Part shown: positions 1 through 64,000 of the stretch, piece by piece
Numbering within the stretch: the first letter of the stretch is position 1
Layout: every line of letters starts with the position of its first letter
Source: Candidatus Nomurabacteria bacterium
Lineage (GTDB): Bacteria; Patescibacteriota; Minisyncoccia; Phycocordibacterales; UBA9973
NCBI GenBank assembly: GCA_052035195.1
Contig: JBPOHU010000001.1
Span: 104,031 to 168,030 of the forward strand
Direction: 5' to 3'
Length of the DNA: 64,000 bases
The notes under the pieces: generated by a model
Told to the model about the DNA's origin: nothing
What the model saw: only the letters and a program-made list of their open reading frames with translations
Database searches by the model: none
Position numbers and translations under genes: made by a program

Positions 1-347
1 CCTTCTTTCTTTTGGATATCTTTCTCTACTTTTGATTGTGTGGCGATAGCTGCATGATCTGTACCAGGAAGCCATAGTGTCCGAAATCCTTGCATTCGTT
101 TATATCGAATAAGTATATCTTCGACAGTTAGCATTAGTGCATGGCCCATGTGAAGCACGCCAGTTACGTTTGGCGGTGGCATGATGATGGTATAAGGAGT
201 AGCAGTAGGTGCGGTATGCCCGTCTGCAATCATTTTATCAGGATTGAAATATCCAGACTTTTCCCAAAGCTCATAGGCAACCTTTTCTTCAAAGGCAGGG
301 TCGTACGGTTTTAACAGCTTTTCAGGCACATTTTGAGTACTTTGCAT
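1..347 (-). CDS. valS: valyl-tRNA synthetase, N-terminal part (gene continues upstream of window)
   Basis: Reverse translation gives MQSTQNV...[48 protein letters not shown]; HMGH and [10 protein letters not shown] are ValRS class I signatures. ATG at 345-347 (minus). Confidence 0.8.
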
Positions 348-435
348 GCAAAAATAATAACATTTTTATACACTTTTGGGGAGATATATTGACTTTTAAT
401 ATAAAAATGTTTAATTTAATATAAAAAATAATTAA

Positions 436-690
436 ATGAAATTACTTGAAAGCTTAAAGAATTCGGTGTCCGTAGAATTGACAGCTAATGACCCAAAAGA
501 GATAGTTGCTGCATGGAGAGTTATGGAACTGGCATTAAATGCTACAAAAGAAAGAAGTGAGATAGAAGAAGCTCTGGTATATACGAAAAGTCAAGAGTTT
601 ATCAAGTGTGTAGCATTACCTAATAATTACAGCACTTTCATACAAGATCACTTAGATTACTTGTTCCGGAAAAAGGGTTTACAAACTTAA
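436..690 (+). CDS. hypothetical small protein
   Basis: 84-aa ORF preceded by an AT-rich TTGACT promoter-like region; no recognisable domain. Confidence 0.3.
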   Translation: MKLLESLKNSVSVELTANDPKEIVAAWRVMELALNATKERSEIEEALVYTKSQEFIKCVALPNNYSTFIQDHLDYLFRKKGLQT

Positions 691-1875
691 ATTTCCATCA
701 GCGCGCAATTCATCCGGATTGCGTGTTTTTATTTCTCCAGAGAATATTTGGAGCATTCCAGCCAAACCTATCATGACGGCGTTGTCAGTAGCTAGCCAAG
801 GCTCAGGGAAAAGAAGAGTAATATTTGGAAATTCTTTTTCAACATTCTTTTTTAATTCTTCTCTAAGGTAAGTATTTCCGGCAACACCTCCTCCAACTAC
901 TACAGTTTGAGCATTGTGTTCTCTTATTGCATTTATAGTCTTTTTTACTAGTACTTCTATCGCAGCATTTTCAAACTCACAAGCTAAAGAACCTTTTTCT
1001 TCTTCTGTTAATTCTCGAGTGTTTTGATCTGTTATGTCACGAGTCGCATAGAGTACTGCCGTCTTGATACCAGAGAAAGAGAAATCATAATCTCCACTAT
1101 GAAGCATTGGTCTAGGCAGATCAAAAAGCCTTTCTTTGTTCAAATCTCTGTATTCTTTGGCCAATCGAGATATTGCAGGGCCTCCTGGGTATGGTAAACC
1201 AAGTACTCGAGCAACTTTGTCGAAAGCTTCTCCTACAGCATCGTCGCGAGTCTGGCCTATCTTTTGATACTTTCCAAAGTTTTCAGAAAGTACGAGTTCG
1301 GTATGTCCACCAGAAACCAAAAGAGAAAGTATAGGAAGTTCTGGTTTTTCTACTTGATAAACTTTTGAGCTAGATGAGCTTTCAACTTGCGAAATCATAG
1401 CTGTCACTACGTGTCCTTCCATGTGATTGATAGGAATAACCGGTATACCCCAAACTTTTGCTAATGCTCTAGCTGTATTTACTCCCACCCACAAAGCCGG
1501 TTCAAGACCAGGACCAACAGTGACAGCAATATAGTCTATGTCTGGCTTTTGATAATAAGTTAGAAAAGGTTCAAGATTTTCTTTGAGCTGAGATTCTTTT
1601 TCATTTAGAAAAGAAAGTGCTTCTGGCGTTATATGGAGAGGAATTTCTGGTACGTCTAGTAAATAAGCTTCATCGAGCGCTTGGGTGAGCATAGGCACCA
1701 TTTTTTCAGCGTGAGCTCTTTTTGCCAAAGCAGGGAAGACTCCGCCGTATTGTGCATGTATCTCTATTTGAGAAGACAAAGCATTACCAATAAGGGTAAA
1801 GGTGTTTAATCCTGTTTGCTCTAGTATCGCAATACCTGTCTCGTCGCAACTTGTCTCTATAGCTAGTATTTTCAT
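679..1875 (-). CDS. tsaD: tRNA N6-adenosine threonylcarbamoyltransferase TsaD (Kae1/Gcp family)
   Basis: MKILAIETSCDETGIAIL N-terminus, HMEGH metal motif, GGVAGN; typical TsaD. Confidence 0.85.
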   Translation of the reverse strand: MKILAIETSCDETGIAILEQTGLNTFTLIGNALSSQIEIHAQYGGVFPALAKRAHAEKMVPMLTQALDEAYLLDVPEIPLHITPEALSFLNEKESQLKENLEPFLTYYQKPDIDYIAVTVGPGLEPALWVGVNTARALAKVWGIPVIPINHMEGHVVTAMISQVESSSSSKVYQVEKPELPILSLLVSGGHTELVLSENFGKYQKIGQTRDDAVGEAFDKVARVLGLPYPGGPAISRLAKEYRDLNKERLFDLPRPMLHSGDYDFSFSGIKTAVLYATRDITDQNTRELTEEEKGSLACEFENAAIEVLVKKTINAIREHNAQTVVVGGGVAGNTYLREELKKNVEKEFPNITLLFPEPWLATDNAVMIGLAGMLQIFSGEIKTRNPDELRADGNLSL

Positions 1876-1916
1876 AAATTTTTACCCCGCTAGAAACAAG
1901 GTTTCTGTGGGGCGCA

Positions 1917-2327
1917 TTGCCACACTATAGCAAAAATATTGATTTTTTTCAAAGCTATGGTAATGTAAGAAAAAAAGTAAAAATGCATAAATATCTTGCA
2001 CAACTATTAGTATCTTTACCTAGCGATATACCAAATTTACCTTTTTACAATCTCCATAAAAACATAGACGGTGATAGTATTGGCAGTACTTATTCTTCAG
2101 ACATTGCAAATTCTTTATTTGAAGATTTTGATACTATGTGGAGTATCAGTGATCTTCAGAAACTCATCAATAAGTTTGATTTTAAGAAATTTCGATCATG
2201 TGTGTCAATTAAAATCTACGATCGAGAGAAAGATATGATCGAGACTCAATATGGAGTAAATGGAGTTGGGGACGCAGCGGTTAACTTTTTGATTTTTTTA
2301 ATAAAAAGAAAAATAGGGCTTAACTAA
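1917..2327 (+). CDS. hypothetical protein
   Basis: 136-aa ORF, no recognisable motif. Confidence 0.3.
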   Translation: MPHYSKNIDFFQSYGNVRKKVKMHKYLAQLLVSLPSDIPNLPFYNLHKNIDGDSIGSTYSSDIANSLFEDFDTMWSISDLQKLINKFDFKKFRSCVSIKIYDREKDMIETQYGVNGVGDAAVNFLIFLIKRKIGLN

Positions 2328-2345
2328 AAAATAGTTAGGCTTTTT

Positions 2346-2795
2346 TTATTGCTCTATATTTTTATGATTTTCGTGAGCCTTAGTGTGTAGGATTTCTAGT
2401 TTTTTTGAAATAAGGATAAGCTCGTCTTTTATATCAGCAATAGCTGTCACTTCATTTTTAAGATCTTCTTCTGTTCTTTCACTAAGTTTCTTTTCGCCAC
2501 GAAGACCAGAGAGGATAAGTTCATTACCAATAAAGCTAGAAGTGAATGCTCTAGTGAAGTACAAAATAATAAAACCAATTAAAAATGATAGTGGTCCGTC
2601 CCACCAAAGGCCAGATGGCAAACTCAAAGAAGAAGATAGAGATAGGCTACTAATCATTTCATGAAGGTAGTCTGCGCTGTGCCATACTCCACGCCAAAAT
2701 AAGACTATACCTATTCCAACTATTAGAGCGTATGTTTTTGGGTGATGACTAAGCTTTTCTTGGATTTTATGTTTTGTTTTTTTGAAGATACTCAT
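2346..2795 (-). CDS. hypothetical membrane protein
   Basis: 149-aa ORF with hydrophobic segments (IVGIGIVLFWRGVW, LIGFIILYF). Confidence 0.35.
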   Translation of the reverse strand: MSIFKKTKHKIQEKLSHHPKTYALIVGIGIVLFWRGVWHSADYLHEMISSLSLSSSLSLPSGLWWDGPLSFLIGFIILYFTRAFTSSFIGNELILSGLRGEKKLSERTEEDLKNEVTAIADIKDELILISKKLEILHTKAHENHKNIEQ

Positions 2796-2821
2796 GTTTC
2801 TATTTTACACTTTTTATTTTG

Positions 2822-2895
2822 TGCGCGATACAGGGATCGAACCTGTCACCTCAGCAATGTCAATGCTGCGCTCTAACCATATGAGCTAACCGCGC
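2822..2895 (-). tRNA. tRNA-Val (anticodon GAC)
   Basis: Reverse complement folds as a cloverleaf: acceptor GCGCGGT/ATCGCGC, D-stem GCTC/GAGC, anticodon stem CAGCA/TGCTG with loop TTGACAT, T-arm ACAGG-TTCGATC-CCTGT. No encoded CCA. Confidence 0.8.
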
Positions 2896-2983
2896 GAGTT
2901 GGTCAAAAAATTATAACAGGAATATCAAATATTTGCCAATAATAATATTTTGTGGTATAAAAAACTAAACTAAAACCATTATT

Positions 2984-3472
2984 ATGGAACTGAAAACCAA
3001 TGTTCTTTGCGATCTGCGGGGCGCAGATATAGCACTTTTTCCTCTGTTTGATAAAAACGGGATTGAATATAAAAAGTTTATTTCGAAAGAAGTCTCAGAG
3101 TGGGACATTATCGGAGTGGCTAGCCTGCCGCCATTTTTTTTGAACCGTTTAAATTTTTATGATGAAAACGGCAAAACTTATTTTAAGGACAAGGGAAAAG
3201 AAGTACCCGTTGTGATTTCTTCTATTAATTATGAACAACTTGAAAAAACCACCGTTTCCGAATTTTGGAACCAGTGCATGATGGTCGCTCATAAGGGGGT
3301 TCGGCCTCGTATTTGGATTCTGGCCCCAGATGATGTATGTAAGTACATCATTAGTCAATACATAGGAGAGGAGACTGCTGGCTTCTATCTCCATAATGAA
3401 GACACGGAGATCAACCTTTACTATGCTATCGAAAAAATTGGTAGCACAATAAAGGCCCATAAGATGTTTTAA
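2984..3472 (+). CDS. hypothetical protein
   Basis: 162-aa ORF between two tRNA genes; no recognisable domain; followed by a strong terminator. Confidence 0.4.
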   Translation: MELKTNVLCDLRGADIALFPLFDKNGIEYKKFISKEVSEWDIIGVASLPPFFLNRLNFYDENGKTYFKDKGKEVPVVISSINYEQLEKTTVSEFWNQCMMVAHKGVRPRIWILAPDDVCKYIISQYIGEETAGFYLHNEDTEINLYYAIEKIGSTIKAHKMF

Positions 3473-3482
3473 AATAATCAGC

Positions 3483-3508
3483 CACCCCAAGTAAGGGGTG
3501 GTTTTTTG
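3483..3508 (+). terminator. rho-independent terminator
   Basis: CCACCCC-aagtaa-GGGGTGG followed by TTTTTTG. Confidence 0.7.
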
Positions 3509-3559
3509 ATTTTTTAGGAACTCATGTTAGAATGTTTTCGCTCATAAGGCACAACTTAT

Positions 3560-3631
3560 GGCCCTATCGTCTATCGGTTAGGACGAAAGCTTTTCAAGCT
3601 TTAAAGCGGGGTTCGACTCCCCGTAGGGTCA
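3560..3631 (+). tRNA. tRNA-Glu (anticodon TTC)
   Basis: Cloverleaf: acceptor GGCCCTA/TAGGGTC, D-stem GTCT/GGAC, anticodon stem AAAGC/GCTTT with loop TTTTCAA, T-arm CGGGG-TTCGACT-CCCCG, discriminator A. Confidence 0.8.
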
Positions 3632-3643
3632 CAACGCAAAAAG

Positions 3644-3667
3644 AAAAACGCCTTCCAGGGCGTTTTT
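3644..3667. terminator. bidirectional intrinsic terminator nested in a longer inverted repeat
   Basis: AAAAACGCC-ttccag-GGCGTTTTT; the outer arms GGGTCACAACGC (3626-3637) and GCGTTGTGACCC (3669-3680) are also inverted. Confidence 0.6.
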
Positions 3668-3828
3668 CGCGTTGTGACCCTAAGTAAAACAACTGCTTGT
3701 TTTACGGCGGGGAGGCGAACAGCGGAGCTATATTTTTCTAGCAAGAAAAATAGGCGAGCTGGTGCCCAGACAAAATTTTTTGACTGAAAAAGTTTTAATC
3801 GAGGGAGACAAATGAAATGATCCCCGTA

Positions 3829-3855
3829 GGGTCACGAATTTGGGTAATAAAAAAG
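3829..3855 (+). repeat. repeat module M1 copy 1 (GGGTCACGAATTTGGGTAATAAAAAAG), preceded by duplicated tRNA-Glu 3' end
   Basis: Near-identical copies at 5160-5186 and 5799-5825. At this copy the 5' side extends to TCCCCGTAGGGTCAC (3821-3835), identical to tRNA-Glu 3' end 3618-3632. Confidence 0.8.
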
Positions 3856-3880
3856 CCTACAATGTTTTCATCATAGGCTT
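3853..3880 (-). terminator. intrinsic terminator of cassette gene A (minus strand)
   Basis: Minus-strand read: AAGCCTA-tgatgaaaacattg-TAGGCTT followed by TTTTTTATT. Confidence 0.6.
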
Positions 3881-3898
3881 TAAGTTCAGTAAAATACA

Positions 3899-4666
3899 TT
3901 ATGCAGGTATTGAGAACAGTTCCAGGGATTTTTTAACATAATCTCTGGCTGTTTCAATATTAAGGCTATCGTATTCTTTGTTACGCAGCCGTCCTTCTGC
4001 ATCAATGCTTAGGTCCGGGAAATCTTTTACCAACGGCTCGATCAGGTCAAGCGTTGTCGGGCTCAGTCCACCAGCTACACCCAGGCCGAAGTCATTCGGT
4101 TTTACACTTAATGCTTCCAGGTAGCTTCTGGCAATGTCAGGGTTAAATGGCTGTCCTGTTCCACCGCTCGGATCGAGCAGAACGTAGTCAATAAGACCAG
4201 CATATTCGCTGTGTACCTTGTCGGCCAACTTCTTTGGTGAATGTGATATTTCTTCAAAGGCACCACCGCCAATCTGCAGAACAATACTTTTGTCAGGATG
4301 CAGTTCTTTGTAATCCTCCAGTACTCTTACTGAAGGCCATGCGATGTTCAGCTGGAACCCGTTGAAGTGATTACCGGCGAGTTCAGTTACCAACAAAAGT
4401 TGTGGTAGCAGGCTTTCAGGTTCTTTGGTGTTGAAGTGCACCAGGTTCAGGCAGTCTTCAATGTTAGGAAAAATGTTTACCACTTCTCCGATTGCCGGAT
4501 AACGGCCGGGCCATTTGTTCGGAATTCCTTGCAGACTTTTACTGCTTGCGAGAACTCCCACCATCAACATCCTGTCTGCCTTTTTAAGGTCAGTACTGTC
4601 CAGGACGCCAAAGACTTCGGTAGGGGACATAAACCCCGTGATGCCAACATAAGGTTTCTTTTTCAT
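3899..4666 (-). CDS. phosphoribosylanthranilate isomerase (TrpF)-like TIM-barrel protein; cassette gene A
   Basis: MKKKPYVGITGF..., LLDPSGGTGQPFNPD and GLGVAGGLSPTTL match TrpF motifs (KICGIT / LLDxxGGTGxxFDW / LAGGL). Visibly higher GC than its neighbours. The ORF-finder's TTG start at 4723 probably just reads through the conserved leader. Confidence 0.5.
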   Translation of the reverse strand: MKKKPYVGITGFMSPTEVFGVLDSTDLKKADRMLMVGVLASSKSLQGIPNKWPGRYPAIGEVVNIFPNIEDCLNLVHFNTKEPESLLPQLLLVTELAGNHFNGFQLNIAWPSVRVLEDYKELHPDKSIVLQIGGGAFEEISHSPKKLADKVHSEYAGLIDYVLLDPSGGTGQPFNPDIARSYLEALSVKPNDFGLGVAGGLSPTTLDLIEPLVKDFPDLSIDAEGRLRNKEYDSLNIETARDYVKKSLELFSIPA

Positions 4667-4689
4667 TGTTAAATTTTTCTTTACATTAA

Positions 4690-4737
4690 CATTTCCATTA
4701 GATTCGTCAATATTAGGTTCCAAAACTCACTATAAAG
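4690..4737 (-). promoter_or_regulatory. conserved promoter/leader module M2, copy A (minus strand: TTGACG-N16-TGnTAATGT)
   Basis: Minus-strand read: ...GTGAGTTTTGGAACCTAATATTGACGAATCTAATGGAAATGTTAATGTAAAG..., near-identical to copies at 5752-5799 and 6443-6467, always directly upstream of a start codon. Confidence 0.6.
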
Positions 4738-4749
4738 TCTTGTGAACAA

Positions 4750-4785
4750 GAAAGCCGCCCATTTTATGGACGGCTACAACTTCAA
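4750..4785 (-). terminator. intrinsic terminator of the 79-aa gene (minus)
   Basis: Minus-strand read: GCCGTCCA-taaaa-TGGGCGGC followed by TTTCTTGTT. Confidence 0.5.
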
Positions 4786-4793
4786 AATCTTTT

Positions 4794-5033
4794 TCACAAT
4801 TTAACTGAAAGCAAAACCTTTGCAACCTCAACAACTTCTTCCAGATTTGAATATAAACCGTTTGCTATGCTTTCTACAAAATCTGTATAAAGATAGCATT
4901 CCGGTTCATTATCTCGTCTTTCGTTCATTGCACGTGATAGTCTACTAAGAGATTTTATGCTTTCAATTTCTTTAACTACTGCTTCTTTGGTTAACTTTTC
5001 CATGATTATTTGTTTTGTTTTCGCAACTAACAA
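4794..5033 (-). CDS. small hypothetical protein (79 aa; 69 aa if the ATG at 5003 is used)
   Basis: ORF with SD AAGGAAAC 9 nt upstream of the TTG at 5033; own canonical promoter and own terminator; sits between cassette units. Confidence 0.4.
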   Translation of the reverse strand: MLVAKTKQIIMEKLTKEAVVKEIESIKSLSRLSRAMNERRDNEPECYLYTDFVESIANGLYSNLEEVVEVAKVLLSVKL

Positions 5034-5065
5034 ATCAAAAAAGTTTCCTTAAAAGCCTTTAATTA

Positions 5066-5094
5066 ATATTAGCATATTATTAACACTTTGTCAA
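5066..5094 (-). promoter_or_regulatory. sigma70-type promoter TTGACA-N17-TAATAT (minus strand)
   Basis: Minus-strand read: TTGACAAAGTGTTAATAATATGCTAATAT. Confidence 0.55.
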
Positions 5095-5143
5095 TACTAT
5101 GTTAAACTGCATAAATAAATTAATACTTTTAACTATTAGTTTT

Positions 5144-5186
5144 CAAAACTCACTATAAAGGGTCACAAATTTGGGTAATAAAAAAG
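5144..5186 (+). repeat. M2 3' part fused to M1 copy 2 (CAAAACTCACTATAAAGGGTCACAAATTTGGGTAATAAAAAAG)
   Basis: Direct sequence identity with 5781-5825 and partial identity with 3829-3855 / 4721-4737. Confidence 0.8.
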
Positions 5187-5203
5187 AACTGAATAATCAG
5201 TCC
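5186..5203 (-). terminator. intrinsic terminator of cassette gene B (minus)
   Basis: Minus-strand read: GGACTGA-ttat-TCAGTTC followed by TTTTTTATT (the T-tract is the M1 A-run). Confidence 0.55.
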
Positions 5204-5229
5204 TTTAAAAAAATACTTTAGATTTAAAT

Positions 5230-5727
5230 CTATCTCTTTCCAACAAGGAATCTTGCTGTTGGGGATAAGGATATATTTTTATTTACCTCAATAAAACCAA
5301 GGTTGTAAAGACAACCGTTTCCATCTGGTTGTAAATAAACTATTCCCGGTATACCGTCACCATCGGATACATCATCCATTAGTGACACAATAGCTGTTCC
5401 ACGATCAAAATTAGTAGTTCTTAAGTGGTTAATGTAGTTAATAACATAAGTAACACTAATTTTTGAGTAACCCATCTGGAGACTTTTTTCTATTACGTCT
5501 TCCATTGTAAAAGTGTCACCGAGACCGAGATCGTTTTTATCAATAACACCTATTTCGCTCAATGGAGCAATAGGATTCTCGAGGGGTACATCTACCAATC
5601 TGCTGACGCTACCACCAGTCATTAGGTCTCCATAAATATCGTCTACATTTCTACTTTTTAATATTTTTTCTGCCTCTTTTACACTGAGGAATTGAGAAAA
5701 CCCATCTGTTCTAATTGTATAGTTCAT
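5230..5727 (-). CDS. hypothetical protein, cassette gene B
   Basis: 165-aa ORF, ATG directly downstream of M2 copy B with SD AAGGAAAA; AT-rich; no recognisable domain. Confidence 0.5.
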   Translation of the reverse strand: MNYTIRTDGFSQFLSVKEAEKILKSRNVDDIYGDLMTGGSVSRLVDVPLENPIAPLSEIGVIDKNDLGLGDTFTMEDVIEKSLQMGYSKISVTYVINYINHLRTTNFDRGTAIVSLMDDVSDGDGIPGIVYLQPDGNGCLYNLGFIEVNKNISLSPTARFLVGKR

Positions 5728-5751
5728 GTTAATAAATTTTCCTTACCTTAT

Positions 5752-5799
5752 CATTTCCACGATATTCGTCAATATAGGTTTCAAAAACTCACTACAAAG
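5752..5799 (-). promoter_or_regulatory. conserved promoter/leader module M2, copy B
   Basis: Minus-strand read: GTGAGTTTTTGAAACCTATATTGACGAATATCGTGGAAATGATAAGGTAAGGAAAATTTATTAAC-ATG; -35 TTGACG, 16-nt spacer, extended -10 TGATAAGGT. Confidence 0.6.
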
Positions 5800-5825
5800 G
5801 GTCACAAATTTGGGTAATAAAAAAG
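5799..5825 (+). repeat. repeat module M1 copy 3
   Basis: GGGTCACAAATTTGGGTAATAAAAAAG identical to 5160-5186. Confidence 0.8.
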
Positions 5826-5864
5826 CCCACATAATTGCGGACTTGTATAGATTTTTTTACAGAG

Positions 5865-6404
5865 CTATTTAGCTAAAAGCGCTTTCATTACCAATAAATG
5901 TGCGGCATCCTTTAATAACCCTGGAGCATTCAATATCATACCTTTCGGTTTAATATGACCAAAGTGTGTACTAGGAACTCTTCCCAATGAATTTATTCCG
6001 TTTAAAGGATCAAGAAAAAGGTTTTTTTCTTTAAGTAGGCTGACGCCTCTTCCCCAAAGTATTTCAGCCGTATGACTGAAATCCCATCTTGTTACAACAA
6101 CTGAGTAACGTCTACCATTGCGTTTACAATGTTTCCTTTGAATTGTAATAACAACATCAGATTCTACTTCATTTTTTGCTACTTCAAAAATAGGCGTATC
6201 AAATTTATGTATTCTTTCGATAGTATCTAAGCGTTCCTGTTTGGCAAGTTGCAATAAATTGCAATTTGGACCGATACAGGGTTCTTTTACAAATACTTTC
6301 AATTTGATATTTTTAAGCTCAAGATTAGGAATAGATATTCCGGCAATTTCTGCACAAGTGTACAACAAGGTATCTGGGTTTGGGGATAATATTAATGCAT
6401 CCAT
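5865..6404 (-). CDS. hypothetical protein, cassette gene C (contains an Rx4H motif RWDFSH)
   Basis: ORF with in-frame ATG at 6404 (MDALILSPNP...). The finder's longer version starts at 6485 inside the M2 leader and would overlap the HxlR stop. RWDFSH resembles a HEPN Rx4-6H motif, but this is tentative. Confidence 0.45.
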   Translation of the reverse strand: MDALILSPNPDTLLYTCAEIAGISIPNLELKNIKLKVFVKEPCIGPNCNLLQLAKQERLDTIERIHKFDTPIFEVAKNEVESDVVITIQRKHCKRNGRRYSVVVTRWDFSHTAEILWGRGVSLLKEKNLFLDPLNGINSLGRVPSTHFGHIKPKGMILNAPGLLKDAAHLLVMKALLAK

Positions 6405-6442
6405 ATAGACTGTTTTTGTGTAAAGATTTTTTACCACACTAC

Positions 6443-6467
6443 CATTTCCATGATATTCGTCAATATA
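6443..6467 (-). promoter_or_regulatory. conserved promoter/leader module M2, copy C (partial, abuts HxlR stop)
   Basis: Minus-strand read: TTATATTGACGAATATCATGGAAATGGTAGTGTGG; same -35 / conserved spacer GGAAATG / extended -10 TGGTAGTGT. Confidence 0.55.
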
Positions 6468-6469
6468 AC

Positions 6470-6757
6470 TTATTTCTTCCCCCAAGATTCCATAGCATCG
6501 ATAACTTTTTTAAGTTTTTTACCATTTGGAGTTAGGGCGTAGTGAAGCTCATCTTTTTTATAGATTATTTTCTCAGCTTCTAGTCTTTTGAGTTTTAGAG
6601 TTAGAGTTCTAGTGCTTATGCCTGCGAGAGATCGCTCTAGTTCACAAAACCTCATAGGATTATTTAATAAGTCACGAATAATAAGCATAGTCCATGTATC
6701 AGATAGGAGAGTCGCTGTTTTACTAACAGCACAAGATGTATGAGTAGAAGGCTTCAT
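6470..6757 (-). CDS. HxlR-family winged-helix transcriptional regulator
   Basis: CAVSKTATLLSDTWTMLIIRDLLNNPMRFCELERSLAGISTRTLTLKLKRLEAEKII matches the HxlR family pattern; divergent from a YceI-like gene. Confidence 0.65.
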   Translation of the reverse strand: MKPSTHTSCAVSKTATLLSDTWTMLIIRDLLNNPMRFCELERSLAGISTRTLTLKLKRLEAEKIIYKKDELHYALTPNGKKLKKVIDAMESWGKK

Positions 6758-6861
6758 ATAGACAAATCTAACATGTGTGCTGTACCATGTAAAGTACTGT
6801 ACAAAGTAAAGCAATAATATATACTCTTTTTATAACAATTATTTTTTAAATACAAAAAATT

Positions 6862-7389
6862 ATGAAAACATGGAATATTGATACAACTCATTCAGAAATA
6901 GGGTTTAAGGTTAAACACTTGATGATTTCAACTGTTAGAGGACTTTTCTCTTCTTTTGAAGGGTCTATCAGTGCGCAAGACGAAAGCTTTGATAATGGAC
7001 AAATCAGCTTTTCCGCTGACGTAAGCAGTATTGATACAAAAAATGCACAACGTGATGGGCACCTCAAGAGTGCTGACTTCTTTGATGCTGAAAACTTTCC
7101 TAAACTTACTTTCTCTTCAACTTCTGTAAAAAAAGTAGGGGATAACAAACTGGAAATCACTGGAGACCTCACTATGCGAGGAGTAACAAAATCAGTGAGT
7201 CTAAATGCTTCAGTCACAGGCGTAGTTAAAGGTATGGACGGAGCCCAAGTAGCTGGTTTTGAAATTTCTGGAAAGATAAATCGATCTGAATTTGGACTAG
7301 TTTGGAATGCACCACTAGAAACAGGCGGAGTAGTAGTCAGTGACTCTGTCACAATCGAAGCCTTAATAGAAGCAAAAGAACAAGCTTAA
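6862..7389 (+). CDS. YceI-family polyisoprenoid-binding protein
   Basis: WNIDTTHSEIGFKVKHLMISTVRGLFSSFEG...DGHLKSADFFDAENFPKLTF matches YceI-like domain signatures. Confidence 0.75.
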   Translation: MKTWNIDTTHSEIGFKVKHLMISTVRGLFSSFEGSISAQDESFDNGQISFSADVSSIDTKNAQRDGHLKSADFFDAENFPKLTFSSTSVKKVGDNKLEITGDLTMRGVTKSVSLNASVTGVVKGMDGAQVAGFEISGKINRSEFGLVWNAPLETGGVVVSDSVTIEALIEAKEQA

Positions 7390-7399
7390 ATTAATAAAA

Positions 7400-7429
7400 A
7401 AACACCCTAAATTAGAGGGTGTTTTTTTA
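7400..7429 (+). terminator. rho-independent terminator
   Basis: AACACCCT-aaattag-AGGGTGTT followed by TTTTTTAT. Confidence 0.7.
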
Positions 7430-7489
7430 TTAAGTCAAGATTAATTGACTTGCTAGTGGTTACAACGTACCATTCTCAAAAAACTGTAT

Positions 7490-8632
7490 ATGGCTCAACA
7501 AAAATTGTTCGTTGATTCAAATAAAAAACTCAAAAAGGTTCTTCCAAAAGAACATGCTTATGATGAAGAGTTCAAAAGCTTAGATTTTATAATTGTTCCG
7601 TATGCATTTTTATTAGGGATTAAGAAAAACCATAAATTACAGCCTATTATTGAAAATAAAATACTCTGTGAACTTTTTTCTAAAAAAGGATCAGGGGATG
7701 TTGATTTAATCAATTTATTTATCAAAAAAGAGGCGCTTTGGTTTAAAAAAGATCCATCAAAAATGTCTAAGGCAAACAATCTTTTATCAGAAGAAGAATT
7801 AAGACGTATCTTTATTTCTGGAGCACTTGAAATAAAATTTCGTCATAAAAGCATTTCTTCATTAAGAAGGTTGTTTAGGAAAAAGCTTCCTAATTCAAAA
7901 CCACCATTGGTTTTTGGTAAAATTGCTCGTTATATCAACAACGGTGCTAGTCACGAATTTTGGTATGAGGAAACAGGAGAAGAAATAGCTCAATTGTTTC
8001 CAGAATTTAGCCCTGAGCTCATTAAGGCTCTTTTGGCTATTACTTCTATAAGAGCAACGCTTCCTTCGAACGTTACAAAGTCTTTTAAGGCTTTGGATCA
8101 GTTCCATCGAACTGAACAGTTTGAGGTTCCTTTTGGTAAAAAGGGAGACAAGAAGATGATTAAAAGTAATTTTAAGGGTTTTCTTGATGCCCAGCTTCAT
8201 CATTTGAATTTACTTAAAAATGGGCAGTCTCTAACTGATCCAAAAAACCTACTAAAAAACGGGCGAAAGATTAAAATGTTTGCCAGTGCAATGGGGTCAG
8301 TTGAAGATGCTATTGTTGACGATGTTTGGATTACCAGAGCTTTTGGTTGCGACAGAAAAAGAGTTTTTGAAAGTCGTATAACTAGTCAGTCTCCCTCTAA
8401 GGCAATCTATGATGCAACAGAATGGTATTTACAAACTATTTCTAAGCTTGTAGATAAAAAACCAAGAGGTGTATGCGCGATGATTTGGGCGGGTATACGG
8501 CAAGAAACAAACAAAGAAACAGCCCGTTATACTGACCCAATAAAAAATCGACTAAACCATGGACTTTTTTCTGAGCAGTATGGAAACCTGAAACCCTCAA
8601 AAAAAGGAGGGATTGAGTTTGAATTATTTTAA
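7490..8632 (+). CDS. hypothetical protein (380 aa)
   Basis: Long ORF with its own terminator (AAAACCCTTT-aaacaa-AGGGTTTTTTT at ~8630-8660); no motif recognised. Confidence 0.4.
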   Translation: MAQQKLFVDSNKKLKKVLPKEHAYDEEFKSLDFIIVPYAFLLGIKKNHKLQPIIENKILCELFSKKGSGDVDLINLFIKKEALWFKKDPSKMSKANNLLSEEELRRIFISGALEIKFRHKSISSLRRLFRKKLPNSKPPLVFGKIARYINNGASHEFWYEETGEEIAQLFPEFSPELIKALLAITSIRATLPSNVTKSFKALDQFHRTEQFEVPFGKKGDKKMIKSNFKGFLDAQLHHLNLLKNGQSLTDPKNLLKNGRKIKMFASAMGSVEDAIVDDVWITRAFGCDRKRVFESRITSQSPSKAIYDATEWYLQTISKLVDKKPRGVCAMIWAGIRQETNKETARYTDPIKNRLNHGLFSEQYGNLKPSKKGGIEFELF

Positions 8633-8729
8633 AACCCTTTAAACAAAGGGTTTTTTTATATACCTTTTTATCTTTTGGCAATCTTACGGATAGCAATTAT
8701 TTCTATATAATTTAAGCAAATATACACTA

Positions 8730-9914
8730 ATGAGAAATAGTACTTTAAAATCTGATTCAGAAGTGTCTAATCAAAATTTTCAAGAACAAAGTCATGTTTG
8801 GTCAAATGCCTGGCTGCCTCTTGATTTAGTTATTAAGTTTCCTCAAGTACGCAAAACCTTTGAAAAGGAATCATTGCAAGAGTTAGCTGATGATATAGCA
8901 AAAAATGGGCTTATACAGCCACCGATGATTGCTAAGTTATCAAAAGAAAATTTTGCAAAATATGTTGAAGTTTTTGAAAAAATATCAAAAACAAAACTTT
9001 TGCAATCAAGCTATCAATTTGAGGAAACTAATACTGGTGAAGTTTGGTATCATGTTTTAGTTGCCGGAGAACGTCGCTACAGAGCACATATGATTCTTTG
9101 GGAAACTGGTTGTACTGACTGCATAAATTCTGCAAGAGATAATAAAAAAACTCTTGAGAAAGGAGAATGCTTTTCAAAGCACTTTCCTCAGCAGTTAATG
9201 GAATCAAGGGTTGGTATTAATATTGACCCAGAAAAAGCAAAAAGTATTCAGTTTCGTGAAAATCATCATGTCAGACCTCCAGCCCATGAAGAAGCTTATG
9301 GTTACCGGGATTATTATGATCACCTGAAAACACTTAATCAAAAACTCACCCTTAAAGAATTTGCTGAAAGGGTAGGAGTTTCAGTTGAAAAAGTTCGGAG
9401 AGCCATATGGTTCTGTGAACTTCCAGACAGATTACGCCAAACAGTGGAAGACAAAATGATTTCGTACTCAAATGCCTTGGAGTTAAAACGTATCCTTCAA
9501 ATAGAAAGCATTGGTTTTAAAGAAAGAATTAAGATTATTAACAACGAAGTAGACTTCCTTCTTATTCATCAAAAGATAAAGAATGAAGATTACAAAAAGA
9601 GAGTCGATAATCTTATTTCTAGTTTTCAAATGCTAACATTGTTCGATACTAAAGAATTTGAAATGGGTAAAAAAGAGAAGCGCAAAGTAGTAAACGAAAA
9701 CCTACTTAAGGGTATTATCCTAATGAGGGGGTATATGACCAAGCTAAACGCTATTATTCCTATGGGAATTATTGGTAAAGGTAGGGTGTATTCAGGTATT
9801 TCTCCAACTAACCAGGTTAAGTTCATCGTTGAAGAGCTCCAAAAAATTATTCCCGGGTTTAAACCTACGAAGCAACAACTGGAACAATTCAAAAAAATTG
9901 ATTTAGACATTTAA
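8730..9914 (+). CDS. ParB/Srx-like nuclease-domain protein with HTH and a Cys-rich insert
   Basis: VLVAGERRYRAHMIL (the ParB GERRxRA box) and KLTLKEFAERVGVSVEKVRRAIWF (ParB-type HTH). Extra CTDC...C cluster between them. Terminator AAAACCCCTCA-ttcg-TGAGGGGTTTTT follows. Confidence 0.55.
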   Translation: MRNSTLKSDSEVSNQNFQEQSHVWSNAWLPLDLVIKFPQVRKTFEKESLQELADDIAKNGLIQPPMIAKLSKENFAKYVEVFEKISKTKLLQSSYQFEETNTGEVWYHVLVAGERRYRAHMILWETGCTDCINSARDNKKTLEKGECFSKHFPQQLMESRVGINIDPEKAKSIQFRENHHVRPPAHEEAYGYRDYYDHLKTLNQKLTLKEFAERVGVSVEKVRRAIWFCELPDRLRQTVEDKMISYSNALELKRILQIESIGFKERIKIINNEVDFLLIHQKIKNEDYKKRVDNLISSFQMLTLFDTKEFEMGKKEKRKVVNENLLKGIILMRGYMTKLNAIIPMGIIGKGRVYSGISPTNQVKFIVEELQKIIPGFKPTKQQLEQFKKIDLDI

Positions 9915-9942
9915 AACCCCTCATTCGTGAGGGGTTTTTATT

Positions 9943-10872
9943 TTATTTACTATGTTTTATCCAAAGATAAGCGTCTTCTATGGCTTTGACGGCGTCTCCT
10001 GCGGCAATATTGTTCTGGTGGTAGCGGATATTGGTGATATCTCCAGCAGCCCAAATACCTTCTATAGAAGTTCTTTGAGTCCAAGGGTCTATGATTATCT
10101 TACCTGTTTGGTCTATATCAACTATATCTTTCATAAAGCCACCATTAGATATTTGTCCTATCTCTACAAAAACCCCAGAGATATTTAACACTTCTTCTTG
10201 CCCGGTATTTTTGTGTAGTATCTTTATCCCAGAAACAAAATTTTCTCCCAAGACTTCTTGAGTATCAGCATCAGTGATGATGCGAACCTTTGGGTCTGAT
10301 TTTATTTTTTCTACTGTTATTTCATCTGCTTTGAAAGTAGAGTTTCGGTGAACTAGTGTCACGCTTTTACAATATGCAGAGAGTTGCGCTACTGTTTCAA
10401 AAGCAGCATTACCTCCACCAATCACAACAACATCCATACCAGAGAAAAGAGGGCCGTCACAAGAAGCACAATAAGTCAGACCTTTGTGTTCCAGTCTGTC
10501 AGCACCAAATGCTTCAAGCTTTCTACGGCTTGATCCAGCTGTTACCAAAAGCGCCTTGGATGAGAAAGTTTCTCCTGAATCAAGAGACACTTCAAAAGAG
10601 CCATTTTCCCGGGATACCGCTGTGACTGTCTTGCCTTGAGAAATCTCTACGTAAGAGCCTTTGTAGGCCTCTACGTGAGCTTTTAGGCTATTGGCTAGCT
10701 CTGCACCACTTATGTGGGGTGTACCAATCCAGTTTTGGATATCTTCAGAAACAATACTTTGACCACCAAATTCTTTTGCTACCAAAAGGGTTTTTATTTG
10801 TTTTCTAGCGGCATAAACAGCGGCACTACATCCTGCCGGTCCACCACCGATAATGATAAGTTCGTATGTCAT
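9943..10872 (-). CDS. trxB: thioredoxin-disulfide reductase
   Basis: MTYELIIIGGGPAGCSAAVYAARK FAD motif, CASCDG redox centre, VVVIGGGNAAFE NADPH motif. Confidence 0.85.
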   Translation of the reverse strand: MTYELIIIGGGPAGCSAAVYAARKQIKTLLVAKEFGGQSIVSEDIQNWIGTPHISGAELANSLKAHVEAYKGSYVEISQGKTVTAVSRENGSFEVSLDSGETFSSKALLVTAGSSRRKLEAFGADRLEHKGLTYCASCDGPLFSGMDVVVIGGGNAAFETVAQLSAYCKSVTLVHRNSTFKADEITVEKIKSDPKVRIITDADTQEVLGENFVSGIKILHKNTGQEEVLNISGVFVEIGQISNGGFMKDIVDIDQTGKIIIDPWTQRTSIEGIWAAGDITNIRYHQNNIAAGDAVKAIEDAYLWIKHSK

Positions 10873-10940
10873 AAACAAGATTATATCACAAAACAAAAAG
10901 CCCTCTTTTGAGGACTTTTTGCAAAATAGAGAGTATAGAA

Positions 10941-12110
10941 TTATTTCTTATTTCTTCGCAAGAATGCTGGTATTGCGCCCCAGTCTTCTTCAGTACCTTC
11001 ACCTTCAACTATTTCAGTATCTTCTGTACTTTTAATTTCTGGCTTTTGAACCATAGGATTTATTACTTCTTTTTTCTCTACTTCAGCAGGTCGTGAATTG
11101 TTGAAAAGTTGTTGTGCGGTTTGTCCAGCAAAAAGATTACTCTTTTTTGTGCCTTCTGTTGGGAAGCCCGTAGCTATAACAGTGATTTTCATTTCACCTT
11201 TTTTGATACGCTCATCAAATATGGTTCCGATAATCACACGAGCGTCTTTATCGATACTCTCTGTGATAACCTTAGCGGCTTCTTGGAATTCAGCCATAGT
11301 TAGGTCGTCATTTGTAGAGATGGCAAAGAGAACACCTTTTGCTCCATTGATTGAAATATCAAGAAGGGGAGAGTTGATAGCCTGAACAGCTGCTTTTTCT
11401 GCTCGATCTTCTCCAGAAGCAAATCCAACACCCATAAGAGCTGTTCCTGCATCTGTAAGAACGCTTTTCATATCAGCAAAGTCTACGTTGATGATACCAG
11501 GAGAAGAAATAAGTTCTGAAATTCCTTCAACTGCTTGTCTTAGAACTTCATCACACTTTGCAAAAGCATCTTTGAAAGTAGTGTCCTTACCAGCTATTGC
11601 TAGAAGTCTATCGTTTGGAATAACGATTATGGCGTCAACTTCTTGCTCAAGCTCTTCAATACCTTTGTCAGCAATGCGCATGCGTTGGTTGCCTTCAAAG
11701 AAGAAAGGCTTTGTAACAACAGCAACAGTTAGGATACCTTGTTCTTTTGCAGCACGAGCTACAACTGGAGCTCCTCCAGTACCAGTACCACCCCCCATAC
11801 CACAGGCGATAAATACCATATCAGCACCTTTAACGGCGTCTTGAACTTCTGCTTTTGTTTCTTCAGCAGCTCTCATACCAACCTCTGGATTCATACCAGC
11901 ACCAAGACCCTTGGTAAGGTTTTTACCTAGGTGAATTTTTTTCTCTGCAGCACTTTTGTGCAAGTCTTGCACATCAGTATTCATTACAATAAATTCAACA
12001 CTTTTAACCTTTGCATTTATCATGTGATTAATAGCGTTGCAACCAGAACCACCCACACCAATGACTTTGATGCGCGCAGCTGTTTCAATTTCAGGATTTA
12101 TTTTGGCCAT
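10941..12110 (-). CDS. ftsZ: cell division GTPase FtsZ
   Basis: IKVIGVGGSGCNAINHM, GMGGGTGTGGAPVVA tubulin signature; start MAKINPE at 12110. Confidence 0.9.
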   Translation of the reverse strand: MAKINPEIETAARIKVIGVGGSGCNAINHMINAKVKSVEFIVMNTDVQDLHKSAAEKKIHLGKNLTKGLGAGMNPEVGMRAAEETKAEVQDAVKGADMVFIACGMGGGTGTGGAPVVARAAKEQGILTVAVVTKPFFFEGNQRMRIADKGIEELEQEVDAIIVIPNDRLLAIAGKDTTFKDAFAKCDEVLRQAVEGISELISSPGIINVDFADMKSVLTDAGTALMGVGFASGEDRAEKAAVQAINSPLLDISINGAKGVLFAISTNDDLTMAEFQEAAKVITESIDKDARVIIGTIFDERIKKGEMKITVIATGFPTEGTKKSNLFAGQTAQQLFNNSRPAEVEKKEVINPMVQKPEIKSTEDTEIVEGEGTEEDWGAIPAFLRRNKK

Positions 12111-12211
12111 AACATTCTCCTTTTTTCTTCCACTTATTACTATACCGAACATAGTACCAGAGTGTAGAAAAAGGGCAATGGATATTGACTAAAAAGTACT
12201 TTACTGTTGTA

Positions 12212-13375
12212 TTAAGGCATTAATTGCTTAAAGAAGTTTTTGATGACAGCAACGAATCCTTCACCTGCATTATTTAATGATTGTTTATTTTGTTTTCCTC
12301 CTATTTCAGAATTTGTAGAAGCTAAAGCATAGGCTACAAGAAGCTTTTGATCTTTTATTATTCCTTTTGTACTTGGAATATCAAAGTGTCCAATACGAAC
12401 AGGTATCTTAAGCATTGTTTTAGCAACACTTTCTATGTTATGAAGATTTGACCCACCTCCAATAATAATAGCTCCGGCTGGAAGTAATCCACTGCGACCC
12501 ATTTTTTTCAAATATTTGTCTACTAGTTCAAAAATATCAGAAAGTCGAGCTTCTACTATCTCATCTATTTTCTTTTTAGGTACTGATTGGAAGTTAACAA
12601 CACCTGTTTTGATACTTTCTGCTTCTTCTGGGGTGATACGGAGGCCGAGTGCTAAGTCTTTTGTAATATTTAAAGATCCAATATCAAAAACATGTAAAGA
12701 GATAAGAGTATTGTTTTCAAAAACTGATACAGAAACTGTTTCAGCTCCAATATCTATAAGCGCACAACCAAAATTTCTTTGTAAATCTGTCAGTAGTAGA
12801 GACTGAGCAGATAGAGGAGTTGCAGTAAAACCTAAAACTTTTATTCCGGCATCTCCTATAACACCAAGCAAATCATCTAGATGTTGTTGGAAACATGTTA
12901 TAAACAAAGTTCTCACTTCTAATTTCAAACCTTCTATTCCTTCTGGTCTAACAGGGTATTCTTTGCCATCTATTTTGAAAGAAACAGGGTAAGCGTGAAG
13001 CATTACTTTATTTTTAAGTTCAAGAGAAACCTCTGCATCGCTTATAGCTTTCTCTATATCTAGTTTTGAGATTATTCCATCTGCTCTTGAAACAATAGAA
13101 GACCCTACAGAGTATTGGGCGTCGAGGCCTATACCACCAATAGCAATATTTGCTTGTTTGATTTTGATTCCACTATTAACCTCTGCATCACGAATTGCCT
13201 TTTTAAGACTAGTTAAAACTGCATCTCGATTTACTACATAACCATGTCTAACTCCTTGAGTTTCAGAAATACCAAAGCCGAGTATCGCTGGGCTAGCATC
13301 AACGCGTTGTTCACATACAACAACTCGTGTAGTAGAAGTACCTATATCAATACCAACAGTTATAATTTGTTTCAT
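12212..13375 (-). CDS. ftsA: cell division protein FtsA
   Basis: MKQIITVGIDIGTSTTRVVV actin-fold N-terminus; sits immediately upstream of ftsZ. Confidence 0.85.
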   Translation of the reverse strand: MKQIITVGIDIGTSTTRVVVCEQRVDASPAILGFGISETQGVRHGYVVNRDAVLTSLKKAIRDAEVNSGIKIKQANIAIGGIGLDAQYSVGSSIVSRADGIISKLDIEKAISDAEVSLELKNKVMLHAYPVSFKIDGKEYPVRPEGIEGLKLEVRTLFITCFQQHLDDLLGVIGDAGIKVLGFTATPLSAQSLLLTDLQRNFGCALIDIGAETVSVSVFENNTLISLHVFDIGSLNITKDLALGLRITPEEAESIKTGVVNFQSVPKKKIDEIVEARLSDIFELVDKYLKKMGRSGLLPAGAIIIGGGSNLHNIESVAKTMLKIPVRIGHFDIPSTKGIIKDQKLLVAYALASTNSEIGGKQNKQSLNNAGEGFVAVIKNFFKQLMP

Positions 13376-13383
13376 TTTTTATT

Positions 13384-13773
13384 TTACAAACGGAAAAAAG
13401 CAAAATAATGTTGCTCCTTGTCTTCCATTGTACTCCCATGAACGAATCCTTTCAAATGCAACATGCTGTGGATGAGTAAAAAAATAAGATAATTGTTATA
13501 AGTGAGATTAAATTTTTTGTATTCTTTTTTAATTGCAGGTATACACATAACTATTTCTCCACTTTTTTTTGTTAAAGAAAAAGAAAGAGTGTTAGGTATA
13601 TATGTTTTGTTGCGATGTTTTTTATTTAAAGATTTTGCTGTTTTTTCATCAACAAAAGAAACAGATAGGTCATAAGACTTACCTAAAACTTTTTCTTTGA
13701 TAGCCAAAAATGGCACGCGAGGGAGCGTGCCATTTTTATTTACTATTAGATTCTTTTCTTCAAGAAGAGCCAT
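13384..13773 (-). CDS. ybeY: rRNA maturation endoribonuclease YbeY-like
   Basis: SFVDEKTAKSLNKKHRNKTYIPNTLSFSL and HSMLHLKGFVH resemble the YbeY HGxLHLxGYDH region. Confidence 0.55.
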   Translation of the reverse strand: MALLEEKNLIVNKNGTLPRVPFLAIKEKVLGKSYDLSVSFVDEKTAKSLNKKHRNKTYIPNTLSFSLTKKSGEIVMCIPAIKKEYKKFNLTYNNYLIFLLIHSMLHLKGFVHGSTMEDKEQHYFAFFRL

Positions 13774-13781
13774 TTTATAGA

Positions 13782-14024
13782 TTATCGTGACTCACGAGTT
13801 TCCATTTTTCCTAGCTTTTTAAGCTTTTCTACTTCTGCTCGACGAGCGATTCTTCGTAGGGCTACTACTTTTTCAGAAAGTTTAGACATTGGTCGCTCAC
13901 TGTAGCGCTTGCCCTTAACTTTTATGATGATTCCAGACTCCTGGATCTTACGAGTAAAACGTCGGATCAAGTTTGTCGCGTTTTCGTGCTCGTTTTTCTT
14001 TAGTTCGACATTTATCATTGGCAT
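13782..14024 (-). CDS. rpsU: 30S ribosomal protein S21
   Basis: MPMINVELKKNEHENATNLIRRFTRKIQESG...YSERPMSKLSEKVVALRR matches the S21 pattern MPxIxV...RRFKR...YEKP. Confidence 0.7.
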   Translation of the reverse strand: MPMINVELKKNEHENATNLIRRFTRKIQESGIIIKVKGKRYSERPMSKLSEKVVALRRIARRAEVEKLKKLGKMETRESR

Positions 14025-14080
14025 GGGCGTTATCGTACCACGAGAGCCTTGTAAGCGCAATACTTAGCTATAAAATAGGC

Positions 14081-15934
14081 CTATAAACGAGCAGGATTTA
14101 TCAAAAAAGTATAAGGAAATCGTAGTTCTTGCAAAAAGGCTTGTATTTCATCGCAGTTTTCTTGAATGAAGTTTTCTTCTCTTTGAATAATCCAAACACA
14201 TAAAAGCTTCATACTATCTGGACTTATACGGCGAACTGGCAGGAGCGTTATGTCACTTTTATCGAAGAAATTCTCTATTTTTTGCACCAAGATCTCTCTG
14301 TGAGCACTTGGAACCGTTATTGACAACTTCATTAGAGAACCAAATGGCGGATATTTTAAAAGAGTGCGAGATTCCATGTCGTTATCAATAATTTCTTGAA
14401 TCTTTTTTGTTGCTAACTGTTTTGTAATAATAAAATCCGGTTTTTTTGTACAAAGAATCAGAGTGTCTTTTACTTTTTCATTACAAACCATGATAAGCCT
14501 GAGAACTTCTTCTATAGCAAATGGTGATGGGATAGATAAAAGTCGATCAAAAAAAGGAATAGCGATGAAATCAACTTGTTTTATATAAGGAAGCATTTTT
14601 TGAGTTCCAACCATAACAAACCATTTTTGTTTTTGTATTTCAGAGAGTAGTCCATCTACATTTTTTGAATCAGGGGCTATGTCATCGTCTATTGTTATTA
14701 TGTTTGAAGGTTCAATGATATTTGATAATGCTTCATAAATACTTTCTGTGCCTACAGAAACAGGGGTAATATTCCAACTAGCACAGTAGTCACAAACGTG
14801 TGTAGTAGGTAAGGTGTCTCCACAATTTGTACAGATAAAAATCCTCTGACGAGTTCCATCTACTGTTTTGTAGCGAAGCACTACTGGTAGTCCACAAGTC
14901 TTACAATCAACACTAGTTCCACAATCAGCACATCTAGATATAGGGGCCAATCCTTTTCTGTTTGTATAAATAAAAAGACTTTTCTTGTTTTTTTGACAAT
15001 ACCTGACAAGTTCTATCGTTTCTGTTGGAAGTATTGTTCTATATGTCTCTGTTGGTACTATTACGAGTTTTTCCGGAGTAAATGATCTAGCTAGGTGCAT
15101 AGAGTTTGATTTATATAATGTCTCAAACCTAGGAAGAGTGTCTCCAAAAACTATATTTAAGTTCAAAGATTGATAGATAGACTCTATCACTATTCGCATA
15201 TCTGCTTCATACCGATCACTTGTTTTATAAAGAGAACTAGTCTCATCTTCAAGGATGATAGTGGAGATATCATTTCTAGGAACACATGAGTACTGAGGTG
15301 TAGTACATATAAAAAGAGGTCTTTCAGAATTTTTTATTGTAGTTAGTGCGTTTTTTTGATCACGTTTTGTTATTTTGCTATGCAATATGACACTATGAGA
15401 AGTGATACCTTTTTGTAGAGAGTTATACCAATACTCAACAGACCGAATAGAAGGAGCTACTAAAACAATACTTTTCTTTTCAGCAAATGCTTCTCTGATA
15501 ATCCTTTTGTAATTATCTACTCTATCTAAAACGATTCCGTACACAGCCTTAGGAGGCTTTTTTTCTTCTTCTACTATTTCTATACTTGGTATTTTTTGAA
15601 ATATATCTATATAAGCATCATTTATAACAATACCCGCAAGAGATCCAATAGGTGTTAATGTTTTAGTACTTGCTGTACGCAAGCCTTCTATCAGAGCTCC
15701 ATAATAAGAAGAAAATCCTATAACTGATTTTATTTTCTTTAAAGAAAAAGTGGCTTGTTTGATACTGGTTTTTGCTTCTATCAAAGAAGTGCTTTCATAA
15801 ACTATCCCTTTGATAGCTTGTTTTCCAAGTGGAATCTCTATCAAAGTTCCAGGCGAAAGAGCGTCAGCACTATAATAACTAAGTGTGTTAAAGGGGATAC
15901 CTCTTGAAATTGGAATAACTGAAAGTATATACAT
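14081..15934 (-). CDS. priA: primosomal protein N' (PriA)-like, apparently lacking a canonical Walker A
   Basis: N-terminal 3'-DNA-binding-like region, IILEDETSS (DExx), CADCGTSVDCKTCG...CTNCGD...CDYCAS zinc-finger cluster typical of PriA. No GxxGxGK(T/S) was seen. Confidence 0.55.
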   Translation of the reverse strand: MYILSVIPISRGIPFNTLSYYSADALSPGTLIEIPLGKQAIKGIVYESTSLIEAKTSIKQATFSLKKIKSVIGFSSYYGALIEGLRTASTKTLTPIGSLAGIVINDAYIDIFQKIPSIEIVEEEKKPPKAVYGIVLDRVDNYKRIIREAFAEKKSIVLVAPSIRSVEYWYNSLQKGITSHSVILHSKITKRDQKNALTTIKNSERPLFICTTPQYSCVPRNDISTIILEDETSSLYKTSDRYEADMRIVIESIYQSLNLNIVFGDTLPRFETLYKSNSMHLARSFTPEKLVIVPTETYRTILPTETIELVRYCQKNKKSLFIYTNRKGLAPISRCADCGTSVDCKTCGLPVVLRYKTVDGTRQRIFICTNCGDTLPTTHVCDYCASWNITPVSVGTESIYEALSNIIEPSNIITIDDDIAPDSKNVDGLLSEIQKQKWFVMVGTQKMLPYIKQVDFIAIPFFDRLLSIPSPFAIEEVLRLIMVCNEKVKDTLILCTKKPDFIITKQLATKKIQEIIDNDMESRTLLKYPPFGSLMKLSITVPSAHREILVQKIENFFDKSDITLLPVRRISPDSMKLLCVWIIQREENFIQENCDEIQAFLQELRFPYTFLINPARL

Positions 15935-15982
15935 CGATATCTTGGGCCTAGTACTCTTATGCTACTATAATAGTACAGTATC

Positions 15983-17002
15983 ATGTGGAACTTTCCTGTG
16001 GCAAAAAAAATAGGTATTGATTTGGGTACCACAAACACCCTGGTTTTTGTTTCTGGCAAGGGGATAGTGCTAAATGAGCCTACGGTTGTAGCTGTAAACC
16101 AAGCAACAAAAAAGGTTGAGGCTATAGGACTTGAAGCAAAAGCCATGCTTGGAAAGACGCCAGACTCAATAGTTGTTTATCGACCAATGCAAGACGGAGC
16201 TATAGCTGACTATCATGTCACGCTCTCAATGCTTAAATATTTTATTACAAAAGCCTTAGGGAAAAATTCTTTTTTCAAGCCTGATGTTTTAGTTTCAGTT
16301 CCGGCTGGTATTAGTAGTACTGAACGTCGCGCTGTTATTGAAGCTACTATAAAAGCTGGGGCCAAAAGTGCTGTTTTAGTGAAAGAGCCTATTCTTGCAG
16401 CTCTTGGTGCAGGAGTAACTATCAATGAACCTCGTGGCCACATGGTTATCGACATAGGAGGAGGCACTACAGACGTAGCTGTTATATCTTTGGGAGGAGT
16501 TGTTGCTTCAACTTCTGTTAAATGTGCAGGAAACAAAATAGATAAAGCTATCGCTGAATATCTAAGAAAAGCCTACAACGTTTCTATTGGAGACCAAACC
16601 GCGGAAGATGTGAAAAAGACTTTGTGTTCAGCTTTAGTGGTAAATCCTGATGTAAAAGGAGATGTAAAAGGTAGAGATATTGTTTCTGGTCTTCCAAAAA
16701 CAGTGACTATTTCAACAAATGAATTAGTAAAAGCTATTGATTACGAATTGAAACAAATAGTTAAGGCTATAAAAGAAGTACTACAACAAACTCCTCCAGA
16801 ACTAGCATCAGATATTATTGATCACGGTATTGTAATGACTGGTGGAACAAGTCAGCTTAAAAATTTAGATAACCTAATAGCTAACCAAACAGGAGTTTCT
16901 GTGAGAGTAGCAGACGAATCTCTGTATTGTGTTGTTAATGGTACAGGAGTACTACTAGCACACTTAGCTGATTATCAGCGTTCTATTTTAGCTAAAAGAT
17001 AA
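15983..17002 (+). CDS. mreB: rod-shape determining protein MreB
   Basis: [42 protein letters not shown] actin-fold motifs. Confidence 0.85.
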   Translation: MWNFPVAKKIGIDLGTTNTLVFVSGKGIVLNEPTVVAVNQATKKVEAIGLEAKAMLGKTPDSIVVYRPMQDGAIADYHVTLSMLKYFITKALGKNSFFKPDVLVSVPAGISSTERRAVIEATIKAGAKSAVLVKEPILAALGAGVTINEPRGHMVIDIGGGTTDVAVISLGGVVASTSVKCAGNKIDKAIAEYLRKAYNVSIGDQTAEDVKKTLCSALVVNPDVKGDVKGRDIVSGLPKTVTISTNELVKAIDYELKQIVKAIKEVLQQTPPELASDIIDHGIVMTGGTSQLKNLDNLIANQTGVSVRVADESLYCVVNGTGVLLAHLADYQRSILAKR

Positions 17003-17015
17003 TTCTCAAAAAAAT

Positions 17016-17624
17016 ATGCATGAGACTCTTGCAAAACTCGCACCGCAACAAGTTTTCTTAATTCAAGGAAATAGAAATACATTTGAATCTCTTTTTAATG
17101 ATTTAAAAAACAATTCAAGTTCTATTGAAGGGGAGATGCTTTCTCGTTTTACAATGGAAGATGCGAATAATATTGTCTCTTTCAACCTACAAAGAGGGGC
17201 AGGGTCTTGGTACGTTGTTTATTTTGATGTTTTTGTAAATGATGCATCACAAGTACTTCTAAAAACCCTAGAAGAACCTAACGAAGGTGTAAATATTGTT
17301 TTCATCACCCCGCACCCATACTTGATACCTCAAACTATTCGCTCTAGAGCGAGACTTATGAGTATTGATTTACAAAGTGAAATACCAAGCTATCTCTCTT
17401 CAAAAAAAGATATCGTTGAGTACGTAAAAGAAGTTTTTGGAGATGATAGTGTCGAGGCTTCTATTCGTAGAGCAGAAGCTACGGTATTTTTAGACCAATT
17501 GGAACAATACTTCAAAGATAGTCCAGAAAAAATAAAATACATTTACGAAGTCAAAGACATGCTTTTCAAAGCCAATATGCCGACCAAGCAGGTAATAGAG
17601 TACTTAATTTCAATGATTTATTAG
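17016..17624 (+). CDS. holB: DNA polymerase III delta'-like (HolB-like), short form
   Basis: LLKTLEEPNEGVNIVFIT and TIRSRARLM correspond to clamp-loader delta' motifs. Confidence 0.5.
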   Translation: MHETLAKLAPQQVFLIQGNRNTFESLFNDLKNNSSSIEGEMLSRFTMEDANNIVSFNLQRGAGSWYVVYFDVFVNDASQVLLKTLEEPNEGVNIVFITPHPYLIPQTIRSRARLMSIDLQSEIPSYLSSKKDIVEYVKEVFGDDSVEASIRRAEATVFLDQLEQYFKDSPEKIKYIYEVKDMLFKANMPTKQVIEYLISMIY

Positions 17625-17666
17625 CTTTTTGGCATAAAAAGCTTCATTTATAAGGGGTTTTTACTA

Positions 17667-17695
17667 TTGACAAATCTATATTTATATAGTATACT
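17667..17695 (+). promoter_or_regulatory. sigma70-type promoter TTGACA-N17-TATACT
   Basis: TTGACAAATCTATATTTATATAGTATACT; followed by a ~100-nt leader containing GATATC-TGCG-GATATC and CCACGTGG palindromes. Confidence 0.6.
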
Positions 17696-17798
17696 ATATA
17701 TGAATCGTCCGCAAACCAGTGGGACGTAAAAGATATCTGCGGATATCCACGTGGTGATTAAAAACCATAGAAGAACTGGATTGTTGTTTTAAAAATTA

Positions 17799-18674
17799 TT
17801 GAACATGAAAAAGAAAAGAATTATCCTGTTTATCGCAATGATCCTTGGATGCATTGCTTTCCCTATCTTTTTTTGGAAATCATTGAGTGTCTGGCTAACC
17901 CCGTTGTTTCCGATCGCATTGACGCTTTATGTTTGTGCAATCAAAAAATACCGGAGATGGGTCTATGTAGAGGAATTGAAAGGAAACATTTTCCTGTACA
18001 TTACTCTTGTAGCAGCCTTGGTCAGTACCACTCTGCAGTTCTGGCAGCAGATTATCATTACCCTTTCTCAATTCATAAAATATATGAATGAACCAGCCTT
18101 TATTTGGGTAATGGGAATTCTCGCTATTCTCGTAGTTATTGCACTCGTTGTGCTTATCATAAGAGAGTATCGAGAAAAGAAGGCTGACAAAAAAAGAGCA
18201 TTAGTGTGTAAAGCACAAAATGCTGCTGACGAAATTAAAAGGCAAACCAAAAATGAAGAGCGGAAAAAGATGAAAGAAGAGGGGCAACAAATGCTCCGTG
18301 CACTCATGATCAAAAGCTCAGAACTATCCTGGAAAGACCTGTTAAAGATTATGGACAAAGGAGTCCAAATTCCCGATGAGATGGTGTTGCGTGCAAACTT
18401 CTTTGACTTAATTGAAGTGTCGAATGTGAAGAATCAAATCTTCTACAATCCTCATTTGATCAGACAAATGGTCTCTGCGCTCGGTCAGGCGGCAGATGAT
18501 TGTCACAATGACAGTCATTTGCAAAGAGTAAGGGTTCAACTGGAAAAGTTGAGAACCTTGAGCCCTTATCTCGGATATAATAGTCTTATGGCTATTTTCA
18601 GAAAAAATGAGTATCTCCTGAATACCTTCGGGAATATACACTGGCTTGAAAAAGAAAGCGTAAATGTTCAATGA
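17799..18674 (+). CDS. hypothetical membrane protein
   Basis: N-terminal TM helices, charged coiled region, then a C-terminal soluble domain; GC slightly above the local average. Confidence 0.4.
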   Translation: MNMKKKRIILFIAMILGCIAFPIFFWKSLSVWLTPLFPIALTLYVCAIKKYRRWVYVEELKGNIFLYITLVAALVSTTLQFWQQIIITLSQFIKYMNEPAFIWVMGILAILVVIALVVLIIREYREKKADKKRALVCKAQNAADEIKRQTKNEERKKMKEEGQQMLRALMIKSSELSWKDLLKIMDKGVQIPDEMVLRANFFDLIEVSNVKNQIFYNPHLIRQMVSALGQAADDCHNDSHLQRVRVQLEKLRTLSPYLGYNSLMAIFRKNEYLLNTFGNIHWLEKESVNVQ

Positions 18675-18683
18675 TGTTATGCG

Positions 18684-18714
18684 ATCCCCTCTGTAAAGAG
18701 GGGATTTTTTATTT
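18684..18714 (+). terminator. rho-independent terminator
   Basis: ATCCCCTCT-gtaa-AGAGGGGAT followed by TTTTTTATT. Confidence 0.7.
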
Positions 18715-18793
18715 GCTCCGAACTTGGGACGATGTTCGAATTTATTTGGTAAATAAAAAAAGCCTCTATTTTATAAGGCTTTTTATTGCGATC

Positions 18794-19000
18794 TTACTGC
18801 CAATAGTAGTATCCGTTTTTATCGTGATCTCTATATACTTCTTTTGTTACTGATGTATGAGCATAACAAGCCTTTTCTGCCTCTTTTGCATTTTCAAAAT
18901 CTTTGTCATAGAAATATACTTTTGTGGCATAGTGTTTTTGGTCATACACATAATCAGGGCTACTACCTTCTTTTTTAAGTGTGTCGCTATTATTTCCCAT
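18794..19000 (-). CDS. small Tyr-rich hypothetical protein
   Basis: 68 aa ending in YYYWQ; flanking bidirectional hairpin AAGCCT...AGGCTT at 18760-18790. Confidence 0.3.
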   Translation of the reverse strand: MGNNSDTLKKEGSSPDYVYDQKHYATKVYFYDKDFENAKEAEKACYAHTSVTKEVYRDHDKNGYYYWQ

Positions 19001-19119
19001 AAAATAATATTTAAGCGGTTTTCTTTTAAAATATCATAAAATATAAAAAAGTCAAATGATGTTTTCTAATAAGAACCTTATAAACTATTTTAATCACAGC
19101 TCGTGTTATAATACCCTCC

Positions 19120-19656
19120 ATGTATAACTTAGATTCATTTAAGCAAGAAATGAAAGGCGCTTTGGAGTGGCTTTCAAAAGAATATAGTCAAATTCACACT
19201 GGACGAGCAAATCCGGCCCTTTTAGATGGGGTTCACGTGGATAGCTATGGCGTACTTCAACCACTTAAAAATACTGCTTCTATTTCTATAGAAGACCCAA
19301 AGACTCTTCGAGTTGTCCCTTGGGATAAAAGTATGAACAAAGGTATTGAAAAAGCGCTTCATGAAGCAAATTTAGGATTTTCCATAGCGGTTGATGATGC
19401 TGGTGTACGAGTTATTATCCCAGCCCTTACTACAGAGACTCGTGGACGTCTTGTAAAAATAGCGAAAGAAAGAATGGAAGAAGCACGTATTACTGTTCGT
19501 AAGGCAAGAGAAAGTGTTTTGACATCACTCAAAGACCAAGCATTACCCGAAGATACTTTTATAAGAGCAAAAGAAGAAGTACAAAAAATAGTTGATGCTT
19601 CAAATGCCTCTCTAGAAGGACTCTTCGAAAAGAAAGAGGGTGAAATTCTAAGCTAA
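19120..19656 (+). CDS. frr: ribosome recycling factor
   Basis: Full-length match to the RRF pattern (HTGRANPALLDGVHVDSYG...ITVRKARE). Confidence 0.85.
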   Translation: MYNLDSFKQEMKGALEWLSKEYSQIHTGRANPALLDGVHVDSYGVLQPLKNTASISIEDPKTLRVVPWDKSMNKGIEKALHEANLGFSIAVDDAGVRVIIPALTTETRGRLVKIAKERMEEARITVRKARESVLTSLKDQALPEDTFIRAKEEVQKIVDASNASLEGLFEKKEGEILS

Positions 19657-19661
19657 ATATT

Positions 19662-20711
19662 ATGACAATTATTCTTTTTATTATTGTTTTACTTGTAACC
19701 GTACTTGTTCATGAGTGGGGGCATTTTATTGCTGCTAAAAAAAGTGGGATGTTAGTTGAAGAGTTTGGCTTTGGTATTCCTCCCAAGCTTTGGTCTTTCA
19801 AAAAAGGAGAAACAACATATTCTATAAATGCATTACCTTTTGGTGGTTTTGTAAAAATAGCCGGAGAAAACGGTATAGAAAGTGGCGTACCGGCAGATAG
19901 ACAATTTGAATCAAAACCTTGGTACAAACAAAGTATCGTTCTTGTCGCTGGAGTAGTTTGTAATATTTTATTAGCAATATTACTTTTTACTATTTCATAT
20001 AGTTTAGGAACTCCAACTCTTAGTGATTCTGGTACTCCTACTGTTTTACATGTCACAAAAGGAAGTCCGATTGATGAAGCTGGTATAAAAGTAGGCGACA
20101 CTATTACAAAAGTTGTTAAATACGATAAAGAGATAATTGTTATAAACACAGAAAACCTTAAAAAGGCAATCAATGATTCAATAGACCCTCTGACTATTAG
20201 TTTTGTAAGTAATAAAAAAGAAACAACTGTAGAAGTTTCTCCTAAAAAACAAGACGGAGTCACAGCGCTCGGAATAGGAGTAGAGAAAATCGCATTAGAA
20301 AAAACTTCTATAACAAAAGCCTTCGTTCGCGCAACAGAGCAAACTGTTTTTATTACTAAAAGTATCTTTGGTACTGTCGGACATTTAATAGGTTCTCTAT
20401 TTATAAAAGGGGATGAATCACAAGAAATCATAGGGCCTATAGGACTTGCTAATGAGATCAAAAATGCGTCTTCTATAGGCTTTGGCTACCTTCTTGCATT
20501 TACTGCCATGATTTCTATAAACCTTGCAGTTATCAACATTTTGCCTTTTCCAGCACTCGATGGAGGACGCCTAGTAATCGTTCTTTTAGAGAGAATTTCA
20601 CGTAAAAAATTCTCAAAAACATTCATAAATATCATACATGCCAGTGGGTTTATTCTACTTATTGGACTTATGATTTTCCTTAGTATTTCAGATATTGGTC
20701 GGCTTTTTTAG
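19662..20711 (+). CDS. rseP: RIP zinc metalloprotease RseP (site-2 protease)
   Basis: HEWGHFIAAK HExxH, PDZ-like middle region, LDGG motif near the C-terminus. Confidence 0.8.
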   Translation: MTIILFIIVLLVTVLVHEWGHFIAAKKSGMLVEEFGFGIPPKLWSFKKGETTYSINALPFGGFVKIAGENGIESGVPADRQFESKPWYKQSIVLVAGVVCNILLAILLFTISYSLGTPTLSDSGTPTVLHVTKGSPIDEAGIKVGDTITKVVKYDKEIIVINTENLKKAINDSIDPLTISFVSNKKETTVEVSPKKQDGVTALGIGVEKIALEKTSITKAFVRATEQTVFITKSIFGTVGHLIGSLFIKGDESQEIIGPIGLANEIKNASSIGFGYLLAFTAMISINLAVINILPFPALDGGRLVIVLLERISRKKFSKTFINIIHASGFILLIGLMIFLSISDIGRLF

Positions 20712-20792
20712 AGAAGTTGACTAATTGTTGACTTTTTCTACATCCATGATAAAGTTGTTACATTGATACGTTAAGTTTAGATTAAAAAACAT

Positions 20793-21833
20793 ATGGCAGT
20801 TATAAGCTTCAAACCAAAACAAGTCACAAAAAGGTTACTCGGAACCCTTCAAGATCGCGCCCATGATATTATCGTAAATCGATATGGTCTTGGTGACGAC
20901 GCTGATTCAAAAACACTAGAAGCAATAGGAAAAAAATACGGTATTACTAGAGAGCGAGTAAGACAAATCGAAAATGCGGCTCTTTCTGCCATCCGCAAAA
21001 GCGATAATTTCAAATCTGAACACAAAACTTTTTCTGAACTTAAAGACTTAGTTCAAAGTATGGGTGCTCTTGTACACGAAGAAGATTTTCTTTCTTCTGT
21101 GGCAAAAGACACAATGACTCAAAACCACATTCATTTTTACCTAGTTCTAGGTGATGAATTTAAAAAACTAAAAGAAGACGACCACTTCAAGAGTCGTTGG
21201 ACAATAGACGAAAAGCTCTCTGATGTAGTTCACGACGCTCTTCATAGTGTTTACAAAAATCTAAGTGACAAAGATCTTCTTTCTGAGAATGATTTAGTAA
21301 TAAGGTTTATAGATGAGTTAAAAGACGTTTCTCAACAATACAAAAACGAAGAAATTGCTAAAAGATGGCTTTCTATTTCAAAGAAAATCGCCAAGAACCC
21401 TCTTGGAGAATGGGGTCCTTCTGACTCTCAAAACGTAAAAACTCGTGGTATCAAAGACTTTGCATACTTGATGATGAAAAAACACGGTTCTCCTATGCAC
21501 TTCCGTGAAGTAGCAAAAGCTATAGTTGATACTTTTGGACGAAAGACACATGTAGCAACAACTCACAATGAGCTTATTAAAGACCCTAGATTTGTTTTAG
21601 TTGGACGTGGATACTACGCACTAGAAGAATGGGGATACAAGCCTGGAGTAGTTAGAGATGTTATCGCTGAAATATTACAAAAAGAAGGACCTCTAACAAA
21701 AGAAGAAGTTGTTGACCGAGTTCTTAAAGAACGTTTTCTAAAGAAAAATACTATTCTAGTAAATCTACAAAATCCTGCATACTTTACAAAGCAGTCAGAC
21801 GGTAAATACACTGTTGCTAGTAAGAAAAAATAA
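20793..21833 (+). CDS. sigma-70 region-4-like HTH fused to a HARE-HTH domain
   Basis: GITRERVRQIENAALSAIRK (sigma region 4.2-like) and GSPMHFREVAKAIVD...DPRFVLVGRGYYALEEWGY (HARE-HTH pattern). Confidence 0.55.
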   Translation: MAVISFKPKQVTKRLLGTLQDRAHDIIVNRYGLGDDADSKTLEAIGKKYGITRERVRQIENAALSAIRKSDNFKSEHKTFSELKDLVQSMGALVHEEDFLSSVAKDTMTQNHIHFYLVLGDEFKKLKEDDHFKSRWTIDEKLSDVVHDALHSVYKNLSDKDLLSENDLVIRFIDELKDVSQQYKNEEIAKRWLSISKKIAKNPLGEWGPSDSQNVKTRGIKDFAYLMMKKHGSPMHFREVAKAIVDTFGRKTHVATTHNELIKDPRFVLVGRGYYALEEWGYKPGVVRDVIAEILQKEGPLTKEEVVDRVLKERFLKKNTILVNLQNPAYFTKQSDGKYTVASKKK

Positions 21834-21845
21834 TCTTATTTTATT

Positions 21846-22346
21846 ATGGCAGATGCACCATCAGGCGGAGGATCAAGTTGGGGAGCATTCGAAGTAATTC
21901 TTGCCCTTCTTTTAGGTATTGCACTTCTTTCAGCTATTTCTAATAAAGGCGTAGCTACTCCACCATTTAAAGAGACTACAAAAAAAGAAACGATTTCTAA
22001 AGTAGACGATAGTGCTAATCGTTGCGGGCTTTCTATTAGCGCACCTCTTTCTATGCAAAAAACCTATGGAAGTGTTAGATTGTCTGGTCTTACATCTGGT
22101 TGTAATTGGCCACTAGAAGGTACTACAGCATTATTTGCTCAAGTTATAAACGGAGCAGGCGTTCCTGTTTCTGATTTCATCACTGTACAAAAAAATGATT
22201 CAGATATTCTCAATAATGCCTTTGATACAACAATACAAATAAATGGAAATCCAACTGGAACAGGTTACCTCATTTTGATTCCTGCAAAACAACAAGAAGG
22301 TAAATCAATCACTGTTCGTATTCCACTACAATTTGTTCGAAACTAA
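21846..22346 (+). CDS. hypothetical secreted/membrane protein
   Basis: N-terminal hydrophobic helix FEVILALLLGIALLSAI; no recognised domain. Confidence 0.35.
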   Translation: MADAPSGGGSSWGAFEVILALLLGIALLSAISNKGVATPPFKETTKKETISKVDDSANRCGLSISAPLSMQKTYGSVRLSGLTSGCNWPLEGTTALFAQVINGAGVPVSDFITVQKNDSDILNNAFDTTIQINGNPTGTGYLILIPAKQQEGKSITVRIPLQFVRN

Positions 22347-22371
22347 TACTTCATAATGCTATACTAAGACA

Positions 22372-23640
22372 ATGCAATCGTCTGTTAGCGCAATTTCATT
22401 TTTAAACCAAATTGCTATTTTCATCGCAGTACCAATTTTAATAATTGTTGCTTGGAATCTATGGCTCAGCTACATTCAAACTGTTTTTCTAAAAGGTCTA
22501 AAATGGACACTGTTAGAAGTTAAGCCTCCAAAAGAAGTTTTCAAATCTCCAGCGGCAATGGAGCTAGTTCTCAACTCTCTTTATGCAGGAGCTCAAGGTG
22601 GAGACTGGTATACAAAATACTGGAAAGGAGAAGTGAGCTTGTGGCATTCTCTTGAAATTATTTCTATTGAGGGACAAGTTAGGTTTTTTATCCGTACTCC
22701 AGAAAAATTCAAAAAGATGGTGGAAGCTCAGATATACGCTCAGTACCCTCAAGCTGAGGTTTTTGAAGCTGAAGATTATACAAAATCAGTCCCTAATTAC
22801 GAAAAAGATAGTACATTTAATATTTGGGCTTGTAACTTTGTGCTTTCAAAAGATGATATATACCCTATAAAGTCTTATGTGGACTATGGGCTTGATAAAT
22901 CCGTAGGATCTTTAGAAGAAGAACAACGTATAGACCCTATAACCCCTATGATTGAATTCTTGGGGTCTCTTAATCTAGGAGAGCAAATTTGGTTTCAAAT
23001 ACTGATACGACCAGACACAAAAAGATTTTCTATAAAAGGAAAAGAAGGAAAAATAGAAGAAGGTAAAGACTGGAAAGCAAAAGCCCAAGAAACAATAAAA
23101 GAACTAAATGAAAAACTAAAAGAAAAAGACGCGGATGGTAAAACAGTTGTAGGTAAACCAACAAAAGCTCAACAAGGTATTATTGAGGCTATAGAAAGAC
23201 ATGCTGCAAAATTTGGCTTTGATGCTCATATACGCGCTTTATATATTGCTGAGAAATCTGCTTTTAATGCTGGAACAAGAGCGCCTTCTTTAATAGGATC
23301 ACTGCGACAGTATGCATCAAGCGATTTAAATGGTTTTAAACCAGATAAGGCTACAAAGGTTGATTTTCCTTGGCAAGATATATTTGGAACCAAAGTGGCA
23401 AAAATGAAATCAGGATTTTTAAAAAAATACAAATCAAGAGGATTTTTCTATGGAGGATTTGATTTCAAAGAAATAGGAGCTTACTTTACTCACCCAAATA
23501 AAGATGGTGGAAAGCCTTATATTCTCTCAACAGAAGAGCTTGCTACTATATTTCACCTTCCAGGAAAAGTATCAGAAACTCCTACATTTACTCGTATTGA
23601 GTCTAAGAAAGCTGAACCACCAGCAAATCTTCCTATTTAA
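22372..23640 (+). CDS. hypothetical membrane-anchored protein
   Basis: 422 aa, N-terminal TM helix; no recognised domain. Confidence 0.4.
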   Translation: MQSSVSAISFLNQIAIFIAVPILIIVAWNLWLSYIQTVFLKGLKWTLLEVKPPKEVFKSPAAMELVLNSLYAGAQGGDWYTKYWKGEVSLWHSLEIISIEGQVRFFIRTPEKFKKMVEAQIYAQYPQAEVFEAEDYTKSVPNYEKDSTFNIWACNFVLSKDDIYPIKSYVDYGLDKSVGSLEEEQRIDPITPMIEFLGSLNLGEQIWFQILIRPDTKRFSIKGKEGKIEEGKDWKAKAQETIKELNEKLKEKDADGKTVVGKPTKAQQGIIEAIERHAAKFGFDAHIRALYIAEKSAFNAGTRAPSLIGSLRQYASSDLNGFKPDKATKVDFPWQDIFGTKVAKMKSGFLKKYKSRGFFYGGFDFKEIGAYFTHPNKDGGKPYILSTEELATIFHLPGKVSETPTFTRIESKKAEPPANLPI

Positions 23641-23648
23641 AATAAACT

Positions 23649-24614
23649 ATGGACTCTAAAAAATACATTAATCGTGTAGTCGTATTAGGAATAATAGTTC
23701 TAGCTCTTTATGGCGCTATTAGCGCTGTAAACTGGGTAATACTTCCTCCGTCCACTTTCCCAACTCCTTATCGTGTAACAATAAATAGCGGGCAATCTTT
23801 ATTTTCTATATCAGAAGAGCTATCAAAAGACGGAGCAATCAGATCAAAGCGCGTATTTGAAATGCTAATGATGACTTTTGGAAGTGATAAAACAATAAAC
23901 AAAGGAGAGTACTACTTTGAAAAACCTATTAGTGTTGTCGGTGTGGCTCTTAGAATATCAGGTAGAGATTTTGGTGTTGATAGAAAAAAAATTACTTTCC
24001 CAGAAGGTTTTACAAATAAACAAATTGCTATGCGTTTGGATAAAGAGCTCAGTGATTTTGATAGTAATCTATTTTTAGAACTTGCAAAAGACAGTGAAGG
24101 ATATCTTTTTCCTGATACTTATAACTTTTTTCCATGGTCAACACCTGAAGTTGTCTTGAGTACTCTTAAAAAAACATTTGAACAAAAAACAGAGTCTCTA
24201 AACGACGAGGTTTCTAAATCAAAACGTTCATTAAAAGAAATTATGATTATGGCTTCTCTTATAGAAAAAGAAGCGAGAGGAGAAGAAGATAGATATATTA
24301 TTTCTGGTATTTTATGGAAAAGAATAGAAAAAGGTATTCCTTTGCAAGTAGATGCACCATTTCTTTATATCTTAGGCAAAGAAAGTAGCGAGCTTACAAT
24401 AAGTGACTTATCAACAAATTCACCTTTTAACACTTACCGATATAAAGGATTACCGCCTGCTCCTATTGGAAACCCTGGTTTAGAATCAATAAAAGCCTCA
24501 CTTCGACCAACCAACTCACCTTATCTCTATTATTTGCACGACAAGAATGGTAATATCTACTACGCTAAAACTTATGATGAGCATAAGCAAAATATAAAAA
24601 AGTACTTAAAATAA
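23649..24614 (+). CDS. mltG: endolytic murein transglycosylase MltG (YceG-like)
   Basis: N-terminal TM helix, FPEGFTNKQIAMRL, SLIEKEARGEEDR...QVDAPFLY, NTYRYKGLPPAPIGNPG are YceG/MltG signatures. Confidence 0.75.
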   Translation: MDSKKYINRVVVLGIIVLALYGAISAVNWVILPPSTFPTPYRVTINSGQSLFSISEELSKDGAIRSKRVFEMLMMTFGSDKTINKGEYYFEKPISVVGVALRISGRDFGVDRKKITFPEGFTNKQIAMRLDKELSDFDSNLFLELAKDSEGYLFPDTYNFFPWSTPEVVLSTLKKTFEQKTESLNDEVSKSKRSLKEIMIMASLIEKEARGEEDRYIISGILWKRIEKGIPLQVDAPFLYILGKESSELTISDLSTNSPFNTYRYKGLPPAPIGNPGLESIKASLRPTNSPYLYYLHDKNGNIYYAKTYDEHKQNIKKYLK

Positions 24615-24615
24615 A

Positions 24616-25155
24616 ATGTTAAATCAAACTCTCGCTTTTATAGATATTGAAACTACTGGACTAGACAGAGACACTCATGAAATTATTGAGCTTGGTGCTG
24701 TTATTGCACGAATGAAAGATGGTGAATTTGTTGTAACAGATGAGCTTAACCTTAAAATTCAACCAAAAAACTTAGAGAAAGCTGAGCCTCAAGCTCTTCG
24801 TATAAACGGCTACAATGAAGCAGACTGGTTATTTGCTGTCTCTTTAGAAGATGCGATGAAAGAACTAGCCAAAAAAGCTGACGGGGCTGTATTTGTGGCT
24901 CACAATGTGACCTTTGATTATGGCTTTATAGAAAGTGCTTTCAAAAAAACAAATATTGAAAACAAAATGCATTATCACAAAATAGATACTATATCTTTAG
25001 CTTTTGGGATACTCCATAGTAACGATGATCTAGGCAAACTTTCTTTGAAAGCCTTATGTGAAAAATATGGTATTGAAAATAAAAAAGCGCACAGTGCCTT
25101 TGCAGACGCCTATGCAACTTACGAAGTATTTAAAAAACTAATGAATTTAAAATAA
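24616..25155 (+). CDS. DnaQ-like 3'-5' exonuclease (DEDDh)
   Basis: IDIETTGLD, VAHNVTFDYGFI, HSAFADAYATYEVF exo I/II/III motifs. Confidence 0.7.
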   Translation: MLNQTLAFIDIETTGLDRDTHEIIELGAVIARMKDGEFVVTDELNLKIQPKNLEKAEPQALRINGYNEADWLFAVSLEDAMKELAKKADGAVFVAHNVTFDYGFIESAFKKTNIENKMHYHKIDTISLAFGILHSNDDLGKLSLKALCEKYGIENKKAHSAFADAYATYEVFKKLMNLK

Positions 25156-25175
25156 GACTGTGTTAGTATCTCGTT

Positions 25176-26222
25176 GTGAAAGAAAAAACTAAAAAAATAT
25201 TTGTAGGTATCTCTGGTGGGGTAGACTCATCTGTTGTCGCATATTTACTTAAAAAACAAGGCCGCGATGTACACGGGGTCTTCGTAAAGACATGGTCACC
25301 AGAGTGGATGCCTTGTACCTGGATAGATGAAAAGCGTGATGCTATGCGTGTTTGCGCTGCATTAGATATACCATTTCATTATTTGGACGCTGAAGAAGCC
25401 TATAAACAAGGCGTGGCTGACTATATGATTGCCGAGTACAAAGCAGGTCGTACTCCAAACCCTGACGTATTGTGCAACCGTATTATCAAATTTGGTGTAC
25501 TTTGGGATTATGTGAAAAGCCAAGGAGGGGAATATATCGCCACTGGTCACTATGCACGTACTGATAGTGCTCACTTAATGAAAGGAGTAGACGAATCAAA
25601 AGACCAAAGTTATTTCCTTTGGATGCTTTCAAAAGAAGAGCTATCTCATATTCTTTTCCCAATTGGTCACCTACAAAAGTCTGAGGTACGAACCTTAGCA
25701 GAGAAAGCAAATCTTTTTACCAGTGAAAAGAAAGACAGCCAGGGTATTTGTTTCTTAGGAGATGTTGATATGAGAGAATTTTTATCTCACTACATAGAAC
25801 AGAAAAAAGGTCTTGTCATTGATACTGATGGAAATACTATAGGAGAACACAACGGTATCTGGTTTTATACACTAGGGGAAAGACATGGCTTTAAACTATC
25901 TAAACAAACAACAGACCAAAAGCCTTACTATGTGGTAGCAAAAAATCTTGAAACAAATACTCTTGTCGTATCTCATGAATCAGTAAAAAGGTCTGATTCA
26001 TCGAACCAAACAATTACTCTTAGAGATACTTCGTGGTTAGAAAAAATAGAGGGAGACTGTGAAGCCCAGATCCGCTATCACGGAGAGTTAATCCCGGCAA
26101 AAATAATAAATGGTTACACTGTTGAGCTCTCATATCAAGGAGTTATTGCTGAAGGCCAATCTCTTGTTTTATATAAAGACGAAATACTTGTGGGAGGAGG
26201 AGTGATAGAAAAAGTTTTATAG
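25176..26222 (+). CDS. mnmA: tRNA-specific 2-thiouridylase MnmA
   Basis: GISGGVDSSVVAYLL PP-loop, CNRIIKFGVLWDY, ATGHYAR. Confidence 0.85.
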   Translation: MKEKTKKIFVGISGGVDSSVVAYLLKKQGRDVHGVFVKTWSPEWMPCTWIDEKRDAMRVCAALDIPFHYLDAEEAYKQGVADYMIAEYKAGRTPNPDVLCNRIIKFGVLWDYVKSQGGEYIATGHYARTDSAHLMKGVDESKDQSYFLWMLSKEELSHILFPIGHLQKSEVRTLAEKANLFTSEKKDSQGICFLGDVDMREFLSHYIEQKKGLVIDTDGNTIGEHNGIWFYTLGERHGFKLSKQTTDQKPYYVVAKNLETNTLVVSHESVKRSDSSNQTITLRDTSWLEKIEGDCEAQIRYHGELIPAKIINGYTVELSYQGVIAEGQSLVLYKDEILVGGGVIEKVL

Positions 26223-26255
26223 ATTTTTGATATAAATACAAGTATACTTGTTTAT

Positions 26256-26732
26256 ATGCAAAATTTTTTAAACATACTAAGTACTGATATCTTTTTAAGT
26301 CTTTTTATTGCTATGGCTCTTGGTATTGTTATTGGTGTAGAGCGTTTTATAGCAGGTAAAACAGCGGGCATGCGTACTTATACACTTATTTCTATGGGAT
26401 CTGCTCTTTTTGTTATTATTTCTCAAATGGTTACTTCTAGGCTTATTGATCAAACTTTTGACCCAATGCGTATAGCAGCCCAGATTGTTGCAGCTGCCGG
26501 CTTCTTGGGTGTTGGAGCTATTTTTCATAAAGATAACCAAATTAGCGGGGTAACAACTGCCGCTGGACTTTGGGTATCCGCAGGAGTAGGTATGGCTTGT
26601 GGTTTTGGTTTATACCAACTTGCAGTAACAGTTACTTTGCTCACACTTTTCACCTTTATTGTTTTGTGGTTTATCGAAAAACAAATTCGTAAATTTTCTA
26701 GACAAGACGACCAAACATCTCATTCCCTTTAG
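26256..26732 (+). CDS. MgtC/SapB-family membrane protein
   Basis: GIVIGVERFIAGKTAGMRTYTLISMGSALF matches the MgtC pattern GxxIGxER...AGxRTh. Confidence 0.6.
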   Translation: MQNFLNILSTDIFLSLFIAMALGIVIGVERFIAGKTAGMRTYTLISMGSALFVIISQMVTSRLIDQTFDPMRIAAQIVAAAGFLGVGAIFHKDNQISGVTTAAGLWVSAGVGMACGFGLYQLAVTVTLLTLFTFIVLWFIEKQIRKFSRQDDQTSHSL

Positions 26733-26759
26733 TCTTTTTTATGGTAAAGTGTTCTACAT

Positions 26760-28508
26760 ATGAAATCTTTTGAGGTTCGTAAGCGATTTTTAGACTTTTT
26801 TGAGAAACGTGGACATGCGATTATACCTAGTGCTTCTTTGGTGCCCAAAAATGACCCTTCTGTGCTTTTTAATACTGCTGGTATGCAACCACTCGTACCA
26901 TATCTTATGGGTGAAAAACACCCACTAGGAAGTCGTTTAGCAAGTTGTCAAAAGTGTGTTCGTACTGGGGATATAGAAGATATTGGGGACGCTAGACACC
27001 TTAGTTTTTTTGAAATGCTTGGTAACTGGTCTTTGGGAGATTATTTCAAAGAAGATGCTATTGCTTGGAGTTTTGAATTTTTAACTTCAAAAGAAGAGGG
27101 TTTAGGTCTTGATCCAAATCGTTTATATGTAACTGTCTTTGAAGGAGACGAGGATGCACCAAGAGACTTGGAAGCAGTAGAAATATGGAAAAAGTTTATT
27201 CCAGAGCATCGCATTTATTTCCTACCAAAGAAAAACAACTGGTGGAGCCCAGGAGACAATGGTCCGTGTGGACCTGATACTGAGATGTTCTATGATGTCA
27301 CTGAAAAAGGTCTAGGAGATATGACTCATGAAGAGTATGTAGATGCTGATGATAGGGGAGCTATTGTTGAAATCTGGAACGACGTATTTATGGAATACGA
27401 GAAGAAAGATGGCAAAGTAATAGGGAAGCTCAATCAAAAAAACGTTGATACAGGGAGCGGTCTTGAGCGCATAACAATGATTGTTCAAGGTAAAACAAAT
27501 GTTTACGAAACAGATGTTTTTTCTTCAGCAATAGAATTCATTGACCTTAATACCAAAGGAATACCAGATGAGCGTAGCTCTCGTATTATTGCTGATCATG
27601 TACGCAGCGCAACAATGCTTATCGCAGACGGAGTTTTCCCTTCAAACAAAGACCAAGGCTATGTACTTAGAAGATTTATTCGCAGAGCAGTAGTCCAAGC
27701 AAAAAATATCGGTTTTTCTTATGAGCTTCTTGGTGTATTACAAAGTGGCTTCATGGCAAAATACGAAGACATATATGAAGAACTTAAAGAAAATATAGAA
27801 GGACAAAAAGAAGTATTCAACAAAGAGGTAGAGAAATTTATCAAAACACTTGAAGCAGGATTAAAAGAGTTTGAGAAGGGAACAGATCCATTCATACTAG
27901 CTACTACTTATGGTTTTCCTATTGAAATTACAGAAGAAATAGCAAAAGAAAAAGGTATTTCTATAGACAGAGAAGACTTTGATACAAAAATGAAGGCTCA
28001 CCAAGATGCGTCTCGTGCAGGAGCAGAACAAAAGTTCAAAGGAGGTCTCGCAAACACAAGCGAGCAAACTACCAAGCTCCATACTGCACACCACCTACTT
28101 CTTAAGGCTCTTCAAGAAGTCGTAAATCCTGATATCCACCAAAAAGGTTCAAATATTACAGAAGAACGCCTGCGTATAGATTTTAACTTTGATAGAAAGC
28201 TGACAGAAGAAGAAAAGACTGCTGTTGAAGAGCGGGTTAACATATGGATTGCGTACGATCTTAATGTTGTGAAGCGTGATATGCCTAAAGAAGAAGCCGA
28301 AAAACTTGGTGCTGAAATGGAATTTGGAGTTAAATATCCTGATATTGTTTCTGTTTATTTTATTGAAGACAAAGAAGGTAATCATGTCTCTAAAGAATTT
28401 TGTGGTGGACCACACGTAGAGCACACAGGATTACTAGGAGTTTTCAAAATCCAAAAGGAAGAAGCCTCCTCTGCTGGAGTACGCCGTATAAAAGCGATCT
28501 TACAATAA
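26760..28508 (+). CDS. alaS: alanyl-tRNA synthetase, compact form (no C-Ala domain)
   Basis: MKSFEVRKRFLDFFEKRGH...FNTAGMQPL...FFEMLGNWSLGDYFK class II AlaRS core, plus editing-domain motifs HTAHHLL and GGPHVEHTG. 582 aa versus ~870 typical. Confidence 0.8.
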   Translation: MKSFEVRKRFLDFFEKRGHAIIPSASLVPKNDPSVLFNTAGMQPLVPYLMGEKHPLGSRLASCQKCVRTGDIEDIGDARHLSFFEMLGNWSLGDYFKEDAIAWSFEFLTSKEEGLGLDPNRLYVTVFEGDEDAPRDLEAVEIWKKFIPEHRIYFLPKKNNWWSPGDNGPCGPDTEMFYDVTEKGLGDMTHEEYVDADDRGAIVEIWNDVFMEYEKKDGKVIGKLNQKNVDTGSGLERITMIVQGKTNVYETDVFSSAIEFIDLNTKGIPDERSSRIIADHVRSATMLIADGVFPSNKDQGYVLRRFIRRAVVQAKNIGFSYELLGVLQSGFMAKYEDIYEELKENIEGQKEVFNKEVEKFIKTLEAGLKEFEKGTDPFILATTYGFPIEITEEIAKEKGISIDREDFDTKMKAHQDASRAGAEQKFKGGLANTSEQTTKLHTAHHLLLKALQEVVNPDIHQKGSNITEERLRIDFNFDRKLTEEEKTAVEERVNIWIAYDLNVVKRDMPKEEAEKLGAEMEFGVKYPDIVSVYFIEDKEGNHVSKEFCGGPHVEHTGLLGVFKIQKEEASSAGVRRIKAILQ

Positions 28509-28530
28509 TTTTTTATATAACGAGGATATA

Positions 28531-28591
28531 GTACTATTACTTTTGCATTGAGGACTCTGCGTAGGCATCCGCAAAAAGAAAGTAATGGTAC
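28531..28591 (+). other. 13-bp stem-loop (GTACTATTACTTT ... AAAGTAATGGTAC) between alaS and the PilM-like gene
   Basis: Inverted repeat with one G-U position enclosing a 35-nt loop; no U-tract, so not a classic terminator. Confidence 0.45.
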
Positions 28592-28623
28592 TGTATCCGA
28601 GTGTAATGCTATACTATATACAC

Positions 28624-29796
28624 ATGGCAACTTCTACAAAGATGATTCCTATTGCTGTTTTTGATATTAGTTCAAGCTCTATTGCTGGAGCTCATGTTTT
28701 AATCCCAAAACATCAGGAAAAAGATTCAAAGGTTTCTATACTTGCTAGTACCAGAATAATATCTGAACCAAAAGAAGAATTAGATATAGAAAGATTTGTA
28801 AATAATGCTCTAACTGGACTAGAAAATACAATATCAATCATCAAAAAAGCAGACAATCATCGCCCAGAAAAAATACAGGTCTTACTGGCTTCTCCTTGGT
28901 TTGTATCTCAAACAAGAAGTATTTCATATAACAAAACTACTGATTTTGTTTGTAATCAAAAACTTATTGATTCTCTAATAGATAAAGAGATTGATTACAT
29001 TATCAAAAATGACATGGAGAGATTTGGCTCAATGGGAGGAGAAGGTCTAATTATAGAAAAACAAATTTCTCAAATTAAACTAAACGGGTACCCAACAGCA
29101 AGTCCTTTTGGTAAAAAAGCTCAAAGTTTAGAACTCTTTTTGGTAGTTACCGTTTCTCCTAAAACTATAGTTGATAAATTTAAAGAGGTTTTTCAAAGAA
29201 ACTACTCTACTACTCCAATAATTTTTACAACTAGTCCATATGCGACCTATATAGTCACTAGAGATAATTTTAATGCACCAAAAGAACTGCTCTTGGTTGA
29301 TATAGGAGAAGAGGTTACTGATATAGCCTGTATTAAAAATGATTTATTCTTATATCAACACTCTTTTCCTGTTGGAACACATCATTTATATAGAACTATT
29401 GTAGGAAACGGTGCTACAACCCTAACAGAAGCCCATGCAGTGGTTCAGTCTTTTAGGCTTGGTAAGCTTAGCGCGATTATGACAAGTAATGTTCAAAAAT
29501 CAATGGATTCTTTTGGGGCGACATGGATGCGATCGTTTCAAGAGTTAATAGAAAAAGGTCAAAATACAATAAAACTTCCAGAGAACTCTTATATAACTTC
29601 TGACTATAGATTTGGAGACTTTTTTGCAGACCTTTTAAAACAAGACGTATTCTTCCAGCACACCACAGGATCAGCTAGTCCTTCTGCAACACATATAACA
29701 TATGAAATGCTTTCTCCTCACAGTTCATCGATAGATTCTGATCGTATTGATGAAACTATCATAATAGGCTCTTTATTTGCTTCTAGATTAATTTAA
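28624..29796 (+). CDS. PilM-like actin-fold ATPase (type IV pilus assembly-like)
   Basis: MATSTKMIPIAVFDISSSSIAGAHVL resembles the PilM N-terminus (GIDIGSSSIK). The ORF-finder start at 28585 is probably an extension. Confidence 0.45.
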   Translation: MATSTKMIPIAVFDISSSSIAGAHVLIPKHQEKDSKVSILASTRIISEPKEELDIERFVNNALTGLENTISIIKKADNHRPEKIQVLLASPWFVSQTRSISYNKTTDFVCNQKLIDSLIDKEIDYIIKNDMERFGSMGGEGLIIEKQISQIKLNGYPTASPFGKKAQSLELFLVVTVSPKTIVDKFKEVFQRNYSTTPIIFTTSPYATYIVTRDNFNAPKELLLVDIGEEVTDIACIKNDLFLYQHSFPVGTHHLYRTIVGNGATTLTEAHAVVQSFRLGKLSAIMTSNVQKSMDSFGATWMRSFQELIEKGQNTIKLPENSYITSDYRFGDFFADLLKQDVFFQHTTGSASPSATHITYEMLSPHSSSIDSDRIDETIIIGSLFASRLI

Positions 29797-29799
29797 AAA

Positions 29800-31038
29800 A
29801 TGAAACTTTACGATGTTATAAAAAAAGAACACTCCAAAGCAGAAGAGCCTGTGGAAGAGCGCGTTTTTATTCCAACAGAAACTCCTGTTAAAAAAAGACG
29901 TTATATTTTTATAATGATAATCACTATATTTTGTTTAGTGATTATTTATATAGCTGGTATTTATATATCTAGAGCAAAAGTGATTATTGATGAAAGGGAA
30001 ATACCTTTTTCACTAGAAAAATCAACAATAGACCTGCCTCATGAGACAAAAACAGACAAAGAAAGACTTTCTTTTCAAACAATGACAGTTTCAACTGAAA
30101 TTCGCAGAGAAATATTCGGCTCAGAATTAAAAGAAGTTACAGGTAAAGCAAAAGGGAGTGTTGTATTTTTTAATGAATACAGTAAAACATCTATAACAAT
30201 AAAATCTGGGACAAAGCTTATAGGTAGCAATGGAAAAACATATCAAACCCAACAAACATTAACAATACCTGGCTATACATTAGATACTAAAAAGAAAAAA
30301 GTTCCAGGAACGTCTCCCTCAATATCAATAATAGCGATAGAAGTAGGCCCAAATTCAAACAGTGAAGGATTGTCTTTTACTATTTCAGGATACAGTGGAT
30401 CAAAAAAATCACAAATATATGCTCGTAGTGCTAGTCCTTTAACAGGAGGAGAGTCCGGAATGAGGCATACCGTTTCAGAAGCAGAAAGACCAGCTCTTTT
30501 AGAGTCCCTAAAAACACAATTAACAGAAAGACTAAAGAGGGAAACACGAGCGCAAATCCCTCCAGAGCTTATAACTTATCCAGATTTACAGTTTGTCTCA
30601 ATTGACACTGATAGCCTTCGTTTAGAAGGTGAAGGTGTTAAGTTTACCGCACAAATAAAAGGAACAATGGTTTCTTATTTGATGTCTAGGTCTCTTTTTG
30701 AATCTGCCATAGCTAAAGACGTATTAAGTGATCATTCATATACAGCGGTTACTATTCCGTCTGTAGCTTCTCTAAATGTAAACCCAAAAAGCTCTATCCC
30801 TGCAAATCCTACGACGCCACCAGACTTAATTTCTATAGAAGTTTCTGGTAACGGCTCTATAATAACCAAAGCACCTATCCAAAGAATAAAAGAATCCCTA
30901 ATAGGAACAAAAAGAGGGTCTTTTGACTCAATAATAAGCACATTTCCTGAAGTTTCTTCAGCCTCTTTTAAGATTAGACCATTTTGGGCTCCATTTTTCC
31001 CTAAAAAAGATAGCTATATAAAAGTTAATATCAAATAA
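29800..31038 (+). CDS. hypothetical single-pass membrane protein (possible pilus-assembly partner)
   Basis: TM helix IFIMIITIFCLVIIYIAGIYI then a large extracytoplasmic domain; its start is 4 nt after the PilM-like stop. Confidence 0.35.
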   Translation: MKLYDVIKKEHSKAEEPVEERVFIPTETPVKKRRYIFIMIITIFCLVIIYIAGIYISRAKVIIDEREIPFSLEKSTIDLPHETKTDKERLSFQTMTVSTEIRREIFGSELKEVTGKAKGSVVFFNEYSKTSITIKSGTKLIGSNGKTYQTQQTLTIPGYTLDTKKKKVPGTSPSISIIAIEVGPNSNSEGLSFTISGYSGSKKSQIYARSASPLTGGESGMRHTVSEAERPALLESLKTQLTERLKRETRAQIPPELITYPDLQFVSIDTDSLRLEGEGVKFTAQIKGTMVSYLMSRSLFESAIAKDVLSDHSYTAVTIPSVASLNVNPKSSIPANPTTPPDLISIEVSGNGSIITKAPIQRIKESLIGTKRGSFDSIISTFPEVSSASFKIRPFWAPFFPKKDSYIKVNIK

Positions 31039-31085
31039 GATGTTGACCTTTATTTAAGGGTATAGTATTATACCCCTTGTAACTC

Positions 31086-31295
31086 ATGACAGACCAGCAA
31101 CAAGTATTACGTGGAATTATCCAAGAAGCGCTTCCAAATACAATGTTCCGAGTGGAACTTGAAACAGGAGTAGTTCAAGTTGCATATTTAGCTGGAAAAA
31201 TGAGATTAAACCGAATCAAGGTTCTTGTCGGAGATACTGTCGAAGTACTACAAGATTCTTATGGTGGAAAAGGGCGTATTGTCAGAAGAATATAA
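31086..31295 (+). CDS. infA: translation initiation factor IF-1
   Basis: LPNTMFRVELE...GKMRLNRIKVLVGD...GRIVRR matches the IF-1 S1-like fold pattern. Confidence 0.8.
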   Translation: MTDQQQVLRGIIQEALPNTMFRVELETGVVQVAYLAGKMRLNRIKVLVGDTVEVLQDSYGGKGRIVRRI

Positions 31296-31345
31296 ATAGT
31301 ATATAATAGCCCCGCCGTAAACGAGAGCGCAAATTCCTATTTTTT

Positions 31346-31456
31346 ATGAAGATTAAATCAACAGTTAAAAAAATGTGTGCGAAATGTAAGATTGTAAAAC
31401 GCAATCGGCATTTACTCGTGATTTGCGATAATCCAAAACACAAACAAAAACAATAA
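31346..31456 (+). CDS. rpmJ: 50S ribosomal protein L36
   Basis: Hand-translated [36 protein letters not shown]; C-x2-C...C-x-H zinc ribbon of L36. Not in the ORF track (shorter than 60 aa). Confidence 0.8.
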
Positions 31457-31457
31457 T

Positions 31458-31838
31458 ATGCGTATCCTAGGTATAACTATCCCAAATGAAAAGCGTCTTG
31501 ATATTGGTCTTACTAGCCTTTTTGGGGTTGGTACTGCTACTGCTCTAAAAGTTTTGAAAGAAGTAAAAGTAGCCCCTTCTACAAAATCAAAAGATCTTTC
31601 TATCGAACAAGAAAATGCTATTCGAAAACTTATTGAAGAAATGACAATTGAAGGAAACCTCAAACGAGAAGTTGCTTCAAATGTAAAACGATTAAAAGAC
31701 ATCAAATGCTACCGTGGTGTTCGCCACATGAGAAGACTACCTGTAAAAGGTCAGCGAACAAAAACAAACTCTCGAACAGTTCGAGGAAATGTTAGAAACA
31801 CAATGGCATCAGGACGTCGTAAAGAAAGTAAAACATAA
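31458..31838 (+). CDS. rpsM: 30S ribosomal protein S13
   Basis: MRILGITIPNEKRLDIGLTSLFGVG...YRGVRHMRRLPVKGQRTKTN. Confidence 0.9.
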   Translation: MRILGITIPNEKRLDIGLTSLFGVGTATALKVLKEVKVAPSTKSKDLSIEQENAIRKLIEEMTIEGNLKREVASNVKRLKDIKCYRGVRHMRRLPVKGQRTKTNSRTVRGNVRNTMASGRRKESKT

Positions 31839-31841
31839 CAT

Positions 31842-32276
31842 ATGGGAAAAAAACGAATCGCAACTCAAGAAGGTCAATTGGTGGACGCAGACAAGCGCTC
31901 TAGAGCTACAGCGCGTACCCCAAAGAAAAAGCTTACTACGTGTATGCTTTCTATCGAATCAACTTTTAATAATACAAAAGCTGTAGTAAGTGATGTTAAA
32001 GGTAATGTACTATTTTGGTCATCATCTGGATCACTTGGATTTAAAGGGGCAAAAAAGGGAACTCCTTTCGCTGCTTCAAAAGTAGGGGAAATACTAGCTG
32101 AAAAAGCAGTAACTGCTGGTATCAAAGAGGTACACGCAGTAGTAACAGGTGTTGGTTCAGGTCGCGAACCACTTATTCGAGCATTCGTTGCTCCTGGAAT
32201 TGAGCTTTTATCAATCAAGGATCGAACTCCTGTGCCACACAATGGTCCAAAGCCTAAGAAACCACGAAGAGTATAA
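31842..32276 (+). CDS. rpsK: 30S ribosomal protein S11
   Basis: Conserved S11 pattern including AVVTGVGSGREP. Confidence 0.9.
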   Translation: MGKKRIATQEGQLVDADKRSRATARTPKKKLTTCMLSIESTFNNTKAVVSDVKGNVLFWSSSGSLGFKGAKKGTPFAASKVGEILAEKAVTAGIKEVHAVVTGVGSGREPLIRAFVAPGIELLSIKDRTPVPHNGPKPKKPRRV

Positions 32277-32280
32277 AAAT

Positions 32281-32892
32281 ATGAAAACAGTTGCTAAATA
32301 TAAAATGTGTCGAAGATTAGGAGCAGGAGTGTTTGAAAAGTGTCAAACACAGAAATTTGCTGCAGTTGAACAAAAAACTGTTCGAGGTGGAGCAAATGCA
32401 AAAAGACCAAAAGCTCCTTCTGGTTTCGGTCTTCAACTTCTTGAAAAACAAAAAGTGCGTTTTTCTTATGGTATTAGTGAAAAACAACTTCAAAACTATG
32501 TAGAGAAAGCTAGTCATGCAAAAGGTGGATCTGTAACAGATAAACTAAATGAAATGCTAGAAACTCGTCTTGATAATGTTATTTATCGATTAGGTTTTGC
32601 TCCTACACGAAGACAAGCTAGACAAATGGCTTCTCATGGACACTTCACAGTAAATGGCAAGAAATCAACTATTCCTTCACAGGAACTCCATATAGGAGAT
32701 ATTGTAGCTGTTCGAGAAGGTAGTCGCGGGTCTGCTCTTTTTACTGACTATGCAAAGAACATGAAAGATAGAACATATCCAACATGGCTTAAACTTTCTC
32801 CTGAACAAATGCAAGCTGAGGTAGTTGCAAAACCGAAAAACGAAGAGCAATTCCTCAAATTTGAGACTGTGCTTGAGTTCTATAGTCGTTAA
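32281..32892 (+). CDS. rpsD: 30S ribosomal protein S4
   Basis: MKTVAKYKMCRRLG...LETRLDNVIYRLGFAPTRRQARQMASHGHFTVNGK (S4 domain). The ORF-finder start at 32149 overlaps rpsK and is rejected. Confidence 0.9.
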   Translation: MKTVAKYKMCRRLGAGVFEKCQTQKFAAVEQKTVRGGANAKRPKAPSGFGLQLLEKQKVRFSYGISEKQLQNYVEKASHAKGGSVTDKLNEMLETRLDNVIYRLGFAPTRRQARQMASHGHFTVNGKKSTIPSQELHIGDIVAVREGSRGSALFTDYAKNMKDRTYPTWLKLSPEQMQAEVVAKPKNEEQFLKFETVLEFYSR

Positions 32893-32942
32893 TAACAACA
32901 CAAAGTTGCAAAAATTACAAAATAATTGTATTATTTAAAACC

Positions 32943-33938
32943 ATGAGCCAGCAAACAATCATACTTCCATCAAAACCAAAAGCAGTACTTGAAGAGGGAT
33001 TCAAAGGTGTGTACGAGATAGACGGTCTTGTCCCAGGATACGGATACACCCTTGGAAACTCACTTCGCCGAATTATCCTTTCATCACTTCGAGGTGCTGC
33101 TGTTACAGCAGTTAAAATCGATGGTGTAAGCCACGAATTTTCTACTATAGAAGGTGTTAAAGAAGATGTAATAACTATATTACTTAACCTAAAAAATATC
33201 AGATTTAACCTAACAGGAGAAGAAGCTCAAAAAGTTACTCTATCTGTTAAGGGGCCAAAGATTGTTACAGCAAAAGACATTTCTGCAAACGGAGCTGTTG
33301 AGGTAATAAATACTGACCAATATATTTGTGAAATTACAGGAAAAGCTAACCTTGAAGTAGAACTAACTATCGAAAAAGGTCTTGGTTTTGTACCACGAGA
33401 TCAACAAAATAAAGGTAAGGCTGACATAGGAACTATTTTCCTTGATGCTATCTTTTCTCCAATTCGTCGTGTTTCTTATGATGTTGAAGAAATGCGTGTT
33501 GGAGACAAAACAAACTTCAACCGACTAAGAATGACTATCGAAACTGATGGTACTATCTCTCCAAGAGAAGCTCTTGAACAGTCTGTTCACACAATGATAG
33601 AGCAACTTGCTGCTATTATTTCTGTAGAAAGCCAGAAGATTATTGATGAAATTCAATCAAGTGTTTCTTCACCTAAAACAATGGTTGAAACAGGCTCAGA
33701 GGAATCTTCTGAAGATGGCGAGGATGTAGACGTAACCGATGTTTTGAAAAATCGTATCGATACTATCGGACTTTCAACTCGAACATTGAACGCTCTCTCT
33801 GCTGCAAACATTCGAACAGTAGGAGGTATTGCTAGAAAGAAAATCGAAGACCTTCTTGAGATAGATGGTATTGGAGATAAGGGTATAACAGAAATCAAAG
33901 AAGCCCTATCTACATTTAACTTGTCACTTAAGGATTAA
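32943..33938 (+). CDS. rpoA: DNA-directed RNA polymerase alpha subunit
   Basis: GYGYTLGNSLRRIILSSLRGAAV, N-terminal dimerisation domain and C-terminal alpha-CTD (RTLNALSAANIRTVGGI). Confidence 0.9.
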   Translation: MSQQTIILPSKPKAVLEEGFKGVYEIDGLVPGYGYTLGNSLRRIILSSLRGAAVTAVKIDGVSHEFSTIEGVKEDVITILLNLKNIRFNLTGEEAQKVTLSVKGPKIVTAKDISANGAVEVINTDQYICEITGKANLEVELTIEKGLGFVPRDQQNKGKADIGTIFLDAIFSPIRRVSYDVEEMRVGDKTNFNRLRMTIETDGTISPREALEQSVHTMIEQLAAIISVESQKIIDEIQSSVSSPKTMVETGSEESSEDGEDVDVTDVLKNRIDTIGLSTRTLNALSAANIRTVGGIARKKIEDLLEIDGIGDKGITEIKEALSTFNLSLKD

Positions 33939-33961
33939 TCTGCTAATCTACTTGAACTATT

Positions 33962-34318
33962 ATGAGACACCACAACGCAAACAGAACATTTGGAAGAAGT
34001 AAGAATGGACGTTCAGCCCTCCTCAAGGGTCTTGCCGCTTCTTTGATTGAGCACGGTAGTATTTTGACTACTGAAGCTAAAGCAAAAGAACTTCGACCAA
34101 AGGTAGAGAAAATGGTGACAAAAGCAAAGAATCCAACTCTTTCAAACCGAAGACTTCTTCTTTCTTCTCTTTACAACAATGACTCTGTAGTGGACAAGCT
34201 TATATCTGATGTTGCTCCAAAGTTCTCAGATCGAGCAGGTGGATACACTCGTATCACCAAGATAGTACAAAGAAAGGGCGATGCAAGTAAAATGGCAGTA
34301 ATTGAGTTTGTGAGTTAA
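33962..34318 (+). CDS. rplQ: 50S ribosomal protein L17
   Basis: MRHHNANRTFGRSKNGRSALLKGLAASLIEHGSILTT...GGYTRITK. Confidence 0.9.
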   Translation: MRHHNANRTFGRSKNGRSALLKGLAASLIEHGSILTTEAKAKELRPKVEKMVTKAKNPTLSNRRLLLSSLYNNDSVVDKLISDVAPKFSDRAGGYTRITKIVQRKGDASKMAVIEFVS

Positions 34319-34323
34319 TTATT

Positions 34324-34671
34324 ATGGAATACACAGTAGATGCAACAAATAAATCTCTAGGTCGCGTAGCTACAGAAGTAGCGTCTCTTTTGATGGGTAA
34401 AAATACTACTTCTTTTGTACGAAATGCAACTCCAAAAGTAACAGTAAGACTAACAAACGCTTCAAAGATAACTATCCCAAACCAGAAAAAACTTTTAGAA
34501 AAGACATACAACTCATTTTCTGGATATCCAGGAGGTTTGAAACAAAGTACTATGGCTCATGTTATCAGTACTAAAGGCTACGCTGAGATTCTAACTCAAG
34601 CTGTAAAAGGAATGCTTCCAAAAAACAGACTTCAAAATGATCTTATGAAGCACTTGATAGTTACTGAATAA
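34324..34671 (+). CDS. rplM: 50S ribosomal protein L13
   Basis: LGRVATEVASLLMGK...SGYPGGLK...AVKGMLPKN. Confidence 0.85.
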   Translation: MEYTVDATNKSLGRVATEVASLLMGKNTTSFVRNATPKVTVRLTNASKITIPNQKKLLEKTYNSFSGYPGGLKQSTMAHVISTKGYAEILTQAVKGMLPKNRLQNDLMKHLIVTE

Positions 34672-34689
34672 TTTTTATACAGAAATAAT

Positions 34690-35094
34690 ATGGAAAAAAC
34701 AAAGAAAACATACATAGAGACTATCGGCCGACGCAAAACATCAACTGCGCGTGTTCGAATGACTCCTTCTACAAAACAAAGTTTTGAAATCAATGGTAAA
34801 GATCTTGCTACATACTTTGCAACAGAAGAACTTCAAAAGATTGTTACTGATGCTTTTACAGCATTAGAATCAAAAGGTCACTTCACTGTAACTGTTAAAG
34901 TAACAGGTGGTGGTATTCACTCTCAATCTGAAGCAGTTCGTCACGGTATCTCTCGAGGACTAGTTAAGGAAGATGAGTCTCAAAAGACTACTCTTAAAAA
35001 AGCTGGATTCCTAAAGCGTGATCCTAGAATGAAAGAGCGACGTAAGTTCGGTCTCAAGAAAGCCCGAAAAGCTCCACAGTGGTCAAAACGTTAA
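34690..35094 (+). CDS. rpsI: 30S ribosomal protein S9
   Basis: GRRKTSTARVRM...GGGIHSQSEAVRHGISRGL...RDPRMKERRKFGLKKARKAPQWSKR. Confidence 0.9.
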   Translation: MEKTKKTYIETIGRRKTSTARVRMTPSTKQSFEINGKDLATYFATEELQKIVTDAFTALESKGHFTVTVKVTGGGIHSQSEAVRHGISRGLVKEDESQKTTLKKAGFLKRDPRMKERRKFGLKKARKAPQWSKR

Positions 35095-35166
35095 AACACT
35101 CAAAACATCCTCGAAAGAGGGTGTTTTTGCATAGAAAACTATCTCGTGCTATAAAAAAGAAAAAAT

Positions 35167-35442
35167 ATGTTACAAACAGAAACACATCCGCTCAATGAGT
35201 GGGTAGAAGCTCTCAAAAAAGAAAACATAGACTTTGAGAGGTTTGAGGACCATTTGTACGCAAAAATTGATAAAAGAGATGCTGAAGGACATCATTCAAT
35301 GCAAATGAACATATACTACAATGAACAGAACGGGGTATATGCAAACTTTAGTGCGCTAGGTGAAAGTATCTCTAAGCTCGATCCTGAAGAAGCTATTTCA
35401 AAATTTAAAACTTATTACCTTACTTTCTTTAACAAAGAATAA
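35167..35442 (+). CDS. hypothetical small protein
   Basis: 91-aa ORF between rpsI and grpE with its own terminator (35443-35480). Confidence 0.3.
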   Translation: MLQTETHPLNEWVEALKKENIDFERFEDHLYAKIDKRDAEGHHSMQMNIYYNEQNGVYANFSALGESISKLDPEEAISKFKTYYLTFFNKE

Positions 35443-35592
35443 GTTTACTGAAGCCCCTCTTACGAGAAGGCTTTTTTTATTATCAAAAATCAGTATAATA
35501 ACGGCGTACCTGTCCCGTTAGAATCTATATAAAACGGGCAAGGAATTATTACTAAGGTCGTAAACAAATAATTAAAGCTACTATAAAAAACT

Positions 35593-36177
35593 ATGAACAA
35601 TTCTAATGGGATGAACGAAGAAGATATCACTATTGAAAATGAAGGAGAGGATGTTGTCTTTGAGGAATCTACCGAAGAAGGAGAGGCTCTTTCTGCTGGT
35701 AATAAAGTAAAGAAACTCCAAGAGCAAATAAAGACTCTTCAAAAAGAAAAGCAGGAATACCTCGATGGTTGGCAACGTTCTCGCGCTGATTATGCAAACC
35801 TACAGAAGTCTACTGACGAAGATAGAAAAAGAATGCGTACGCTCATAGAAGAGAGCTTCATCGAAGAACTTCTGCCAACAGTAGATAGCTTTCTCATGGC
35901 TATGAGCAATAAAGAAACTTGGGAGAAAGTCGATCCTGCATGGCGCACCGGCGTAGAGTATATTTATGGCCAACTCATGAATACTCTCGAATCTCACAAT
36001 TTAAAAATCTTTGGTGAAATAGGAGAGACTTTTGATCCGGCTCGTCATGAAGCAGTAGGAGAAGAAGCGACAGAAGATACTAAACTCGACCATACTATTG
36101 CAAAAGTAAACCAAAAAGGTTTTATGCTTAGTGAATCAATACTCCGACCTGCGAGAGTGACTATTTTCAAGTCATAA
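35593..36177 (+). CDS. grpE: nucleotide exchange factor GrpE
   Basis: Coiled-coil N-terminus (LQEQIKTLQKEKQEYLDGWQRSRADYANLQK) and the GrpE C-terminal beta domain. Confidence 0.85.
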   Translation: MNNSNGMNEEDITIENEGEDVVFEESTEEGEALSAGNKVKKLQEQIKTLQKEKQEYLDGWQRSRADYANLQKSTDEDRKRMRTLIEESFIEELLPTVDSFLMAMSNKETWEKVDPAWRTGVEYIYGQLMNTLESHNLKIFGEIGETFDPARHEAVGEEATEDTKLDHTIAKVNQKGFMLSESILRPARVTIFKS

Positions 36178-36197
36178 ATACATAGTATAATTTTGAT

Positions 36198-36572
36198 ATG
36201 AAAAATATAATTATTATTATTCTTGTTGTACTACTAGGAACGTCTCTTTATACAAATTTTAACTCTAAAAAGAATACTGATCCAAAAATATCTATGGTTG
36301 CAGTAGCAAACTACGATCAGGGACATATCGTTGGTGGTAATTCTCAATATTTTGATCTAACGTTTACTTCTGATACCGATATAGGGGCCGCATCAATAGT
36401 ATTCACTCAAAGTTCTTCAGCGGTAGTACCAAACCCAGTCTCACAGATTTCTGAAGTGCAAAAAGATATAGTTATTAAAAAAGGAAATACAAAAATAAAC
36501 AAAGTACTTTTAGCACAAATAACAAAAATAACCGTGAATGGAAAAAGTGTTCCTTTCACTCAGACCTACTAA
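36198..36572 (+). CDS. hypothetical secreted protein
   Basis: Signal-peptide-like N-terminus IIIIILVVLLGTSLY; no domain recognised. Confidence 0.35.
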   Translation: MKNIIIIILVVLLGTSLYTNFNSKKNTDPKISMVAVANYDQGHIVGGNSQYFDLTFTSDTDIGAASIVFTQSSSAVVPNPVSQISEVQKDIVIKKGNTKINKVLLAQITKITVNGKSVPFTQTY

Positions 36573-36582
36573 AAATAATAAA

Positions 36583-36614
36583 TAAAAAAACATTCAATAC
36601 AGAATGTTTTTTTA
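36583..36614. terminator. bidirectional intrinsic terminator
   Basis: AAAAAAACATTC-aataca-GAATGTTTTTTTATTT. Confidence 0.65.
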
Positions 36615-37151
36615 TTTCACCAACTCAAAAAATACTTGTTCAGTTTCTGGATCTATTTTGTCAGTTACGAAAACCATTAGTTCAGTAATGAGTCCAAAGT
36701 CTTTTTTGATATTAGTGAATAGGTGTTCATAAGGGAAAGGGGAGATCCAAACACTATTTTTAAGACACAAGAATCCTGCTTTTTTTAGAAGGTAGCGAAA
36801 GCTCTCCCTCTCGTCTTTGCGAGATTCTGGTAGGTCGAGCAATACGATACGCCATTTACCGTCCCATGCAGGACTAAGGGCACTTGTGTCTCCAAGGACT
36901 AGACTATGAACCTTCTTTTTACCTTCTTTGGTAAGGCGCGCGTACTGATTCTGTCCAGAGAAGGTTTGCTCTATGAGCCCGGTATCCCGAAGCCCTTTTA
37001 AAGAGCGAGAAATCGCGCTAGCGCCCCGCAAAGCCTTGGCGTCGTAGGGAAAGTCACCTGAGACGTTTTTGATGAGTTCAGGCACTGAAATAGCCGGTTT
37101 TTCAGCCAATAATTTCAATATTTTCTTTGAAAATCCGCCATTTGTTGACAT
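36612..37151 (-). CDS. PaaX-family-like transcriptional regulator
   Basis: N-terminal wHTH (KILKLLAEKPAISVPELIKNV...LRDTGLIEQ) and DGKWRIVLLDLPESRKDERESFRYLLKKAGFLCLKNSVWISP, matching the PaaX C-terminal pattern. Divergent from dnaK. Confidence 0.5.
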   Translation of the reverse strand: MSTNGGFSKKILKLLAEKPAISVPELIKNVSGDFPYDAKALRGASAISRSLKGLRDTGLIEQTFSGQNQYARLTKEGKKKVHSLVLGDTSALSPAWDGKWRIVLLDLPESRKDERESFRYLLKKAGFLCLKNSVWISPFPYEHLFTNIKKDFGLITELMVFVTDKIDPETEQVFFELVK

Positions 37152-37271
37152 AAGAATATCGTATCAGGTATGATATGAACATACAAGTATTTCGTGACCG
37201 CTAAAAGACTGTTAAATACTTGATTTTGGATTATTTGAAACAACTTATTAGCTCTTAAATTAAATAAAAAT

Positions 37272-39146
37272 ATGGGAAAAATTATTGGAATTGACCTTGG
37301 AACTACAAACAGCGCTGTTGCCATCATCGAAGGTGGACAGCCAAAAATTATAGAAAATATCGAAGGTGCACGTACTACTCCATCTATTGTGGCAGTAGGC
37401 AAAAACGGTGACCGCCTTGTTGGACTTCTTGCAAAGCGACAAGCAGTAACTAATCCTCAAAATACTATCTATGGCGTGAAGCGCTTCATGGGACACAAGT
37501 ACGATGATCATGGTATGGAAAAGGTGATCAAGACTTCTCCTTTTACTGTTTCAAAAGACAGTAACGGTGGTGCTCTCATCAAACTCGCTGACAAAGACCA
37601 ACGCCCAGAAGAAATCTCAGCAATGATTTTGCAAAAGATTAAAGCAGATGTTGAAGCAAAGCTTGGCGAAAAAGTAACTGAAGCTATCATCACTGTACCA
37701 GCGTATTTCAACGATGCACAAAGAAAGGCTACCAAAGACGCCGGTGCTATCGCAGGTCTTGATGTGAAGCGTATCATCAATGAACCAACTGCTGCAGCTC
37801 TTGCATATGGATTCAATACAAAGAAAAATGAAAAGATAGTTGTTTATGACTTTGGAGGTGGAACATTTGATGTGTCTGTTCTTGAAGTAACAGAAGATGT
37901 TATTGAAGTTAAGAGCACTGACGGAGATTCTCTCATGGGGGGCCGTGATATTGACCTCAAGATCATCAACTGGATTGCTGAAGAATTTAAAAAGCAAAGT
38001 GGAGTAGATGTATCAAAGGATCCACTAGCTCTTCAGAGACTCGATGAAGCGGCTGAAAAGGCCAAGATTGAGCTCTCTACAACACCAGAGACTGAAATCA
38101 ATATTCCATTTATTACTTCGACTGATGCAGGACCACAACACTTGCTCCTCAAACTCTCTCGCGCAAAGCTTGAAGAGTTAGCTGATGAATTCATCGCTCA
38201 ATCTATTGCTATCACAAAACGTGCTATCGAAGCTTCTCCATTTAAAAAAGAAGAAATCAATGAAATCATAATGGTTGGAGGCCAAACTCGTATGCCAAAG
38301 ATTATTGAAGAAGTACAGAAGTACTTTGGCAAAGAACCAAACCGTTCTATCAACCCAGATGAAGTTGTAGCTCTCGGAGCTGCGGTACAAGGTGGAGTAC
38401 TCCAAGGAGATGTGCGTGACGTGCTTCTTCTTGATGTGATTCCTCTTTCTCTAGGAATAGAGACTATGGGAGGAGTAGCTACAAAGCTCGTAGAACGCAA
38501 TACAACTATCCCTTCATCAAAGAGTCAGATATTCTCAACGGCTTCTGATAATCAAACTTCTGTTGATATTCATATCGTTCAAGGAGAGCGACCAATGGCA
38601 AGTGACAATAAATCTCTTGGAAGATTTGTTCTAGAAGGTATCGCTCCAGCTCCACGAGGTATTCCTCAAATCGAAGTATCTTTTGATGTTGATGCTAACG
38701 GTATTCTCGCAGTGAAAGCCAAAGACAAATCAACAGGCAAAGAACAATCTATACGTATCGAAGCTTCTTCAGGACTCTCAGCAGATGATATTGAAAAGAT
38801 GAAAAAGGATGCAGAGCTCCACGCTGAAGAAGATGCCAAGAAGAAAGAGTTAGTAGATACTAAAAATACTGCTGATCTTACAATCTTCACAGCAGAGAAA
38901 GCATTGATGGATCATAAAGACCAAATCACAGAAGATATCAAAAACTCTGTAGAAGACAAAATCAAAGCTCTTAAAACTGCAAAAGATGAAACTGATAAAT
39001 CAGCCATCGAAACTGCAATACATGAACTATCTACTGAAATGCAAAAGATAGGGGAGGCAGTTGCAAAACAAGGAGAAGAAAATAAAGAAAGCCCTCCTAA
39101 TGAACCAAAAGAAGCCGAAGCTACCGAAACTTCAGAAGAAAAATAA
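37272..39146 (+). CDS. dnaK: chaperone DnaK (Hsp70)
   Basis: [36 protein letters not shown] and full-length Hsp70 architecture. Confidence 0.95.
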
Positions 39147-39162
39147 AATACAAATAACAAGA

Positions 39163-39190
39163 AAAGCCCTCATTTCTGAGGGTTTTTCTT
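39163..39190 (+). terminator. rho-independent terminator after dnaK
   Basis: AAGCCCTCA-tttc-TGAGGGTTTTTC. Confidence 0.65.
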
Positions 39191-39194
39191 TATA

Positions 39195-39223
39195 TTGACA
39201 AATATACTATAATATGGTATTAT
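39195..39223 (+). promoter_or_regulatory. sigma70-type promoter TTGACA-N17-TATTAT
   Basis: TTGACAAATATACTATAATATGGTATTAT. Confidence 0.55.
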
Positions 39224-39260
39224 ATAAAAGATAACGTACCTTTTAACAAAAAATTCTTTT

Positions 39261-39377
39261 ATGAAAACTTTAGTAATTCTTTTAGTTTTATCTGTATTTG
39301 TCGTTTCTTGCGCCCGGGACATTAGTCCCTACAAGGCCGCAAATCACAGCGGCAAAGCCTATAAGTGCCACAGATAA
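39261..39377 (+). CDS. candidate 38-aa lipoprotein-like small peptide (or small RNA)
   Basis: Hand translation MKTLVILLVLSVFVVSCARDISPYKAANHSGKAYKCHR; signal peptide with a lipobox-like VVSC; no SD. Hairpin AAGGGCTGC...GCAGCCCTT at 39440-39470. Confidence 0.3.
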   Translation: MKTLVILLVLSVFVVSCARDISPYKAANHSGKAYKCHR

Positions 39378-39516
39378 AACTTGACATAGGATACCAGGCA
39401 TGCTATGCTGGTATCAGAATTTAATGGGTTAGTAAGTAAGAGGGCTGCCGTCAATAGACGTGCAGCCCTTATTTTGTTTATAGCTTTTTATATATTTTAT
39501 GCTAAAATAGTACCCA

Positions 39517-39655
39517 TGAATCACGTACGAAACCGCGGTCACGGTTACGTATAGTGGTACAAAAATTATATTTCTAAATTAGACTTTTATTAATCCTATA
39601 ATAATTAAAACAGAGAGTAGACCGCGACCTGTTTCGTACGTGATGAATAAGAAGC
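39517..39655 (+). repeat. long imperfect inverted repeat (arms 39517-39545 and 39626-39655) around an 80-nt AT-rich loop
   Basis: ATCACGTACGAAAC is perfectly inverted (14 bp) and continues with CGCGGTC on both arms. The right arm overlaps a 25-aa basic mini-ORF (MNKKRKIAAKKKRKADGKTVSLRHR, 39643-39720). Confidence 0.5.
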
Positions 39656-39725
39656 GTAAAATTGCAGCAAAAAAGAAACGTAAAGCTGACGGCAAAACAG
39701 TCTCTCTACGCCACAGATAAATAAA

Positions 39726-39757
39726 ATCCTTGAGTCAAAGCTCAAGGATTTTATTTT
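39726..39757. terminator. bidirectional intrinsic terminator
   Basis: ATCCTTGAG-tcaaag-CTCAAGGAT followed by TTTATTTT. Confidence 0.65.
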
Positions 39758-40500
39758 AAGAACCACCCTTTTATCAGAAACTCTGTCTCTTCTGGACTCT
39801 TCACTGCAATAGTATCTATACCGGTACTTTTAACCGGATAATCATTGCCACCCACATCAAGCTTATCCCCGATAAACAATATCTTTGATATTGGAATATT
39901 AAGACTTTCAGAAAACCTATTAGCCCCATAAGCCTTGTCTATTCCTTTCTTAGTGATATCTATAGAAGTCATTCCACCCATAGTCAAAGTGTATTCTGGT
40001 AGCTTAGGAGATAGAAAAGAAATAATATGTTTTCTTTTCTCCATATATGGATCCCAAAGCATTTTGTTTTTTATTGGAGCACTATTACCAAGTCCTGAAA
40101 ATGTTATCTGGCTTCCGCGATCTTCTATTATCTCTCCGAAGGTTTCTTTTTCTTGATAACCAGCTTCTTGCAAAGTAGTCTTGAGTATCTCAATAACCTT
40201 ATTTCTTTCTTCTTCTGAGATGGATTCATCATAGAGAGTTATCCATGAGTTCTCTTCGAAAGACTTAAGGGCTGTCCCGGTAGTCGGTAAAACAAAAAGA
40301 TTTTTCCAAAGCTCTTTGGGTATAAAAGATATAAGCTGTTTTTCAAATTGTTCAAACTTGCCACCAGAGATGACTGCTACTTTTTTATTTTGAAGTAAGA
40401 GACTTAGACACTCTGCCATATCCAAAGATATAGGTCCCTTACTTTGTGCAAGAGTTCCATCCATATCAAACATGACACAGTCATACTTACTTATATCCAT
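39751..40500 (-). CDS. HAD-superfamily hydrolase (subfamily IIB; Cof/phosphomannomutase-like)
   Basis: CVMFDMDGTLA DxDGT motif at the N-terminus; GDKLDVGGNDY region near the C-terminus. Confidence 0.6.
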   Translation of the reverse strand: MDISKYDCVMFDMDGTLAQSKGPISLDMAECLSLLLQNKKVAVISGGKFEQFEKQLISFIPKELWKNLFVLPTTGTALKSFEENSWITLYDESISEEERNKVIEILKTTLQEAGYQEKETFGEIIEDRGSQITFSGLGNSAPIKNKMLWDPYMEKRKHIISFLSPKLPEYTLTMGGMTSIDITKKGIDKAYGANRFSESLNIPISKILFIGDKLDVGGNDYPVKSTGIDTIAVKSPEETEFLIKGWFLK

Positions 40501-40503
40501 AAA

Positions 40504-42384
40504 TTATTTATTTTCTAAATAAGAAAGTACGGTTTTTAGTGGAATAGTAGCCGCGCCTATGTATTTGTCGGCAGCACCATAATAAATATAAAGAAGTCCT
40601 TTTCGCTCTACTACTCCACAAGGGAAAACTACATTTGAAACTACCCCTTGAGATTCATACTCAGCATCTGGCTCAAAGAATGGCGCCGCTGTTCTAGAGA
40701 GAACTATTGTCGGGTCTTTAAGATCAAGCAAAAGAGCTCCTACACGATAAACTCCACTCCAAGAAATACCATGATAGAGCATCAACCAACCTTTTTTTGT
40801 TTTAATTAATGGACAAGATAGTCCTATACGAACTGTATCCCACATACCATTTCTAGGATCTGTAATGTCTATACACTTTGTTATTTGTTCTGTTGCAAAA
40901 TCAAGAGTAGGGAAATAGTCTCCACAAATACCATTTCCGGCTCGATGGATTATCAAATATCCTTGAGAAAACTTCTCTGGAAGAACTGTCGCATCTTTAT
41001 CAGGAATACTATCTGGACTAAGTACTGCAGGAGCACTCCATTTATCCCAAGCTTTTGCTAGAAAATCTTTTACAGATATAGAAGTCGCTACTATTCTAGG
41101 TACATAGCCGTTAAAGCCTGTATACATCATATAGATGGTATTGCCTATACGAGTAAGGCGAGGATCTTCACAACCATGAGACTCAAAATCAGCCCTAGGA
41201 GAATAAACAGGATTATCAGACCGCTCATTTATGAAAAATCCATCTTTAGAGTTCGCATAACCAAGAGTTGAAACATTGTCGACTGTGGCTGCGCGGTATA
41301 GGAAATGTACTGTTCCATCTATATCTATAGCAGCCGGGTTGCATACGCCTCCAGCCTCCCAAGCCAAACCTTCTCTAGGAGAGAGGATAGGATTTTTCTT
41401 ATGTCTTATGATTTCAGGTTTTGTTGTTAGGGACTTAAGGAAAGGGTCAAGAGGGATAGTAGCTTTGGCACAAAACGTATCTGCTCCTCCATAATAAACT
41501 TCGAGCATATTTTTCTTTACTATAGCTCCAGTAGGGAAAACTATATTTGGTACTTGTCCTATTTTTTCGTAGTACCACTCAGGAGTAAGGAATGGCCCCT
41601 TGGTTCTACCTATTATTTTCTTAGGATTATTTGTTTCAAGCAGTATTGCTTCAACCCCAAACATTGGATGATCAGTCCAATAATTTTGAATATGACAATA
41701 AACAGCAAGCCAGCCACTCTTTGTAAGTACTGGTACAGCACCGAGCTCTACATGATCTTTTTCTTTTCTTCTTAGGACTATTTCGTATTTATCTTTCTCC
41801 TGATACCATTTTTGCCATTTCTTTTGATCCCAGATCTCTTCTAAAGTACTAAAATTTCTAATACAGAGCTTTGATGGACCTGGATCAGTATCGATAGTTA
41901 TAAAAGCAGTGTATTTATCTCCAATCTTTTTAGGGAAGAGTGCCATAGCCTTGGCATTGAAAGGTGTTACCAAATGCTTTGCATAAATAGTTTTCAAATC
42001 TTTACTAAGAGCTACTGCAGTTTTGATGCAATGTGGACCAAAAGGGTAGTCACTAAGAGCTGTATAAAAAATATAATAAGTGTCCCCAATCTTTGTAACA
42101 CGAGGGTCTTCACAGCCATACTTATCAAAGTCTTCACTAGGAGCAATCAAAACTGCTCTATCAGAAAAATCTTCACCATTTTTTGAAAAAGCCACACCAA
42201 TAGTTGAAATAGAAATGTGTGGCTTTCTAACAGGATCTTCATTTGACATTGCTCTATAAACTAAAGCAGTAGTTTTACTATCAATCACAACAGGACAACC
42301 ATTAAATGTTGCCTTTGATTCCCATGAATGATTTTTTAAAGGAGAAAGAATTGGATTTTTTTCGCTTCTATTTATGTTAAACAT
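40504..42384 (-). CDS. tandem GH130-like (beta-mannoside phosphorylase / DUF377) domain protein
   Basis: Two repeats of the pattern KNPILSP...YRA...GCEDPR(V/L)T(K/R)IG(D/N)T(Y/I)Y(I/M)(F/M)YT, typical of GH130. Confidence 0.6.
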   Translation of the reverse strand: MFNINRSEKNPILSPLKNHSWESKATFNGCPVVIDSKTTALVYRAMSNEDPVRKPHISISTIGVAFSKNGEDFSDRAVLIAPSEDFDKYGCEDPRVTKIGDTYYIFYTALSDYPFGPHCIKTAVALSKDLKTIYAKHLVTPFNAKAMALFPKKIGDKYTAFITIDTDPGPSKLCIRNFSTLEEIWDQKKWQKWYQEKDKYEIVLRRKEKDHVELGAVPVLTKSGWLAVYCHIQNYWTDHPMFGVEAILLETNNPKKIIGRTKGPFLTPEWYYEKIGQVPNIVFPTGAIVKKNMLEVYYGGADTFCAKATIPLDPFLKSLTTKPEIIRHKKNPILSPREGLAWEAGGVCNPAAIDIDGTVHFLYRAATVDNVSTLGYANSKDGFFINERSDNPVYSPRADFESHGCEDPRLTRIGNTIYMMYTGFNGYVPRIVATSISVKDFLAKAWDKWSAPAVLSPDSIPDKDATVLPEKFSQGYLIIHRAGNGICGDYFPTLDFATEQITKCIDITDPRNGMWDTVRIGLSCPLIKTKKGWLMLYHGISWSGVYRVGALLLDLKDPTIVLSRTAAPFFEPDAEYESQGVVSNVVFPCGVVERKGLLYIYYGAADKYIGAATIPLKTVLSYLENK

Positions 42385-42423
42385 ATGTAAAGAGTATATA
42401 TTAAAAAAATTATTTTGTATTTT

Positions 42424-43518
42424 TTATTCTGTGTATACCAACCAAGAAAGTACATCTTGAAGTGGAGCTTGCGCAACACAAGTATGCATATCACCTCCAC
42501 CATAATAAACAAGTAACATTTCTTCACGTACTACTGCACCACAAACGTACACAATACCCGGCTTACCATCATTTTCATACCAACAATCTGGAGTAAGCAA
42601 TGGTCCAGGACTTCGTGCTATAACTTTTGAAGGATTATTTATATCTAGAAGCATTACTCCTACTTTGTATTTTTCTGATTCATGTTTTTCTACTGCATGA
42701 TAGAGAACGAGCCAGCCTTTTTCTGTTTTGATAGGAGGGCATCCTGCTCCACGAAGCCATGTATCCCAAGAATCTCTTTCGTGTCTTTTGAATTTACTTT
42801 CTATTTTTTTTGTTCCTTTAGATAAGTCTTCTAATCTCTCAATATAATCAACCTGCACAGTAGGCGAAATGCTGTGAAGTATCGCAAACTTACCATCTAT
42901 TTTCTCTGGAAAAAGAACCCAGTTTTTATGTATTTCTCCTTCGGGGGATATAAGAATAGGTTTTTTCCAATTCCATTTCCCAGCAATAAAATCTTTTTCT
43001 AAAATAGAACTCACTCCAATACGAATAAAATCCCAACCGTCAAAAGCGTTGAAAGTTAGATAGAGTGTATCTTCTATGCGTACGAGTCTAGGATCTTCTG
43101 CTCCACCCCAAGATCCACCAGAGGGATAAAGTACTGGGTCATAACGATACCTTTCATCAGAGAGACCGCGAATATTTTCCAAAAAGAAAACAGGATAATC
43201 ACCACGCTCTTCAAAATTTATTCCGTTTGTACTCTTTGAATATCCAAGTCTAGAAACACCATCAGTTCCTATTGCTCTATAAAGAAGATGAACATTGTGA
43301 TCATCATCTTTATAAGCAGCAGGATTGAAAACTCCGCACGCCTCCCATTCATTGTGAGACTGAGGAGACATTACTGGATTTTGATGAAACTTTTTTAAAG
43401 AAAAAGGTTTCTCTCGAGACTTTTGAAAACGCTCTCGCAAACGCAGAAATAAAACAACTAAAACAAAAGCAAATATAACTATCTCTAAAAATAGACGAAC
43501 GTCATGCTCAGTTATCAT
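42424..43518 (-). CDS. GH130-like glycoside hydrolase/phosphorylase with an N-terminal membrane anchor
   Basis: TM helix then NPVMSP...GVFNPAAY...LLYRAIG...GAEDPRLVRIEDTLYLTFNA. Confidence 0.6.
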   Translation of the reverse strand: MITEHDVRLFLEIVIFAFVLVVLFLRLRERFQKSREKPFSLKKFHQNPVMSPQSHNEWEACGVFNPAAYKDDDHNVHLLYRAIGTDGVSRLGYSKSTNGINFEERGDYPVFFLENIRGLSDERYRYDPVLYPSGGSWGGAEDPRLVRIEDTLYLTFNAFDGWDFIRIGVSSILEKDFIAGKWNWKKPILISPEGEIHKNWVLFPEKIDGKFAILHSISPTVQVDYIERLEDLSKGTKKIESKFKRHERDSWDTWLRGAGCPPIKTEKGWLVLYHAVEKHESEKYKVGVMLLDINNPSKVIARSPGPLLTPDCWYENDGKPGIVYVCGAVVREEMLLVYYGGGDMHTCVAQAPLQDVLSWLVYTE

Positions 43519-43531
43519 TTAGAAAAACCCT

Positions 43532-43911
43532 TTATGCTTTTTTTGAGCTTGCTTTTTTAGTTCGACCGTATGAGTCCTGTACGCGAACAATATCAGATTC
43601 TTCAAAATGCCCTGTGGCTATTTCGAGTATTTGAAGGGGAGTTTCAGCGATGATTCTGTGGAGCGTTTTCGGGGGTACTGTAAACTCCTTACCAGGCTTT
43701 GCTACGTATTTCTTTTTACCAACAACAACAAATCCTGTGCCAGAAATGATGTGCCAAAATTCTGCTCTATCATGATGATATTGAAGTGAGAGAGATGCTC
43801 CTGCTTTTACGTGTATTATTTTTATAGTTGAAGGTTCGTTATAGGTATAGCGATTAAAAAATCCCCAAGGTCTCTTTTCTGTATAGAAATTTTTGAGAGA
43901 ATTTTTCATAT
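43532..43911 (-). CDS. cupin-domain protein (mannose-6-phosphate isomerase type II C-terminal-like)
   Basis: SLQYHHDRAEFWHIISGTG...PPKTLHRI cupin motifs. Start MKNSLKNF at 43911. The finder's extension to 44347 overlaps dnaJ on the other strand and is rejected. Confidence 0.55.
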
Positions 43912-43984
43912 AAATATGTACCAAGTGTACCATACAAAAATCAAAAAATATGGTATAATACCTGTGTAAAAGTGGAGAAATACT

Positions 43985-45049
43985 ATGAGCAAGGATTACT
44001 ATAAAACATTGGGAGTAGAAAAGGGCGCATCGAAAGATGAAATAAAAAAAGCCTTCCATAAAATGGCTCACAAATACCACCCTGATAAAAGCGGTGGAGA
44101 TGAAGCCAAATTCAAAGAGGTAAATGAAGCCTACCAAACACTCTCTGACGACCAAAAAAGAGCTAGTTATGATCAGTTTGGTTCTGATGGCCCTCAAATG
44201 GGTGGTTTTGGCGGTGGAGGATTCGATGGTTTTGACTTTAGTGGTTTTGGCCAAGGTCAAGGCGGTTTTGAGTTCGACATAGGAGATATGTTCGGAGGTA
44301 TGTTTGGCGGTGGAAGAACACGCAAACCTCGTGGTAACGATCTTCAAACTTCAATGACTATAGACTTCAAAGAGTCTGTCTTTGGTGTTGATAAAGAATT
44401 AAAAGTTACCAAACCTTCAACATGCAACACTTGTAAAGGTGATGGTGCTACTCCTGGAACAAAACTTGAAACTTGTAGTACTTGTAACGGCGCTGGTGTT
44501 GTGAGAAATATTCAACGCACCATACTTGGCTCTATTGCTACAAATCAAACCTGTAGTAAGTGTAATGGTGCAGGTAAAATACCAAAAGATCCTTGCAAGA
44601 CCTGTCGTGGTACAGGAGTAATGAACGACACTAGAACTATCAAAGTCTCTATTCCATCAGGGATACAAAACGGCGAGACACTACGACTCTCTGGTATGGG
44701 AGAAGCTATCCAAGGTGGACCATCAGGAGACCTATATGTACATATGTCTGTTGCTCCACACAAAACTATTTCAAGAAAAGGAACAGACTTATATACCAAT
44801 CTAGATATTAAGCTAACTGACGCCCTACTCGGAGCACAATACTCTATCGAGACACTCGATGGTAATGAAGTTATTTCTATACCAGCTGGTACCAAAATAG
44901 GTAGTACTGTCATAATCAAAGAAAAAGGCGTACCACTATCTAAATCAAAAAGAGGAAACTTTATCGTACAACTAAATATCAAACTCCCAGAAAAACTTTC
45001 AAAAGAAGCAAAAGCAATAATCGAAGAGCTTAAAAAGCAGGGGATATAA
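43985..45049 (+). CDS. dnaJ: chaperone DnaJ
   Basis: J-domain with HPD, a G/F-rich region and four CxxCxGxG zinc-finger repeats. Confidence 0.9.
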   Translation: MSKDYYKTLGVEKGASKDEIKKAFHKMAHKYHPDKSGGDEAKFKEVNEAYQTLSDDQKRASYDQFGSDGPQMGGFGGGGFDGFDFSGFGQGQGGFEFDIGDMFGGMFGGGRTRKPRGNDLQTSMTIDFKESVFGVDKELKVTKPSTCNTCKGDGATPGTKLETCSTCNGAGVVRNIQRTILGSIATNQTCSKCNGAGKIPKDPCKTCRGTGVMNDTRTIKVSIPSGIQNGETLRLSGMGEAIQGGPSGDLYVHMSVAPHKTISRKGTDLYTNLDIKLTDALLGAQYSIETLDGNEVISIPAGTKIGSTVIIKEKGVPLSKSKRGNFIVQLNIKLPEKLSKEAKAIIEELKKQGI

Positions 45050-45078
45050 AAAAACGGGCTTGGGCCCGTTTTATTTTT
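45048..45078. terminator. bidirectional intrinsic terminator
   Basis: AAAAAAACGGGC-ttgg-GCCCGTTTTATTTTT. Confidence 0.65.
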
Positions 45079-45586
45079 GATTAATATGTTTGTGCGGTAT
45101 GAGATGAGAGAGTATACAACCAAGCACACCCCCGACCACAAAATAAACCATTAATGAATCGTCATGACTAGCATGCTCTGTAAATGTTTGTATGTATTTT
45201 GGTATGAATACATAAATAGAAGCAATGGCTACCATGCTAGATAGGAATAGCGGTCTTTTTGCGTTAGGGAAGTGGCGCTTTGTTTCGCCCCAAAGGAAGA
45301 TTACATCCATAAGTACATGAACGAGGAACCAAAATATAATCACATTAGAGTATTCGTTGCTATGAGCACTGAACTCTATAGCCTCGATCACCATATGCGC
45401 TAATAAAAACAACAAACTCAGAACATGGGCTTTTCTATGGGCAATAAGCGCAATTAGAAAACCACCGGTTATCAAAATAAATGACCAGATATTTCCAAAA
45501 TCCATTTCAGCAACGTGAAATGAAATGGCAATAAGATATACCACCAAAAATAGTTTCCAGAAAATGTCTTTGAAATCGTTTATCAT
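45071..45586 (-). CDS. His-rich polytopic membrane protein (possibly YdjM/DUF457-like metal-dependent hydrolase)
   Basis: Multiple TM helices with many His (AHRKAH, LAHMVIE, HLIPHKH); divergent from a Fur-family gene. Confidence 0.3.
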   Translation of the reverse strand: MINDFKDIFWKLFLVVYLIAISFHVAEMDFGNIWSFILITGGFLIALIAHRKAHVLSLLFLLAHMVIEAIEFSAHSNEYSNVIIFWFLVHVLMDVIFLWGETKRHFPNAKRPLFLSSMVAIASIYVFIPKYIQTFTEHASHDDSLMVYFVVGGVLGCILSHLIPHKHINQK

Positions 45587-45616
45587 AAATAAATCTATTT
45601 AAGGCCATTCTACACC

Positions 45617-45637
45617 ATTTGCAAGTTGTTTGCAAAT
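45617..45637. promoter_or_regulatory. perfect 8-5-8 palindrome ATTTGCAA-gttgt-TTGCAAAT (candidate Fur-family operator)
   Basis: Lies in the divergent intergenic region. A second TATTTGCAAATA palindrome sits at 45694-45705. Confidence 0.5.
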
Positions 45638-45654
45638 AGTATAAAGTACTCCAC

Positions 45655-45981
45655 ATGAGAGTCTCAAAATACAAAAATGATATCGTTGGCTTATTTGCAA
45701 ATAGTCACACTTTAAACATCCAAGCTATTTTTGAAAAATTAGGCAAGCCTGATTTCTCAACAGTGTTTCGTAATGTTGAGCAACTTTGTTCTGAAGGAAT
45801 CCTAAAGAAAATAGTAGTAGATTTAAAAACAGTAGTTTATGAACTAGCTTCTCATGCTCATGGGCATTTTATTTGTACAAATTGTAAAAAAGTCTCTGCT
45901 ATAGATATAAAAATACCAAAAATAAAAGAAGGTACACCTTCTGATATTACTCTTTACGGATCTTGCCAAAAGTGTAAATAA
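45655..45981 (+). CDS. Fur-family metalloregulator (short)
   Basis: wHTH N-terminus, HAHGHFICTNCKKV and C-terminal CQKC metal-site pattern of Fur/Zur/PerR. Confidence 0.6.
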   Translation: MRVSKYKNDIVGLFANSHTLNIQAIFEKLGKPDFSTVFRNVEQLCSEGILKKIVVDLKTVVYELASHAHGHFICTNCKKVSAIDIKIPKIKEGTPSDITLYGSCQKCK

Positions 45982-46015
45982 AAATGAGCCTTTTGAGGGG
46001 CTCGTTGTAAAGTAA

Positions 46016-46360
46016 TTAATTTAAAATTTTTTTGGTGTACAGTTTCAAAATTTCCACAAGATCATCACTCACGTGGTAGTAAACACCGGTTCTATTGAGG
46101 TAACCTGAGTCTACTAAGCTATGCAAAGTGGCCAGAACTTCTTTTGGCAGGGGAGAAATGTTCTTACTCTTTGCCAGCTCTTCTGCCGTGAAGTAGGTCC
46201 ATTTTTCAGGATTTTTCTTTTGCTGAAATTTTACAATTTCCTCCAAAAGCGTCTCGGCATCCTCTTTAAAATAAGGTGCAACCTTAAAGTTAGGGACTAC
46301 ATTCAGAGGTAATACTTCGGGGTTAATTAATCCGGTCGAATAACTTACGTGCGGTTCCAT
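46016..46360 (-). CDS. hypothetical protein
   Basis: 114-aa ORF; no domain recognised. Confidence 0.3.
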   Translation of the reverse strand: MEPHVSYSTGLINPEVLPLNVVPNFKVAPYFKEDAETLLEEIVKFQQKKNPEKWTYFTAEELAKSKNISPLPKEVLATLHSLVDSGYLNRTGVYYHVSDDLVEILKLYTKKILN

Positions 46361-46453
46361 TTAATGGGGTTTTGGTTTTTAAAATTTTTTAAAATACTAT
46401 CATAAATATTCAAAAAGTCAAAAAATATGCTTAGATAGAGGGCTTATTCTATA

Positions 46454-46572
46454 TTGACAAAACACTCTAAATATGCTATTATATAGATATAGCTCTTTGA
46501 GATGTTTTAGTTGGTTTTCCAGAGTTTTCATCCGCCAACTGGCGGAAGGTTTTGGTAAATCAACTAAACAAT
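46454..46572 (+). promoter_or_regulatory. promoter (TTGACA-N17-TATTAT) plus ~85-nt conserved leader, copy 1
   Basis: About 85-90% identical to 49071-49192 from the -35 element to the start codon; flanking DNA is unrelated. Confidence 0.7.
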
Positions 46573-46911
46573 ATGCTACTTAAAATAATTAAAACCTTTT
46601 CCACGCTACTTATGGTGATTGCTATTATTTATCTTTCTTGGTTTATCTATCATCAAATAAAATATTCCAAACAAGAAAAAGTTATAGTGTCACTCGAAGC
46701 AAAAAATGAACAGAACAGAGAAGAATTTTACAAATTATCTGATTTGCGACATGAAATCAAAATGAATGACTATTTTGCGAAAACCGATAGTTTAGACACT
46801 GAAATATCAAAAAGAAACAAAATCGGAGAAAAAATTCTCCAACAAATAGACAGTGTCCGTAACGTCAAACGAGAGATTAATGCAAAAAGTACTTTCTGGA
46901 TAGTAAGGTGA
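46573..46911 (+). CDS. small membrane/coiled-coil protein
   Basis: MLLKIIKTFSTLLMVIAIIYLSWFIY TM helix then a charged coiled region. The finder's TTG start at 46552 is in the leader. Terminator AAGCCTCC...GGAGGCTTTTTTTATT at 46928-46958. Confidence 0.4.
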   Translation: MLLKIIKTFSTLLMVIAIIYLSWFIYHQIKYSKQEKVIVSLEAKNEQNREEFYKLSDLRHEIKMNDYFAKTDSLDTEISKRNKIGEKILQQIDSVRNVKREINAKSTFWIVR

Positions 46912-46977
46912 TTAAAAAACTATTAGCAAGCCTCCAAACAAAACGGAGGCTTTTTTTATTGCTTTATATATTACACA

Positions 46978-47006
46978 AAATAAAAAACTAGCATTTCTGC
47001 TAGTTT
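46978..47006 (-). terminator. intrinsic terminator of the ABC transporter (minus)
   Basis: Minus-strand read: AACTAGCA-gaaa-TGCTAGTT followed by TTTTTATTTT. Confidence 0.55.
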
Positions 47007-47011
47007 CGTTT

Positions 47012-48781
47012 TTAATTAATTGCAAGACCTTTTTGCCATAAAACATTAAATTGTTTATTAGATGACAAAAGATCACTGAGAGTTCCAGCGCCTACAATTC
47101 GTCCCTCGCTAAAGAAATATATCTTTTGGAATAAAGGGAGCAAATGAAGACGATGGATAGTTGAGATAACTGTTTTACCTTCAAACTCTTTAAAGATGTT
47201 TTTATAAACCTCCATTTCAGTAGCAGTATCTAAACTACTTGTAGGTTCATCGAGTAAAACAATATCTTTGTTATGACTAGCAAGAAGACCTCTTGCTAAA
47301 GCCAAACGTTGTTGCTGTCCACCACTGAGATTAACACCTTTTTCTTTGATAGAGGTGTCAAACTTTTTTGGTAATTTATCAGCAACCTCAGTAAAGCAAG
47401 CCATGTCGGTATACTTTTTAACAAAATCCATTTCATATTCTGCTCCTAATGTAATATTTTCAATTATTGTAGTTGCAAATATTTCTGGATTTTGTGGCAC
47501 CAACGAGATTGCCTGACTTATACTCTCAAAACCATCAGATAAATCTTGCCCATCTACTTTTAAATGAATACTTTTTGGGCAATATAAATCCCTAACAACC
47601 TTTAATAAGGTTGTTTTACCACTTCCTGTTTCTCCAACAAGTGCAATGTGTTCACCTTTTTGTATAGACATAGAAATGTCTTCCAGGTGTAACTCGCAAG
47701 ACTCTTCATTGTGGTAAGAAAAATTAAGATTTTTAATTTCCAACTGTTTCCAATCTTTAGGTAATAAATGATTGGTAAAGTTTTCTATCTTAAAATCTTC
47801 TGTTAATTCTTCTGAGTTAACTACCTTGGCCTTACGATGCAAAGTGTCTCCGTACATGCTAGTAAATTTAAAAAATAATTCACTAACCCTGCCTAGATAA
47901 TTGATAAGAAGATAAACACTTCCTACCAAAACACCTTGTGTAGTTCCTATGTGTTGCCAAAAATAAACAGCCAAAACGATTACTGTCATACCAGAGCAAC
48001 ACATATTTGTCAGAAACCATTTAAGTTCAACCAAGCGATTGTTCTTTTTGAAGAGTTCATACGGCTTTTCTACCTTGCTAGCAATAGCGCTAAAGACCAA
48101 TCTTTCAACCCTAAGAATGATAACTGTTGTGATATTACTAATAGCGTCAAAAACACTTTCAGAAACATTATTTTCATAACGATTCAGTTGTTTATATTGA
48201 TCGATAATAACTCGATCAAATCGCATAGTTATCCAAATACTTATCAGTATCATTCCTAGTACAATAAAAGATGACGAGGGACTAAAATAAATAAGCATAG
48301 CGTAGCTTACAACAAACTGTACAATTGCTGAGATAACTAAAAAAGAATTCTCAGAAAATGAATACAGCCCGCTCGCTCCTTTTTCTATTCTATCTATCGT
48401 ATCTCCCGAATGATGGTCAACGTGCCACTCCATAGGAAGCGACATTACTCCTTTCAACAAGTGTTTTCGATAACTTGCCCTAGCCTTAAAAGCATTAATA
48501 CGCTCTATAAGCCTAGCAGGACCATGGAACCCCCAAAATAGTACATCGATAAGTACAGTGAGGGACAAGAGCGTCAGAAGTAAACCAATATTTTCTTTTG
48601 TAATTCCTTGCTTGGTAATTACATCAATTATCTTGGCCCATATTATAGGACCAGGAACTAACTCAACTATATTTGCTGTGATAAACATAGCCCAGTACAG
48701 TACAATTTTACTTTTATTACCGTCTGAATACTGCCATGTTTTTCTAAGCAAATAGGAGAGTGGGTTTTGATTTTTTCTCAT
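47012..48781 (-). CDS. ABC transporter, fused permease/ATP-binding protein (MsbA-like exporter)
   Basis: Six-TM N-terminal domain; Walker A GETGSGKTT, signature LSGGQQQRLALARGL, Walker B VLLDEPTSSLD. Confidence 0.8.
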   Translation of the reverse strand: MRKNQNPLSYLLRKTWQYSDGNKSKIVLYWAMFITANIVELVPGPIIWAKIIDVITKQGITKENIGLLLTLLSLTVLIDVLFWGFHGPARLIERINAFKARASYRKHLLKGVMSLPMEWHVDHHSGDTIDRIEKGASGLYSFSENSFLVISAIVQFVVSYAMLIYFSPSSSFIVLGMILISIWITMRFDRVIIDQYKQLNRYENNVSESVFDAISNITTVIILRVERLVFSAIASKVEKPYELFKKNNRLVELKWFLTNMCCSGMTVIVLAVYFWQHIGTTQGVLVGSVYLLINYLGRVSELFFKFTSMYGDTLHRKAKVVNSEELTEDFKIENFTNHLLPKDWKQLEIKNLNFSYHNEESCELHLEDISMSIQKGEHIALVGETGSGKTTLLKVVRDLYCPKSIHLKVDGQDLSDGFESISQAISLVPQNPEIFATTIIENITLGAEYEMDFVKKYTDMACFTEVADKLPKKFDTSIKEKGVNLSGGQQQRLALARGLLASHNKDIVLLDEPTSSLDTATEMEVYKNIFKEFEGKTVISTIHRLHLLPLFQKIYFFSEGRIVGAGTLSDLLSSNKQFNVLWQKGLAIN

Positions 48782-49019
48782 ATTTTTTTATTTAGTTGTG
48801 AAAAGAACATTTTTATTGCTCAACAAAAAATTCCAGCTTCTGCCGAGCTGGAATTTCTGTAGTAAAAGAGAAACTAAAAGCTAGGCACAAACCTATTGTT
48901 GGCGTCAAAAGAGACGAGGAAGGTGAGTTGACCCTTCCAAGGCATTCGCGCGATGTATTGGTTTGTATTGCTTTTTTTCATAACCCTTTGATAATAGCAT
49001 ATTTTATAAAAATGTAAAG
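48782..49019 (-). promoter_or_regulatory. promoter (TTTACA-N17-TATTAT, minus) and ~200-nt structured 5' UTR with an attenuator-like hairpin+U-tract
   Basis: Minus-strand read: hairpin AATTCCAGC-tcggcagaa-GCTGGAATT then TTTTTTG ~40 nt before the start codon. Upstream candidate P1 ACAAACC/GGTTTGT encloses a GGAAGG...CCTTCC hairpin. Confidence 0.45.
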
Positions 49020-49070
49020 AATAAGTAAAAAATCACTTAATTTTATTGGCTAGAATGTACAAAATAATGT

Positions 49071-49192
49071 TTGACAAAACACTCTAAATATGCTATTATA
49101 TAAGTATAGTTCTTTGAGATGTTTTAGTTGGTTTTCCAGAGCATTCTTTCTACCAGACAAAAAGTTTTGGTAAACCAATTAAAATTTAGTTT
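49071..49192 (+). promoter_or_regulatory. promoter plus conserved leader, copy 2
   Basis: TTGACAAAACACTCTAAATATGCTATTATATAAGTATAGTTCTTTGAGATGTTTTAGTTGGTTTTCCAGAG...GTTTTGGTAAACCAATTAAA matches copy 1. Confidence 0.7.
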
Positions 49193-49363
49193 ATGAAATA
49201 TTTAACCCCTGTTGGTATTTTTTTAATTTTTTCGTTTATCGTAATATTCATTGTTGCGGCAGCTACGAAAAATTTTTACGCTTTCGGTTTTAGCGAATTG
49301 TGCGCCCTGGCTGGTATTGCCTGTGTAGCAAAAGCAAACAGAAAAGAAAAAACACCGGCGTAA
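49193..49363 (+). CDS. 56-aa small membrane protein
   Basis: Hand translation MKYLTPVGIFLIFSFIVIFIVAAATKNFYAFGFSELCALAGIACVAKANRKEKTPA. Followed by terminator GCCTTCTCC-aaaa-GAGGAGGCTTTTTTT (49385-49413). Confidence 0.35.
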   Translation: MKYLTPVGIFLIFSFIVIFIVAAATKNFYAFGFSELCALAGIACVAKANRKEKTPA

Positions 49364-49445
49364 TGTACCCACAAAAAATACAAAGCCTTCTCCAAAAGAG
49401 GAGGCTTTTTTTATTGCCTTTTTTATTGTAAAATACACCTTATAT

Positions 49446-50906
49446 ATGGCATCGCTAGAAGAGCTCCGAGAGGAGAGACTAAAGAAGAAAGCTATTCTCG
49501 AGGAGAAAGGCTTTGATACTTATCCTGCAAAGACTGAGCGTACTCACACTATATTTCAGTTCAAAACCCAATTTGAAGCTCTTGCAGAGAGCAAAGAACA
49601 AGTAACTCTAGCTGGGCGTATCATGAGTGCTCGTGGACAAGGAGCCCTAGCTTTTTCTGATATTTTTGATGGATCAGGAAAGACACAGCTTTTCTTGAAA
49701 AGTGACGAGATGGATGCGGAAGCTTATGCACTCTGGAACGAAACTACCGATGTCGGAGATTTCGTTGAAGCAACAGGTATTGCATATATGACAAAAAGAG
49801 GCGAACAAGCTCTATTTGTCTCTGGGTGGCGCATGCTTACCAAAAGCCTTCTTCCTCTTCCTGAGAAATGGCACGGCATCACTGATCCAGACGAGAGATA
49901 CCGCAAGCGATACCTAGATATCCTCACTGATTCAGAACTCCAAGATCTCTTCTACAAGAAGTCACAATTTTGGGAAGTCACTCGCAACTTTATGAAAGAA
50001 GCTGGTTTTCTAGAAGTAGAAACTCCAACAGTTGAAGTAACTACCGGTGGAGCAGAAGCCAATCCTTTCAAGACACATCACAACGACTTTGATATCGATG
50101 TCTTTATGCGTATCTCTGTCGGAGAACTCTGGCAAAAGCGATTAATGGCTGCAGGCTTCGCCAAGACATTTGAAATAGGACGCGTATATAGAAATGAAGG
50201 CTCAAGTCCTGACCACCTCCAAGAATTCACCAATATGGAGTTCTACTGGGCTTTTGCTGACTACCAAATGGGTATGGACCTTGTAGAGCGACTATATAAG
50301 AAAATAGCAGTGGACGTATTCGGCAAGACTGAGTTCACAACTCGCGGACATACTTTTGATCTCGGAGCAGAATGGAAGAAAATTGATTACGTAGAGGAAG
50401 TAGAAAAGCAAACAGGTATCAATGTACTCGATGCATCTGACGAAGACATGAAAGCCAAGCTCGATGAACTCGGTGTGAAATACGAAGGTGCAAACAGGGA
50501 ACGCCTCACTGACACACTTTGGAAATATTGCCGAAAGAATATCTCTGGTCCTGCATTTCTCGTACGCATTCCAAAACTCGTCTCACCGCTAGCAAAAGCA
50601 TGTACTGATGATCCAAGAGTAACAGAAAGATTCCAAGTTATGCTTGCCGGAAGTGAAGTAGGGAATGGCTTCTCAGAACTCAATGACCCTATAGACCAAC
50701 GTGCTCGCTTTGAACTCCAACAAAAGCTCATAGAAAGTGGCGATGAAGAAGCAATGATGCCTGAATGGGAATTCGTAGAAATGCTAGAGCATGGCATGCC
50801 ACCTACTTGTGGCTTTGGCTTCGGTGAAAGACTCTTTGCATTTCTTGTAGACAAACCACTTCGCGAGACTCAACTCTTTCCACTACTTAAGCCTAAGAAT
50901 GAGTAA
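49446..50906 (+). CDS. lysS: lysyl-tRNA synthetase (class II)
   Basis: N-terminal OB anticodon-binding domain; class II motifs including FRNEG (IGRVYRNEGSSPDHLQEFTNME) and GFGFGERL. Confidence 0.9.
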   Translation: MASLEELREERLKKKAILEEKGFDTYPAKTERTHTIFQFKTQFEALAESKEQVTLAGRIMSARGQGALAFSDIFDGSGKTQLFLKSDEMDAEAYALWNETTDVGDFVEATGIAYMTKRGEQALFVSGWRMLTKSLLPLPEKWHGITDPDERYRKRYLDILTDSELQDLFYKKSQFWEVTRNFMKEAGFLEVETPTVEVTTGGAEANPFKTHHNDFDIDVFMRISVGELWQKRLMAAGFAKTFEIGRVYRNEGSSPDHLQEFTNMEFYWAFADYQMGMDLVERLYKKIAVDVFGKTEFTTRGHTFDLGAEWKKIDYVEEVEKQTGINVLDASDEDMKAKLDELGVKYEGANRERLTDTLWKYCRKNISGPAFLVRIPKLVSPLAKACTDDPRVTERFQVMLAGSEVGNGFSELNDPIDQRARFELQQKLIESGDEEAMMPEWEFVEMLEHGMPPTCGFGFGERLFAFLVDKPLRETQLFPLLKPKNE

Positions 50907-50908
50907 GT

Positions 50909-51523
50909 ATGAGAAACTGGTTAAAAGAAATTGGTAATAAAGTAGTTACTAACCTTGCCGGAACTCTTATTTTAGCTGTACTAGCATTAATAGTACCAAC
51001 AACAAGAAACCTTCTAAAACTATACTGGAAACAAATACTATTTTTTATCGTATTAACGGCGTTAATATATATTGTCTTATATTTATTTAAAAAAAATAGA
51101 AAAAATGAGTCTGACATATCAACATTAAAAGCTGATATATATGATATAAAAAACAAAAAACCTCTACCAAAAGAATCCGGTTCAGCAGAAATTGAAAATC
51201 TGAATAGGAAAGTAACTAAAATAGAGGATGACTTATACGAACTAAAAAGGTCTAACTTCTATAAAAAAGCAGAAGATTATGAAAAATCTGAGAAACGTGG
51301 AGCCCTATTATGTAGACTAGATGTTATTGATCTAGATATTAAAAAAGGTTATGAATTTAATCTAGAAGAATCCTTGGAGGATTTGTTTAGATATGTTAAA
51401 AAACAAACAGGTTTTCTTACACAAGATTTATCTGATGTAAAAAATTGTTTAAATAAAATATCAAATGATGGACATAAGGAAGTTGTCGATCAAATATTAA
51501 GTCAAATTAAATCAAAAATTTAA
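50909..51523 (+). CDS. hypothetical membrane + coiled-coil protein
   Basis: Two TM helices then charged coiled-coil; very AT-rich; the stop overlaps the next start (TAATATG). Confidence 0.4.
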   Translation: MRNWLKEIGNKVVTNLAGTLILAVLALIVPTTRNLLKLYWKQILFFIVLTALIYIVLYLFKKNRKNESDISTLKADIYDIKNKKPLPKESGSAEIENLNRKVTKIEDDLYELKRSNFYKKAEDYEKSEKRGALLCRLDVIDLDIKKGYEFNLEESLEDLFRYVKKQTGFLTQDLSDVKNCLNKISNDGHKEVVDQILSQIKSKI

Positions 51524-51524
51524 T

Positions 51525-52055
51525 ATGAAAAAACCAACCCTTCTAGTAACCTTTGGTTTTCCTGGTTCTGGTAAATCATATTTTTCTGAAAAACTTTCAA
51601 AAGAAAAAGGTTTCTTTCATATCAATTCTGATGTCATACGATTTACACTTTTTAAAAACCCTTCGTTTACAAAAGAAGAACATGAAGGGGTTTTCGCGCT
51701 CATGGATCTTATAACTGAAAATTTACTCAAATCTGGAGTAAGTGTTATCTATGATTGCAATACAAATCTTAGTTCACACCGAACAAGAATAAGGAACTTG
51801 GCAAAGAAATCTAAGGCTAATCATTGCTTAATTTGGATAAAAACAGATATAAAACTTGCTGAGAAAAGACTAGAAAAGAGGTTTGAAATAAAAGATGGAA
51901 AAAAGAAACTTATGTACAGACCCGTCACACTTGAAACTCTCCACAAGTTAAAAAATGAAATGCAAATACCAAAGGGTGCCGAAAAATTTATAATAATAGA
52001 AGGACACTTACCATTTTCAAAACAAATTAAAACATTAGAAAAAGTGCTAAAATAA
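51525..52055 (+). CDS. P-loop kinase (AAA_33 / polynucleotide-kinase-like)
   Basis: LLVTFGFPGSGKSYFS Walker A at the N-terminus; ~175 aa. Confidence 0.55.
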   Translation: MKKPTLLVTFGFPGSGKSYFSEKLSKEKGFFHINSDVIRFTLFKNPSFTKEEHEGVFALMDLITENLLKSGVSVIYDCNTNLSSHRTRIRNLAKKSKANHCLIWIKTDIKLAEKRLEKRFEIKDGKKKLMYRPVTLETLHKLKNEMQIPKGAEKFIIIEGHLPFSKQIKTLEKVLK

Positions 52056-52059
52056 ACAT

Positions 52060-52629
52060 ATGAACCAAGTCATTTTAATTCACGGCATGCCGGATAAAGA
52101 AGAGTATTATGACCCAAACACTGAGTCTTCTTCAAATCGTCAATGGTTACCATGGGCACAAAAAGAGCTTTCAAAGAAAGACATTCTTACCCAAGCACTA
52201 GAAATGCCACACCCTTACAACCCTGTATATGAAGACCATTGTGAAGTTTTTGAGCAAATGAAAATCTCTAGCGAAACTATCCTTGTAGGGCACTCTTGCG
52301 GAGCGGGGTTTTTGCTTCGATATTTTTCAGAACATCCAGAACTAAAGCCAAAGAAAATAATCCTTGTCGCTCCATGGATAGACCCAGAACCTCATGAGCT
52401 CGATACAGGATTTTTTGATTTCACTATAGACGCATCTCTCACAGATAGAACTAGTCTTGTTGTATTTTATTCTACAGATGATGACGATGTTTGCGTACGT
52501 TCAGCAGAAATAATTAAAGAAGCACTTCCAAATGCTACATATCACAAATTTGATAACAAAGGTCACTTCACAAAAGGCGACCTCGGCACCGAAGAATTCC
52601 CTGAACTCCTAGAGGAGGTATTAAAGTAA
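52060..52629 (+). CDS. alpha/beta hydrolase (YdeN/RBBP9-like serine hydrolase)
   Basis: ILVGHSCGAGF nucleophile elbow GHSxG; ~190-aa fold typical of the YdeN family. Confidence 0.5.
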   Translation: MNQVILIHGMPDKEEYYDPNTESSSNRQWLPWAQKELSKKDILTQALEMPHPYNPVYEDHCEVFEQMKISSETILVGHSCGAGFLLRYFSEHPELKPKKIILVAPWIDPEPHELDTGFFDFTIDASLTDRTSLVVFYSTDDDDVCVRSAEIIKEALPNATYHKFDNKGHFTKGDLGTEEFPELLEEVLK

Positions 52630-53253
52630 TTCTTTTATTTCACTCAAGTTCTCTACATGCTTCCAGGCAAACTCTTTGAGTGGTTCATAACTACCTATTT
52701 GAATAGCTTTCTTTGTGCGTTTAAATATCTCTAGATCATTTCCACCATCACCAACCATAATAGTCTCACTTGGGTCTACGCCATGCTCGGCACACACTCT
52801 TTCAAAAATACGTAGCTTGGCAGGAGCTTCATCTTTATCATTTGCAATATCTTCAAAAGTGCCGTCATCACGAAATACTATCTCAGAACAAGTGTATGAC
52901 AAGTCGATTCCTAAACGCGCACGGAAACTTTCAGCAATTTGCTTCATTGTTCCAGAAACAATGATTGTAGTATAACCAAATTCTTTACAAGCATTTATTA
53001 GGTCCTGTGTCTCAGGGCGGGGGAGTATAGAGTTTGCAAACTCTTCTACCTTTTCTTTTGTACAAAGATTTTTCTCTCTAATAATTTTTACAATCAAATC
53101 ATCCCACTGTTCATAAGTAAGAATTCCGCGCTTATACCAATCAAACATTACATTGTCCTCAGCTTCAGACATTCCAAAAGCAAGATTAAATAAATACCAA
53201 CTATTAGTAGGTGAAAGAGTGCCGTCTAGGTCAAAAAATATAAGCTTTTTCAT
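52621..53253 (-). CDS. HAD-superfamily hydrolase (subfamily IB, phosphoserine-phosphatase-like)
   Basis: MKKLIFFDLDGTLSP DxDGT motif; GDGGNDLEIF motif IV. The finder's extension to 53361 is rejected. Confidence 0.6.
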   Translation of the reverse strand: MKKLIFFDLDGTLSPTNSWYLFNLAFGMSEAEDNVMFDWYKRGILTYEQWDDLIVKIIREKNLCTKEKVEEFANSILPRPETQDLINACKEFGYTTIIVSGTMKQIAESFRARLGIDLSYTCSEIVFRDDGTFEDIANDKDEAPAKLRIFERVCAEHGVDPSETIMVGDGGNDLEIFKRTKKAIQIGSYEPLKEFAWKHVENLSEIKELL

Positions 53254-53314
53254 AGGTAAATCATAACATAGGGCTTGCCCTGAGCTTGCCGAAGGGTTTT
53301 CCCCACCATTTTTC

Positions 53315-53343
53315 TTGCATGTGAACGATTGTTCACATATAAT
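53315..53343 (+). promoter_or_regulatory. SOS-regulated promoter: TTGCAT-N17-TATAAT with a Cheo-type LexA box GAAC-GATT-GTTC in the spacer
   Basis: TTGCATGTGAACGATTGTTCACATATAAT; box 53323-53334 lies within the perfect palindrome ATGTGAAC-gatt-GTTCACAT. Confidence 0.7.
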
Positions 53344-53418
53344 AAAAACATACAAGTTCATCCCGCTACGGCGGGAAGTAATAAATAAAAACCCACGCCA
53401 TTAGCGGGGCAAGCATAT

Positions 53419-53613
53419 ATGACAACTGCACAATATCAAAAAAGTTTACAAAGAGAACTAGCAAAGCTAAACCAACGCATCGATATGATGATCATAAAAG
53501 GTCAATCATACGTAGCGGAATCAAAGAAGCACAAGATGTTGCTCCGACAACTTCGAAGTCTACAAGGTCAGAGCTTCTTTAGTAGATTTATGACAAATTC
53601 AATGAGTTTCTAA
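53419..53613 (+). CDS. small hypothetical protein (64 aa, MTT...), first gene of the lexA operon
   Basis: ORF ~75 nt downstream of the SOS promoter. Confidence 0.35.
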   Translation: MTTAQYQKSLQRELAKLNQRIDMMIIKGQSYVAESKKHKMLLRQLRSLQGQSFFSRFMTNSMSF

Positions 53614-53614
53614 T

Positions 53615-53803
53615 ATGACTACAAGCCCACAGTTTCGCCAAGCCATAGCCAGCAATCTAGAGAGACTGAACTCTCTGACTTTCAGATCAGAACCCCATGC
53701 TACACTTCATATGTACCTACAAGACTATGCCAAGAGAAACTATCTCCGCAAACAAAAGTCTAACAATATTTTGACTTCTTTCTTTTTGCAAAAAGTCTTC
53801 TAA
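53615..53803 (+). CDS. small hypothetical protein (62 aa, MTT...), possible paralogue of the preceding ORF
   Basis: Starts 2 nt after the previous stop; similar N-terminal pattern MTTxxQ(F/Y)...L.(K/R)LN. Confidence 0.35.
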   Translation: MTTSPQFRQAIASNLERLNSLTFRSEPHATLHMYLQDYAKRNYLRKQKSNNILTSFFLQKVF

Positions 53804-53808
53804 TACAT

Positions 53809-54375
53809 ATGACCAGCGACCCCACCGAACAAATCAAAAGTTTCTATCATCAACAAAAACGCATGCCTAGTTATAGCGAGATGATGGAACTTTTCGGTTT
53901 CAAATCTAAAAATGCGGTTTATCGACTAGTAAGAAAAATGCTAGACGCTGGAATAGTTGCCCAAGACCATATAGGCCGTCTGCTTCCTACATCACTTTTT
54001 AGTGACATACCAGTAGGCGGACTTGTGAAAGCAGGACTACCGTCATCAGTCGATGCTCAAAGTGAATCTATCAATCTAAACGATTTACTTATTAGTAAAA
54101 AGAGTGAGACTTATATTTTAGAAGTAGACGGGGACTCAATGATAGAAGCTCACATAGAGCCAGGAGACATGGTAATAGTAGAGAAGAGAAATACTGCCAA
54201 AGAAGGCGAAATAGTCATCGCGATGGTAGACGGCGAGCACACTATGAAATACTTGCGCAAAGACAAATCTGGCAAAATGTATCTAGAACCAGCCAACAAA
54301 GCTTATAAAAATATTTACCCTACACAATCATTAGAAATCACCGGAGTAGTAAAAGGGGTAGTGCGTAAATACTAA
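53809..54375 (+). CDS. lexA: LexA repressor (S24 peptidase)
   Basis: N-terminal wHTH (MMELFGFKSKNAVYRLVRKM) and C-terminal GDSMIEAHIEPGDMVIVEK...K Ser/Lys dyad region. Confidence 0.8.
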   Translation: MTSDPTEQIKSFYHQQKRMPSYSEMMELFGFKSKNAVYRLVRKMLDAGIVAQDHIGRLLPTSLFSDIPVGGLVKAGLPSSVDAQSESINLNDLLISKKSETYILEVDGDSMIEAHIEPGDMVIVEKRNTAKEGEIVIAMVDGEHTMKYLRKDKSGKMYLEPANKAYKNIYPTQSLEITGVVKGVVRKY

Positions 54376-55289
54376 GGAGTACCGTATAATTCTTCAAGTA
54401 TATAATCACGCTCTTCTTGCTTCTTTTGGATATCCTCTAAAAGAGGTTTTATTTTTTCTTGCAAAGATTCTAAACTAATTTTTGTAACGTTAGGATCTTC
54501 TGCCAATTTCTTCCATGGAGCAGTTTGCCCAAAAATATAATCTCCGAAAATAAGCACTGGTGTACCCTGAGCTAGAAGTTTCTCTTCTTTTGATAATACC
54601 CAAGTATTTACCCAATCATAAAACCATAATGCATCTTTGGCAGAGAGTCTGACACAAGAGTGCGACGCAGGGTAACCAGGCAAATCATATTCATGAATAC
54701 CAATACCGTCTTGATTAGCAATATTCACATTCCATTTCATTATCCAACCATCATCCACAGTACTTGTGACTTCTTTACCTTTCCAGTTGGCATAAAAGAG
54801 CTTACTAGTGGTAGGGGTAGATTTCTTGCCAGAACTAAGTCCTCCAAAGCGTACAAGCTCTCCATATTCATAAGCGCCAAACTCTTGTTCTTTTTGTGCT
54901 ATGAGCATCATCTTTGGAACAGTAGAAAGCTCTGGAATATTCTCTGGGAAAGAAGAGAGAGCAAAAAGGTCATCATAACGATCTGGATAAACAATAACCA
55001 TGCCTTTTTGGAAATGCTTTTGATCTATTCTATTTAGCGACAAAACTACATCTAGATTTGCAAAACCTACCGCATCAGAGACTTCTTTGCCGGGCTTATC
55101 TGATACAAGAGTAATACTTTTATAGCTTATAGGCTCCTTTTTAGGTTCTTCTATTGGAATCACAGGTGGAGGATTATCTTGTGACGGGATGACAGAAATA
55201 GAAGGCTTATTTGTATATTTATTATAAAAAAATACCCCAAAACCAACGAGTACTAAAATAACAAAAGATGTTTTGAGTGCTGTTTTCAT
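54372..55289 (-). CDS. L,D-transpeptidase (YkuD family)
   Basis: GIGIHEYDLPGYPASHSCVRLSAKDALWFYDWV catalytic His/Cys motif; N-terminal signal anchor. Confidence 0.7.
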   Translation of the reverse strand: MKTALKTSFVILVLVGFGVFFYNKYTNKPSISVIPSQDNPPPVIPIEEPKKEPISYKSITLVSDKPGKEVSDAVGFANLDVVLSLNRIDQKHFQKGMVIVYPDRYDDLFALSSFPENIPELSTVPKMMLIAQKEQEFGAYEYGELVRFGGLSSGKKSTPTTSKLFYANWKGKEVTSTVDDGWIMKWNVNIANQDGIGIHEYDLPGYPASHSCVRLSAKDALWFYDWVNTWVLSKEEKLLAQGTPVLIFGDYIFGQTAPWKKLAEDPNVTKISLESLQEKIKPLLEDIQKKQEERDYILEELYGTP

Positions 55290-55307
55290 TAATACAGTGT
55301 AGCAGGT

Positions 55308-55334
55308 AAAAATAAAAACCCCTCGAAAGGGGTT
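55308..55334. terminator. bidirectional intrinsic terminator
   Basis: AAAAACCCCTCGAAAGGGGTTT. Confidence 0.6.
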
Positions 55335-55348
55335 TGAAAATGAATAGA

Positions 55349-56299
55349 CTAAGCAACCAACTGTCCGTCTCTTGTAATGAGAGATGGTTCTGGAAGCCCG
55401 ATTTTGTGCTTTGAAGTACCAATCTCAAAAACCAGGATTGAATCTTTTTGTCTGGTATCCTTCTCATTGAAATCCTTATTGAGTTTGATAATAATATCAT
55501 TACCCAACTCATCGAGAACTCCAAAATAAGGTCCGTAAAGTTCTTTATGAACCTTCACATAGCAGGGGATATAAAATCCTTTTGGAGCTTTCGGAAAATA
55601 AGAAGGAGAGAGCATCATTATCCGCTCAAAACCATGCCCCTGGCATTGCCAGACAATAGTATCCTTGCATTGTTTATCAATCCAAAAAGGATTTGGTTCC
55701 ATGAGTATTTCATTACCGATTTTTATGTCCAGAAACTCCTTTTCGTGAGTTATAGCTTTTCTAGTAAAAAGCACCACAGAATTAGACTGATTATCAAATT
55801 CTTTTACAGCGATTTCTATTCCATTAATAGATACGATCGGAAGTATAAACTTTTGATTTTTATCTTTAATCAATGGTTTATCCAAAAAAAGTTGGAAATT
55901 GAAAGGGTTTTCAGCGGTATTACTAAAATCGATAGAAACTGGTTTATAACCTGTTCGCAAAACAAAAAAATCCTGTTTTGTTTTTTGCTGGATTTCGAAT
56001 AATCTTCGTTCTTCTTCTCTTTTTTTATTTTCATAGTGTTTTAATATCATGGCAGCAACAACCACATCCCAGCGTCGCAATATGCCAATAAAAACAGTCA
56101 GTCCAAATAAAAACAGAGAAAGAATTATCCAGGTCCAGAATATAGCAATAAACTTATCTTCAGAATAAATATTTCGGTCAAACAGGAATAAAAACTGTTG
56201 AAACAAAAATATTAGAACCTGAGAAAGAAAGAACGAGAACAAAACGATAATAGTTCTCGCATAAATTAAACAGCGTCGGTTTTGGGTTAGTTTTTTCAT
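55349..56299 (-). CDS. hypothetical membrane protein
   Basis: Three N-terminal TM helices followed by a ~200-aa soluble domain; no motif recognised. Confidence 0.35.
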   Translation of the reverse strand: MKKLTQNRRCLIYARTIIVLFSFFLSQVLIFLFQQFLFLFDRNIYSEDKFIAIFWTWIILSLFLFGLTVFIGILRRWDVVVAAMILKHYENKKREEERRLFEIQQKTKQDFFVLRTGYKPVSIDFSNTAENPFNFQLFLDKPLIKDKNQKFILPIVSINGIEIAVKEFDNQSNSVVLFTRKAITHEKEFLDIKIGNEILMEPNPFWIDKQCKDTIVWQCQGHGFERIMMLSPSYFPKAPKGFYIPCYVKVHKELYGPYFGVLDELGNDIIIKLNKDFNEKDTRQKDSILVFEIGTSKHKIGLPEPSLITRDGQLVA

Positions 56300-56431
56300 C
56301 TATATAAATTTAATGAGCATTTTTTGAGCGCCTAACCACTCAAAAATGAAAGGTTAGTTATAGAGGTTAGGTAACAAAATTTTTATGATAATAAAGTAAA
56401 AAGTCTTTTATGTCAATATAGAACTGAATCA

Positions 56432-57229
56432 ATGCCTTATACAGCCGGTCTGTTGTATAATATAAAACATATGAAATTGATCACACTTAACACTTGGGCA
56501 GGAAGAGTCAAAGAGCCTTTTGATGCTTTTTTGAAAAACAAAATGGATGAAACTGATATTTTTTGTTTCCAAGAAATATTTAATGATTTAGATGAAGATA
56601 TAGCTACTGATATATATGTTAATCACAATGAGAGCAATCGTCATATTCTCAAAGAGATTGCGGACATCCTAAAAAATTTTGATGTTTATTTTTGCCCGGT
56701 AGTTGAAAATACTTATGGTATCGCTATTTTCTTGAAAAAAGATTATGAAGTTGTCGGTAGTGGGGAAGTAATACTCTATGAAAATCCCACTTTTAATCCT
56801 GATGATGAAAACAATGACCATACAAGAAAAATGCAATGGGTCCATATCAAACATGGTCGCAAAGATGTCATGATTATGAATGTTCACGGACACTGGAGTG
56901 CAGAAGGCAAAAGTGATAATGCCAACAGAATAGAACAGTCAAAAATACTTGTTGATTTCATAAAAAACTCTGGGCCTGTACCAAAGATTCTTGTAGGGGA
57001 CTTCAATCTACTTCCAGATAGTGAAAGTATCAAAATGATAGAAGGACACTTCACAAACCTTATTACAAAATACAATATTCCTACAACTCGCACAGAACTC
57101 TACAAGGGCGATGATAAACACGCTGACTATGCTTTCGTTTCCGAAGAAGTTCTAGTAGAAGGATTCGAGGCTTTGCCTGATGTAGTCTCAGATCACACTC
57201 CGTTAGCACTACAATTTGACGTTTTCTAG
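56432..57229 (+). CDS. endonuclease/exonuclease/phosphatase (EEP) family protein
   Basis: ILVGDFNLLPDSE and SDHTPLALQFDV C-terminal EEP motifs. Confidence 0.6.
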   Translation: MPYTAGLLYNIKHMKLITLNTWAGRVKEPFDAFLKNKMDETDIFCFQEIFNDLDEDIATDIYVNHNESNRHILKEIADILKNFDVYFCPVVENTYGIAIFLKKDYEVVGSGEVILYENPTFNPDDENNDHTRKMQWVHIKHGRKDVMIMNVHGHWSAEGKSDNANRIEQSKILVDFIKNSGPVPKILVGDFNLLPDSESIKMIEGHFTNLITKYNIPTTRTELYKGDDKHADYAFVSEEVLVEGFEALPDVVSDHTPLALQFDVF

Positions 57230-57291
57230 TATATATTTTCTAATACAGAGATAGGGAACAGAAAGCTTATTTTGGAGTAGTATAGAGTGGT

Positions 57292-57699
57292 ATGAACGAA
57301 ATCACGAACAAAACTCTTTTTAAGACTATGATAATTGTTGGGGCTATAATTGCTCTTATGATTATTCCTCTTTATGGTAGTAGAAACTTGTTTAAAGTTA
57401 ATTCTTTGGGAGCTACTGCTTACACAAATTATTCTGACAATAACTCAATAATTCCTCTCAGAAAAAGGTCTGGTACCTACATCCCAAATCTAGATACAAA
57501 CTATAGTGTTGCTCCTTACCAGTATTTAAATACTCAAACTACTACTTCTTATACAACTCCTAGTACAACCAACTCTTACTATTACACTAGTTACGAAGAA
57601 GATACTAGCTACCAATACACAGATAGCTACGGCTATACACCCGCCGGTTGTGAAAGTGGTACTGACTACAGCCTAACTACAGGAGAAGCTTGCGGATAG
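57292..57699 (+). CDS. secreted Thr/Tyr/Ser-rich hypothetical protein
   Basis: Signal anchor, then TTTSYTTPSTTNSYYYTSYEEDTSYQY and C-terminal GCESG...GEACG. Terminator AAAAAACCCCACAAGGGGTTTTATTTT follows. Confidence 0.3.
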   Translation: MNEITNKTLFKTMIIVGAIIALMIIPLYGSRNLFKVNSLGATAYTNYSDNNSIIPLRKRSGTYIPNLDTNYSVAPYQYLNTQTTTSYTTPSTTNSYYYTSYEEDTSYQYTDSYGYTPAGCESGTDYSLTTGEACG

Positions 57700-57724
57700 A
57701 AAATAAAAAACCCCACAAGGGGTT

Positions 57725-58438
57725 TTATTTTGTTGAAGCAGAAAACATTTCAAATCCTTTCGAAACATTTTCAACCTGGACATGTGCACTATTGAGAAGC
57801 TTGCAAACTTCCTCAAAAAATTCAGGTGTACAACCCAAGCTGTATGGGTTTTTAACCACCTGGTGGAAGTTCAGGATAAGCCAAAGGTCATAACCTTGAG
57901 CAGTTATTATCCAGCTCTTAACATCTTCAATTGTTGTATCTTTTCTTACAACCTTACAGCTAATTTTGAAAGGGTTGACTCTGTGAGGATTAAATCCGGG
58001 AAATTCTCCATAAAAATGGTTTTCTGTTGTGCGAGCATTTTTGTATCCCGCATCAGATACCATTTTTATTATCTGTTTATTAAACCTGCCACCGTATGGA
58101 TAGGCAAATGATTTAACTTCTTTCCCCGTAAGACTTTCCAGGACTTCTTTCGATTTCCTTATGTCTTTTTCTTTTTTGAACCAGAGATAGTAAGGAAAAA
58201 GAGAACGATTTAACCCATTAGAGCCAATCTCGTGATCGAAACTGCTAATCTCATGATTGAGACCGCTGATAATCTCAACCTGATTGGGCTTCATATACAG
58301 AAGCCCGCCACTTTTCATATTGTTTACAACAATATAAAACGTACCAGGGAGCTTGTAATCCTCCAGGAATGGCAGGGCATTCTCAAACTGAGAAAGCCAG
58401 CCATCGTCAAACGTTAAAGAAACAATTTGTTTTTCCAT
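57725..58438 (-). CDS. polysaccharide deacetylase (CE4 / NodB homology)
   Basis: VSLTFDDGWLSQ (TFDDG motif), HEISSFDHEIGSNGLNRSL, YGGRFN. Confidence 0.7.
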   Translation of the reverse strand: MEKQIVSLTFDDGWLSQFENALPFLEDYKLPGTFYIVVNNMKSGGLLYMKPNQVEIISGLNHEISSFDHEIGSNGLNRSLFPYYLWFKKEKDIRKSKEVLESLTGKEVKSFAYPYGGRFNKQIIKMVSDAGYKNARTTENHFYGEFPGFNPHRVNPFKISCKVVRKDTTIEDVKSWIITAQGYDLWLILNFHQVVKNPYSLGCTPEFFEEVCKLLNSAHVQVENVSKGFEMFSASTK

Positions 58439-58522
58439 TTGTGTTGTTTTTGTTTACATTACAACTAAAGTACCAATTTGTCAAAATAAAAATCCCGAGC
58501 TTTTCAGCTCGGGAAATTGAAA

Positions 58523-58897
58523 CTATTTAGGAGACACTAAAATAAAAGAAAAACTAATACGGTGTGACTCCTTTACATTCATTTTACCATTCAAGGCAAC
58601 TGCACCGCCCCATGCAGACAAAAGTCTTTCGATTGCGTTTTTGATCGAACTTCTTGTTTTAAACACACCGATTTTCAGGCGGATACAAGTAGAAACATTA
58701 CCGTATTCTACCAGGTCGTTTACAATAGCCTCATCTTTAACCAGTTCTTTAAGGTCATCAGGTGTTAAAGACAGAAACATCGCCTTAAGATCCTTTTTTA
58801 TGGCAATAAGGCCTTCTGTTAAATCAGTGATTTCTTTTATCTTTTTTATCTTCTTTTCTCTTTCAAGAAGAAGGGTTTTCAAAGTATCCATATTCAT
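58523..58897 (-). CDS. hypothetical protein
   Basis: 124-aa ORF; flanked by hairpin TCCCGAGC...GCTCGGGA at 58490-58515. Confidence 0.3.
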   Translation of the reverse strand: MNMDTLKTLLLEREKKIKKIKEITDLTEGLIAIKKDLKAMFLSLTPDDLKELVKDEAIVNDLVEYGNVSTCIRLKIGVFKTRSSIKNAIERLLSAWGGAVALNGKMNVKESHRISFSFILVSPK

Positions 58898-59010
58898 TTA
58901 TTTTTTTTCACATTAAATCATTTTAATAACTTTGTCAATAGTACGTAATAGGGAGGTTGGAGGCAAAAGGTGGTAACATTTAAAGATTAAAATAAAAAAA
59001 ATAATTAGAA

Positions 59011-59796
59011 ATGGAAGAATATTTAGAATTTGCAAAGAAGCTTGCCAAAGAAGCTGAAATAATAGCTTTGAAATATTTTAGTTTTGAAGTTGAAAAAACA
59101 TGGAAAGAAGACGATACTCCATTAACACTAGCTGATACAGAAATTAATGACCTGGTTATAAAAAGAATAAATGAATCTTATCCGGAACATAGTATTTATG
59201 GAGAAGAAAAAAGTGAGATAAAAGAAAACTCTAAATACATATGGGTTTGTGATCCAATAGATGGAACCTCAGGATTCTCATTAGGATTACCAATTTTTGT
59301 TTTTTCAATAGCTTTAGTAGACCAACAAACAGGCATGCCGATACTTGGTTTAATCAACGATCCAGTTATGAAAAATATGTACTGGGCCTACAAAGGATCT
59401 GGGGCTTATAGAAATAATCAAAAAATATCTGTATGCAAAAATGACACGCTAAAAAATTCTTATTTGAGTATTGGTGCTTCTGGTAAGAAAATTATGTTTT
59501 CACCAGTAAAACCTTTTGAAAAATTAATTGAAAAAAACTGCAAACAAATGAAGCTACCATCTTTTATTTATGGAGGCGTTCAAGTAGCAAATGGAAAATT
59601 TATTGGTTCTATATTTTATGCCGAAAGTGGTCATGACATAGCAGCTTTAAAAATTATTACTGAAGAAGCTGGTGGTAAGGTTACTGATTTAAACGGAAAA
59701 GAAAGAAGGTATGATAAAGATGGCGTTGGTTGTATTATCTCTAACGGAATATTACATCAAGAAATATTAGACATAGTCCAATCTGGAAAAAAATGA
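59011..59796 (+). CDS. inositol monophosphatase family protein
   Basis: WVCDPIDGTSGF metal-binding motif and GEEKSE region of the IMPase family. Confidence 0.7.
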   Translation: MEEYLEFAKKLAKEAEIIALKYFSFEVEKTWKEDDTPLTLADTEINDLVIKRINESYPEHSIYGEEKSEIKENSKYIWVCDPIDGTSGFSLGLPIFVFSIALVDQQTGMPILGLINDPVMKNMYWAYKGSGAYRNNQKISVCKNDTLKNSYLSIGASGKKIMFSPVKPFEKLIEKNCKQMKLPSFIYGGVQVANGKFIGSIFYAESGHDIAALKIITEEAGGKVTDLNGKERRYDKDGVGCIISNGILHQEILDIVQSGKK

Positions 59797-60064
59797 TTTT
59801 CACTAGGGAAGTGGTAAAAATGATGTTTTAGACAAGGGCCTCAAATGAGGCTTTTTGTGTATTTGAGTGATAAATAAGTCAGGGAATTAAAATAAAAAAA
59901 TAGCCTCAAGTAGGTAATAAATTGATCTACACCTCAAACTTCAAAATAAGCCCCGGGGAAGTGCTCTTTATAGAATAAGGGTATTTCGCCCCTTGCAATG
60001 TCGTAAAAGATATATTGTGCGACACTATATAATTTATAAGGACTCTACCCCCGACTAGACAAAC

Positions 60065-60865
60065 CTACTGAAAAGTGGCGATGCATTTGTTGAAGTTTCT
60101 AACTTCAATATTGTAAGAATCTATTTTCTGTCGTGACAATGCCAATTTTTTATTATATTCATCAACATTGTTGTTAAAGATTTTTATATTGTTTTGGTAA
60201 GCAGGATCATTCTGAGCCCCTGGTGCCTCTAGTGTCTTTTTGAGTTCCCCTATTACCCTCTCTTCTTCCCGTAGGTCATTATTAAGGTCATCAATTTCTT
60301 TTTTAAGTTCTTCATTTATAGGAGGACAAACGACTCTACTTGTACCAAAATGTTGAACAGCAAACCAAACCTCTTTGCCTTCATACAAATCCTTCTTTAC
60401 AGAAACACCGATATCTTGATACTTAGTATTTAAAATATTTGCTTTATGTCCTTCACTATTCATCCAAGCTTTGACCACATCGTTGGCATCAATAAATTCT
60501 CCGAGAGCAAGATTCTCTCCCATGATTACATAGTCATATCCTGTCTTTTTTCCCAAATCAGAAACGCCTTCACCTGTTGGAGATTGGTGCTCAAAGTATT
60601 GTCTATCTATCATGTCTAAAACTTTTAGATCAGCTGATTCGTTAAGATTTGTATTTGTAGAAAGAGGCGGTAATCCTATTGCTACACGCTCTTTATTTGT
60701 TGCTTCAATAATATCAGTCGCTGTTATCAGTACTTCTCTTATTTGTGGTTTTGTAGATACCCAAGATAAAACACTTTTTGATTCAGAAAAAATAGCATCA
60801 TGATTTATCACAAACCACAGTGATGCCCATAGAGCTATTATTATGAGAAGTGTTTTCTTTAGCAT
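60065..60865 (-). CDS. secreted CAP (SCP/PR-1-like) domain protein
   Basis: Signal anchor MLKKTLLIIIALWASLW; GENLALGE...WMNSEGHKANILNTKYQDIGVS resembles the CAP GHYTQVVW region; coiled C-terminal tail. Confidence 0.55.
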   Translation of the reverse strand: MLKKTLLIIIALWASLWFVINHDAIFSESKSVLSWVSTKPQIREVLITATDIIEATNKERVAIGLPPLSTNTNLNESADLKVLDMIDRQYFEHQSPTGEGVSDLGKKTGYDYVIMGENLALGEFIDANDVVKAWMNSEGHKANILNTKYQDIGVSVKKDLYEGKEVWFAVQHFGTSRVVCPPINEELKKEIDDLNNDLREEERVIGELKKTLEAPGAQNDPAYQNNIKIFNNNVDEYNKKLALSRQKIDSYNIEVRNFNKCIATFQ

Positions 60866-61245
60866 GATCCTTTTGTATACCCTTGTAGCGTAGCATCTTC
60901 TACGCTCTGAAACCAAATATAATTCTCTGGTTTTATACGATTTGTACCACTACACCCCGGAGTATAGTACTTTGTTCCATTTTTTGAGCCAACATAAAGA
61001 CCCTTTTGATTATTTTCTTTTATTTCTTTTGTAGTCTCTACACTTTCAGCACTTACCCCGGCAACCTCTGGTGTAATAGGTATTTTTTGAATATTAAGAA
61101 GGTCTGGAGAGCAAGAAAATACAATCCCCTTATCACTAAGCCCCTGCAACCCTACCTGTCTCCCTGTCAAAAAAGACAAGATTATAATCGTGGCTAAAAA
61201 AATAAGAAAAATGGCATTATAGTTAGACTCTACAAATTGCTTCAT
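60859..61245 (-). CDS. membrane-anchored protein with a C-terminal Ada-like Zn-binding motif
   Basis: TM helix; C-terminus YYTPGCSGTNRIKPENYIWFQSVEDATLQGYTKGSC resembles the Ada N-terminal Zn-binding motif (YHRPDC..VKPENRVFF..AEAAGYRPC). Confidence 0.35.
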   Translation of the reverse strand: MKQFVESNYNAIFLIFLATIIILSFLTGRQVGLQGLSDKGIVFSCSPDLLNIQKIPITPEVAGVSAESVETTKEIKENNQKGLYVGSKNGTKYYTPGCSGTNRIKPENYIWFQSVEDATLQGYTKGSC

Positions 61246-61413
61246 ATACTACCTATATTATATAGCAAAATAGCCCTTTAAACATGGCTAAAATAGGCCC
61301 ATATCCCCTATTTTTGACAAAAATAGCTGTTATTGGGCAAGTGAACCACTTTGTTGACAGAATTAGCTATTTCATATATTATTAGCTCCTAACAAACATT
61401 ATTTTCTAAGAAT

Positions 61414-61692
61414 ATGGCACATAAAAAGCAGGGGGCTGCATCAAAAAACCTTAAAGATTCAAATCCACAATATCTTGGTACAAAGATATACGATGGCGGA
61501 CTAGCAACAGCTGGAGCTATTATCGTACGTCAAAGAGGTACTAAAATCCTAGCTGGAGCAAACGTTGGTGTTGGAAAAGACCATACTTTATTTGCTCTTA
61601 AACAAGGTGTTGTAAAATTTTCAAATAAAAGAAAGTTGAACTTCGATGGCACAACAAGTACTCGAAAAGCTGCTCACGTTATAGAAAAATAA
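61414..61692 (+). CDS. rpmA: 50S ribosomal protein L27
   Basis: [10 protein letters not shown]...[27 protein letters not shown]. Confidence 0.85.
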
Positions 61693-61735
61693 TCCTCAAA
61701 TAAAAAATCCTTAACAAATTGTTAAGGATTTTTTA

Positions 61736-62179
61736 TTATTTAGAACTTGTTATCAGGACTGTTATAGAACCTTTATAGTCACCTTCTTCTATAGAGACAG
61801 GATAAGATCCAACTTCTTTTATTGGTTCTTTTAAGACTATATTTTTAACTGAAATATTAACTCTCTGTTTTGATAGGGCTTCCACTATCTCAGATGCTCC
61901 TACTTTTGAAAACAAGTGACCCTTTTCATTGGCTCTCATTTCTATCTTTACCGTCATGTCTGGCAGGCTCTTTATAGCTGCCTCCAAAAGGCCGTGCTCT
62001 AAAGCTTTAGACGCTTTATCTGATTCTATCTTTCTGTTTAGTGCTTCAAGATTTTTGGCTGTTGCTGGTATAGCTTTCTTGTTTGGAAAAAGTGCGTTAG
62101 CGGCATAGCCATCACTAACTTCTATTACTTCTCCTTTCTTCCCTACTTTTGGTATTTGTTGTAACAGTATTACTTTCAT
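61736..62179 (-). CDS. rplI: 50S ribosomal protein L9
   Basis: MKVILLQQIPKVGKKGEVIEVSDGYAANALFP; bidirectional terminator TCCTTAACAA-at-TTGTTAAGGA at 61700-61735. Confidence 0.85.
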   Translation of the reverse strand: MKVILLQQIPKVGKKGEVIEVSDGYAANALFPNKKAIPATAKNLEALNRKIESDKASKALEHGLLEAAIKSLPDMTVKIEMRANEKGHLFSKVGASEIVEALSKQRVNISVKNIVLKEPIKEVGSYPVSIEEGDYKGSITVLITSSK

Positions 62180-62180
62180 A

Positions 62181-63404
62181 TTATTTTAAATAATTAATTG
62201 CCTCTTGTAGTTGAACATCTTTTTCCTGATCTTTATTTGGTTCAAGAACTACTTTAGGAGCAAGTCCGCTATCTGATATAGAGACACCGTTTGGTGTATA
62301 CCATTTTGCAATGGTGATCTTTATAGAGGTATCACTTGTTAAACGCATTAACTCTTGAACAGAACCCTTACCAAATGTTTGCTCTCCTACAAGTGTAGCT
62401 ACTCCGTGCTCAGAAAGCGCTCCGGCTAATATCTCAGAAGCAGAAGCTGAACCCTTGTTTACAAGTACAACCATTTTAATTTTGCCATTAAAGATACCTG
62501 GCCCCTTACTTTTATGCAAAACAATGTCTTTATCTGTTTTACCTATTTCTTTAACTATAACCTTACCTTCTGGTAAAAACCATCCCGCCATCGATACTGC
62601 AGCATCCAAATATCCACCTGGATTATTTCGCAAATCAAGAACAAGTTTTGTATAACCAGAATCAGCAAATTCTTTTAATGCATTTTGGAATAAAGATGGA
62701 GACTGAGCAGAAAAACTATAAAGCTTAATAACAAAAACTCCTTCTGCTTCATGGCGCTCTGTATCTACGGTAGGAATAGAGATTTTAGCTCTAGTTAATG
62801 GAATAACTTTTGGCTGTGCTAGTCCTTCTCGAACAATAGTAATATTAAGAGAAGTACCAGGCTCTCCCCTAATCATATCTATAGCTTTATCAACACCAAT
62901 ATCAGCACTGAGAGTATCATTTATTTTAACAACCTTATCTCCAGACATAATGCCGGCTTTAAAAGCAGGAGTGTCTTTAAGAGGTGCTACTACAGTTAAC
63001 ACTCCATCTTTTTGGGCTAACTCCATACCAACACCACCAAACTCCCCTGCTATTTCACTTTCAAACATCTTACTTTCTTCTGGTGTAAAAAATGTTGTGT
63101 AAGGATCCCCAAAAGAAGCTAGCATTCCTTTTATAGCACCATAAACGTGTTCTTGATTTGTAGTTTTGTCTGCCCCAGGGTACTTCTCTTTTACTAGTGC
63201 CCAAGCCTTCCAAAAGGGTTCGAAGTCTGTGGCTACAGATAATTCATTTGGTACTTCTTGATTTATTATTCCTACTACTTTTTGAGAAGAAGGTCTGTTT
63301 TCAAATCCAACATAAACACCTAGAAAAAAAACACCCACTACAGATAGAACAATTGCAAAAGTACGGAGCCCAATATGATAATGTTTTTTATTTTGATCTT
63401 CCAT
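62181..63404 (-). CDS. ctp: carboxyl-terminal processing protease (S41, with PDZ)
   Basis: PDZ (GIMSGDKVVKIND) and S41 catalytic region VLVNKGSASASEILAGAL...GEQTFGKGSVQ. Confidence 0.8.
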   Translation of the reverse strand: MEDQNKKHYHIGLRTFAIVLSVVGVFFLGVYVGFENRPSSQKVVGIINQEVPNELSVATDFEPFWKAWALVKEKYPGADKTTNQEHVYGAIKGMLASFGDPYTTFFTPEESKMFESEIAGEFGGVGMELAQKDGVLTVVAPLKDTPAFKAGIMSGDKVVKINDTLSADIGVDKAIDMIRGEPGTSLNITIVREGLAQPKVIPLTRAKISIPTVDTERHEAEGVFVIKLYSFSAQSPSLFQNALKEFADSGYTKLVLDLRNNPGGYLDAAVSMAGWFLPEGKVIVKEIGKTDKDIVLHKSKGPGIFNGKIKMVVLVNKGSASASEILAGALSEHGVATLVGEQTFGKGSVQELMRLTSDTSIKITIAKWYTPNGVSISDSGLAPKVVLEPNKDQEKDVQLQEAINYLK

Positions 63405-63406
63405 GG

Positions 63407-63622
63407 CTACATTTGAGTTACATTATCATTAGTAGAAGATTCTGCTCTTTTGAGTTTTAGTTTTAAAATTCTGATTGATTTTTTCAAAGATAGAGCAAGT
63501 AAAATAATACTTAGTCCAAAAACAAACAAGATTATTGTTTTAATATTGCGAGGAAAGCCCAATATTGGCAAAGCAGTAATAACAATACCTATAAAAATAA
63601 GTAGCTTTAATTTACCTTTCAT
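63407..63622 (-). CDS. small hypothetical membrane protein
   Basis: 71 aa, two hydrophobic helices. Confidence 0.25.
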   Translation of the reverse strand: MKGKLKLLIFIGIVITALPILGFPRNIKTIILFVFGLSIILLALSLKKSIRILKLKLKRAESSTNDNVTQM

Positions 63623-63665
63623 AACTATTATTATACCAAATTAAATCCCAGAATAATACTCTAAA

Positions 63666-64000
63666 TTATTTCGGTGAGACAATACAAACAAACTCCCCTC
63701 TACATTTATCTTTGTTTTCTGTGTAGTAATCAGCAAGTTCTTTTGCGAAACCAAGAATATACTCTTCAAACATTTTAGTCATTTCTCTAGCCACAAAAAG
63801 TTGCCTATCGCCCAAAATATTACTTAAGTCTGATAGAGTTTTTATTATTCTGTGTGGAGATTCATAAAAAACCACGACATGATCAGTTTCATTTATTTTT
63901 GAAAATAGTGTTTGCCTTCCTTTTTTATGGGGCACAAAACCGACAAATTCATAATGGTCCGATGGAAAGCCTGAGACAGATAATGCCGAAATAACGGCTG
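63666..64000 (-). CDS. rsmI: 16S rRNA (cytidine1402-2'-O)-methyltransferase RsmI, C-terminal part (gene continues past window end)
   Basis: VVFYESPHRIIKTLSDLSNILGDRQLFVAREMTKMFEE...GEFVCIV matches the RsmI C-terminus; the reading frame stays open to position 64000. Confidence 0.6.
   Translation of the reverse strand, partial: AVISALSVSGFPSDHYEFVGFVPHKKGRQTLFSKINETDHVVVFYESPHRIIKTLSDLSNILGDRQLFVAREMTKMFEEYILGFAKELADYYTENKDKCRGEFVCIVSPK

Follow-up and report, generated by a model that had tools for sequence, protein, structure and literature searches.

Beside a tRNA-Glu gene in the chromosome of an uncultivated Paceibacteria (Patescibacteria/CPR) genome, we found three or four single-gene units on the minus strand, every one of them with a promoter and terminator of its own, separated by repeats that are confined to this array within the window (the whole 64-kb stretch of DNA analysed). 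Gene content and order differ here between relatives, and the locus therefore represents a compact gene-shuffling hotspot. We consider it somewhat more probable than the alternatives combined (about 0.55) that this is a tRNA-Glu-anchored hypervariable array of autonomous single-gene cassettes recombining at conserved junctions, with the recombinase supplied in trans.

The features described in an earlier sequence-only reading of this DNA were all recovered at their coordinates (Table 1). In the window the order is HxlR, C, B, small unit, A, E2, tRNA-Glu. The HxlR gene is a boundary and lies outside the array proper; it occupies the equivalent position in the related loci L021, L025 and L009, and other distal flanks are found in L031 (TsaD), L027 and L019.

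Table 1. Features of the array and its borders in the window
Feature	Position	Strand	Remarks
tRNA-Glu(UUC)	3560-3632	+	ARAGORN; Rfam tRNA, 58.5 bits; array anchor
E2 mini-element, 188 bp	3633-3820	+	non-coding, structured, inserted at tRNA-Glu 3' end
Displaced tRNA-Glu 3' end (TCCCCGTAGGGTCAC)	3821-3835	+	direct repeat with 3618-3632
M1 copy 1 (GGGTCACGAATTTGGGTAATAAAAAAG)	3829-3855	+	tRNA end plus native downstream flank; T-tract of gene A terminator (minus strand)
Gene A intrinsic terminator	3852-3881	-	reads 3881-3852
Gene A, 255 aa	3899-4666	-	conserved Patescibacteria (beta/alpha)8-barrel protein, function unassigned
Gene A M2 promoter and leader	4667-4715	-	TATTGACGAA...GGAAATGTTAATGT
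Core copy without GTGACC part (CTTTATAGTGAGTTTTGGAACC)	4716-4737	-	direct repeat with 5139-5160 around small unit
Small unit	4753-5138	-	terminator 4775-4753; 69-aa ORF 4794-5003; promoter 5094-5066; upstream 'M2b' region
Core copy	5139-5167	-	TGTGACC-CTTTATAGTGAGTTTT-GAAAAC
M1 copy 2	5160-5186	+	T-tract of gene B terminator (minus strand)
Gene B intrinsic terminator	5183-5206	-	reads 5206-5183
Gene B, 165 aa	5230-5727	-	rare ORFan family
Gene B M2 promoter and leader	5728-5777	-	
Core copy	5778-5806	-	TGTGACC-CTTTGTAGTGAGTTTT-TGAAAC
M1 copy 3	5799-5825	+	T-tract of gene C terminator (minus strand)
Gene C intrinsic terminator	5823-5844	-	reads 5844-5823; hairpin kept in L019
Gene C, 179 aa	5865-6404	-	rare ORFan family, 3 clusters
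Gene C M2' promoter and leader	6405-6466	-	without junction core; abuts HxlR stop codon
HxlR-family regulator gene	6470-6757	-	Pfam HxlR, 6.5e-19; distal array boundary in this genome

Architecture of the junctions

The 27-nt repeat M1 has copies at 3829, 5160 and 5799 (one mismatch at most) and is absent from the rest of the 64 kb (zero matches expected by chance, from shuffles). The M2 promoter block is found only at 4690, 5752 and 6443, and AAACTCACTATAAAG at 4723, 5146 and 5785. On the minus strand, the terminators of A, B and C each run into TTTTATTACCC, the reverse complement of M1. The M1 copies of the window are near-identical (30 nt of exact identity), which fits in-situ duplication or gene conversion, and the gene A orthologue of L008 is likewise followed downstream by the flank of the first copy, CCAAATTC.

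Each junction runs from the T-tract of the upstream terminator through a short spacer into an invariant 29-nt core (TGTGACC-CTTTRTAGTGAGTTTT-GGAAYC), usually followed by the promoter that serves the next cassette. In its first 8 nt the core is the reverse complement of the tRNA-Glu 3' end, whose last 8 nt (AGGGTCAC) are common to every junction core, and all cores are in direct orientation with this end. Only these 8 nt (GTGACCCT) are shared with the tRNA, similarity beyond them being not significant (p = 0.16). We detected 20 occurrences of the core in 12 related Paceibacteria loci from at least eight distinct genomes or metagenomes, and the neighbouring positions, on which the search pattern placed no constraint, are 85-100% conserved. 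The junction repeats are indeed tied to tRNA-Glu: the core adjoins it in six (window, L019, L021, L025, L027 and L031) of the eight loci that have enough flank; no tRNA was found near the L024 and L015 cores in the fetched loci of 8-9.5 kb.

The cassette promoters are of the extended -10, sigma70 type and read TTGACG-N16-TAnnGT with TG(G) before it, while the small unit carries TTGACA-N17-TAATAT. Between genomes with synonymously saturated TsaD genes (dS 2.1-2.8), the junction and promoter retain 80-97% identity, and the core is far better conserved than the promoter and spacer next to it. Copies of the core are also found where the M2 promoter is absent and where the neighbouring genes are reverse-oriented (L024, L027 and L028); the core is therefore more than a promoter element.

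Cassettes are gained, lost and re-ordered between related genomes

The comparator loci all come from metagenome assemblies. The sequence-only reading had staked its interpretation on variation in the number and identity of units beside tRNA-Glu, and such variation was found: there is one unit in L025, three in L021 and four in the window, and the cargo at this position differs in L019, L027 and L031. In the close relative L021 the order is HxlR, small unit, B, E1, a new 166-aa gene, E2, tRNA-Glu. Both arrangements are reproduced in three independent assemblies (L001-L003 for the window, L021-L023 for the relative). On a contig of the same species as the window (L002), a Peptidase_M78 gene and a conserved non-coding linker replace the tRNA side.

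Between the window and L021, dS is 0.15 for gene B and 0.19 for the small unit, compared with 0.47 and 0.49 for flanking genes. Synonymous divergence of the shared cassettes is about three times lower than that of these flanks, and the cassettes were therefore exchanged after the backbones diverged. Gene B stands in three differing contexts (window, L021 and L015), a gene C homologue directly adjoins tRNA-Glu in L019, and the small unit is also found directly after HxlR in L021 (93% identity). In the window the small unit is bounded by direct core repeats, the 3' parts of which differ as a crossover inside CTTTATAGTGAGTTTTG predicts. Together, these comparisons show gain, loss and re-ordering of cassettes at the junctions.

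Cargo genes and mini-element E2

The cargo consists almost wholly of different ORFans from one locus to another. All-against-all blastp linked only B, C, the small unit, A and one 95-aa gene, and domain matches among 24 extra cargo proteins were limited to four types (HTH, inositol monophosphatase, GNAT and methyltransferase), with one member matched per Pfam family. The gene B family comprises two clusters among 5.8 billion proteins and nine representatives among 1.84 billion. These are real genes, because dN/dS of the cargo is 0.07-0.36 (A, 0.08; small unit, 0.15; C, 0.19; B, 0.26-0.30).

Gene A has 618 homologues with 50-92% identity, and its promoter and leader are orthologous in L008. Its AF2 model (pLDDT 92.8) is a (beta/alpha)8 barrel with MJ1099 and TrpF as top Foldseek matches. 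The label 'TrpF-like' thus holds at the level of the fold but no further, as identity is 12-15% and no match was found in Pfam or NCBIfam. The GC difference reported by eye is real on computation (46.6% in A versus 36.1% in B, 34.8% in C and 33.3% in the small unit; mean 36.9 +/- 2.8% and maximum 44.0% in 30 large ORFs of the window), but it does not mark exotic or foreign cargo. That origin is ruled out for this conserved gene, which has more than 600 Patescibacteria homologues and relatives in other genomes that are likewise GC-richer than their surroundings.

The last 15 nt of tRNA-Glu (TCCCCGTAGGGTCAC, 3618-3632) are exactly repeated 203 nt downstream. This duplication, previously taken as a footprint of the gene units, is produced by insertion of E2 and is separate from those units, which share 8 nt with the tRNA. 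E2 comprises a terminator hairpin, with an inverted copy of the tRNA end lengthening its stem, and two long covarying stem-loops (35 pairs, 93.8% paired, 22 pairs with double changes; matched by 0 of 500 shuffles). It is the sole E copy in the window by nhmmer and matches no Rfam family. E elements form a family of 140-190-bp structured non-coding mini-elements with homologues at tRNA-Glu (L021, L027, L031 and L008) and at tRNA-Val (L021 and L009; this copy is missing from the window). Their insertion points are tRNA-Glu, tRNA-Val and junction cores, always at GTGACCCT. The two E1 copies of L019, one at the tRNA and one at a junction core, differ at 3 of 138 nt, and their identity stops exactly after GTGACCCT.

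Probable mode of recombination at the junctions and relation to known systems

Each cassette is built as an autonomous expression unit of promoter, short leader, ORF and intrinsic terminator. Recombination would most likely be conservative and site-specific, by a recombinase acting in trans, whose gene would lie at another place in the genome or on a visiting element. On this view the units would be integrase-less, cis-mobilizable cassettes able to excise as circles and to re-integrate at any core, and RecA-type recombination between repeated junctions probably contributes too. As the sequence-only reading had noted, the ORFs of the 64-kb window (Pfam marks included) yielded no integrase or transposase, and no circular or empty-site molecule was observed. 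The successive site-specific integrations at the tRNA proposed in that reading are an inference; homologous recombination between junctions would explain much of the pattern equally well.

Homologous recombination alone is possible but rather unlikely as the full explanation. The junctions would then be regulatory modules with no dedicated recombinase or att site, as in the PeSLs (promoter-early stem-loops) of T4-type phages, which are mobile regulatory cassettes (Arbiol et al. 2010, PMC2839356; Comeau et al. 2014, PMC4122927) and, like the junctions, join a terminator tail to a sigma70-type promoter. RecA-dependent unequal crossing-over, gene conversion and uptake of relatives' DNA would swap, delete or duplicate genes, and the link to tRNA-Glu would arise only since the first junction copy is the tRNA's downstream flank. 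The 30-nt identity of the window junctions agrees with this, as do at least one rearrangement breakpoint off the core, at the -35 box (TATTGAC) of the HxlR boundary (window versus L021/L019), and a common stretch of cassette C and its L019 homologue that extends only from promoter to T-tract, with a differing spacer. The same holds for the lack of a recombinase in the window and beside the L024 and L027 arrays, and for the related species L009/L010, which has another repeated terminator-promoter composite and no core. Regulatory modules of this kind, however, do not readily account for a core that is far more conserved than promoter and spacer, occurs without the promoter and beside reverse-oriented genes, is always directly oriented with the tRNA end and is the precise target of E elements at GTGACCCT. 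In addition, the identity tracts of 16-30 nt lie at the lower end of what RecA recombination can use efficiently.

It is improbable that the array is a graveyard of decayed prophage-, ICE- or IME-like elements at tRNA-Glu, each reduced to one gene and an att remnant and now immobile. Pieces of the tRNA-Glu 3' end are scattered through L008, L019 and L021, the Peptidase_M78 gene and linker of L002 suggest a larger resident element, and the pattern is known from tycheposon tRNA islands and CIME formation. Random decay, however, would not leave intact single genes under purifying selection with the same promoter and whole terminators, nor a 29-nt junction kept across dS-saturated genomes; cassette B lies in different neighbourhoods, and no integrase pseudogenes or fragments were seen in intergenic DNA. 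Least probable, and very unlikely, is a static co-regulated cluster with ordinary gene turnover, in which a single regulator or sigma factor would bind the promoter and core. Conservation of the promoter, spacer and initial transcribed region across cassettes and genomes (GAAATGGTAGTGTAGAGAAAA) fits this view, as does the placement of the core at about -38 to -60, within the range used by activators or UP elements. However, some core copies lack that promoter or lie about 65 nt upstream of a different one, E insertion targets the core, the cassettes are younger than their flanks, and unrelated cargo and opposite-orientation neighbours likewise disfavour the co-regulated paralogous regulon once proposed here. 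Regulatory and recombination roles of the core are not mutually exclusive.

The preferred reading, of site-specifically recombining cassettes, describes an array that resembles both integron arrays and the promoter/terminator cassettes of phages, but no recombinase was recognised close to it. As in integrons, tandem and mostly single-ORF units with unrelated, mostly unknown functions are separated by a recurring site and vary in content, and CALINs (attC clusters lacking integrase) likewise have no adjacent integrase. An attC-like imperfect hairpin was rejected for the junction (folding z from -0.7 to +0.7), and the units have their own promoters and terminators, whereas integron cassettes rely on Pc. 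The site here begins with a tRNA gene end, the array is tRNA-anchored, and no IntI was found.

PeSLs are similar in that small composites of a terminator and a strong sigma70-like promoter are repeated between ORFans in a hyperplastic region, with insertions, deletions and replacements between close relatives falling at the motifs. They belong to phage genomes, whereas this array lies in a bacterial (CPR) chromosome and adds between terminator and promoter an invariant 29-nt core that is related to the tRNA end and targeted by mini-elements; no mini-circles were demonstrated here. Phage 'morons' (promoter-ORF-terminator insertions) are also autonomous transcription units with intrinsic terminators, but the units here lie outside a prophage, in tandem and with a conserved junction.

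CIMEs (cis-mobilizable elements) and site-specific accretion at the 3' ends of tRNA and other genes (PMC5704250) share the tandem arrangement, the att-like direct repeats and the lack of integration and transfer genes, and E2 with its flanking 15-nt repeats corresponds to a minimal CIME. Known CIMEs are kilobase-scale decayed ICEs or IMEs (PMC5704250), whereas the units here measure 0.15-1.3 kb, the gene units share just 8 nt with the tRNA, and no cognate integrase-bearing element was identified. The tycheposon islands of Prochlorococcus (Hackl et al., bioRxiv 10.1101/2020.12.28.424599) also combine a streamlined genome without classical mobile elements with a variable tRNA-adjacent island, scattered partial tRNA copies and newcomers that displace older ones from the tRNA. 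Tycheposons themselves span several kb and encode tyrosine recombinases along with replication modules (Hackl et al., bioRxiv 10.1101/2020.12.28.424599); no such genes were seen here, where uniform single-gene modules share a conserved junction. The array is thus related to several known kinds, namely tRNA-anchored islands, integron arrays, T4 PeSL cassettes and CIMEs.

Array layout and junction

All the parts described in the sequence-only reading are present: the duplicated end of tRNA-Glu, the recurring 27-nt repeat M1 and promoter/leader block M2, the three minus-strand genes (A, B and C), and a small unit intercalated among them. Neither M1 nor M2 has a further copy within the 64 kb, where none is expected by chance. 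We confirmed that the predicted intrinsic terminators closing A, B and C each use the A-run of M1 as their T-tract, and that the small unit has a predicted TTGACA-N17-TAATAT promoter; it also has its own predicted terminator. Judged from sequence, every unit carries its own promoter-like site and terminator. The flanks of the array are housekeeping genes (TsaD, FtsZ, FtsA, TrxR, and tRNAs). The locus is thus a tRNA-Glu-anchored array of autonomous one-gene cassettes with a conserved junction. Beside the YceI and HxlR genes lie a DUF7178 protein and a ParB_N/HTH_ParB-like protein, a neighbourhood that looks conserved in L009; L024 has a DUF7178 homologue too, ~4.4 kb away from its lone junction core.

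Positions of array parts in the window and of related features in comparison loci (L numbers, from related genomes or metagenomes)
Sequence	Feature	Position	Strand
Window	tRNA-Val 3' end, empty site	~2810-2821	
Window	tRNA-Glu(UUC)	3560-3632	
Window	E2, non-coding mini-element, 188 bp	3633-3820	
Window	Exact second copy of the last 15 nt of tRNA-Glu	3821-3835	
Window	M1, 27 nt, three copies	3829, 5160, 5799	
Window	M2 block, three copies	4690, 5752, 6443	
Window	Gene A	3899-4666	minus
Window	69-aa ORF of small unit	4794-5003	
Window	Gene B	5230-5727	minus
Window	Gene C	5865-6404	minus
Window	DUF7178 protein, 380 aa	7490-8632	plus
Window	ParB_N/HTH_ParB-like protein, 394 aa	8730-9914	plus
L002	Variant tRNA-Glu side (linker, Peptidase_M78 gene)	6172-6935	
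L006	Gene A followed by divergent E	928-954	
L008	GIY-YIG-domain gene and 947-aa protein	1421-5296	
L009	Terminator and promoter composite	4016-4043, 5448-5475	
L009	E at tRNA-Val	8026-8180	
L010	Terminator and promoter composite	1122-1149, 2554-2581	
L010	Homologue of L002 linker	3640-3790	
L015	ORF-less stretch in cassette position	1565-1955	
L021	E at tRNA-Val	3007-3168	

The M1 27-mer pattern had no match in the GTDB species genomes or IMG/VR, so that a shorter junction-core pattern was needed; GTGACCCTTTRTAGTGAGTTTT matched loci in four GTDB genomes and four metagenome contigs. An alignment of 20 junction copies showed a constant order: a cargo-specific terminator hairpin, its T-tract, a 2-12-nt spacer, and the invariant core TGTGACC-CTTTRTAGTGAGTTTT-GGAAYC. 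The core is mostly followed by TATTGACGAA-N7-GAAATGGTAGTGTAGAGAAAA, a predicted promoter with a -35 box and an extended -10 box. In other cases it precedes a different promoter further downstream or the 3' end of an oppositely oriented gene, so that core and promoter can be separated. Identity of the core, and for the most part of the promoter, remains at 80-97% across genomes in which TsaD is saturated at synonymous sites (dS 2.1-2.8). Of the eight loci with sufficient flanking sequence, six have the core next to tRNA-Glu; no tRNA lies within the fetched loci L024 and L015.

Folding of 91-nt junctions as single-stranded DNA gave no long attC-like hairpin on either strand (z -0.70 to +0.66 against shuffles). 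Two other explanations of the conserved blocks were rejected. Similarity of the core to a decayed tRNA-Glu T-arm and acceptor is not significant (p = 0.16) beyond the 8 nt of GTGACCCT. M2 was considered as a conserved peptide (IDEYxGN); the gene B copy lacks a start codon and there is no synonymous-substitution pattern, and we treated it as promoter DNA. In the related species represented by L009 and L010, the interval from HxlR through gene A to tRNA-Glu is syntenic yet lacks the 29-nt core; there, a repeated terminator and promoter composite (ACTGTGCGGGGTTTTTATTTATTGACTA) flanks single genes.

Cassette content and order among relatives

Contigs with homologues of A, B and C and loci with the junction pattern contain the same modules around different genes. 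The number and identity of units beside tRNA-Glu vary among relatives, a comparison that the sequence-only reading had called for, and cassette content and order differ between the window, L021, L019, and L025. L027, L031, L026, and L030 contain another three to four units, with other genes in each.

Module maps of four arrays, written in gene orientation (core, 29-nt junction sequence; M2', the M2 block of gene C; E, E1-E3, mini-elements)
Locus	Map
Window	HxlR / M2'-C / M1-core-M2-B / M1-core-small / core-M2-A / M1-tRNA fragment / E2 / tRNA-Glu
L021 (cassettes ~93% identical)	HxlR / small / core-M2-B / E1 / reversed 166-aa gene / tRNA fragment / E2 / tRNA-Glu
L019	197-aa gene / tRNA fragment-E1-core / 116-aa gene / E3-core-M2 / C' / tRNA fragment-E1 / tRNA-Glu
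L025	HxlR / core-M2 / 133-aa gene / E / tRNA-Glu

The window arrangement recurs in three independent assemblies (L001-L003) and that of L021 in three JGI samples. No exact repeat in the region exceeds 30 nt, which makes assembly artefacts an unlikely source of the rearrangements. Breakpoints of insertions, deletions, and replacements fall at the motifs when the window is compared with L021 and L019, and gene B occurs in three neighbourhoods, one of which (L015) is non-syntenic. Between the window and L021, B and the small unit have dS values of 0.15 and 0.19, as against 0.47 for a 162-aa gene in the flank and 0.49 for the C-terminal part of HxlR; judged by this lower synonymous divergence, the chromosomal backbone is older than the cassettes they share. 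The small unit of the window is bracketed by direct core repeats whose 3' parts are GAAAAC and GGAACC, distributed as a crossover within CTTTATAGTGAGTTTTG would leave them. In other samples, several short contigs stop at junctions (3821-3837 and 4738/4743-4753), with no 31-mer repeat to account for the stops, which hints at population polymorphism.

One same-species contig (L002) is 100% identical to the window over 6.1 kb and departs from it at 3629, 4 nt into the tRNA-Glu 3' end. Past this point it has a conserved non-coding linker (GTGAGCTCGCC...), homologous by eye to a stretch of L010, and then a Peptidase_M78 gene; the contig stops short of any integrase. A larger resident element or a different type of linker may account for this variant. 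At a distance of 2.5-6 kb from its array, L008 has two genes that may belong to a mobile element: one (301 aa) with a GIY-YIG domain, the other encoding 947 aa with a zinc ribbon of the DnaG type.

E mini-elements and cargo genes

The 15-nt duplication of the tRNA end had been read as a footprint of gene-unit integration. It instead bounds E2, the window member of a family of non-coding elements of 140-190 bp (E). Every E copy has a tRNA 3'-end fragment on one side and GTGACCC on the other. Copies are found at tRNA-Glu (window, L021, L027, L031, L008, L019, and L025), at junction cores inside arrays (L019, L021, and L008), and at the tRNA-Val 3' end (L021 and L009). The tRNA-Val copies carry the tRNA-Val end, as a duplicated and an inverted copy, with repeats of ~13 nt, and the same site is uninterrupted in the window and L025. 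Insertions at both genes mean that one E family targets two tRNAs, each copy fitted to its own.

The two E1 copies of L019 differ at 3 of 138 nt, and their identity ends right after GTGACCCT, followed by the tRNA in one and the core in the other. The mini-element thus inserts at the tRNA-like 8-mer of the junction. Together, the empty and occupied tRNA-Val sites and the near-identical E1 copies indicate that E moves; for the gene units, the signs of movement are the rearrangements between relatives. Since the 15-nt duplication is the footprint of E, GTGACCCT is a used recombination point. Predicted folding of E2 gave 35 pairs (93.8% paired), 22 of them with compensatory double changes, values reached by none of 500 shuffles; slid controls were 39-51% paired. 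The G.U to A.C counts (8 to 2) weakly favour the tRNA strand as the transcribed one, should E be transcribed. An Rfam search over the region, E, and the L002/L010 linker returned tRNAs only, and E appears to be an undescribed, strongly covarying structured element targeting tRNA gene ends. In another sample (L006), gene A is followed by an E that diverges from the window copy (~3754) after GTCTGGGCACC, which indicates further E variants in natural populations.

Gene A is GC-richer, as noted earlier (46.6% against 33-36% in the other units; the large ORFs of the window average 36.9 +/- 2.8%), but it is no exotic cargo. Its homologues number more than 600, with identities of 50-92%, and all that carry names are from Patescibacteria (Paceibacterota, Magasanikiibacteriota, Moranbacteria, and Parcubacteria). 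In L012 and L035 it sits in unrelated housekeeping neighbourhoods, again with a GC content above its surroundings. We therefore regard it as a conserved lineage gene that is sited in the array in this clade. Its description as TrpF-like holds for the fold and no further: the AF2 model is a (beta/alpha)8 barrel (pLDDT 92.8), and the best PDB matches, MJ1099 and phosphoribosylanthranilate isomerase, share only 12-15% identity. Being well conserved and confidently modelled as a TIM barrel, yet without a Pfam or NCBIfam family, it may represent a new family of phosphate-binding barrels; 38 columns are invariant among 43 sequences.

Unlike gene A, B and C are very rare. Gene B forms two clusters and gene C three among 5.8 billion proteins, and B has nine representatives among 1.84 billion. 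The C-terminal part of B (residues ~97-158) matches 5-7 repeated stretches in two much larger proteins of a representative library (643 and 716 aa), which suggests a repeat-forming module. None of A, B, C, and the small unit matched Pfam, NCBIfam, PHROGs, or PADLOC. Gene C was rejected as a small serine recombinase: Foldseek matches to PhiC31-integrase sub-regions had E >=0.07 and TM ~0.2, the five models were inconsistent (pLDDT 72, 48, 48, 48, and 31), a PDB profile search was empty, and hhalign against gamma-delta resolvase gave a probability of 0.6%.

The cargo genes are all under purifying selection (dN/dS 0.07-0.36), and only five families recur in an all-against-all blastp. Only HTH, inositol monophosphatase, GNAT, and methyltransferase domains were recognised among 24 additional cargo proteins, with one member per Pfam family. 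In L015, the place of a cassette between a junction core and a 230-aa gene is taken by ~390 nt that lack an ORF and an Rfam match and have a promoter-like site and a strong terminator; they may be a non-coding RNA cassette.

Mechanism and likeness to known systems

In agreement with the sequence-only reading, no integrase or transposase was detected in the window by all-frame motif scan, Pfam on 40 mid-size ORFs, or precomputed Pfam marks (3.5-15.7 kb). The six-frame recombinase motif search was equally negative in all loci, as was Pfam for integrases in ORFs flanking the arrays of L024 and L027, and the units contain no integrase or transfer genes. The junction core, the E1 start, and the E2 block had no matches in viral contigs, or chance matches in unrelated high-GC contigs, and the whole region matched GenBank phages and PLSDB plasmids at the tRNA only.

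We favour conservative site-specific recombination by a trans-acting recombinase, with the units as integrase-less, cis-mobilizable cassettes, since conservation of the core does not depend on the promoter, the core always lies in direct orientation with the tRNA end, and E insertion stops precisely at GTGACCCT. In its fullest form, to which we would give roughly three chances in ten, this would be a native, integron-like cassette system of the Patescibacteria of this clade. Promoter- and terminator-bearing cassettes would use the 29-nt core as a double-stranded attachment site, with the last 8 nt of tRNA-Glu as the crossover region; the structured companion E would use the same site and could retarget to other tRNAs, and one putative recombinase would move both in trans.

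The main rival is homologous recombination of the phage PeSL kind between composite terminator/promoter modules (PMC2839356, PMC4122927). In its favour are a breakpoint that falls at the -35 box beside HxlR, the 30 nt over which the window junctions are identical, and the failure to find a recombinase in the window or beside the L024 and L027 arrays; moreover, cassette C and its L019 homologue have only the stretch from promoter to T-tract in common. The separability of core and promoter argues for the site-specific reading. Serial decay of larger tRNA-integrating elements, which has parallels in tycheposon islands (bioRxiv 10.1101/2020.12.28.424599) and CIME formation (PMC5704250), is an unlikely origin, and a static regulon is improbable as well. 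In being anchored at a tRNA and in its partial tRNA repeats, the locus does match both tycheposon islands and CIME accretion. The element-borne tyrosine recombinase and replication/packaging module of tycheposons were not found here.

CPR/Patescibacteria have tiny genomes in which mobile elements are seldom recognisable and lineage-specific ORFans abound. Little is known about the routes by which they gain and swap accessory genes, and the literature searched gave no description of arrays of this type in Patescibacteria. A conserved tRNA-anchored junction around single genes that are interchangeable and ready to express would offer a concrete way for ORFans to turn over, and its 29-nt signature can be searched in metagenomes to locate the flexible gene pool of CPR. 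It also raises a tractable question, namely which enzyme, if any, recognises the core. Should a dedicated recombinase exist, the array would represent a cassette-capture system that is new and has a simple double-stranded site; otherwise, the PeSL principle would extend to cellular chromosomes, with regulatory modules as recombination anchors.

Compared with CIMEs and accretion at a tRNA attB, E2 fits in being bounded by exact 15-nt repeats that include the target-gene 3' end, and the units fit in lacking integrase and transfer genes. The gene units are a weaker fit to CIME att repeats because they share only 8 nt with the tRNA. A possible lead to a cognate element is the Peptidase_M78 gene that replaces the tRNA side in L002; this peptidase has no relatives in viral contigs. 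Like this array, integrons and CALINs string single-ORF units in tandem and vary in content among related genomes. They differ in the imperfect inverted repeats of the attC fold (R''-L''...L'-R'), in the adjacent IntI-type tyrosine recombinase, not found in the window or beside the L024 and L027 arrays, and in cassettes that are mostly promoterless and read from a common Pc, whereas the units here carry predicted promoters. PeSL share the repeated composite of terminator stem-loop and sigma70-like promoter between ORFs (here predicted) and the coincidence of indel and replacement breakpoints with motifs between close relatives; they occur in hyperplastic regions of T4-type phages, whereas this array has housekeeping flanks and no PHROG matches. 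By analogy, the locus appears to work in the manner of integron arrays and CALINs as well as of the PeSL hyperplastic regions.

Follow-up and report, generated by a model that had tools for sequence, protein, structure and literature searches.

The 203 nt that follow the tRNA-Glu(UUC) gene in a chromosomal segment of a Candidatus Nomurabacteria bacterium are one copy of a family of short, folded units without coding capacity, widespread and apparently new to the literature, which lie directly 3' of tRNA and tmRNA genes of Patescibacteria and whose flanking elements match the 3' end of whichever tRNA is adjacent. The stems of the family core covary, its folding favours the tRNA-sense strand, and the differences between strains at the locus are bounded exactly by the two sense copies of the tRNA end. 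As to what the unit is, a non-autonomous insertion module, bounded by tRNA-end repeats and entering by recombination within the tRNA-end segment (X), is an explanation for which we consider the chances to be evenly balanced. The window, i.e., the whole stretch of DNA analysed, comprises 64,000 nt (GenBank assembly GCA_052035195.1, contig JBPOHU010000001.1, positions 104,031-168,030 of the forward strand) and is ordinary chromosomal DNA of a Patescibacteria (CPR) bacterium, encoding TsaD, FtsZ, FtsA, MreB, AlaRS, RpoA, DnaK, and the like. The features discussed are collected in Table 1, and loci compared with the window are designated by L numbers.

Anatomy of the unit behind tRNA-Glu

Table 1. 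Features of the tRNA-Glu locus, in window coordinates.
Feature	Position	Strand	Basis
Sigma-70-like promoter of tRNA-Glu, TTGATT-16-TAGAAT	3506-3533		
tRNA-Glu(UUC) gene	3560-3632	+	ARAGORN; Rfam tRNA, 58.5 bits
X1, final 15 nt of tRNA-Glu, left copy of the direct repeat	3618-3632	+	Repeat search
Whole unit, 203 nt: hairpin, X', core, X2	3633-3835	+	Strain alignment (window, L001, L004, L007); architecture of relatives
Intrinsic-terminator hairpin, A run before and T run after	3644-3667	.	Terminator scan (minus); T5 (plus)
X', antisense copy of the tRNA-Glu 3' end, in two halves	3674-3713	+	Sequence, fold, relatives
Folded core	3707-3813	+	Match to covariance model R1
X2, second sense copy of the tRNA-Glu 3' end	3821-3835	+	Repeat search, fold
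Array arm, GAATTTGGGTAATAAAAAAGCC...	3836-3861	+	Recurs after AGGGTCAC at 5159 and 5798

The repeated segment corresponds to the 3' strand of the T-stem, the 3' strand of the acceptor stem, the discriminator A and C74 of the tRNA. With up to two mismatches allowed, the 15-mer TCCCCGTAGGGTCAC has exactly two matches in the 64 kb, namely X1 and X2, which flank the insert as direct repeats in the manner of tRNA/tmRNA integrative elements; shuffled sequence contains it 0.01 times on average, and two or more matches occurred in 0 of 100 shuffles. The duplication of the tRNA-Glu end, already reported by the first-pass annotation, was thus confirmed for both copies, the distance given there as 189 nt being in fact 188 nt (3633-3820), for a start-to-start spacing of 203 nt.

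The hairpin next to the tRNA consists of AAAAACGCC (3644-3652), a TTCCAG loop and GGCGTTTTT (3659-3667), i.e., 9-10 pairs followed by T5, and reads alike on the minus strand; from its sequence, it is the predicted terminator of tRNA-Glu. Its description as a bidirectional terminator holds for the minus strand, the only one scored by the terminator scan (3668-3643), and is left on the plus strand with the T5 that follows the unscored stem. As previously claimed, the hairpin is nested within a longer palindrome (3624-3682), the arms of which form a perfect inverted repeat of 14 nt, TAGGGTCACAACGC (3624-3637) against GCGTTGTGACCCTA (3669-3682), returned by the repeat search with 19-nt arms at 95%. 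This nesting exists because X1, the terminator and X' together make one long hairpin. Within X', GTGACCCTA (3674-3682) pairs with TAGGGTCAC and CGGGGA (3708-3713) with TCCCCG, the two halves being separated by a small hairpin at 3685-3704 with CTGC in its loop; X' is split in the same way in six other loci. X2 pairs with X' and closes the unit, and also serves as the tRNA-derived half of the junction with the gene array downstream.

The first element of the core, H1, reads CAGC-GGA-GC, a hairpin with an AGCA loop, then GC-GA-GCTG (3720-3762), and a second hairpin follows at about 3769-3800. The fold of 3560-3840 is far more stable than those of shuffled sequences (z = -9.5); in its minimum-energy form X1 pairs with X' and the 5' part of the tRNA with X2, a modelled arrangement that would endow the unit with a tRNA-like or minihelix pairing potential. 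There is no ORF of its own inside the 203-nt unit.

A family of units behind tRNA and tmRNA genes

Scanning one genome per species with the final 23 nt of the tRNA returned at least 119 tRNA-Glu loci of Patescibacteria. Besides the window sequence, represented by L006, 18 loci exhibit a second copy of the tRNA-Glu end 87-265 nt downstream and share the order of the window, i.e., hairpin, X', core and second copy. In the family as a whole, the modules are 110-260 nt long, non-coding, located directly 3' of tRNA or tmRNA genes in the orientation of the gene, and composed of (i) a terminator-type hairpin, (ii) X', the reverse complement of the 3' end of the adjacent gene, which extends back to within the T loop and in many cases is split by a small hairpin, (iii) a conserved core of two hairpins, and (iv) X2, a sense copy of the final 13-21 nt of that gene. 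In the tRNA-Glu relatives, X' extends from GTGACCCTA... to ...GGGGAGTCGAA, thereby reaching the T loop, and the hairpin that splits it often has a CTGC loop. At least two core types recur, namely S1 (a long stem, GTACTG, and a hairpin with a TGTAA loop) and S2 (TCGAAAGSCGGAGC-hairpin-GCGAGGCGGGGTCG-hairpin-CGTGACC), a variant of S2 being present in the window and in one further locus (L023); tandem units of unlike types were found in three loci. Both types also occur behind tRNA-Val and tRNA-Ser, where X' and X2 match those tRNAs in the same loci, and an exact 10-nt repeat accompanies about 16-21% of the tRNA-Glu, tRNA-Val and tRNA-Ser genes in the loci.

A pattern scan of metagenomes for the S2 core gave at least 120 contigs, 116 of them with usable upstream sequence. 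Among the matches listed, 99 of the 116 lie at most 330 nt behind a co-oriented gene, which is a tRNA in 94 cases (16 amino-acid identities) and a tmRNA in 5. Among the same matches, 90 tRNA/tmRNA units had enough downstream sequence for X2 to be compared: the exact match reaches at least 13 nt in 46 of them and falls below 8 nt in 39, the commonest lengths being 19 nt, from C56 to C74, in 24 units and 21 nt in 8. The distance from gene to unit is fixed (median 61 nt) and every unit is co-oriented with its gene, none in the opposite orientation being found among the units examined. Behind different tRNAs, cores are 92-98% identical while the X segments are 0-74% identical, and the hairpin, too, differs between near-identical cores; X2 can be decayed with the core intact, as in two of the loci. 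The measurement of X'/X2 mismatch classes captured 18 units, X' being often split.

S2 units appear to follow tmRNA (ssrA) genes in six of the L-numbered loci, where X' and X2 correspond to the 3' end of the tmRNA (...TTCGATTCCC...TCTCCACA); ARAGORN confirmed five tmRNA genes overall. The tRNA-Val(GAC) gene of the window (2821-2895, minus strand) is without a unit, a gene beginning 26 nt past its 3' end; downstream of tRNA-Val, a direct repeat of the 3' end was seen in seven related loci.

The membership of the window segment in this family was established with a covariance model, R1, built from 53 metagenome units. In the window, R1 has a single match, which covers the core of the unit (27.4 bits, E 1.6e-4), and in the genome loci it matches 36 sites, 35 of them distinct since L007 repeats the window unit; a co-oriented tRNA precedes 26 of the 35. 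With 27 bits and an X2 identity of 15 nt, the window copy is a weak and divergent member. Homologous units are present behind tRNA-Glu in many distant Patescibacteria devoid of the gene array found here, which is, in form, the finding that the first-pass annotation had named as fatal to its own reading of the segment as a recombination junction. Its view of the palindromes as recombinase sites around a crossover core is not supported, the segment being a complete family member with a conserved fold.

Compensatory changes affect 17 of 36 predicted pairs in the S1 alignment. In the S2 alignment (53 sequences), 90.4% of the cells are paired versus 68.6% in shuffles, and the covariation score is 0.50 versus 0.15, a value reached by 0 of 500 shuffles; slid controls are paired at 28-48%. 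One S2 pair, GCC/GGC, swaps cleanly to GGC/GCC, all 9 pairs of the second hairpin covary, and G-U pairs are frequent in the stems. All 108 of the 108 units have an inner core that is more stable on the tRNA-sense strand, also when each strand is compared with its own shuffles (z -3.8 on the sense strand versus -2.7, p = 1.5e-10). The conserved purine loops (GGA/GA, CGAG/CGAG) and tetraloops (AGCA/AGTA) are found on this strand.

With Rfam 15, tRNA was the only family to reach its gathering threshold in the window and 12 unit-bearing loci; between 3500 and 3900, matches with E values of up to 10 included nothing credible beyond tRNA. When features were compared by eye, none of tmRNA, SRP RNA, hammerhead, group I intron, retron, or IS200/IS605 and IS91 ends fit the unit, and Rfam, which holds models for several of these candidates, matched none of them over the same stretch. 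A literature search found no description of such units, and the literature on tRNA introns in Patescibacteria yielded only introns at position 35/36.

Strain variation, serine recombinases and the adjacent array

Contigs of the same species were found by exact look-up of the flanking proteins. L006 and L007 carry the segment of the window. In L001, the flanks of which are 99-100% identical to those of the window, 134 nt of other sequence stand between the tRNA end and the second copy and the direct repeat is 19 nt versus 15 nt in the window; the array junction is retained and the unit is another one. In L004, with the same flank, the gene of a 564-aa large serine recombinase begins directly after GGGTCAC, antisense into the tRNA. 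In L007, foreign DNA with a Peptidase_M78 gene is joined at ...GAGCTCAC/AACGC (...CTCAC/AACGC), the left edge of the segment. Three occupants are thus found in one species, namely the window unit, a different unit and a serine-recombinase element, and the site is hypervariable because strains of the same species (L001, L004, L007) differ between the tRNA-end copies. L093 has no unit versus the related L113, which has one. The att-like reading of the first-pass annotation is supported as far as the direct duplication of the tRNA 3' end is concerned, and the position is a real recombination hot spot; the 188-nt segment itself is not the array junction.

Other sequences were observed at this position. 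In five loci, another conserved type, ...GAAACTT...GGGCGCGCCGAAGGCGCGC..., occupies the first ~70 nt after tRNA-Glu and is not a unit; one of them (L052) has a co-oriented serine recombinase gene ~170 nt downstream, and a further locus (L070) has such a gene likewise but with other downstream sequence than the L052 type. In L034, a MAG labelled Pseudobdellovibrionaceae, the first ~130 nt past the tRNA end hold short tandem repeats of ATTCAACTCTCACACT..., two of which, 56 nt apart, end in a partial tRNA-Glu 3' end (CTCCCCGTAGGRTCAC), a pattern unlike the units. Further along the window, between YceI and thioredoxin reductase (7490-9914), a pair of genes of 380 aa (weak DUF7178 match) and 394 aa (ParB-like) is absent from that place in L001 and thus represents a second strain-variable insertion.

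No recombinase, tyrosine recombinases included, was found among the 40 window ORFs scanned, and no integrase lies inside the 203-nt unit. The 1,207 ORFs neighbouring the units were clustered; the clusters annotated (seven of the twelve largest plus one smaller) reflect housekeeping synteny except for one large-serine-recombinase family, and among them there is no integron integrase or tyrosine recombinase and no integrase, transposase or reverse transcriptase linked to the units. This recombinase family recurs near tRNA-Glu in 18 loci. In 10 of the 18, and in L004, which lies outside the cluster, the last codons of the recombinase are the antisense of the tRNA end, read in either of two frames (...VTLRGVEPRF or ...CDPTGSR), so that the tail of the protein must change on integration or excision. 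Such recombinase genes were seen in L004 (3467-5161) and in nine further loci, L020 and L113 included.

In L020, a recombinase-bearing element stands between the tRNA end and the unit, and L007 has the same junction, with no recombinase gene within the available fragment; in L113, the element sits behind the unit. As at an attB of large serine recombinases, elements are joined at the tRNA end (L004, L020) or at X2 (L113), and X2 is a usable second attB because the recombinase gene of L113 reads through it. The serine recombinase inserts beside the units and is their neighbour, not their engine. In L110, a 4-kb insert (95-4130 of that locus), flanked by AGGGTCACACA, separates the tRNA-Glu end from an S2 unit and encodes a 1,028-aa protein with a caspase domain and a DEAD helicase, which matches the Hachiman HamB models of PADLOC; this suggests defence cargo at a hot spot.

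To the right of X2, the minus-strand array (3836-6490) comprises gene A (3899-4666), a 79-aa ORF (4794-5033), gene B (5230-5727), and gene C (5865-6404), with junctions at 3821-3861, 4672-4737, 5095-5190, 5734-5830, and 6425-6490; Pfam, NCBIfam and PADLOC gave no match for the proteins A, B and C or the small ORF. Each array gene is preceded by a repeated block of ~100 nt holding a post-terminator motif (TTATTACCCAAATTYGTGACCCT), a promoter-like box and a ribosome-binding site. On the plus strand, the junction reads ...TTCAAAACTCACTAYAA-AGGGTCAC-AAATTTGGGTAATAAAAAAG (5140-5190 and 5779-5830), and on the minus strand a promoter-like TTGACG-N16-TAnnGT stands before each gene; the array arm is followed by a minus-strand terminator at 3852-3881, that of cassette gene A. 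GGGTCAC is indeed shared with the array junction motif, as noted earlier, with plus-strand copies at 5160 and 5799, and is contained in a 34-nt repeat family at 3828, 5159, and 5798. X2 with GAATTTGGGTAATAAAAAAG (3821-3861) amounts to a tRNA end fused to an array arm, and this right edge alone is an attL-type junction of the array. The earlier assignment of an attL to the array therefore stands for 3821-3861 and falls for 3633-3820, a full family member with its own R1 match. L001 is without the array genes B and C, the breakpoints being in a repeated GTCAATA box. The junction motif of the array is present in 0 of 253 loci outside this species and has 0 matches in the metagenome scan.

Insertion module or structured RNA

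An insertion module is the simplest reading of 3633-3835 because of the three alleles, the tandem arrays of unlike units, the patchy occupancy, the near-identical cores behind different tRNAs and the flanking direct repeats. The module would enter via recombination inside X, from the T loop to the 3' end, a circle bearing X being integrated Campbell-fashion; the incoming DNA would give the tRNA a new 3' end and a terminator, and the displaced old 3' end would become X2, the empty site being tRNA-X directly joined to GAATTTGGG. X' and X of the sense strand, be it ssDNA or a read-through transcript, would pair into a double-stranded copy of the target beside the conserved core, which may be recognised by an enzyme encoded elsewhere. 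Against such a module, no enzyme is linked to the units in the neighbour clusters annotated, the sole recurrent mobile gene nearby being that of the large serine recombinase, and no excised circle or clean empty-site allele was seen in the contigs of this species compared, where the strain difference could be allelic exchange by homologous recombination. Both X' and X2 would need rewriting each time the core moves to another tRNA, and to our knowledge classical attP sites bear no antisense copy of their target, which was also counted against insertion. The window copy is weak and divergent, and the units were not found in mobile-element collections: BLAST returned no match in phage and plasmid collections, and scans of IMG/VR for X'...GGGGAG, the tRNA-end 19-mer and the S2 core gave chance coding matches, phage tRNAs or nothing. 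A functional RNA would account at least equally well for the purine-rich GGA/GA internal loops, the very high conservation of the core and the strand bias.

The main rival is accordingly a cis-encoded structured RNA that is not mobile and would be expressed by read-through from the tRNA promoter, an explanation that we hold to be possible, if somewhat unlikely. X' and X2 might then form a mimic of the acceptor/T-stem, trimmed by RNase P, RNase Z and the CCA-adding enzyme, or X' might act as an antisense guide or sensor of its own tRNA 3' end with the core binding a protein, and patchiness would stem from gains, losses and gene conversion among the many copies of an RNA family. Besides the uniform folding bias, the strong covariation with its G-U pairs, and the conserved purine loops and tetraloops, this reading accounts for the co-orientation, the fixed distance and the core identity across tRNA contexts; moreover, the point at which X' is interrupted by the small hairpin is exactly that at which, in a real tRNA, the D and anticodon arms depart from the acceptor/T stack, and the minimum-energy fold pairs the 5' part of the tRNA with X2 and X1 with X'. 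It is, however, at odds with the canonical terminator between the tRNA and X', whose T run directly adjoins X' and leaves no space for a promoter, with three alleles at one site in one species, with tandem arrays of unlike units, with the minority of tRNA genes carrying a unit and the decay of X2 beside an intact core, and with the lack of an Rfam family. The insertion and RNA readings are compatible, as a mobile element may act via a structured transcript. That the segment is instead the attL of the cassette array or a decayed, once integrase-borne island, the repeat being the crossover core and the palindromes the recombinase-binding sites, is improbable and for 3633-3820 largely refuted. 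Such a reading draws on the fusion of X2 to the array arm, which recurs after AGGGTCAC at 5159 and 5798, on the elements integrated exactly after GGGTCAC in L004, L007, L020 and L110, and on the recombinase gene reading through X2 in L113; yet the segment belongs, at full length, to a family found without the array, independent decay would not yield the same ordered parts with covarying stems, the inverted-repeat arms stand 31 nt apart around a terminator rather than at the spacing of core sites with a 6-8-bp overlap, and L001 combines the same array junction with a different unit. It holds for 3821-3861 only. An ordinary tRNA terminator with a repeat born of chance or slippage would explain why 3644-3667 is a good terminator, and is refuted by the rarity of the repeat (0.01 expected in the window), the R1 match, the model having been built from unrelated contigs, and the z-score of the fold; the inclusion of tRNA sequence in the 14-nt perfect inverted repeat also speaks against it, and we give it hardly any credence.

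Integrative elements at tRNA/tmRNA 3' ends include genomic islands, prophages and ICEs, and a T-loop sublocation class of tRNA-gene integration was reportedly described by K. Williams in 2002. Like them, the units form inserts flanked by direct repeats of the 3' segment of the gene, from T loop to 3' end, also target tmRNA, accrete in tandem on the gene-proximal side, restore the 3' end and supply a terminator; unlike them, they measure 110-260 bp, contain neither integrase nor any other gene, bear an antisense copy of the target, use one core for at least 16 tRNA identities, and have covarying stems with strand-specific folding. With integron attC sites and CALIN, and with the attP(+) hairpin of CTX phage, they share inverted site copies that can fold with a variable structured spacer into a duplex target, strand-specific folding, gene-free arrays and the order predicted for the integrated form, namely site, cargo, inverted copy, spacer and site. 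In the units, a sense-strand bias and a hairpin interrupting X' were observed. The units have, however, no RYYYAAC/GTTRRRY or dif-like core and no R''/R' core sites, no link to IntI or Xer was seen, and their stem (GTGACCCTA ... TAGGGTCAC) equals the tRNA end and changes with the target.

MITEs and REPINs resemble the units in being short and non-coding, with terminal inverted repeats (here X'/X2), long hairpins and, presumably, mobilisation in trans. They differ in that the inverted repeats of the units vary by copy, being the end of the neighbouring gene, in their strict location behind tRNA and tmRNA genes, and in that no RAYT or transposase was seen; whereas a MITE or REPIN would be present across a genome in numerous, nearly identical copies that share their terminal inverted repeats, the 64 kb hold one copy. 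Comparison with tRNA mimics, e.g., the tRNA-like domain of tmRNA, viral tRNA-like structures, mascRNA and YrlA, points to a possible mimic of the acceptor/T-stack with an arm at the 7/49 junction, and, as in tRNA-mimic RNAs and archaeal cis-acting guides by or within tRNA genes, an antisense element stands beside purine-rich (GA) loops of protein-binding type. Unlike tRNA mimics, the units have no Rfam match and no promoter of their own, their 5' and 3' strands are perfectly complementary, and each copy mimics a different tRNA. The attB of large serine recombinases is comparable in that elements insert exactly after GGGTCAC, at X1 (L020, and the L007 junction) or at X2 (L113), with recombinase genes reading antisense into the tRNA end; what differs is that the unit does not include the recombinase and that no 15-21-nt duplication arises from serine recombination.

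A bolder proposal, which we advance tentatively and think rather unlikely, is that the units represent a new class of elements whose target is set by nucleic-acid matching and not by a dedicated protein: a core of ~60-100 nt, as RNA or ssDNA, would be recognised by one trans-acting enzyme, the X'/X pair programming insertion behind any tRNA or tmRNA gene, or else the units would be a bacterial RNA family in which each tRNA has its own cis-encoded guide or mimic for the segment between its T loop and 3' end. Little DNA can be spared in the tiny genomes of Patescibacteria, and yet a considerable minority of the tRNA and tmRNA genes in them bear units. If mobile, the units would be among the smallest site-specific insertions known, with a single core matched to more than 16 genes, and would point to an unrecognised recombination or guide mechanism; if RNAs, they would form a large unannotated family built on mimicry or antisense of tRNA ends. 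Either way, X2 offers serine-recombinase elements a second landing site, as in L113, and the spot seeds variable islands, including ones of defence type as in L110. The duplicated tRNA ends may also break assemblies and mislead island finders that read partial tRNA copies as borders. In six loci, the contigs end 1-26 nt past tRNA-Glu, which suggests that assemblies often break there from repeats or strain mixtures.

Follow-up and report, generated by a model that had tools for sequence, protein, structure and literature searches.

Gene A, a putative remote homologue of TrpF beside a tRNA-Glu gene in a patescibacterial genome

Known relatives of the barrel and of its setting

The reference for the present comparison is the PRA isomerase TrpF (PF00697 PRAI, EC 5.3.1.24), represented by the enzymes of T. 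maritima (1LBM/1NSJ), T. kodakarensis (5LHF) and J. denitrificans (4WUI). A cysteine at the end of strand 1, C7, is invariant across 26 aligned TrpFs, and in the T. maritima enzyme it is taken here to be the general base. The catalytic aspartate of that enzyme is D126 (PMC9088769). HisA and PriA (the ProFAR isomerase and the dual-substrate isomerase of Actinomycetota) belong to the same barrel superfamily and share its reaction type, and they use Asp instead of Cys as catalytic residue (PMC9088769), which indicates that the chemistry tolerates different residues at this point. The other described barrel that bears on the comparison is MfnB/MJ1099 (4-(hydroxymethyl)-2-furancarboxaldehyde-phosphate synthase, UPF0264), a small phosphate-binding barrel of similar size, which is the top Foldseek match of the protein described below (E 7e-7, TM-score about 0.6).

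The use of a TrpF outside tryptophan synthesis has a precedent in Chlamydia trachomatis, in which TrpF together with RibA provides a route to folate that circumvents FolE/FolQ (Adams et al. 2014, PMC4161248); its substrate is apparently the ribosylamino-pyrimidine phosphate that RibA produces (PMC4161248). The likeness to the present case is that a TrpF-type barrel occurs in a reduced genome without a complete trp pathway and is used, by Amadori-type chemistry, on another N-ribosylamine phosphate. The difference is that chlamydial TrpF is canonical and keeps its PRA isomerase activity, whereas the family described here is far more divergent and has no Cys at that position. Neither RibA nor folate genes were found alongside it.

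The setting of the gene can be compared with tRNA-targeted islands and with integrase-less, cis-mobilisable elements that have att repeats on their flanks, in which direct repeats of a tRNA 3' end likewise bound short segments, but here no integrase was found among the 47 ORFs scanned and the gene is kept at its site in two relatives. An array of single-gene units in one orientation, with a content that varies between close relatives, also recalls integrons and tRNA islands. Integron cassettes are usually promoterless, whereas the units described here carry their own promoter-like leader and terminator, and in place of attC-type inverted repeats, none of which were identified, the shared boundary is a tRNA-derived direct repeat. 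An integron cassette model was considered and is rejected on account of the lack of an integrase among the scanned ORFs, of these leaders and terminators and of the non-palindromic, tRNA-derived nature of the boundary.

A large part of bacterial diversity is accounted for by Patescibacteria, which combine a minimal metabolism, generally without amino-acid biosynthesis, with a gene content of which much is unannotated. In the literature open to search, no relevant account of a TrpF-like family from CPR or Patescibacteria was found. The gene considered here, called gene A, lies in a 64,000-nucleotide stretch of a Candidatus Nomurabacteria genome, which is referred to below as the window. A first-pass annotation had read it as a GC-rich, TrpF-like TIM-barrel gene isolated from other tryptophan genes, carried as cargo in a mobile-looking cassette and possibly acquired horizontally and recruited for another sugar-phosphate isomerisation.

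Gene A and its kinship with TrpF

The mechanical reading frame of gene A extends over 3899-4723, begins with TTG and would encode 274 residues, while the ATG at 4666 gives a protein of 255 residues whose start agrees with that of nearly all homologues (MKKKPY or equivalent). The in-frame extension upstream of this ATG (Table 1) is probably a non-coding, 5' untranslated leader. Within the leader the hexamers TTGACG (4710-4705) and TAATGT (4688-4683) can be read from the sequence with a 16-nt spacer between them, although the TAATGT of the -10 position is too weak for detection in a promoter consensus scan; the orthologues at two related loci, L009 and L011, have TTGACA with TAATGT/TATACT at a distance from the ATG equal to that in gene A. 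The proteins encoded by the orthologues are 78-79% identical, while their 4-fold synonymous sites are only 41-48% identical. As judged from these sequence features, gene A is a real gene under constraint, with its own promoter-like leader and terminator.

Table 1. Positions of gene A, its signals and the neighbouring modules in the window
Feature	Position	Strand	Remarks
tRNA-Glu(UUC)	3560..3632	plus	boundary repeats derive from its 3' end
tRNA-proximal boundary of the gene A unit	3822..3861	plus	exact CCCCGTAGGGTCAC copy at 3822-3835, then repeat D2 at 3828-3861
Intrinsic-terminator-like hairpin	3852..3881	minus	13 pairs and T-run, directly 3' of the gene A stop codon
Gene A coding sequence	3899..4666	minus	putative 255-residue (beta/alpha)8-barrel protein, remote TrpF homologue of a large unannotated family
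In-frame extension upstream of gene A to TTG	4667..4723	minus	overlaps the leader repeat of neighbouring genes
Gene A leader, 66 nt	4672..4737	minus	promoter-like pair; repeated before neighbouring small genes
o79, ORF of 79 residues	4794..5033	minus	within the bracketed segment of gene A; has a terminator and a different promoter-like site of its own
tRNA-distal boundary of the gene A and o79 unit	5145..5192	plus	junction AAAACTCACTATAAAG, then repeat D2 starting with AGGGTCACA
o165 one-gene module	5230..5727	minus	leader, junction and terminator design as in gene A
o179 one-gene module	5865..6404	minus	leader, junction and terminator design as in gene A

The protein contains the motifs YVGITGF (residues 6-12), LLDPSGGTGQPF (163-174) and VAGGL (197-201), and it was these that had been put forward as TrpF hallmarks. 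The gene A protein itself has no match in Pfam (E<=1) or NCBIfam (E<=10), nor in PHROG or PADLOC, and a phmmer search of the PDB returned only noise, so that the family search proposed with the first-pass annotation is negative for the protein alone. When 34 relatives were scanned singly, however, PRAI (PF00697) was the sole Pfam family to recur, being matched by 23 of the 34, always below threshold (best E 1.7e-4). A search of PDB sequences with the family profile ranks Pyrococcus furiosus TrpF first (E 0.061), and hhalign aligns the family with TrpF over the full length at 88% probability (E 3e-6), or at 95% (E 3e-8) when the family is represented by 128 diverse members. The TrpF alignment used (26 TrpFs) was seeded with T. 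maritima TrpF, the seed being identical to 1LBM at 205/205 positions. The resulting profile alignment places the three motifs onto ICGIT, LLD..GGxGKTF and SGGL of TrpF, and the hallmarks are in this sense genuine.

The AF2 model, computed from 34 homologues, has eight beta/alpha units with a pLDDT of 93.5 and a pTM of 0.92. MfnB/MJ1099 and T. kodakarensis TrpF jointly lead its Foldseek matches (E about 1e-6), with TM-scores of about 0.6 that are typical for generic TIM barrels and less discriminating than the profiles; a search of a viral structure library gave generic barrels only. TrpF is the nearest known family by sequence profile and by fold, as had been proposed, although Foldseek places MfnB level with it. 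Identity to TrpF amounts to only 12-16%, and the family differs from TrpF further in a conserved NKWPxRYP loop, in a length greater by about 45 residues and in having Asn for H83. Because every curated threshold is missed and the defining catalytic residue is absent, the gene A protein is classified here as a remote homologue of TrpF and not as a TrpF.

The family is also distinct from TrpF in having no link to trp genes and in its hosts, which are mostly without the pathway. For the window this was evaluated by a Pfam scan of 47 ORFs (9 at E<=1 and 38 at E<=1e-4), which covered most ORFs of at least 170 residues and, outside 1917-9914, few of the shorter ones. None of the 47 belongs to a tryptophan-pathway family, in agreement with the isolation originally claimed for the gene, and none belongs to a recombinase or integrase family. 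The genes recognised by Pfam are ordinary housekeeping genes (among them MreB, RRF, AlaRS, RpoA, S4, GrpE, DnaK, LysRS/AsnRS-type and L9), to which TsaD, TrxR, FtsZ and FtsA are added as genes recognised only through homologues at related loci. By the relatives of its RpoA the genome falls within Patescibacteria, close to Paceibacteria and Nomurabacteria.

A word-indexed search yielded 618 homologues of gene A, all of about 250 residues and without a Pfam domain; all of the named ones are labelled "hypothetical" and come from Patescibacteria. The 274-residue version of gene A is present as a database gene call within the same 90% cluster. An exhaustive profile search returned 2148 representatives of 50%-identity clusters at E<=1e-3, of which 1095 are found at E<=1e-30, and the family therefore comprises at least 2148 clusters at 50% identity. 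The carriers among species-representative genomes are overwhelmingly patescibacterial; the few credible exceptions include two from Chloroflexota, one of them a 3.47-Mb Dehalococcoidia contig. An uncultured phage genome of 485 kb encodes a homologue (39.5% identity, E 4e-42), and further homologues are found on four IMG/VR contigs of 84-232 kb. No domain fusions were found, the longer family members having only short, non-recurrent tails. From its profiles and conserved residues, the family is best described as a large group of enzymes derived from TrpF, so far unannotated, in which the active site has changed.

Active-site residues and the chemistry they suggest

The correspondence between TrpF residues and those of the family was derived from the profile alignment with 128 family members. 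The catalytic aspartate D126 of TrpF corresponds to D165, at the end of strand 6, and Q81 corresponds to Q105, both of which are present in 128/128 members; R36 corresponds to R55, in a loop (121/128), and D178 to D222, on strand 8 (127/128). The GGxG loop after strand 6 becomes S167-G168-G169-x-G171 and the SGGL loop after strand 7 becomes A198-G199-G200-L201; both are conserved, and the phosphate-loop residues aligned to those of TrpF are 85-100% conserved across the family. H83 is replaced by N107 in all 128 members, within a Q-L-x sequence on strand 4 that also contains Q105, and the position of C7 is occupied by Ile (98), Val (24), Phe (2), Leu (2), Ser (1) or Thr (1), so that Ile or Val is found in 122 of the 128 and Cys in none. 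The family has in addition invariant or near-invariant residues of its own, namely Y6, S41, H77, N107, Q131, Y155, S167, E224 and R228. No Lys column reaches 90% conservation (K43 81%, K51 55%, K81 31%), which speaks against chemistry of the MfnB type or that of a Schiff-base aldolase.

Since the catalytic Cys of TrpF is absent, the enzyme most likely handles a different phosphorylated sugar. The parts retained from TrpF would hold the phosphorylated sugar and protonate its ring oxygen, with D165 as the putative acid and a residue other than Cys as the base. The reaction would then be an acid/base isomerisation or a ring opening of a 5-phosphoribosyl-type compound, and candidates for the substrate are an N-ribosylamine and a pentose phosphate of nucleotide salvage. 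Acid/base sugar isomerisation on a 5-phosphoribosyl-type substrate would be the most likely activity. The suggestion that the barrel was recruited for another sugar-phosphate reaction thus continues to be the most reasonable reading, given a replaced Cys beside a retained Asp and retained phosphate loops.

A more specific proposal can be made, but it is speculative and has a low probability of being correct as a whole. It supposes that the family represents a previously unrecognised activity, in which a TrpF barrel with an exchanged base would act on an N-ribosyl or pentose 5-phosphate in the turnover of nucleotides, NAD or ADP-ribose, would serve salvage in Patescibacteria and be carried also by huge phages, and would keep its GC-rich synonymous sites through selection or repeated, phage-linked exchange. 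If this were true, a salvage step would be absent from current metabolic reconstructions of genome-reduced Patescibacteria.

The size of the family, its strong conservation, its confident fold and its clear origin from TrpF make it unusually tractable. It offers a route to a missing reaction, probably one of nucleotide or ribose-phosphate handling, and a natural case for the enzyme-evolution model of TrpF, HisA and PriA, in which the base would have been replaced on a retained scaffold with its acid and phosphate site. The family is worth biochemical characterisation, although no expectation is overturned by it.

The tRNA-Glu flank, residence of the gene and competing readings

The 14-mer CCCCGTAGGGTCAC found at the 3' end of the tRNA-Glu gene (3619-3632) recurs exactly at the near boundary of the gene A unit; the chance expectation for a tRNA-end match with at most 2 mismatches is about 0.035 per shuffled window. 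The 9-nt core of this tRNA end, AGGGTCACA, heads the copies of repeat D2 at 5159 and 5798. D2 is present as 27-34-nt copies at 3828, 5159 and 5798, and 27-mers of this kind are not expected by chance; a third copy of the boundary occupies 5784-5831. The 66-nt leader repeat D1 is found at 4672 and 5734 (82%) and, more weakly, at 5095 and 6425 (61%). Gene A, o165 and o179 are accordingly modules of one design, each consisting of the shared leader, a gene, a terminator hairpin and a repeat. Terminator-like hairpins follow o79 (4775-4753), o165 (5206-5183) and o179 (5844-5823), and no D2 repeat follows o79. The three genes o79, o165 and o179 are not GC-rich and have no Pfam, PHROG or PADLOC match; no plasmid match was obtained, and none of the island genes has a PHROG match. 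The gene o79 was not found in relatives, and o165 and o179 are absent from L009, L011 and a further related locus, L097.

In the close relative L097 synteny is conserved and FtsZ and TrxR are 89% and 85% identical, while gene A, HxlR and YceI are absent, the tRNA block is inverted, and other cargo genes lie behind an identical junction sequence. Because the cargo differs between relatives behind the same junction, the tRNA-Glu flank is a variable array, probably one that old site-specific insertions built up. L009 and L011, on the other hand, carry the gene A orthologue at the same site, and in L009 it is bracketed by two copies of the tRNA-end 14-mer (9566, 11615). The protein is 79% identical in these two relatives, compared with 60-86% for the flanking core genes (tblastn), and the identity of its 4-fold sites (0.41-0.48) is within what the flanking core genes show (0.35-0.48). 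Since the same site is occupied in both relatives with a divergence like that of the core, gene A is probably not a recent acquisition; by this comparison it would have been resident since before the split from the two sampled relatives. The absence from L097, which is compatible with a loss there as well as with a gain in the others, the bracketing tRNA-end repeats and the anomalous GC3 nevertheless leave room for transfer.

The base composition of the gene is anomalous, as had been noted from the start. Its GC of 0.466 and GC3 of 0.469, compared with means of 0.364 and 0.272, both rank first among 69 window ORFs (z about 2.9), and the sliding GC profile has its peak of 0.48 within the gene and drops to 0.29 just outside. 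The anomaly is not confined to this genome. An excess of GC over the flanks is found at 83% of 77 family loci, averaging 4.4 points (Wilcoxon p 3e-11), and in the three syntenic orthologues the GC at 4-fold sites is 0.44-0.52, compared with 0.14-0.36 in flanking genes, although these sites are nearly randomised between the three genomes. An excess common to the orthologues and to the family cannot be read as the mark of a recent import, and un-ameliorated foreign DNA does not account for a GC-rich composition that survives so large a synonymous change. Selection on codons or on the mRNA, and repeated replacement from a GC-richer pool, are candidate explanations. High GC beside a tRNA gene is, on this showing, insufficient evidence for recent transfer.

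The mobile and horizontal parts of the first-pass annotation are therefore only partly sustained. The description as cassette cargo agrees with the module array bounded by tRNA ends and with the locus that is without the gene, but an integrase, a phage-family signal and a plasmid signal were all sought without success in the unit and its surroundings. Horizontal acquisition, similarly, is favoured by the homologue in a huge phage and by the same gap in L097, and is opposed by the core-like divergence in the other two relatives and by the family-wide GC excess. The comparison of composition with other genes, which had been suggested as a check, confirms gene A as the richest ORF without marking it as recently imported.

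Gene neighbourhoods across the family were examined in eleven contexts obtained by exact protein look-up and at eighty GTDB loci. No conserved partner was found: when the three nearest genes on each side were clustered all against all, the best cluster was present at 4 of about 84 loci. The 135 immediate neighbours at about 80 loci contain 141 Pfam families, each of them in at most 3 neighbours, and no trp family is among the 25 most frequent of these. NDK occurs in 3 of the 135 and each of HIT, NUDIX and CYTH in 2; a NUDIX gene lies directly upstream of the homologue in the closest named relative, and at another locus the neighbour is a NADAR gene. In the 485-kb phage, genes for a nucleoside-deoxyribosyltransferase-like protein, a Macro-domain protein and a metallophosphoesterase are located less than 6 kb from the homologue. 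These occurrences hint faintly at a nucleotide-handling theme, while most family loci are ordinary housekeeping contexts. Adjacency to a tRNA gene is not enriched family-wide (upstream 6.9%, compared with 6.1% for other ORFs at the same loci).

The reading preferred here is that gene A would be a functional, singly transcribed barrel enzyme from the TrpF lineage that is not itself a TrpF, and that it is a long-standing resident and not a recent acquisition; it is advanced with somewhat more confidence than doubt. It might be supposed instead that gene A is the organism's genuine but divergent TrpF, with the tryptophan pathway encoded elsewhere, since TrpF is its nearest family by profile and fold, the phosphate loops are kept along with the catalytic Asp and the Arg, and the window shows only 64 kb of the genome. 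This supposition is very improbable in view of a TrpF-invariant Cys that is never present in 128 family members, the lack of a Pfam or NCBIfam match, the absence of trp genes from the scanned window ORFs and from the commonest families in the neighbourhood of about 80 loci, the patescibacterial hosts and the family copy in a phage. Without the Cys base the chemistry may, on the other hand, not be isomerisation, and the protein could be an aldolase, synthase or decarboxylase of MfnB-, ThiE- or KGPDC-like type that has inherited only the phosphate-binding half of TrpF. That the barrel is of this kind is doubtful, as it has no invariant Lys for Schiff-base chemistry, its relatives match PRAI as the only recurrent Pfam family, and the aspartate that serves as the acid in TrpF is invariant.

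Gene A might also be cargo that a mobile cassette brought in recently by insertion at tRNA-Glu, a reading favoured by its first rank in GC and GC3, by the tRNA-Glu 3'-end copies that bracket it in the window (3822, 5159) and in L009, by the leader and junction common to neighbouring modules, by its absence from L097, where different cargo lies behind the same junction, and by the family members in a huge phage and in IMG/VR contigs. This is nonetheless distinctly unlikely, because the same-site orthologues have diverged like core genes both in protein and in their 4-fold sites, all three orthologues and the family at large have a GC-rich synonymous composition, the other cassette genes are not GC-rich, the 47 ORFs scanned include no integrase, no PHROG or plasmid match was obtained, and family members lie beside a tRNA gene no more often than other ORFs. 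It has also to be considered whether gene A acts on an ADP-ribose-derived, NAD-derived or signalling nucleotide in phage-host conflict and not in housekeeping salvage, as might be suggested by a variable island of small uncharacterised genes, by NUDIX and NADAR neighbours at some loci and by the nucleoside-deoxyribosyltransferase-like and Macro-domain genes near the phage homologue. Very little credence is given to this, since neither gene A nor its neighbours have a PADLOC match, such neighbours are rare, and housekeeping contexts prevail at most loci.

Two further neighbourhoods may be mentioned. On one IMG/VR contig the homologue adjoins two DnaB helicase genes, and at two related Chloroflexota loci only, the homologue is directly succeeded by an Amidohydro_2 gene, after 3 nt at one (L073) and after 30 nt at the other (L046).

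Single-gene modules beside the tRNA-Glu gene

The modules of the array that contains the TrpF-like gene A all lie in one orientation, and every one of them has a common leader, a terminator hairpin and a common junction (TTTTTTATTACCCAAATTTGTGACCC / TTTATAGTGAGTTTTG). Close relatives differ in their cargo genes, which in the window are the small ORFs o79, o165 and o179 beside gene A; in the array of the related locus L097 the junction is identical over 26 nt and the cargo genes are different. Read on the plus strand, the junction (AAAACTCACTATAAAGGG) appears similar to ACTCACTATA..GGG, the core motif of promoters used by single-subunit RNA polymerases of the T7/T3 type. A putative promoter at this position would direct transcription antisense to the cassette genes.

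The variable cassette region occupies the 3' side of tRNA-Glu in both the window and L097, but the block of tRNA-Val, the intervening ORF o162 and tRNA-Glu has opposite orientations in the two (2821-3632 in the window, 8873-9768 in L097), and the segment comprising HxlR, YceI and gene A is absent in L097. The pair of DUF7178-like and ParB_N/HTH_ParB-like genes is kept in L097, and the DUF7178-like gene, which is assigned by a weak Pfam match (E 1e-3), is likewise conserved in L011.

In three related genomes the last 14 nt at the tRNA-Glu 3' end (CCCCGTAGGGTCAC) have an exact second copy approximately 150-200 nt downstream of the tRNA. The segment between the copies is conserved in part, with the pattern CTGGTGCCCAGA..TTTTGA.TGA..CGAGGGAGA, and has no match in Rfam. 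The duplication looks like either an old site-specific insertion scar or a small conserved non-coding element.

Coordinates of the features (locus coordinates unless a GenBank accession is given)
Feature	Location	Remark
Single-gene module array	window 3828-6490	minus strand
Counterpart array	L097 6700-8700	
Array junction copies	window 4722-4737, 5145-5162, 5784-5801	plus-strand reading
tRNA-Glu 3'-end 14-nt duplication	window 3619-3835; L009 11615-11783; L097 8719-8886	
DUF7178-like and ParB_N/HTH_ParB-like genes	window 7490-9914	adjoin variable region
Gene A family member, uncultured phage	LR745208.1, 195654-212394 (L096); gene at 8007-8744	485-kb phage; 39.5% identity
Homologue and Amidohydro_2 pair, Chloroflexota	L073 5986-7581; L046 5977-7575	
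Other GC3-rich ORFs	window 2984-3472, 17799-18674, 36612-37151, 43532-44347, 46016-46360	
Two GH130 mannoside-phosphorylase-like, mannose-6-phosphate-isomerase/cupin and PMM/HAD-type phosphatase genes	window 39751-44347	

Gene A homologues in phage and Chloroflexota

The only tight gene pairing observed for the family, found in two Chloroflexota genomes, is that of a homologue with a 266-aa Amidohydro_2 (PF04909) gene on its 3' side, the gap being 3 nt in L073 and 30 nt in L046. Near the phage member lie nucleoside 2-deoxyribosyltransferase-like, Macro-domain and metallophosphoesterase genes, and 2.6 kb downstream of it are five tRNA-Leu genes in a row.

Other features of the window

Five further ORFs have GC3 above 0.40, compared to a genome mean of 0.27, and are possibly also foreign or compositionally constrained; two of the five have no match in Pfam, and a PaaX_M (Cas2-like) domain is present in the ORF at 36612-37151. 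The content of the mannoside gene cluster suggests a salvage module for mannosides within a reduced genome.
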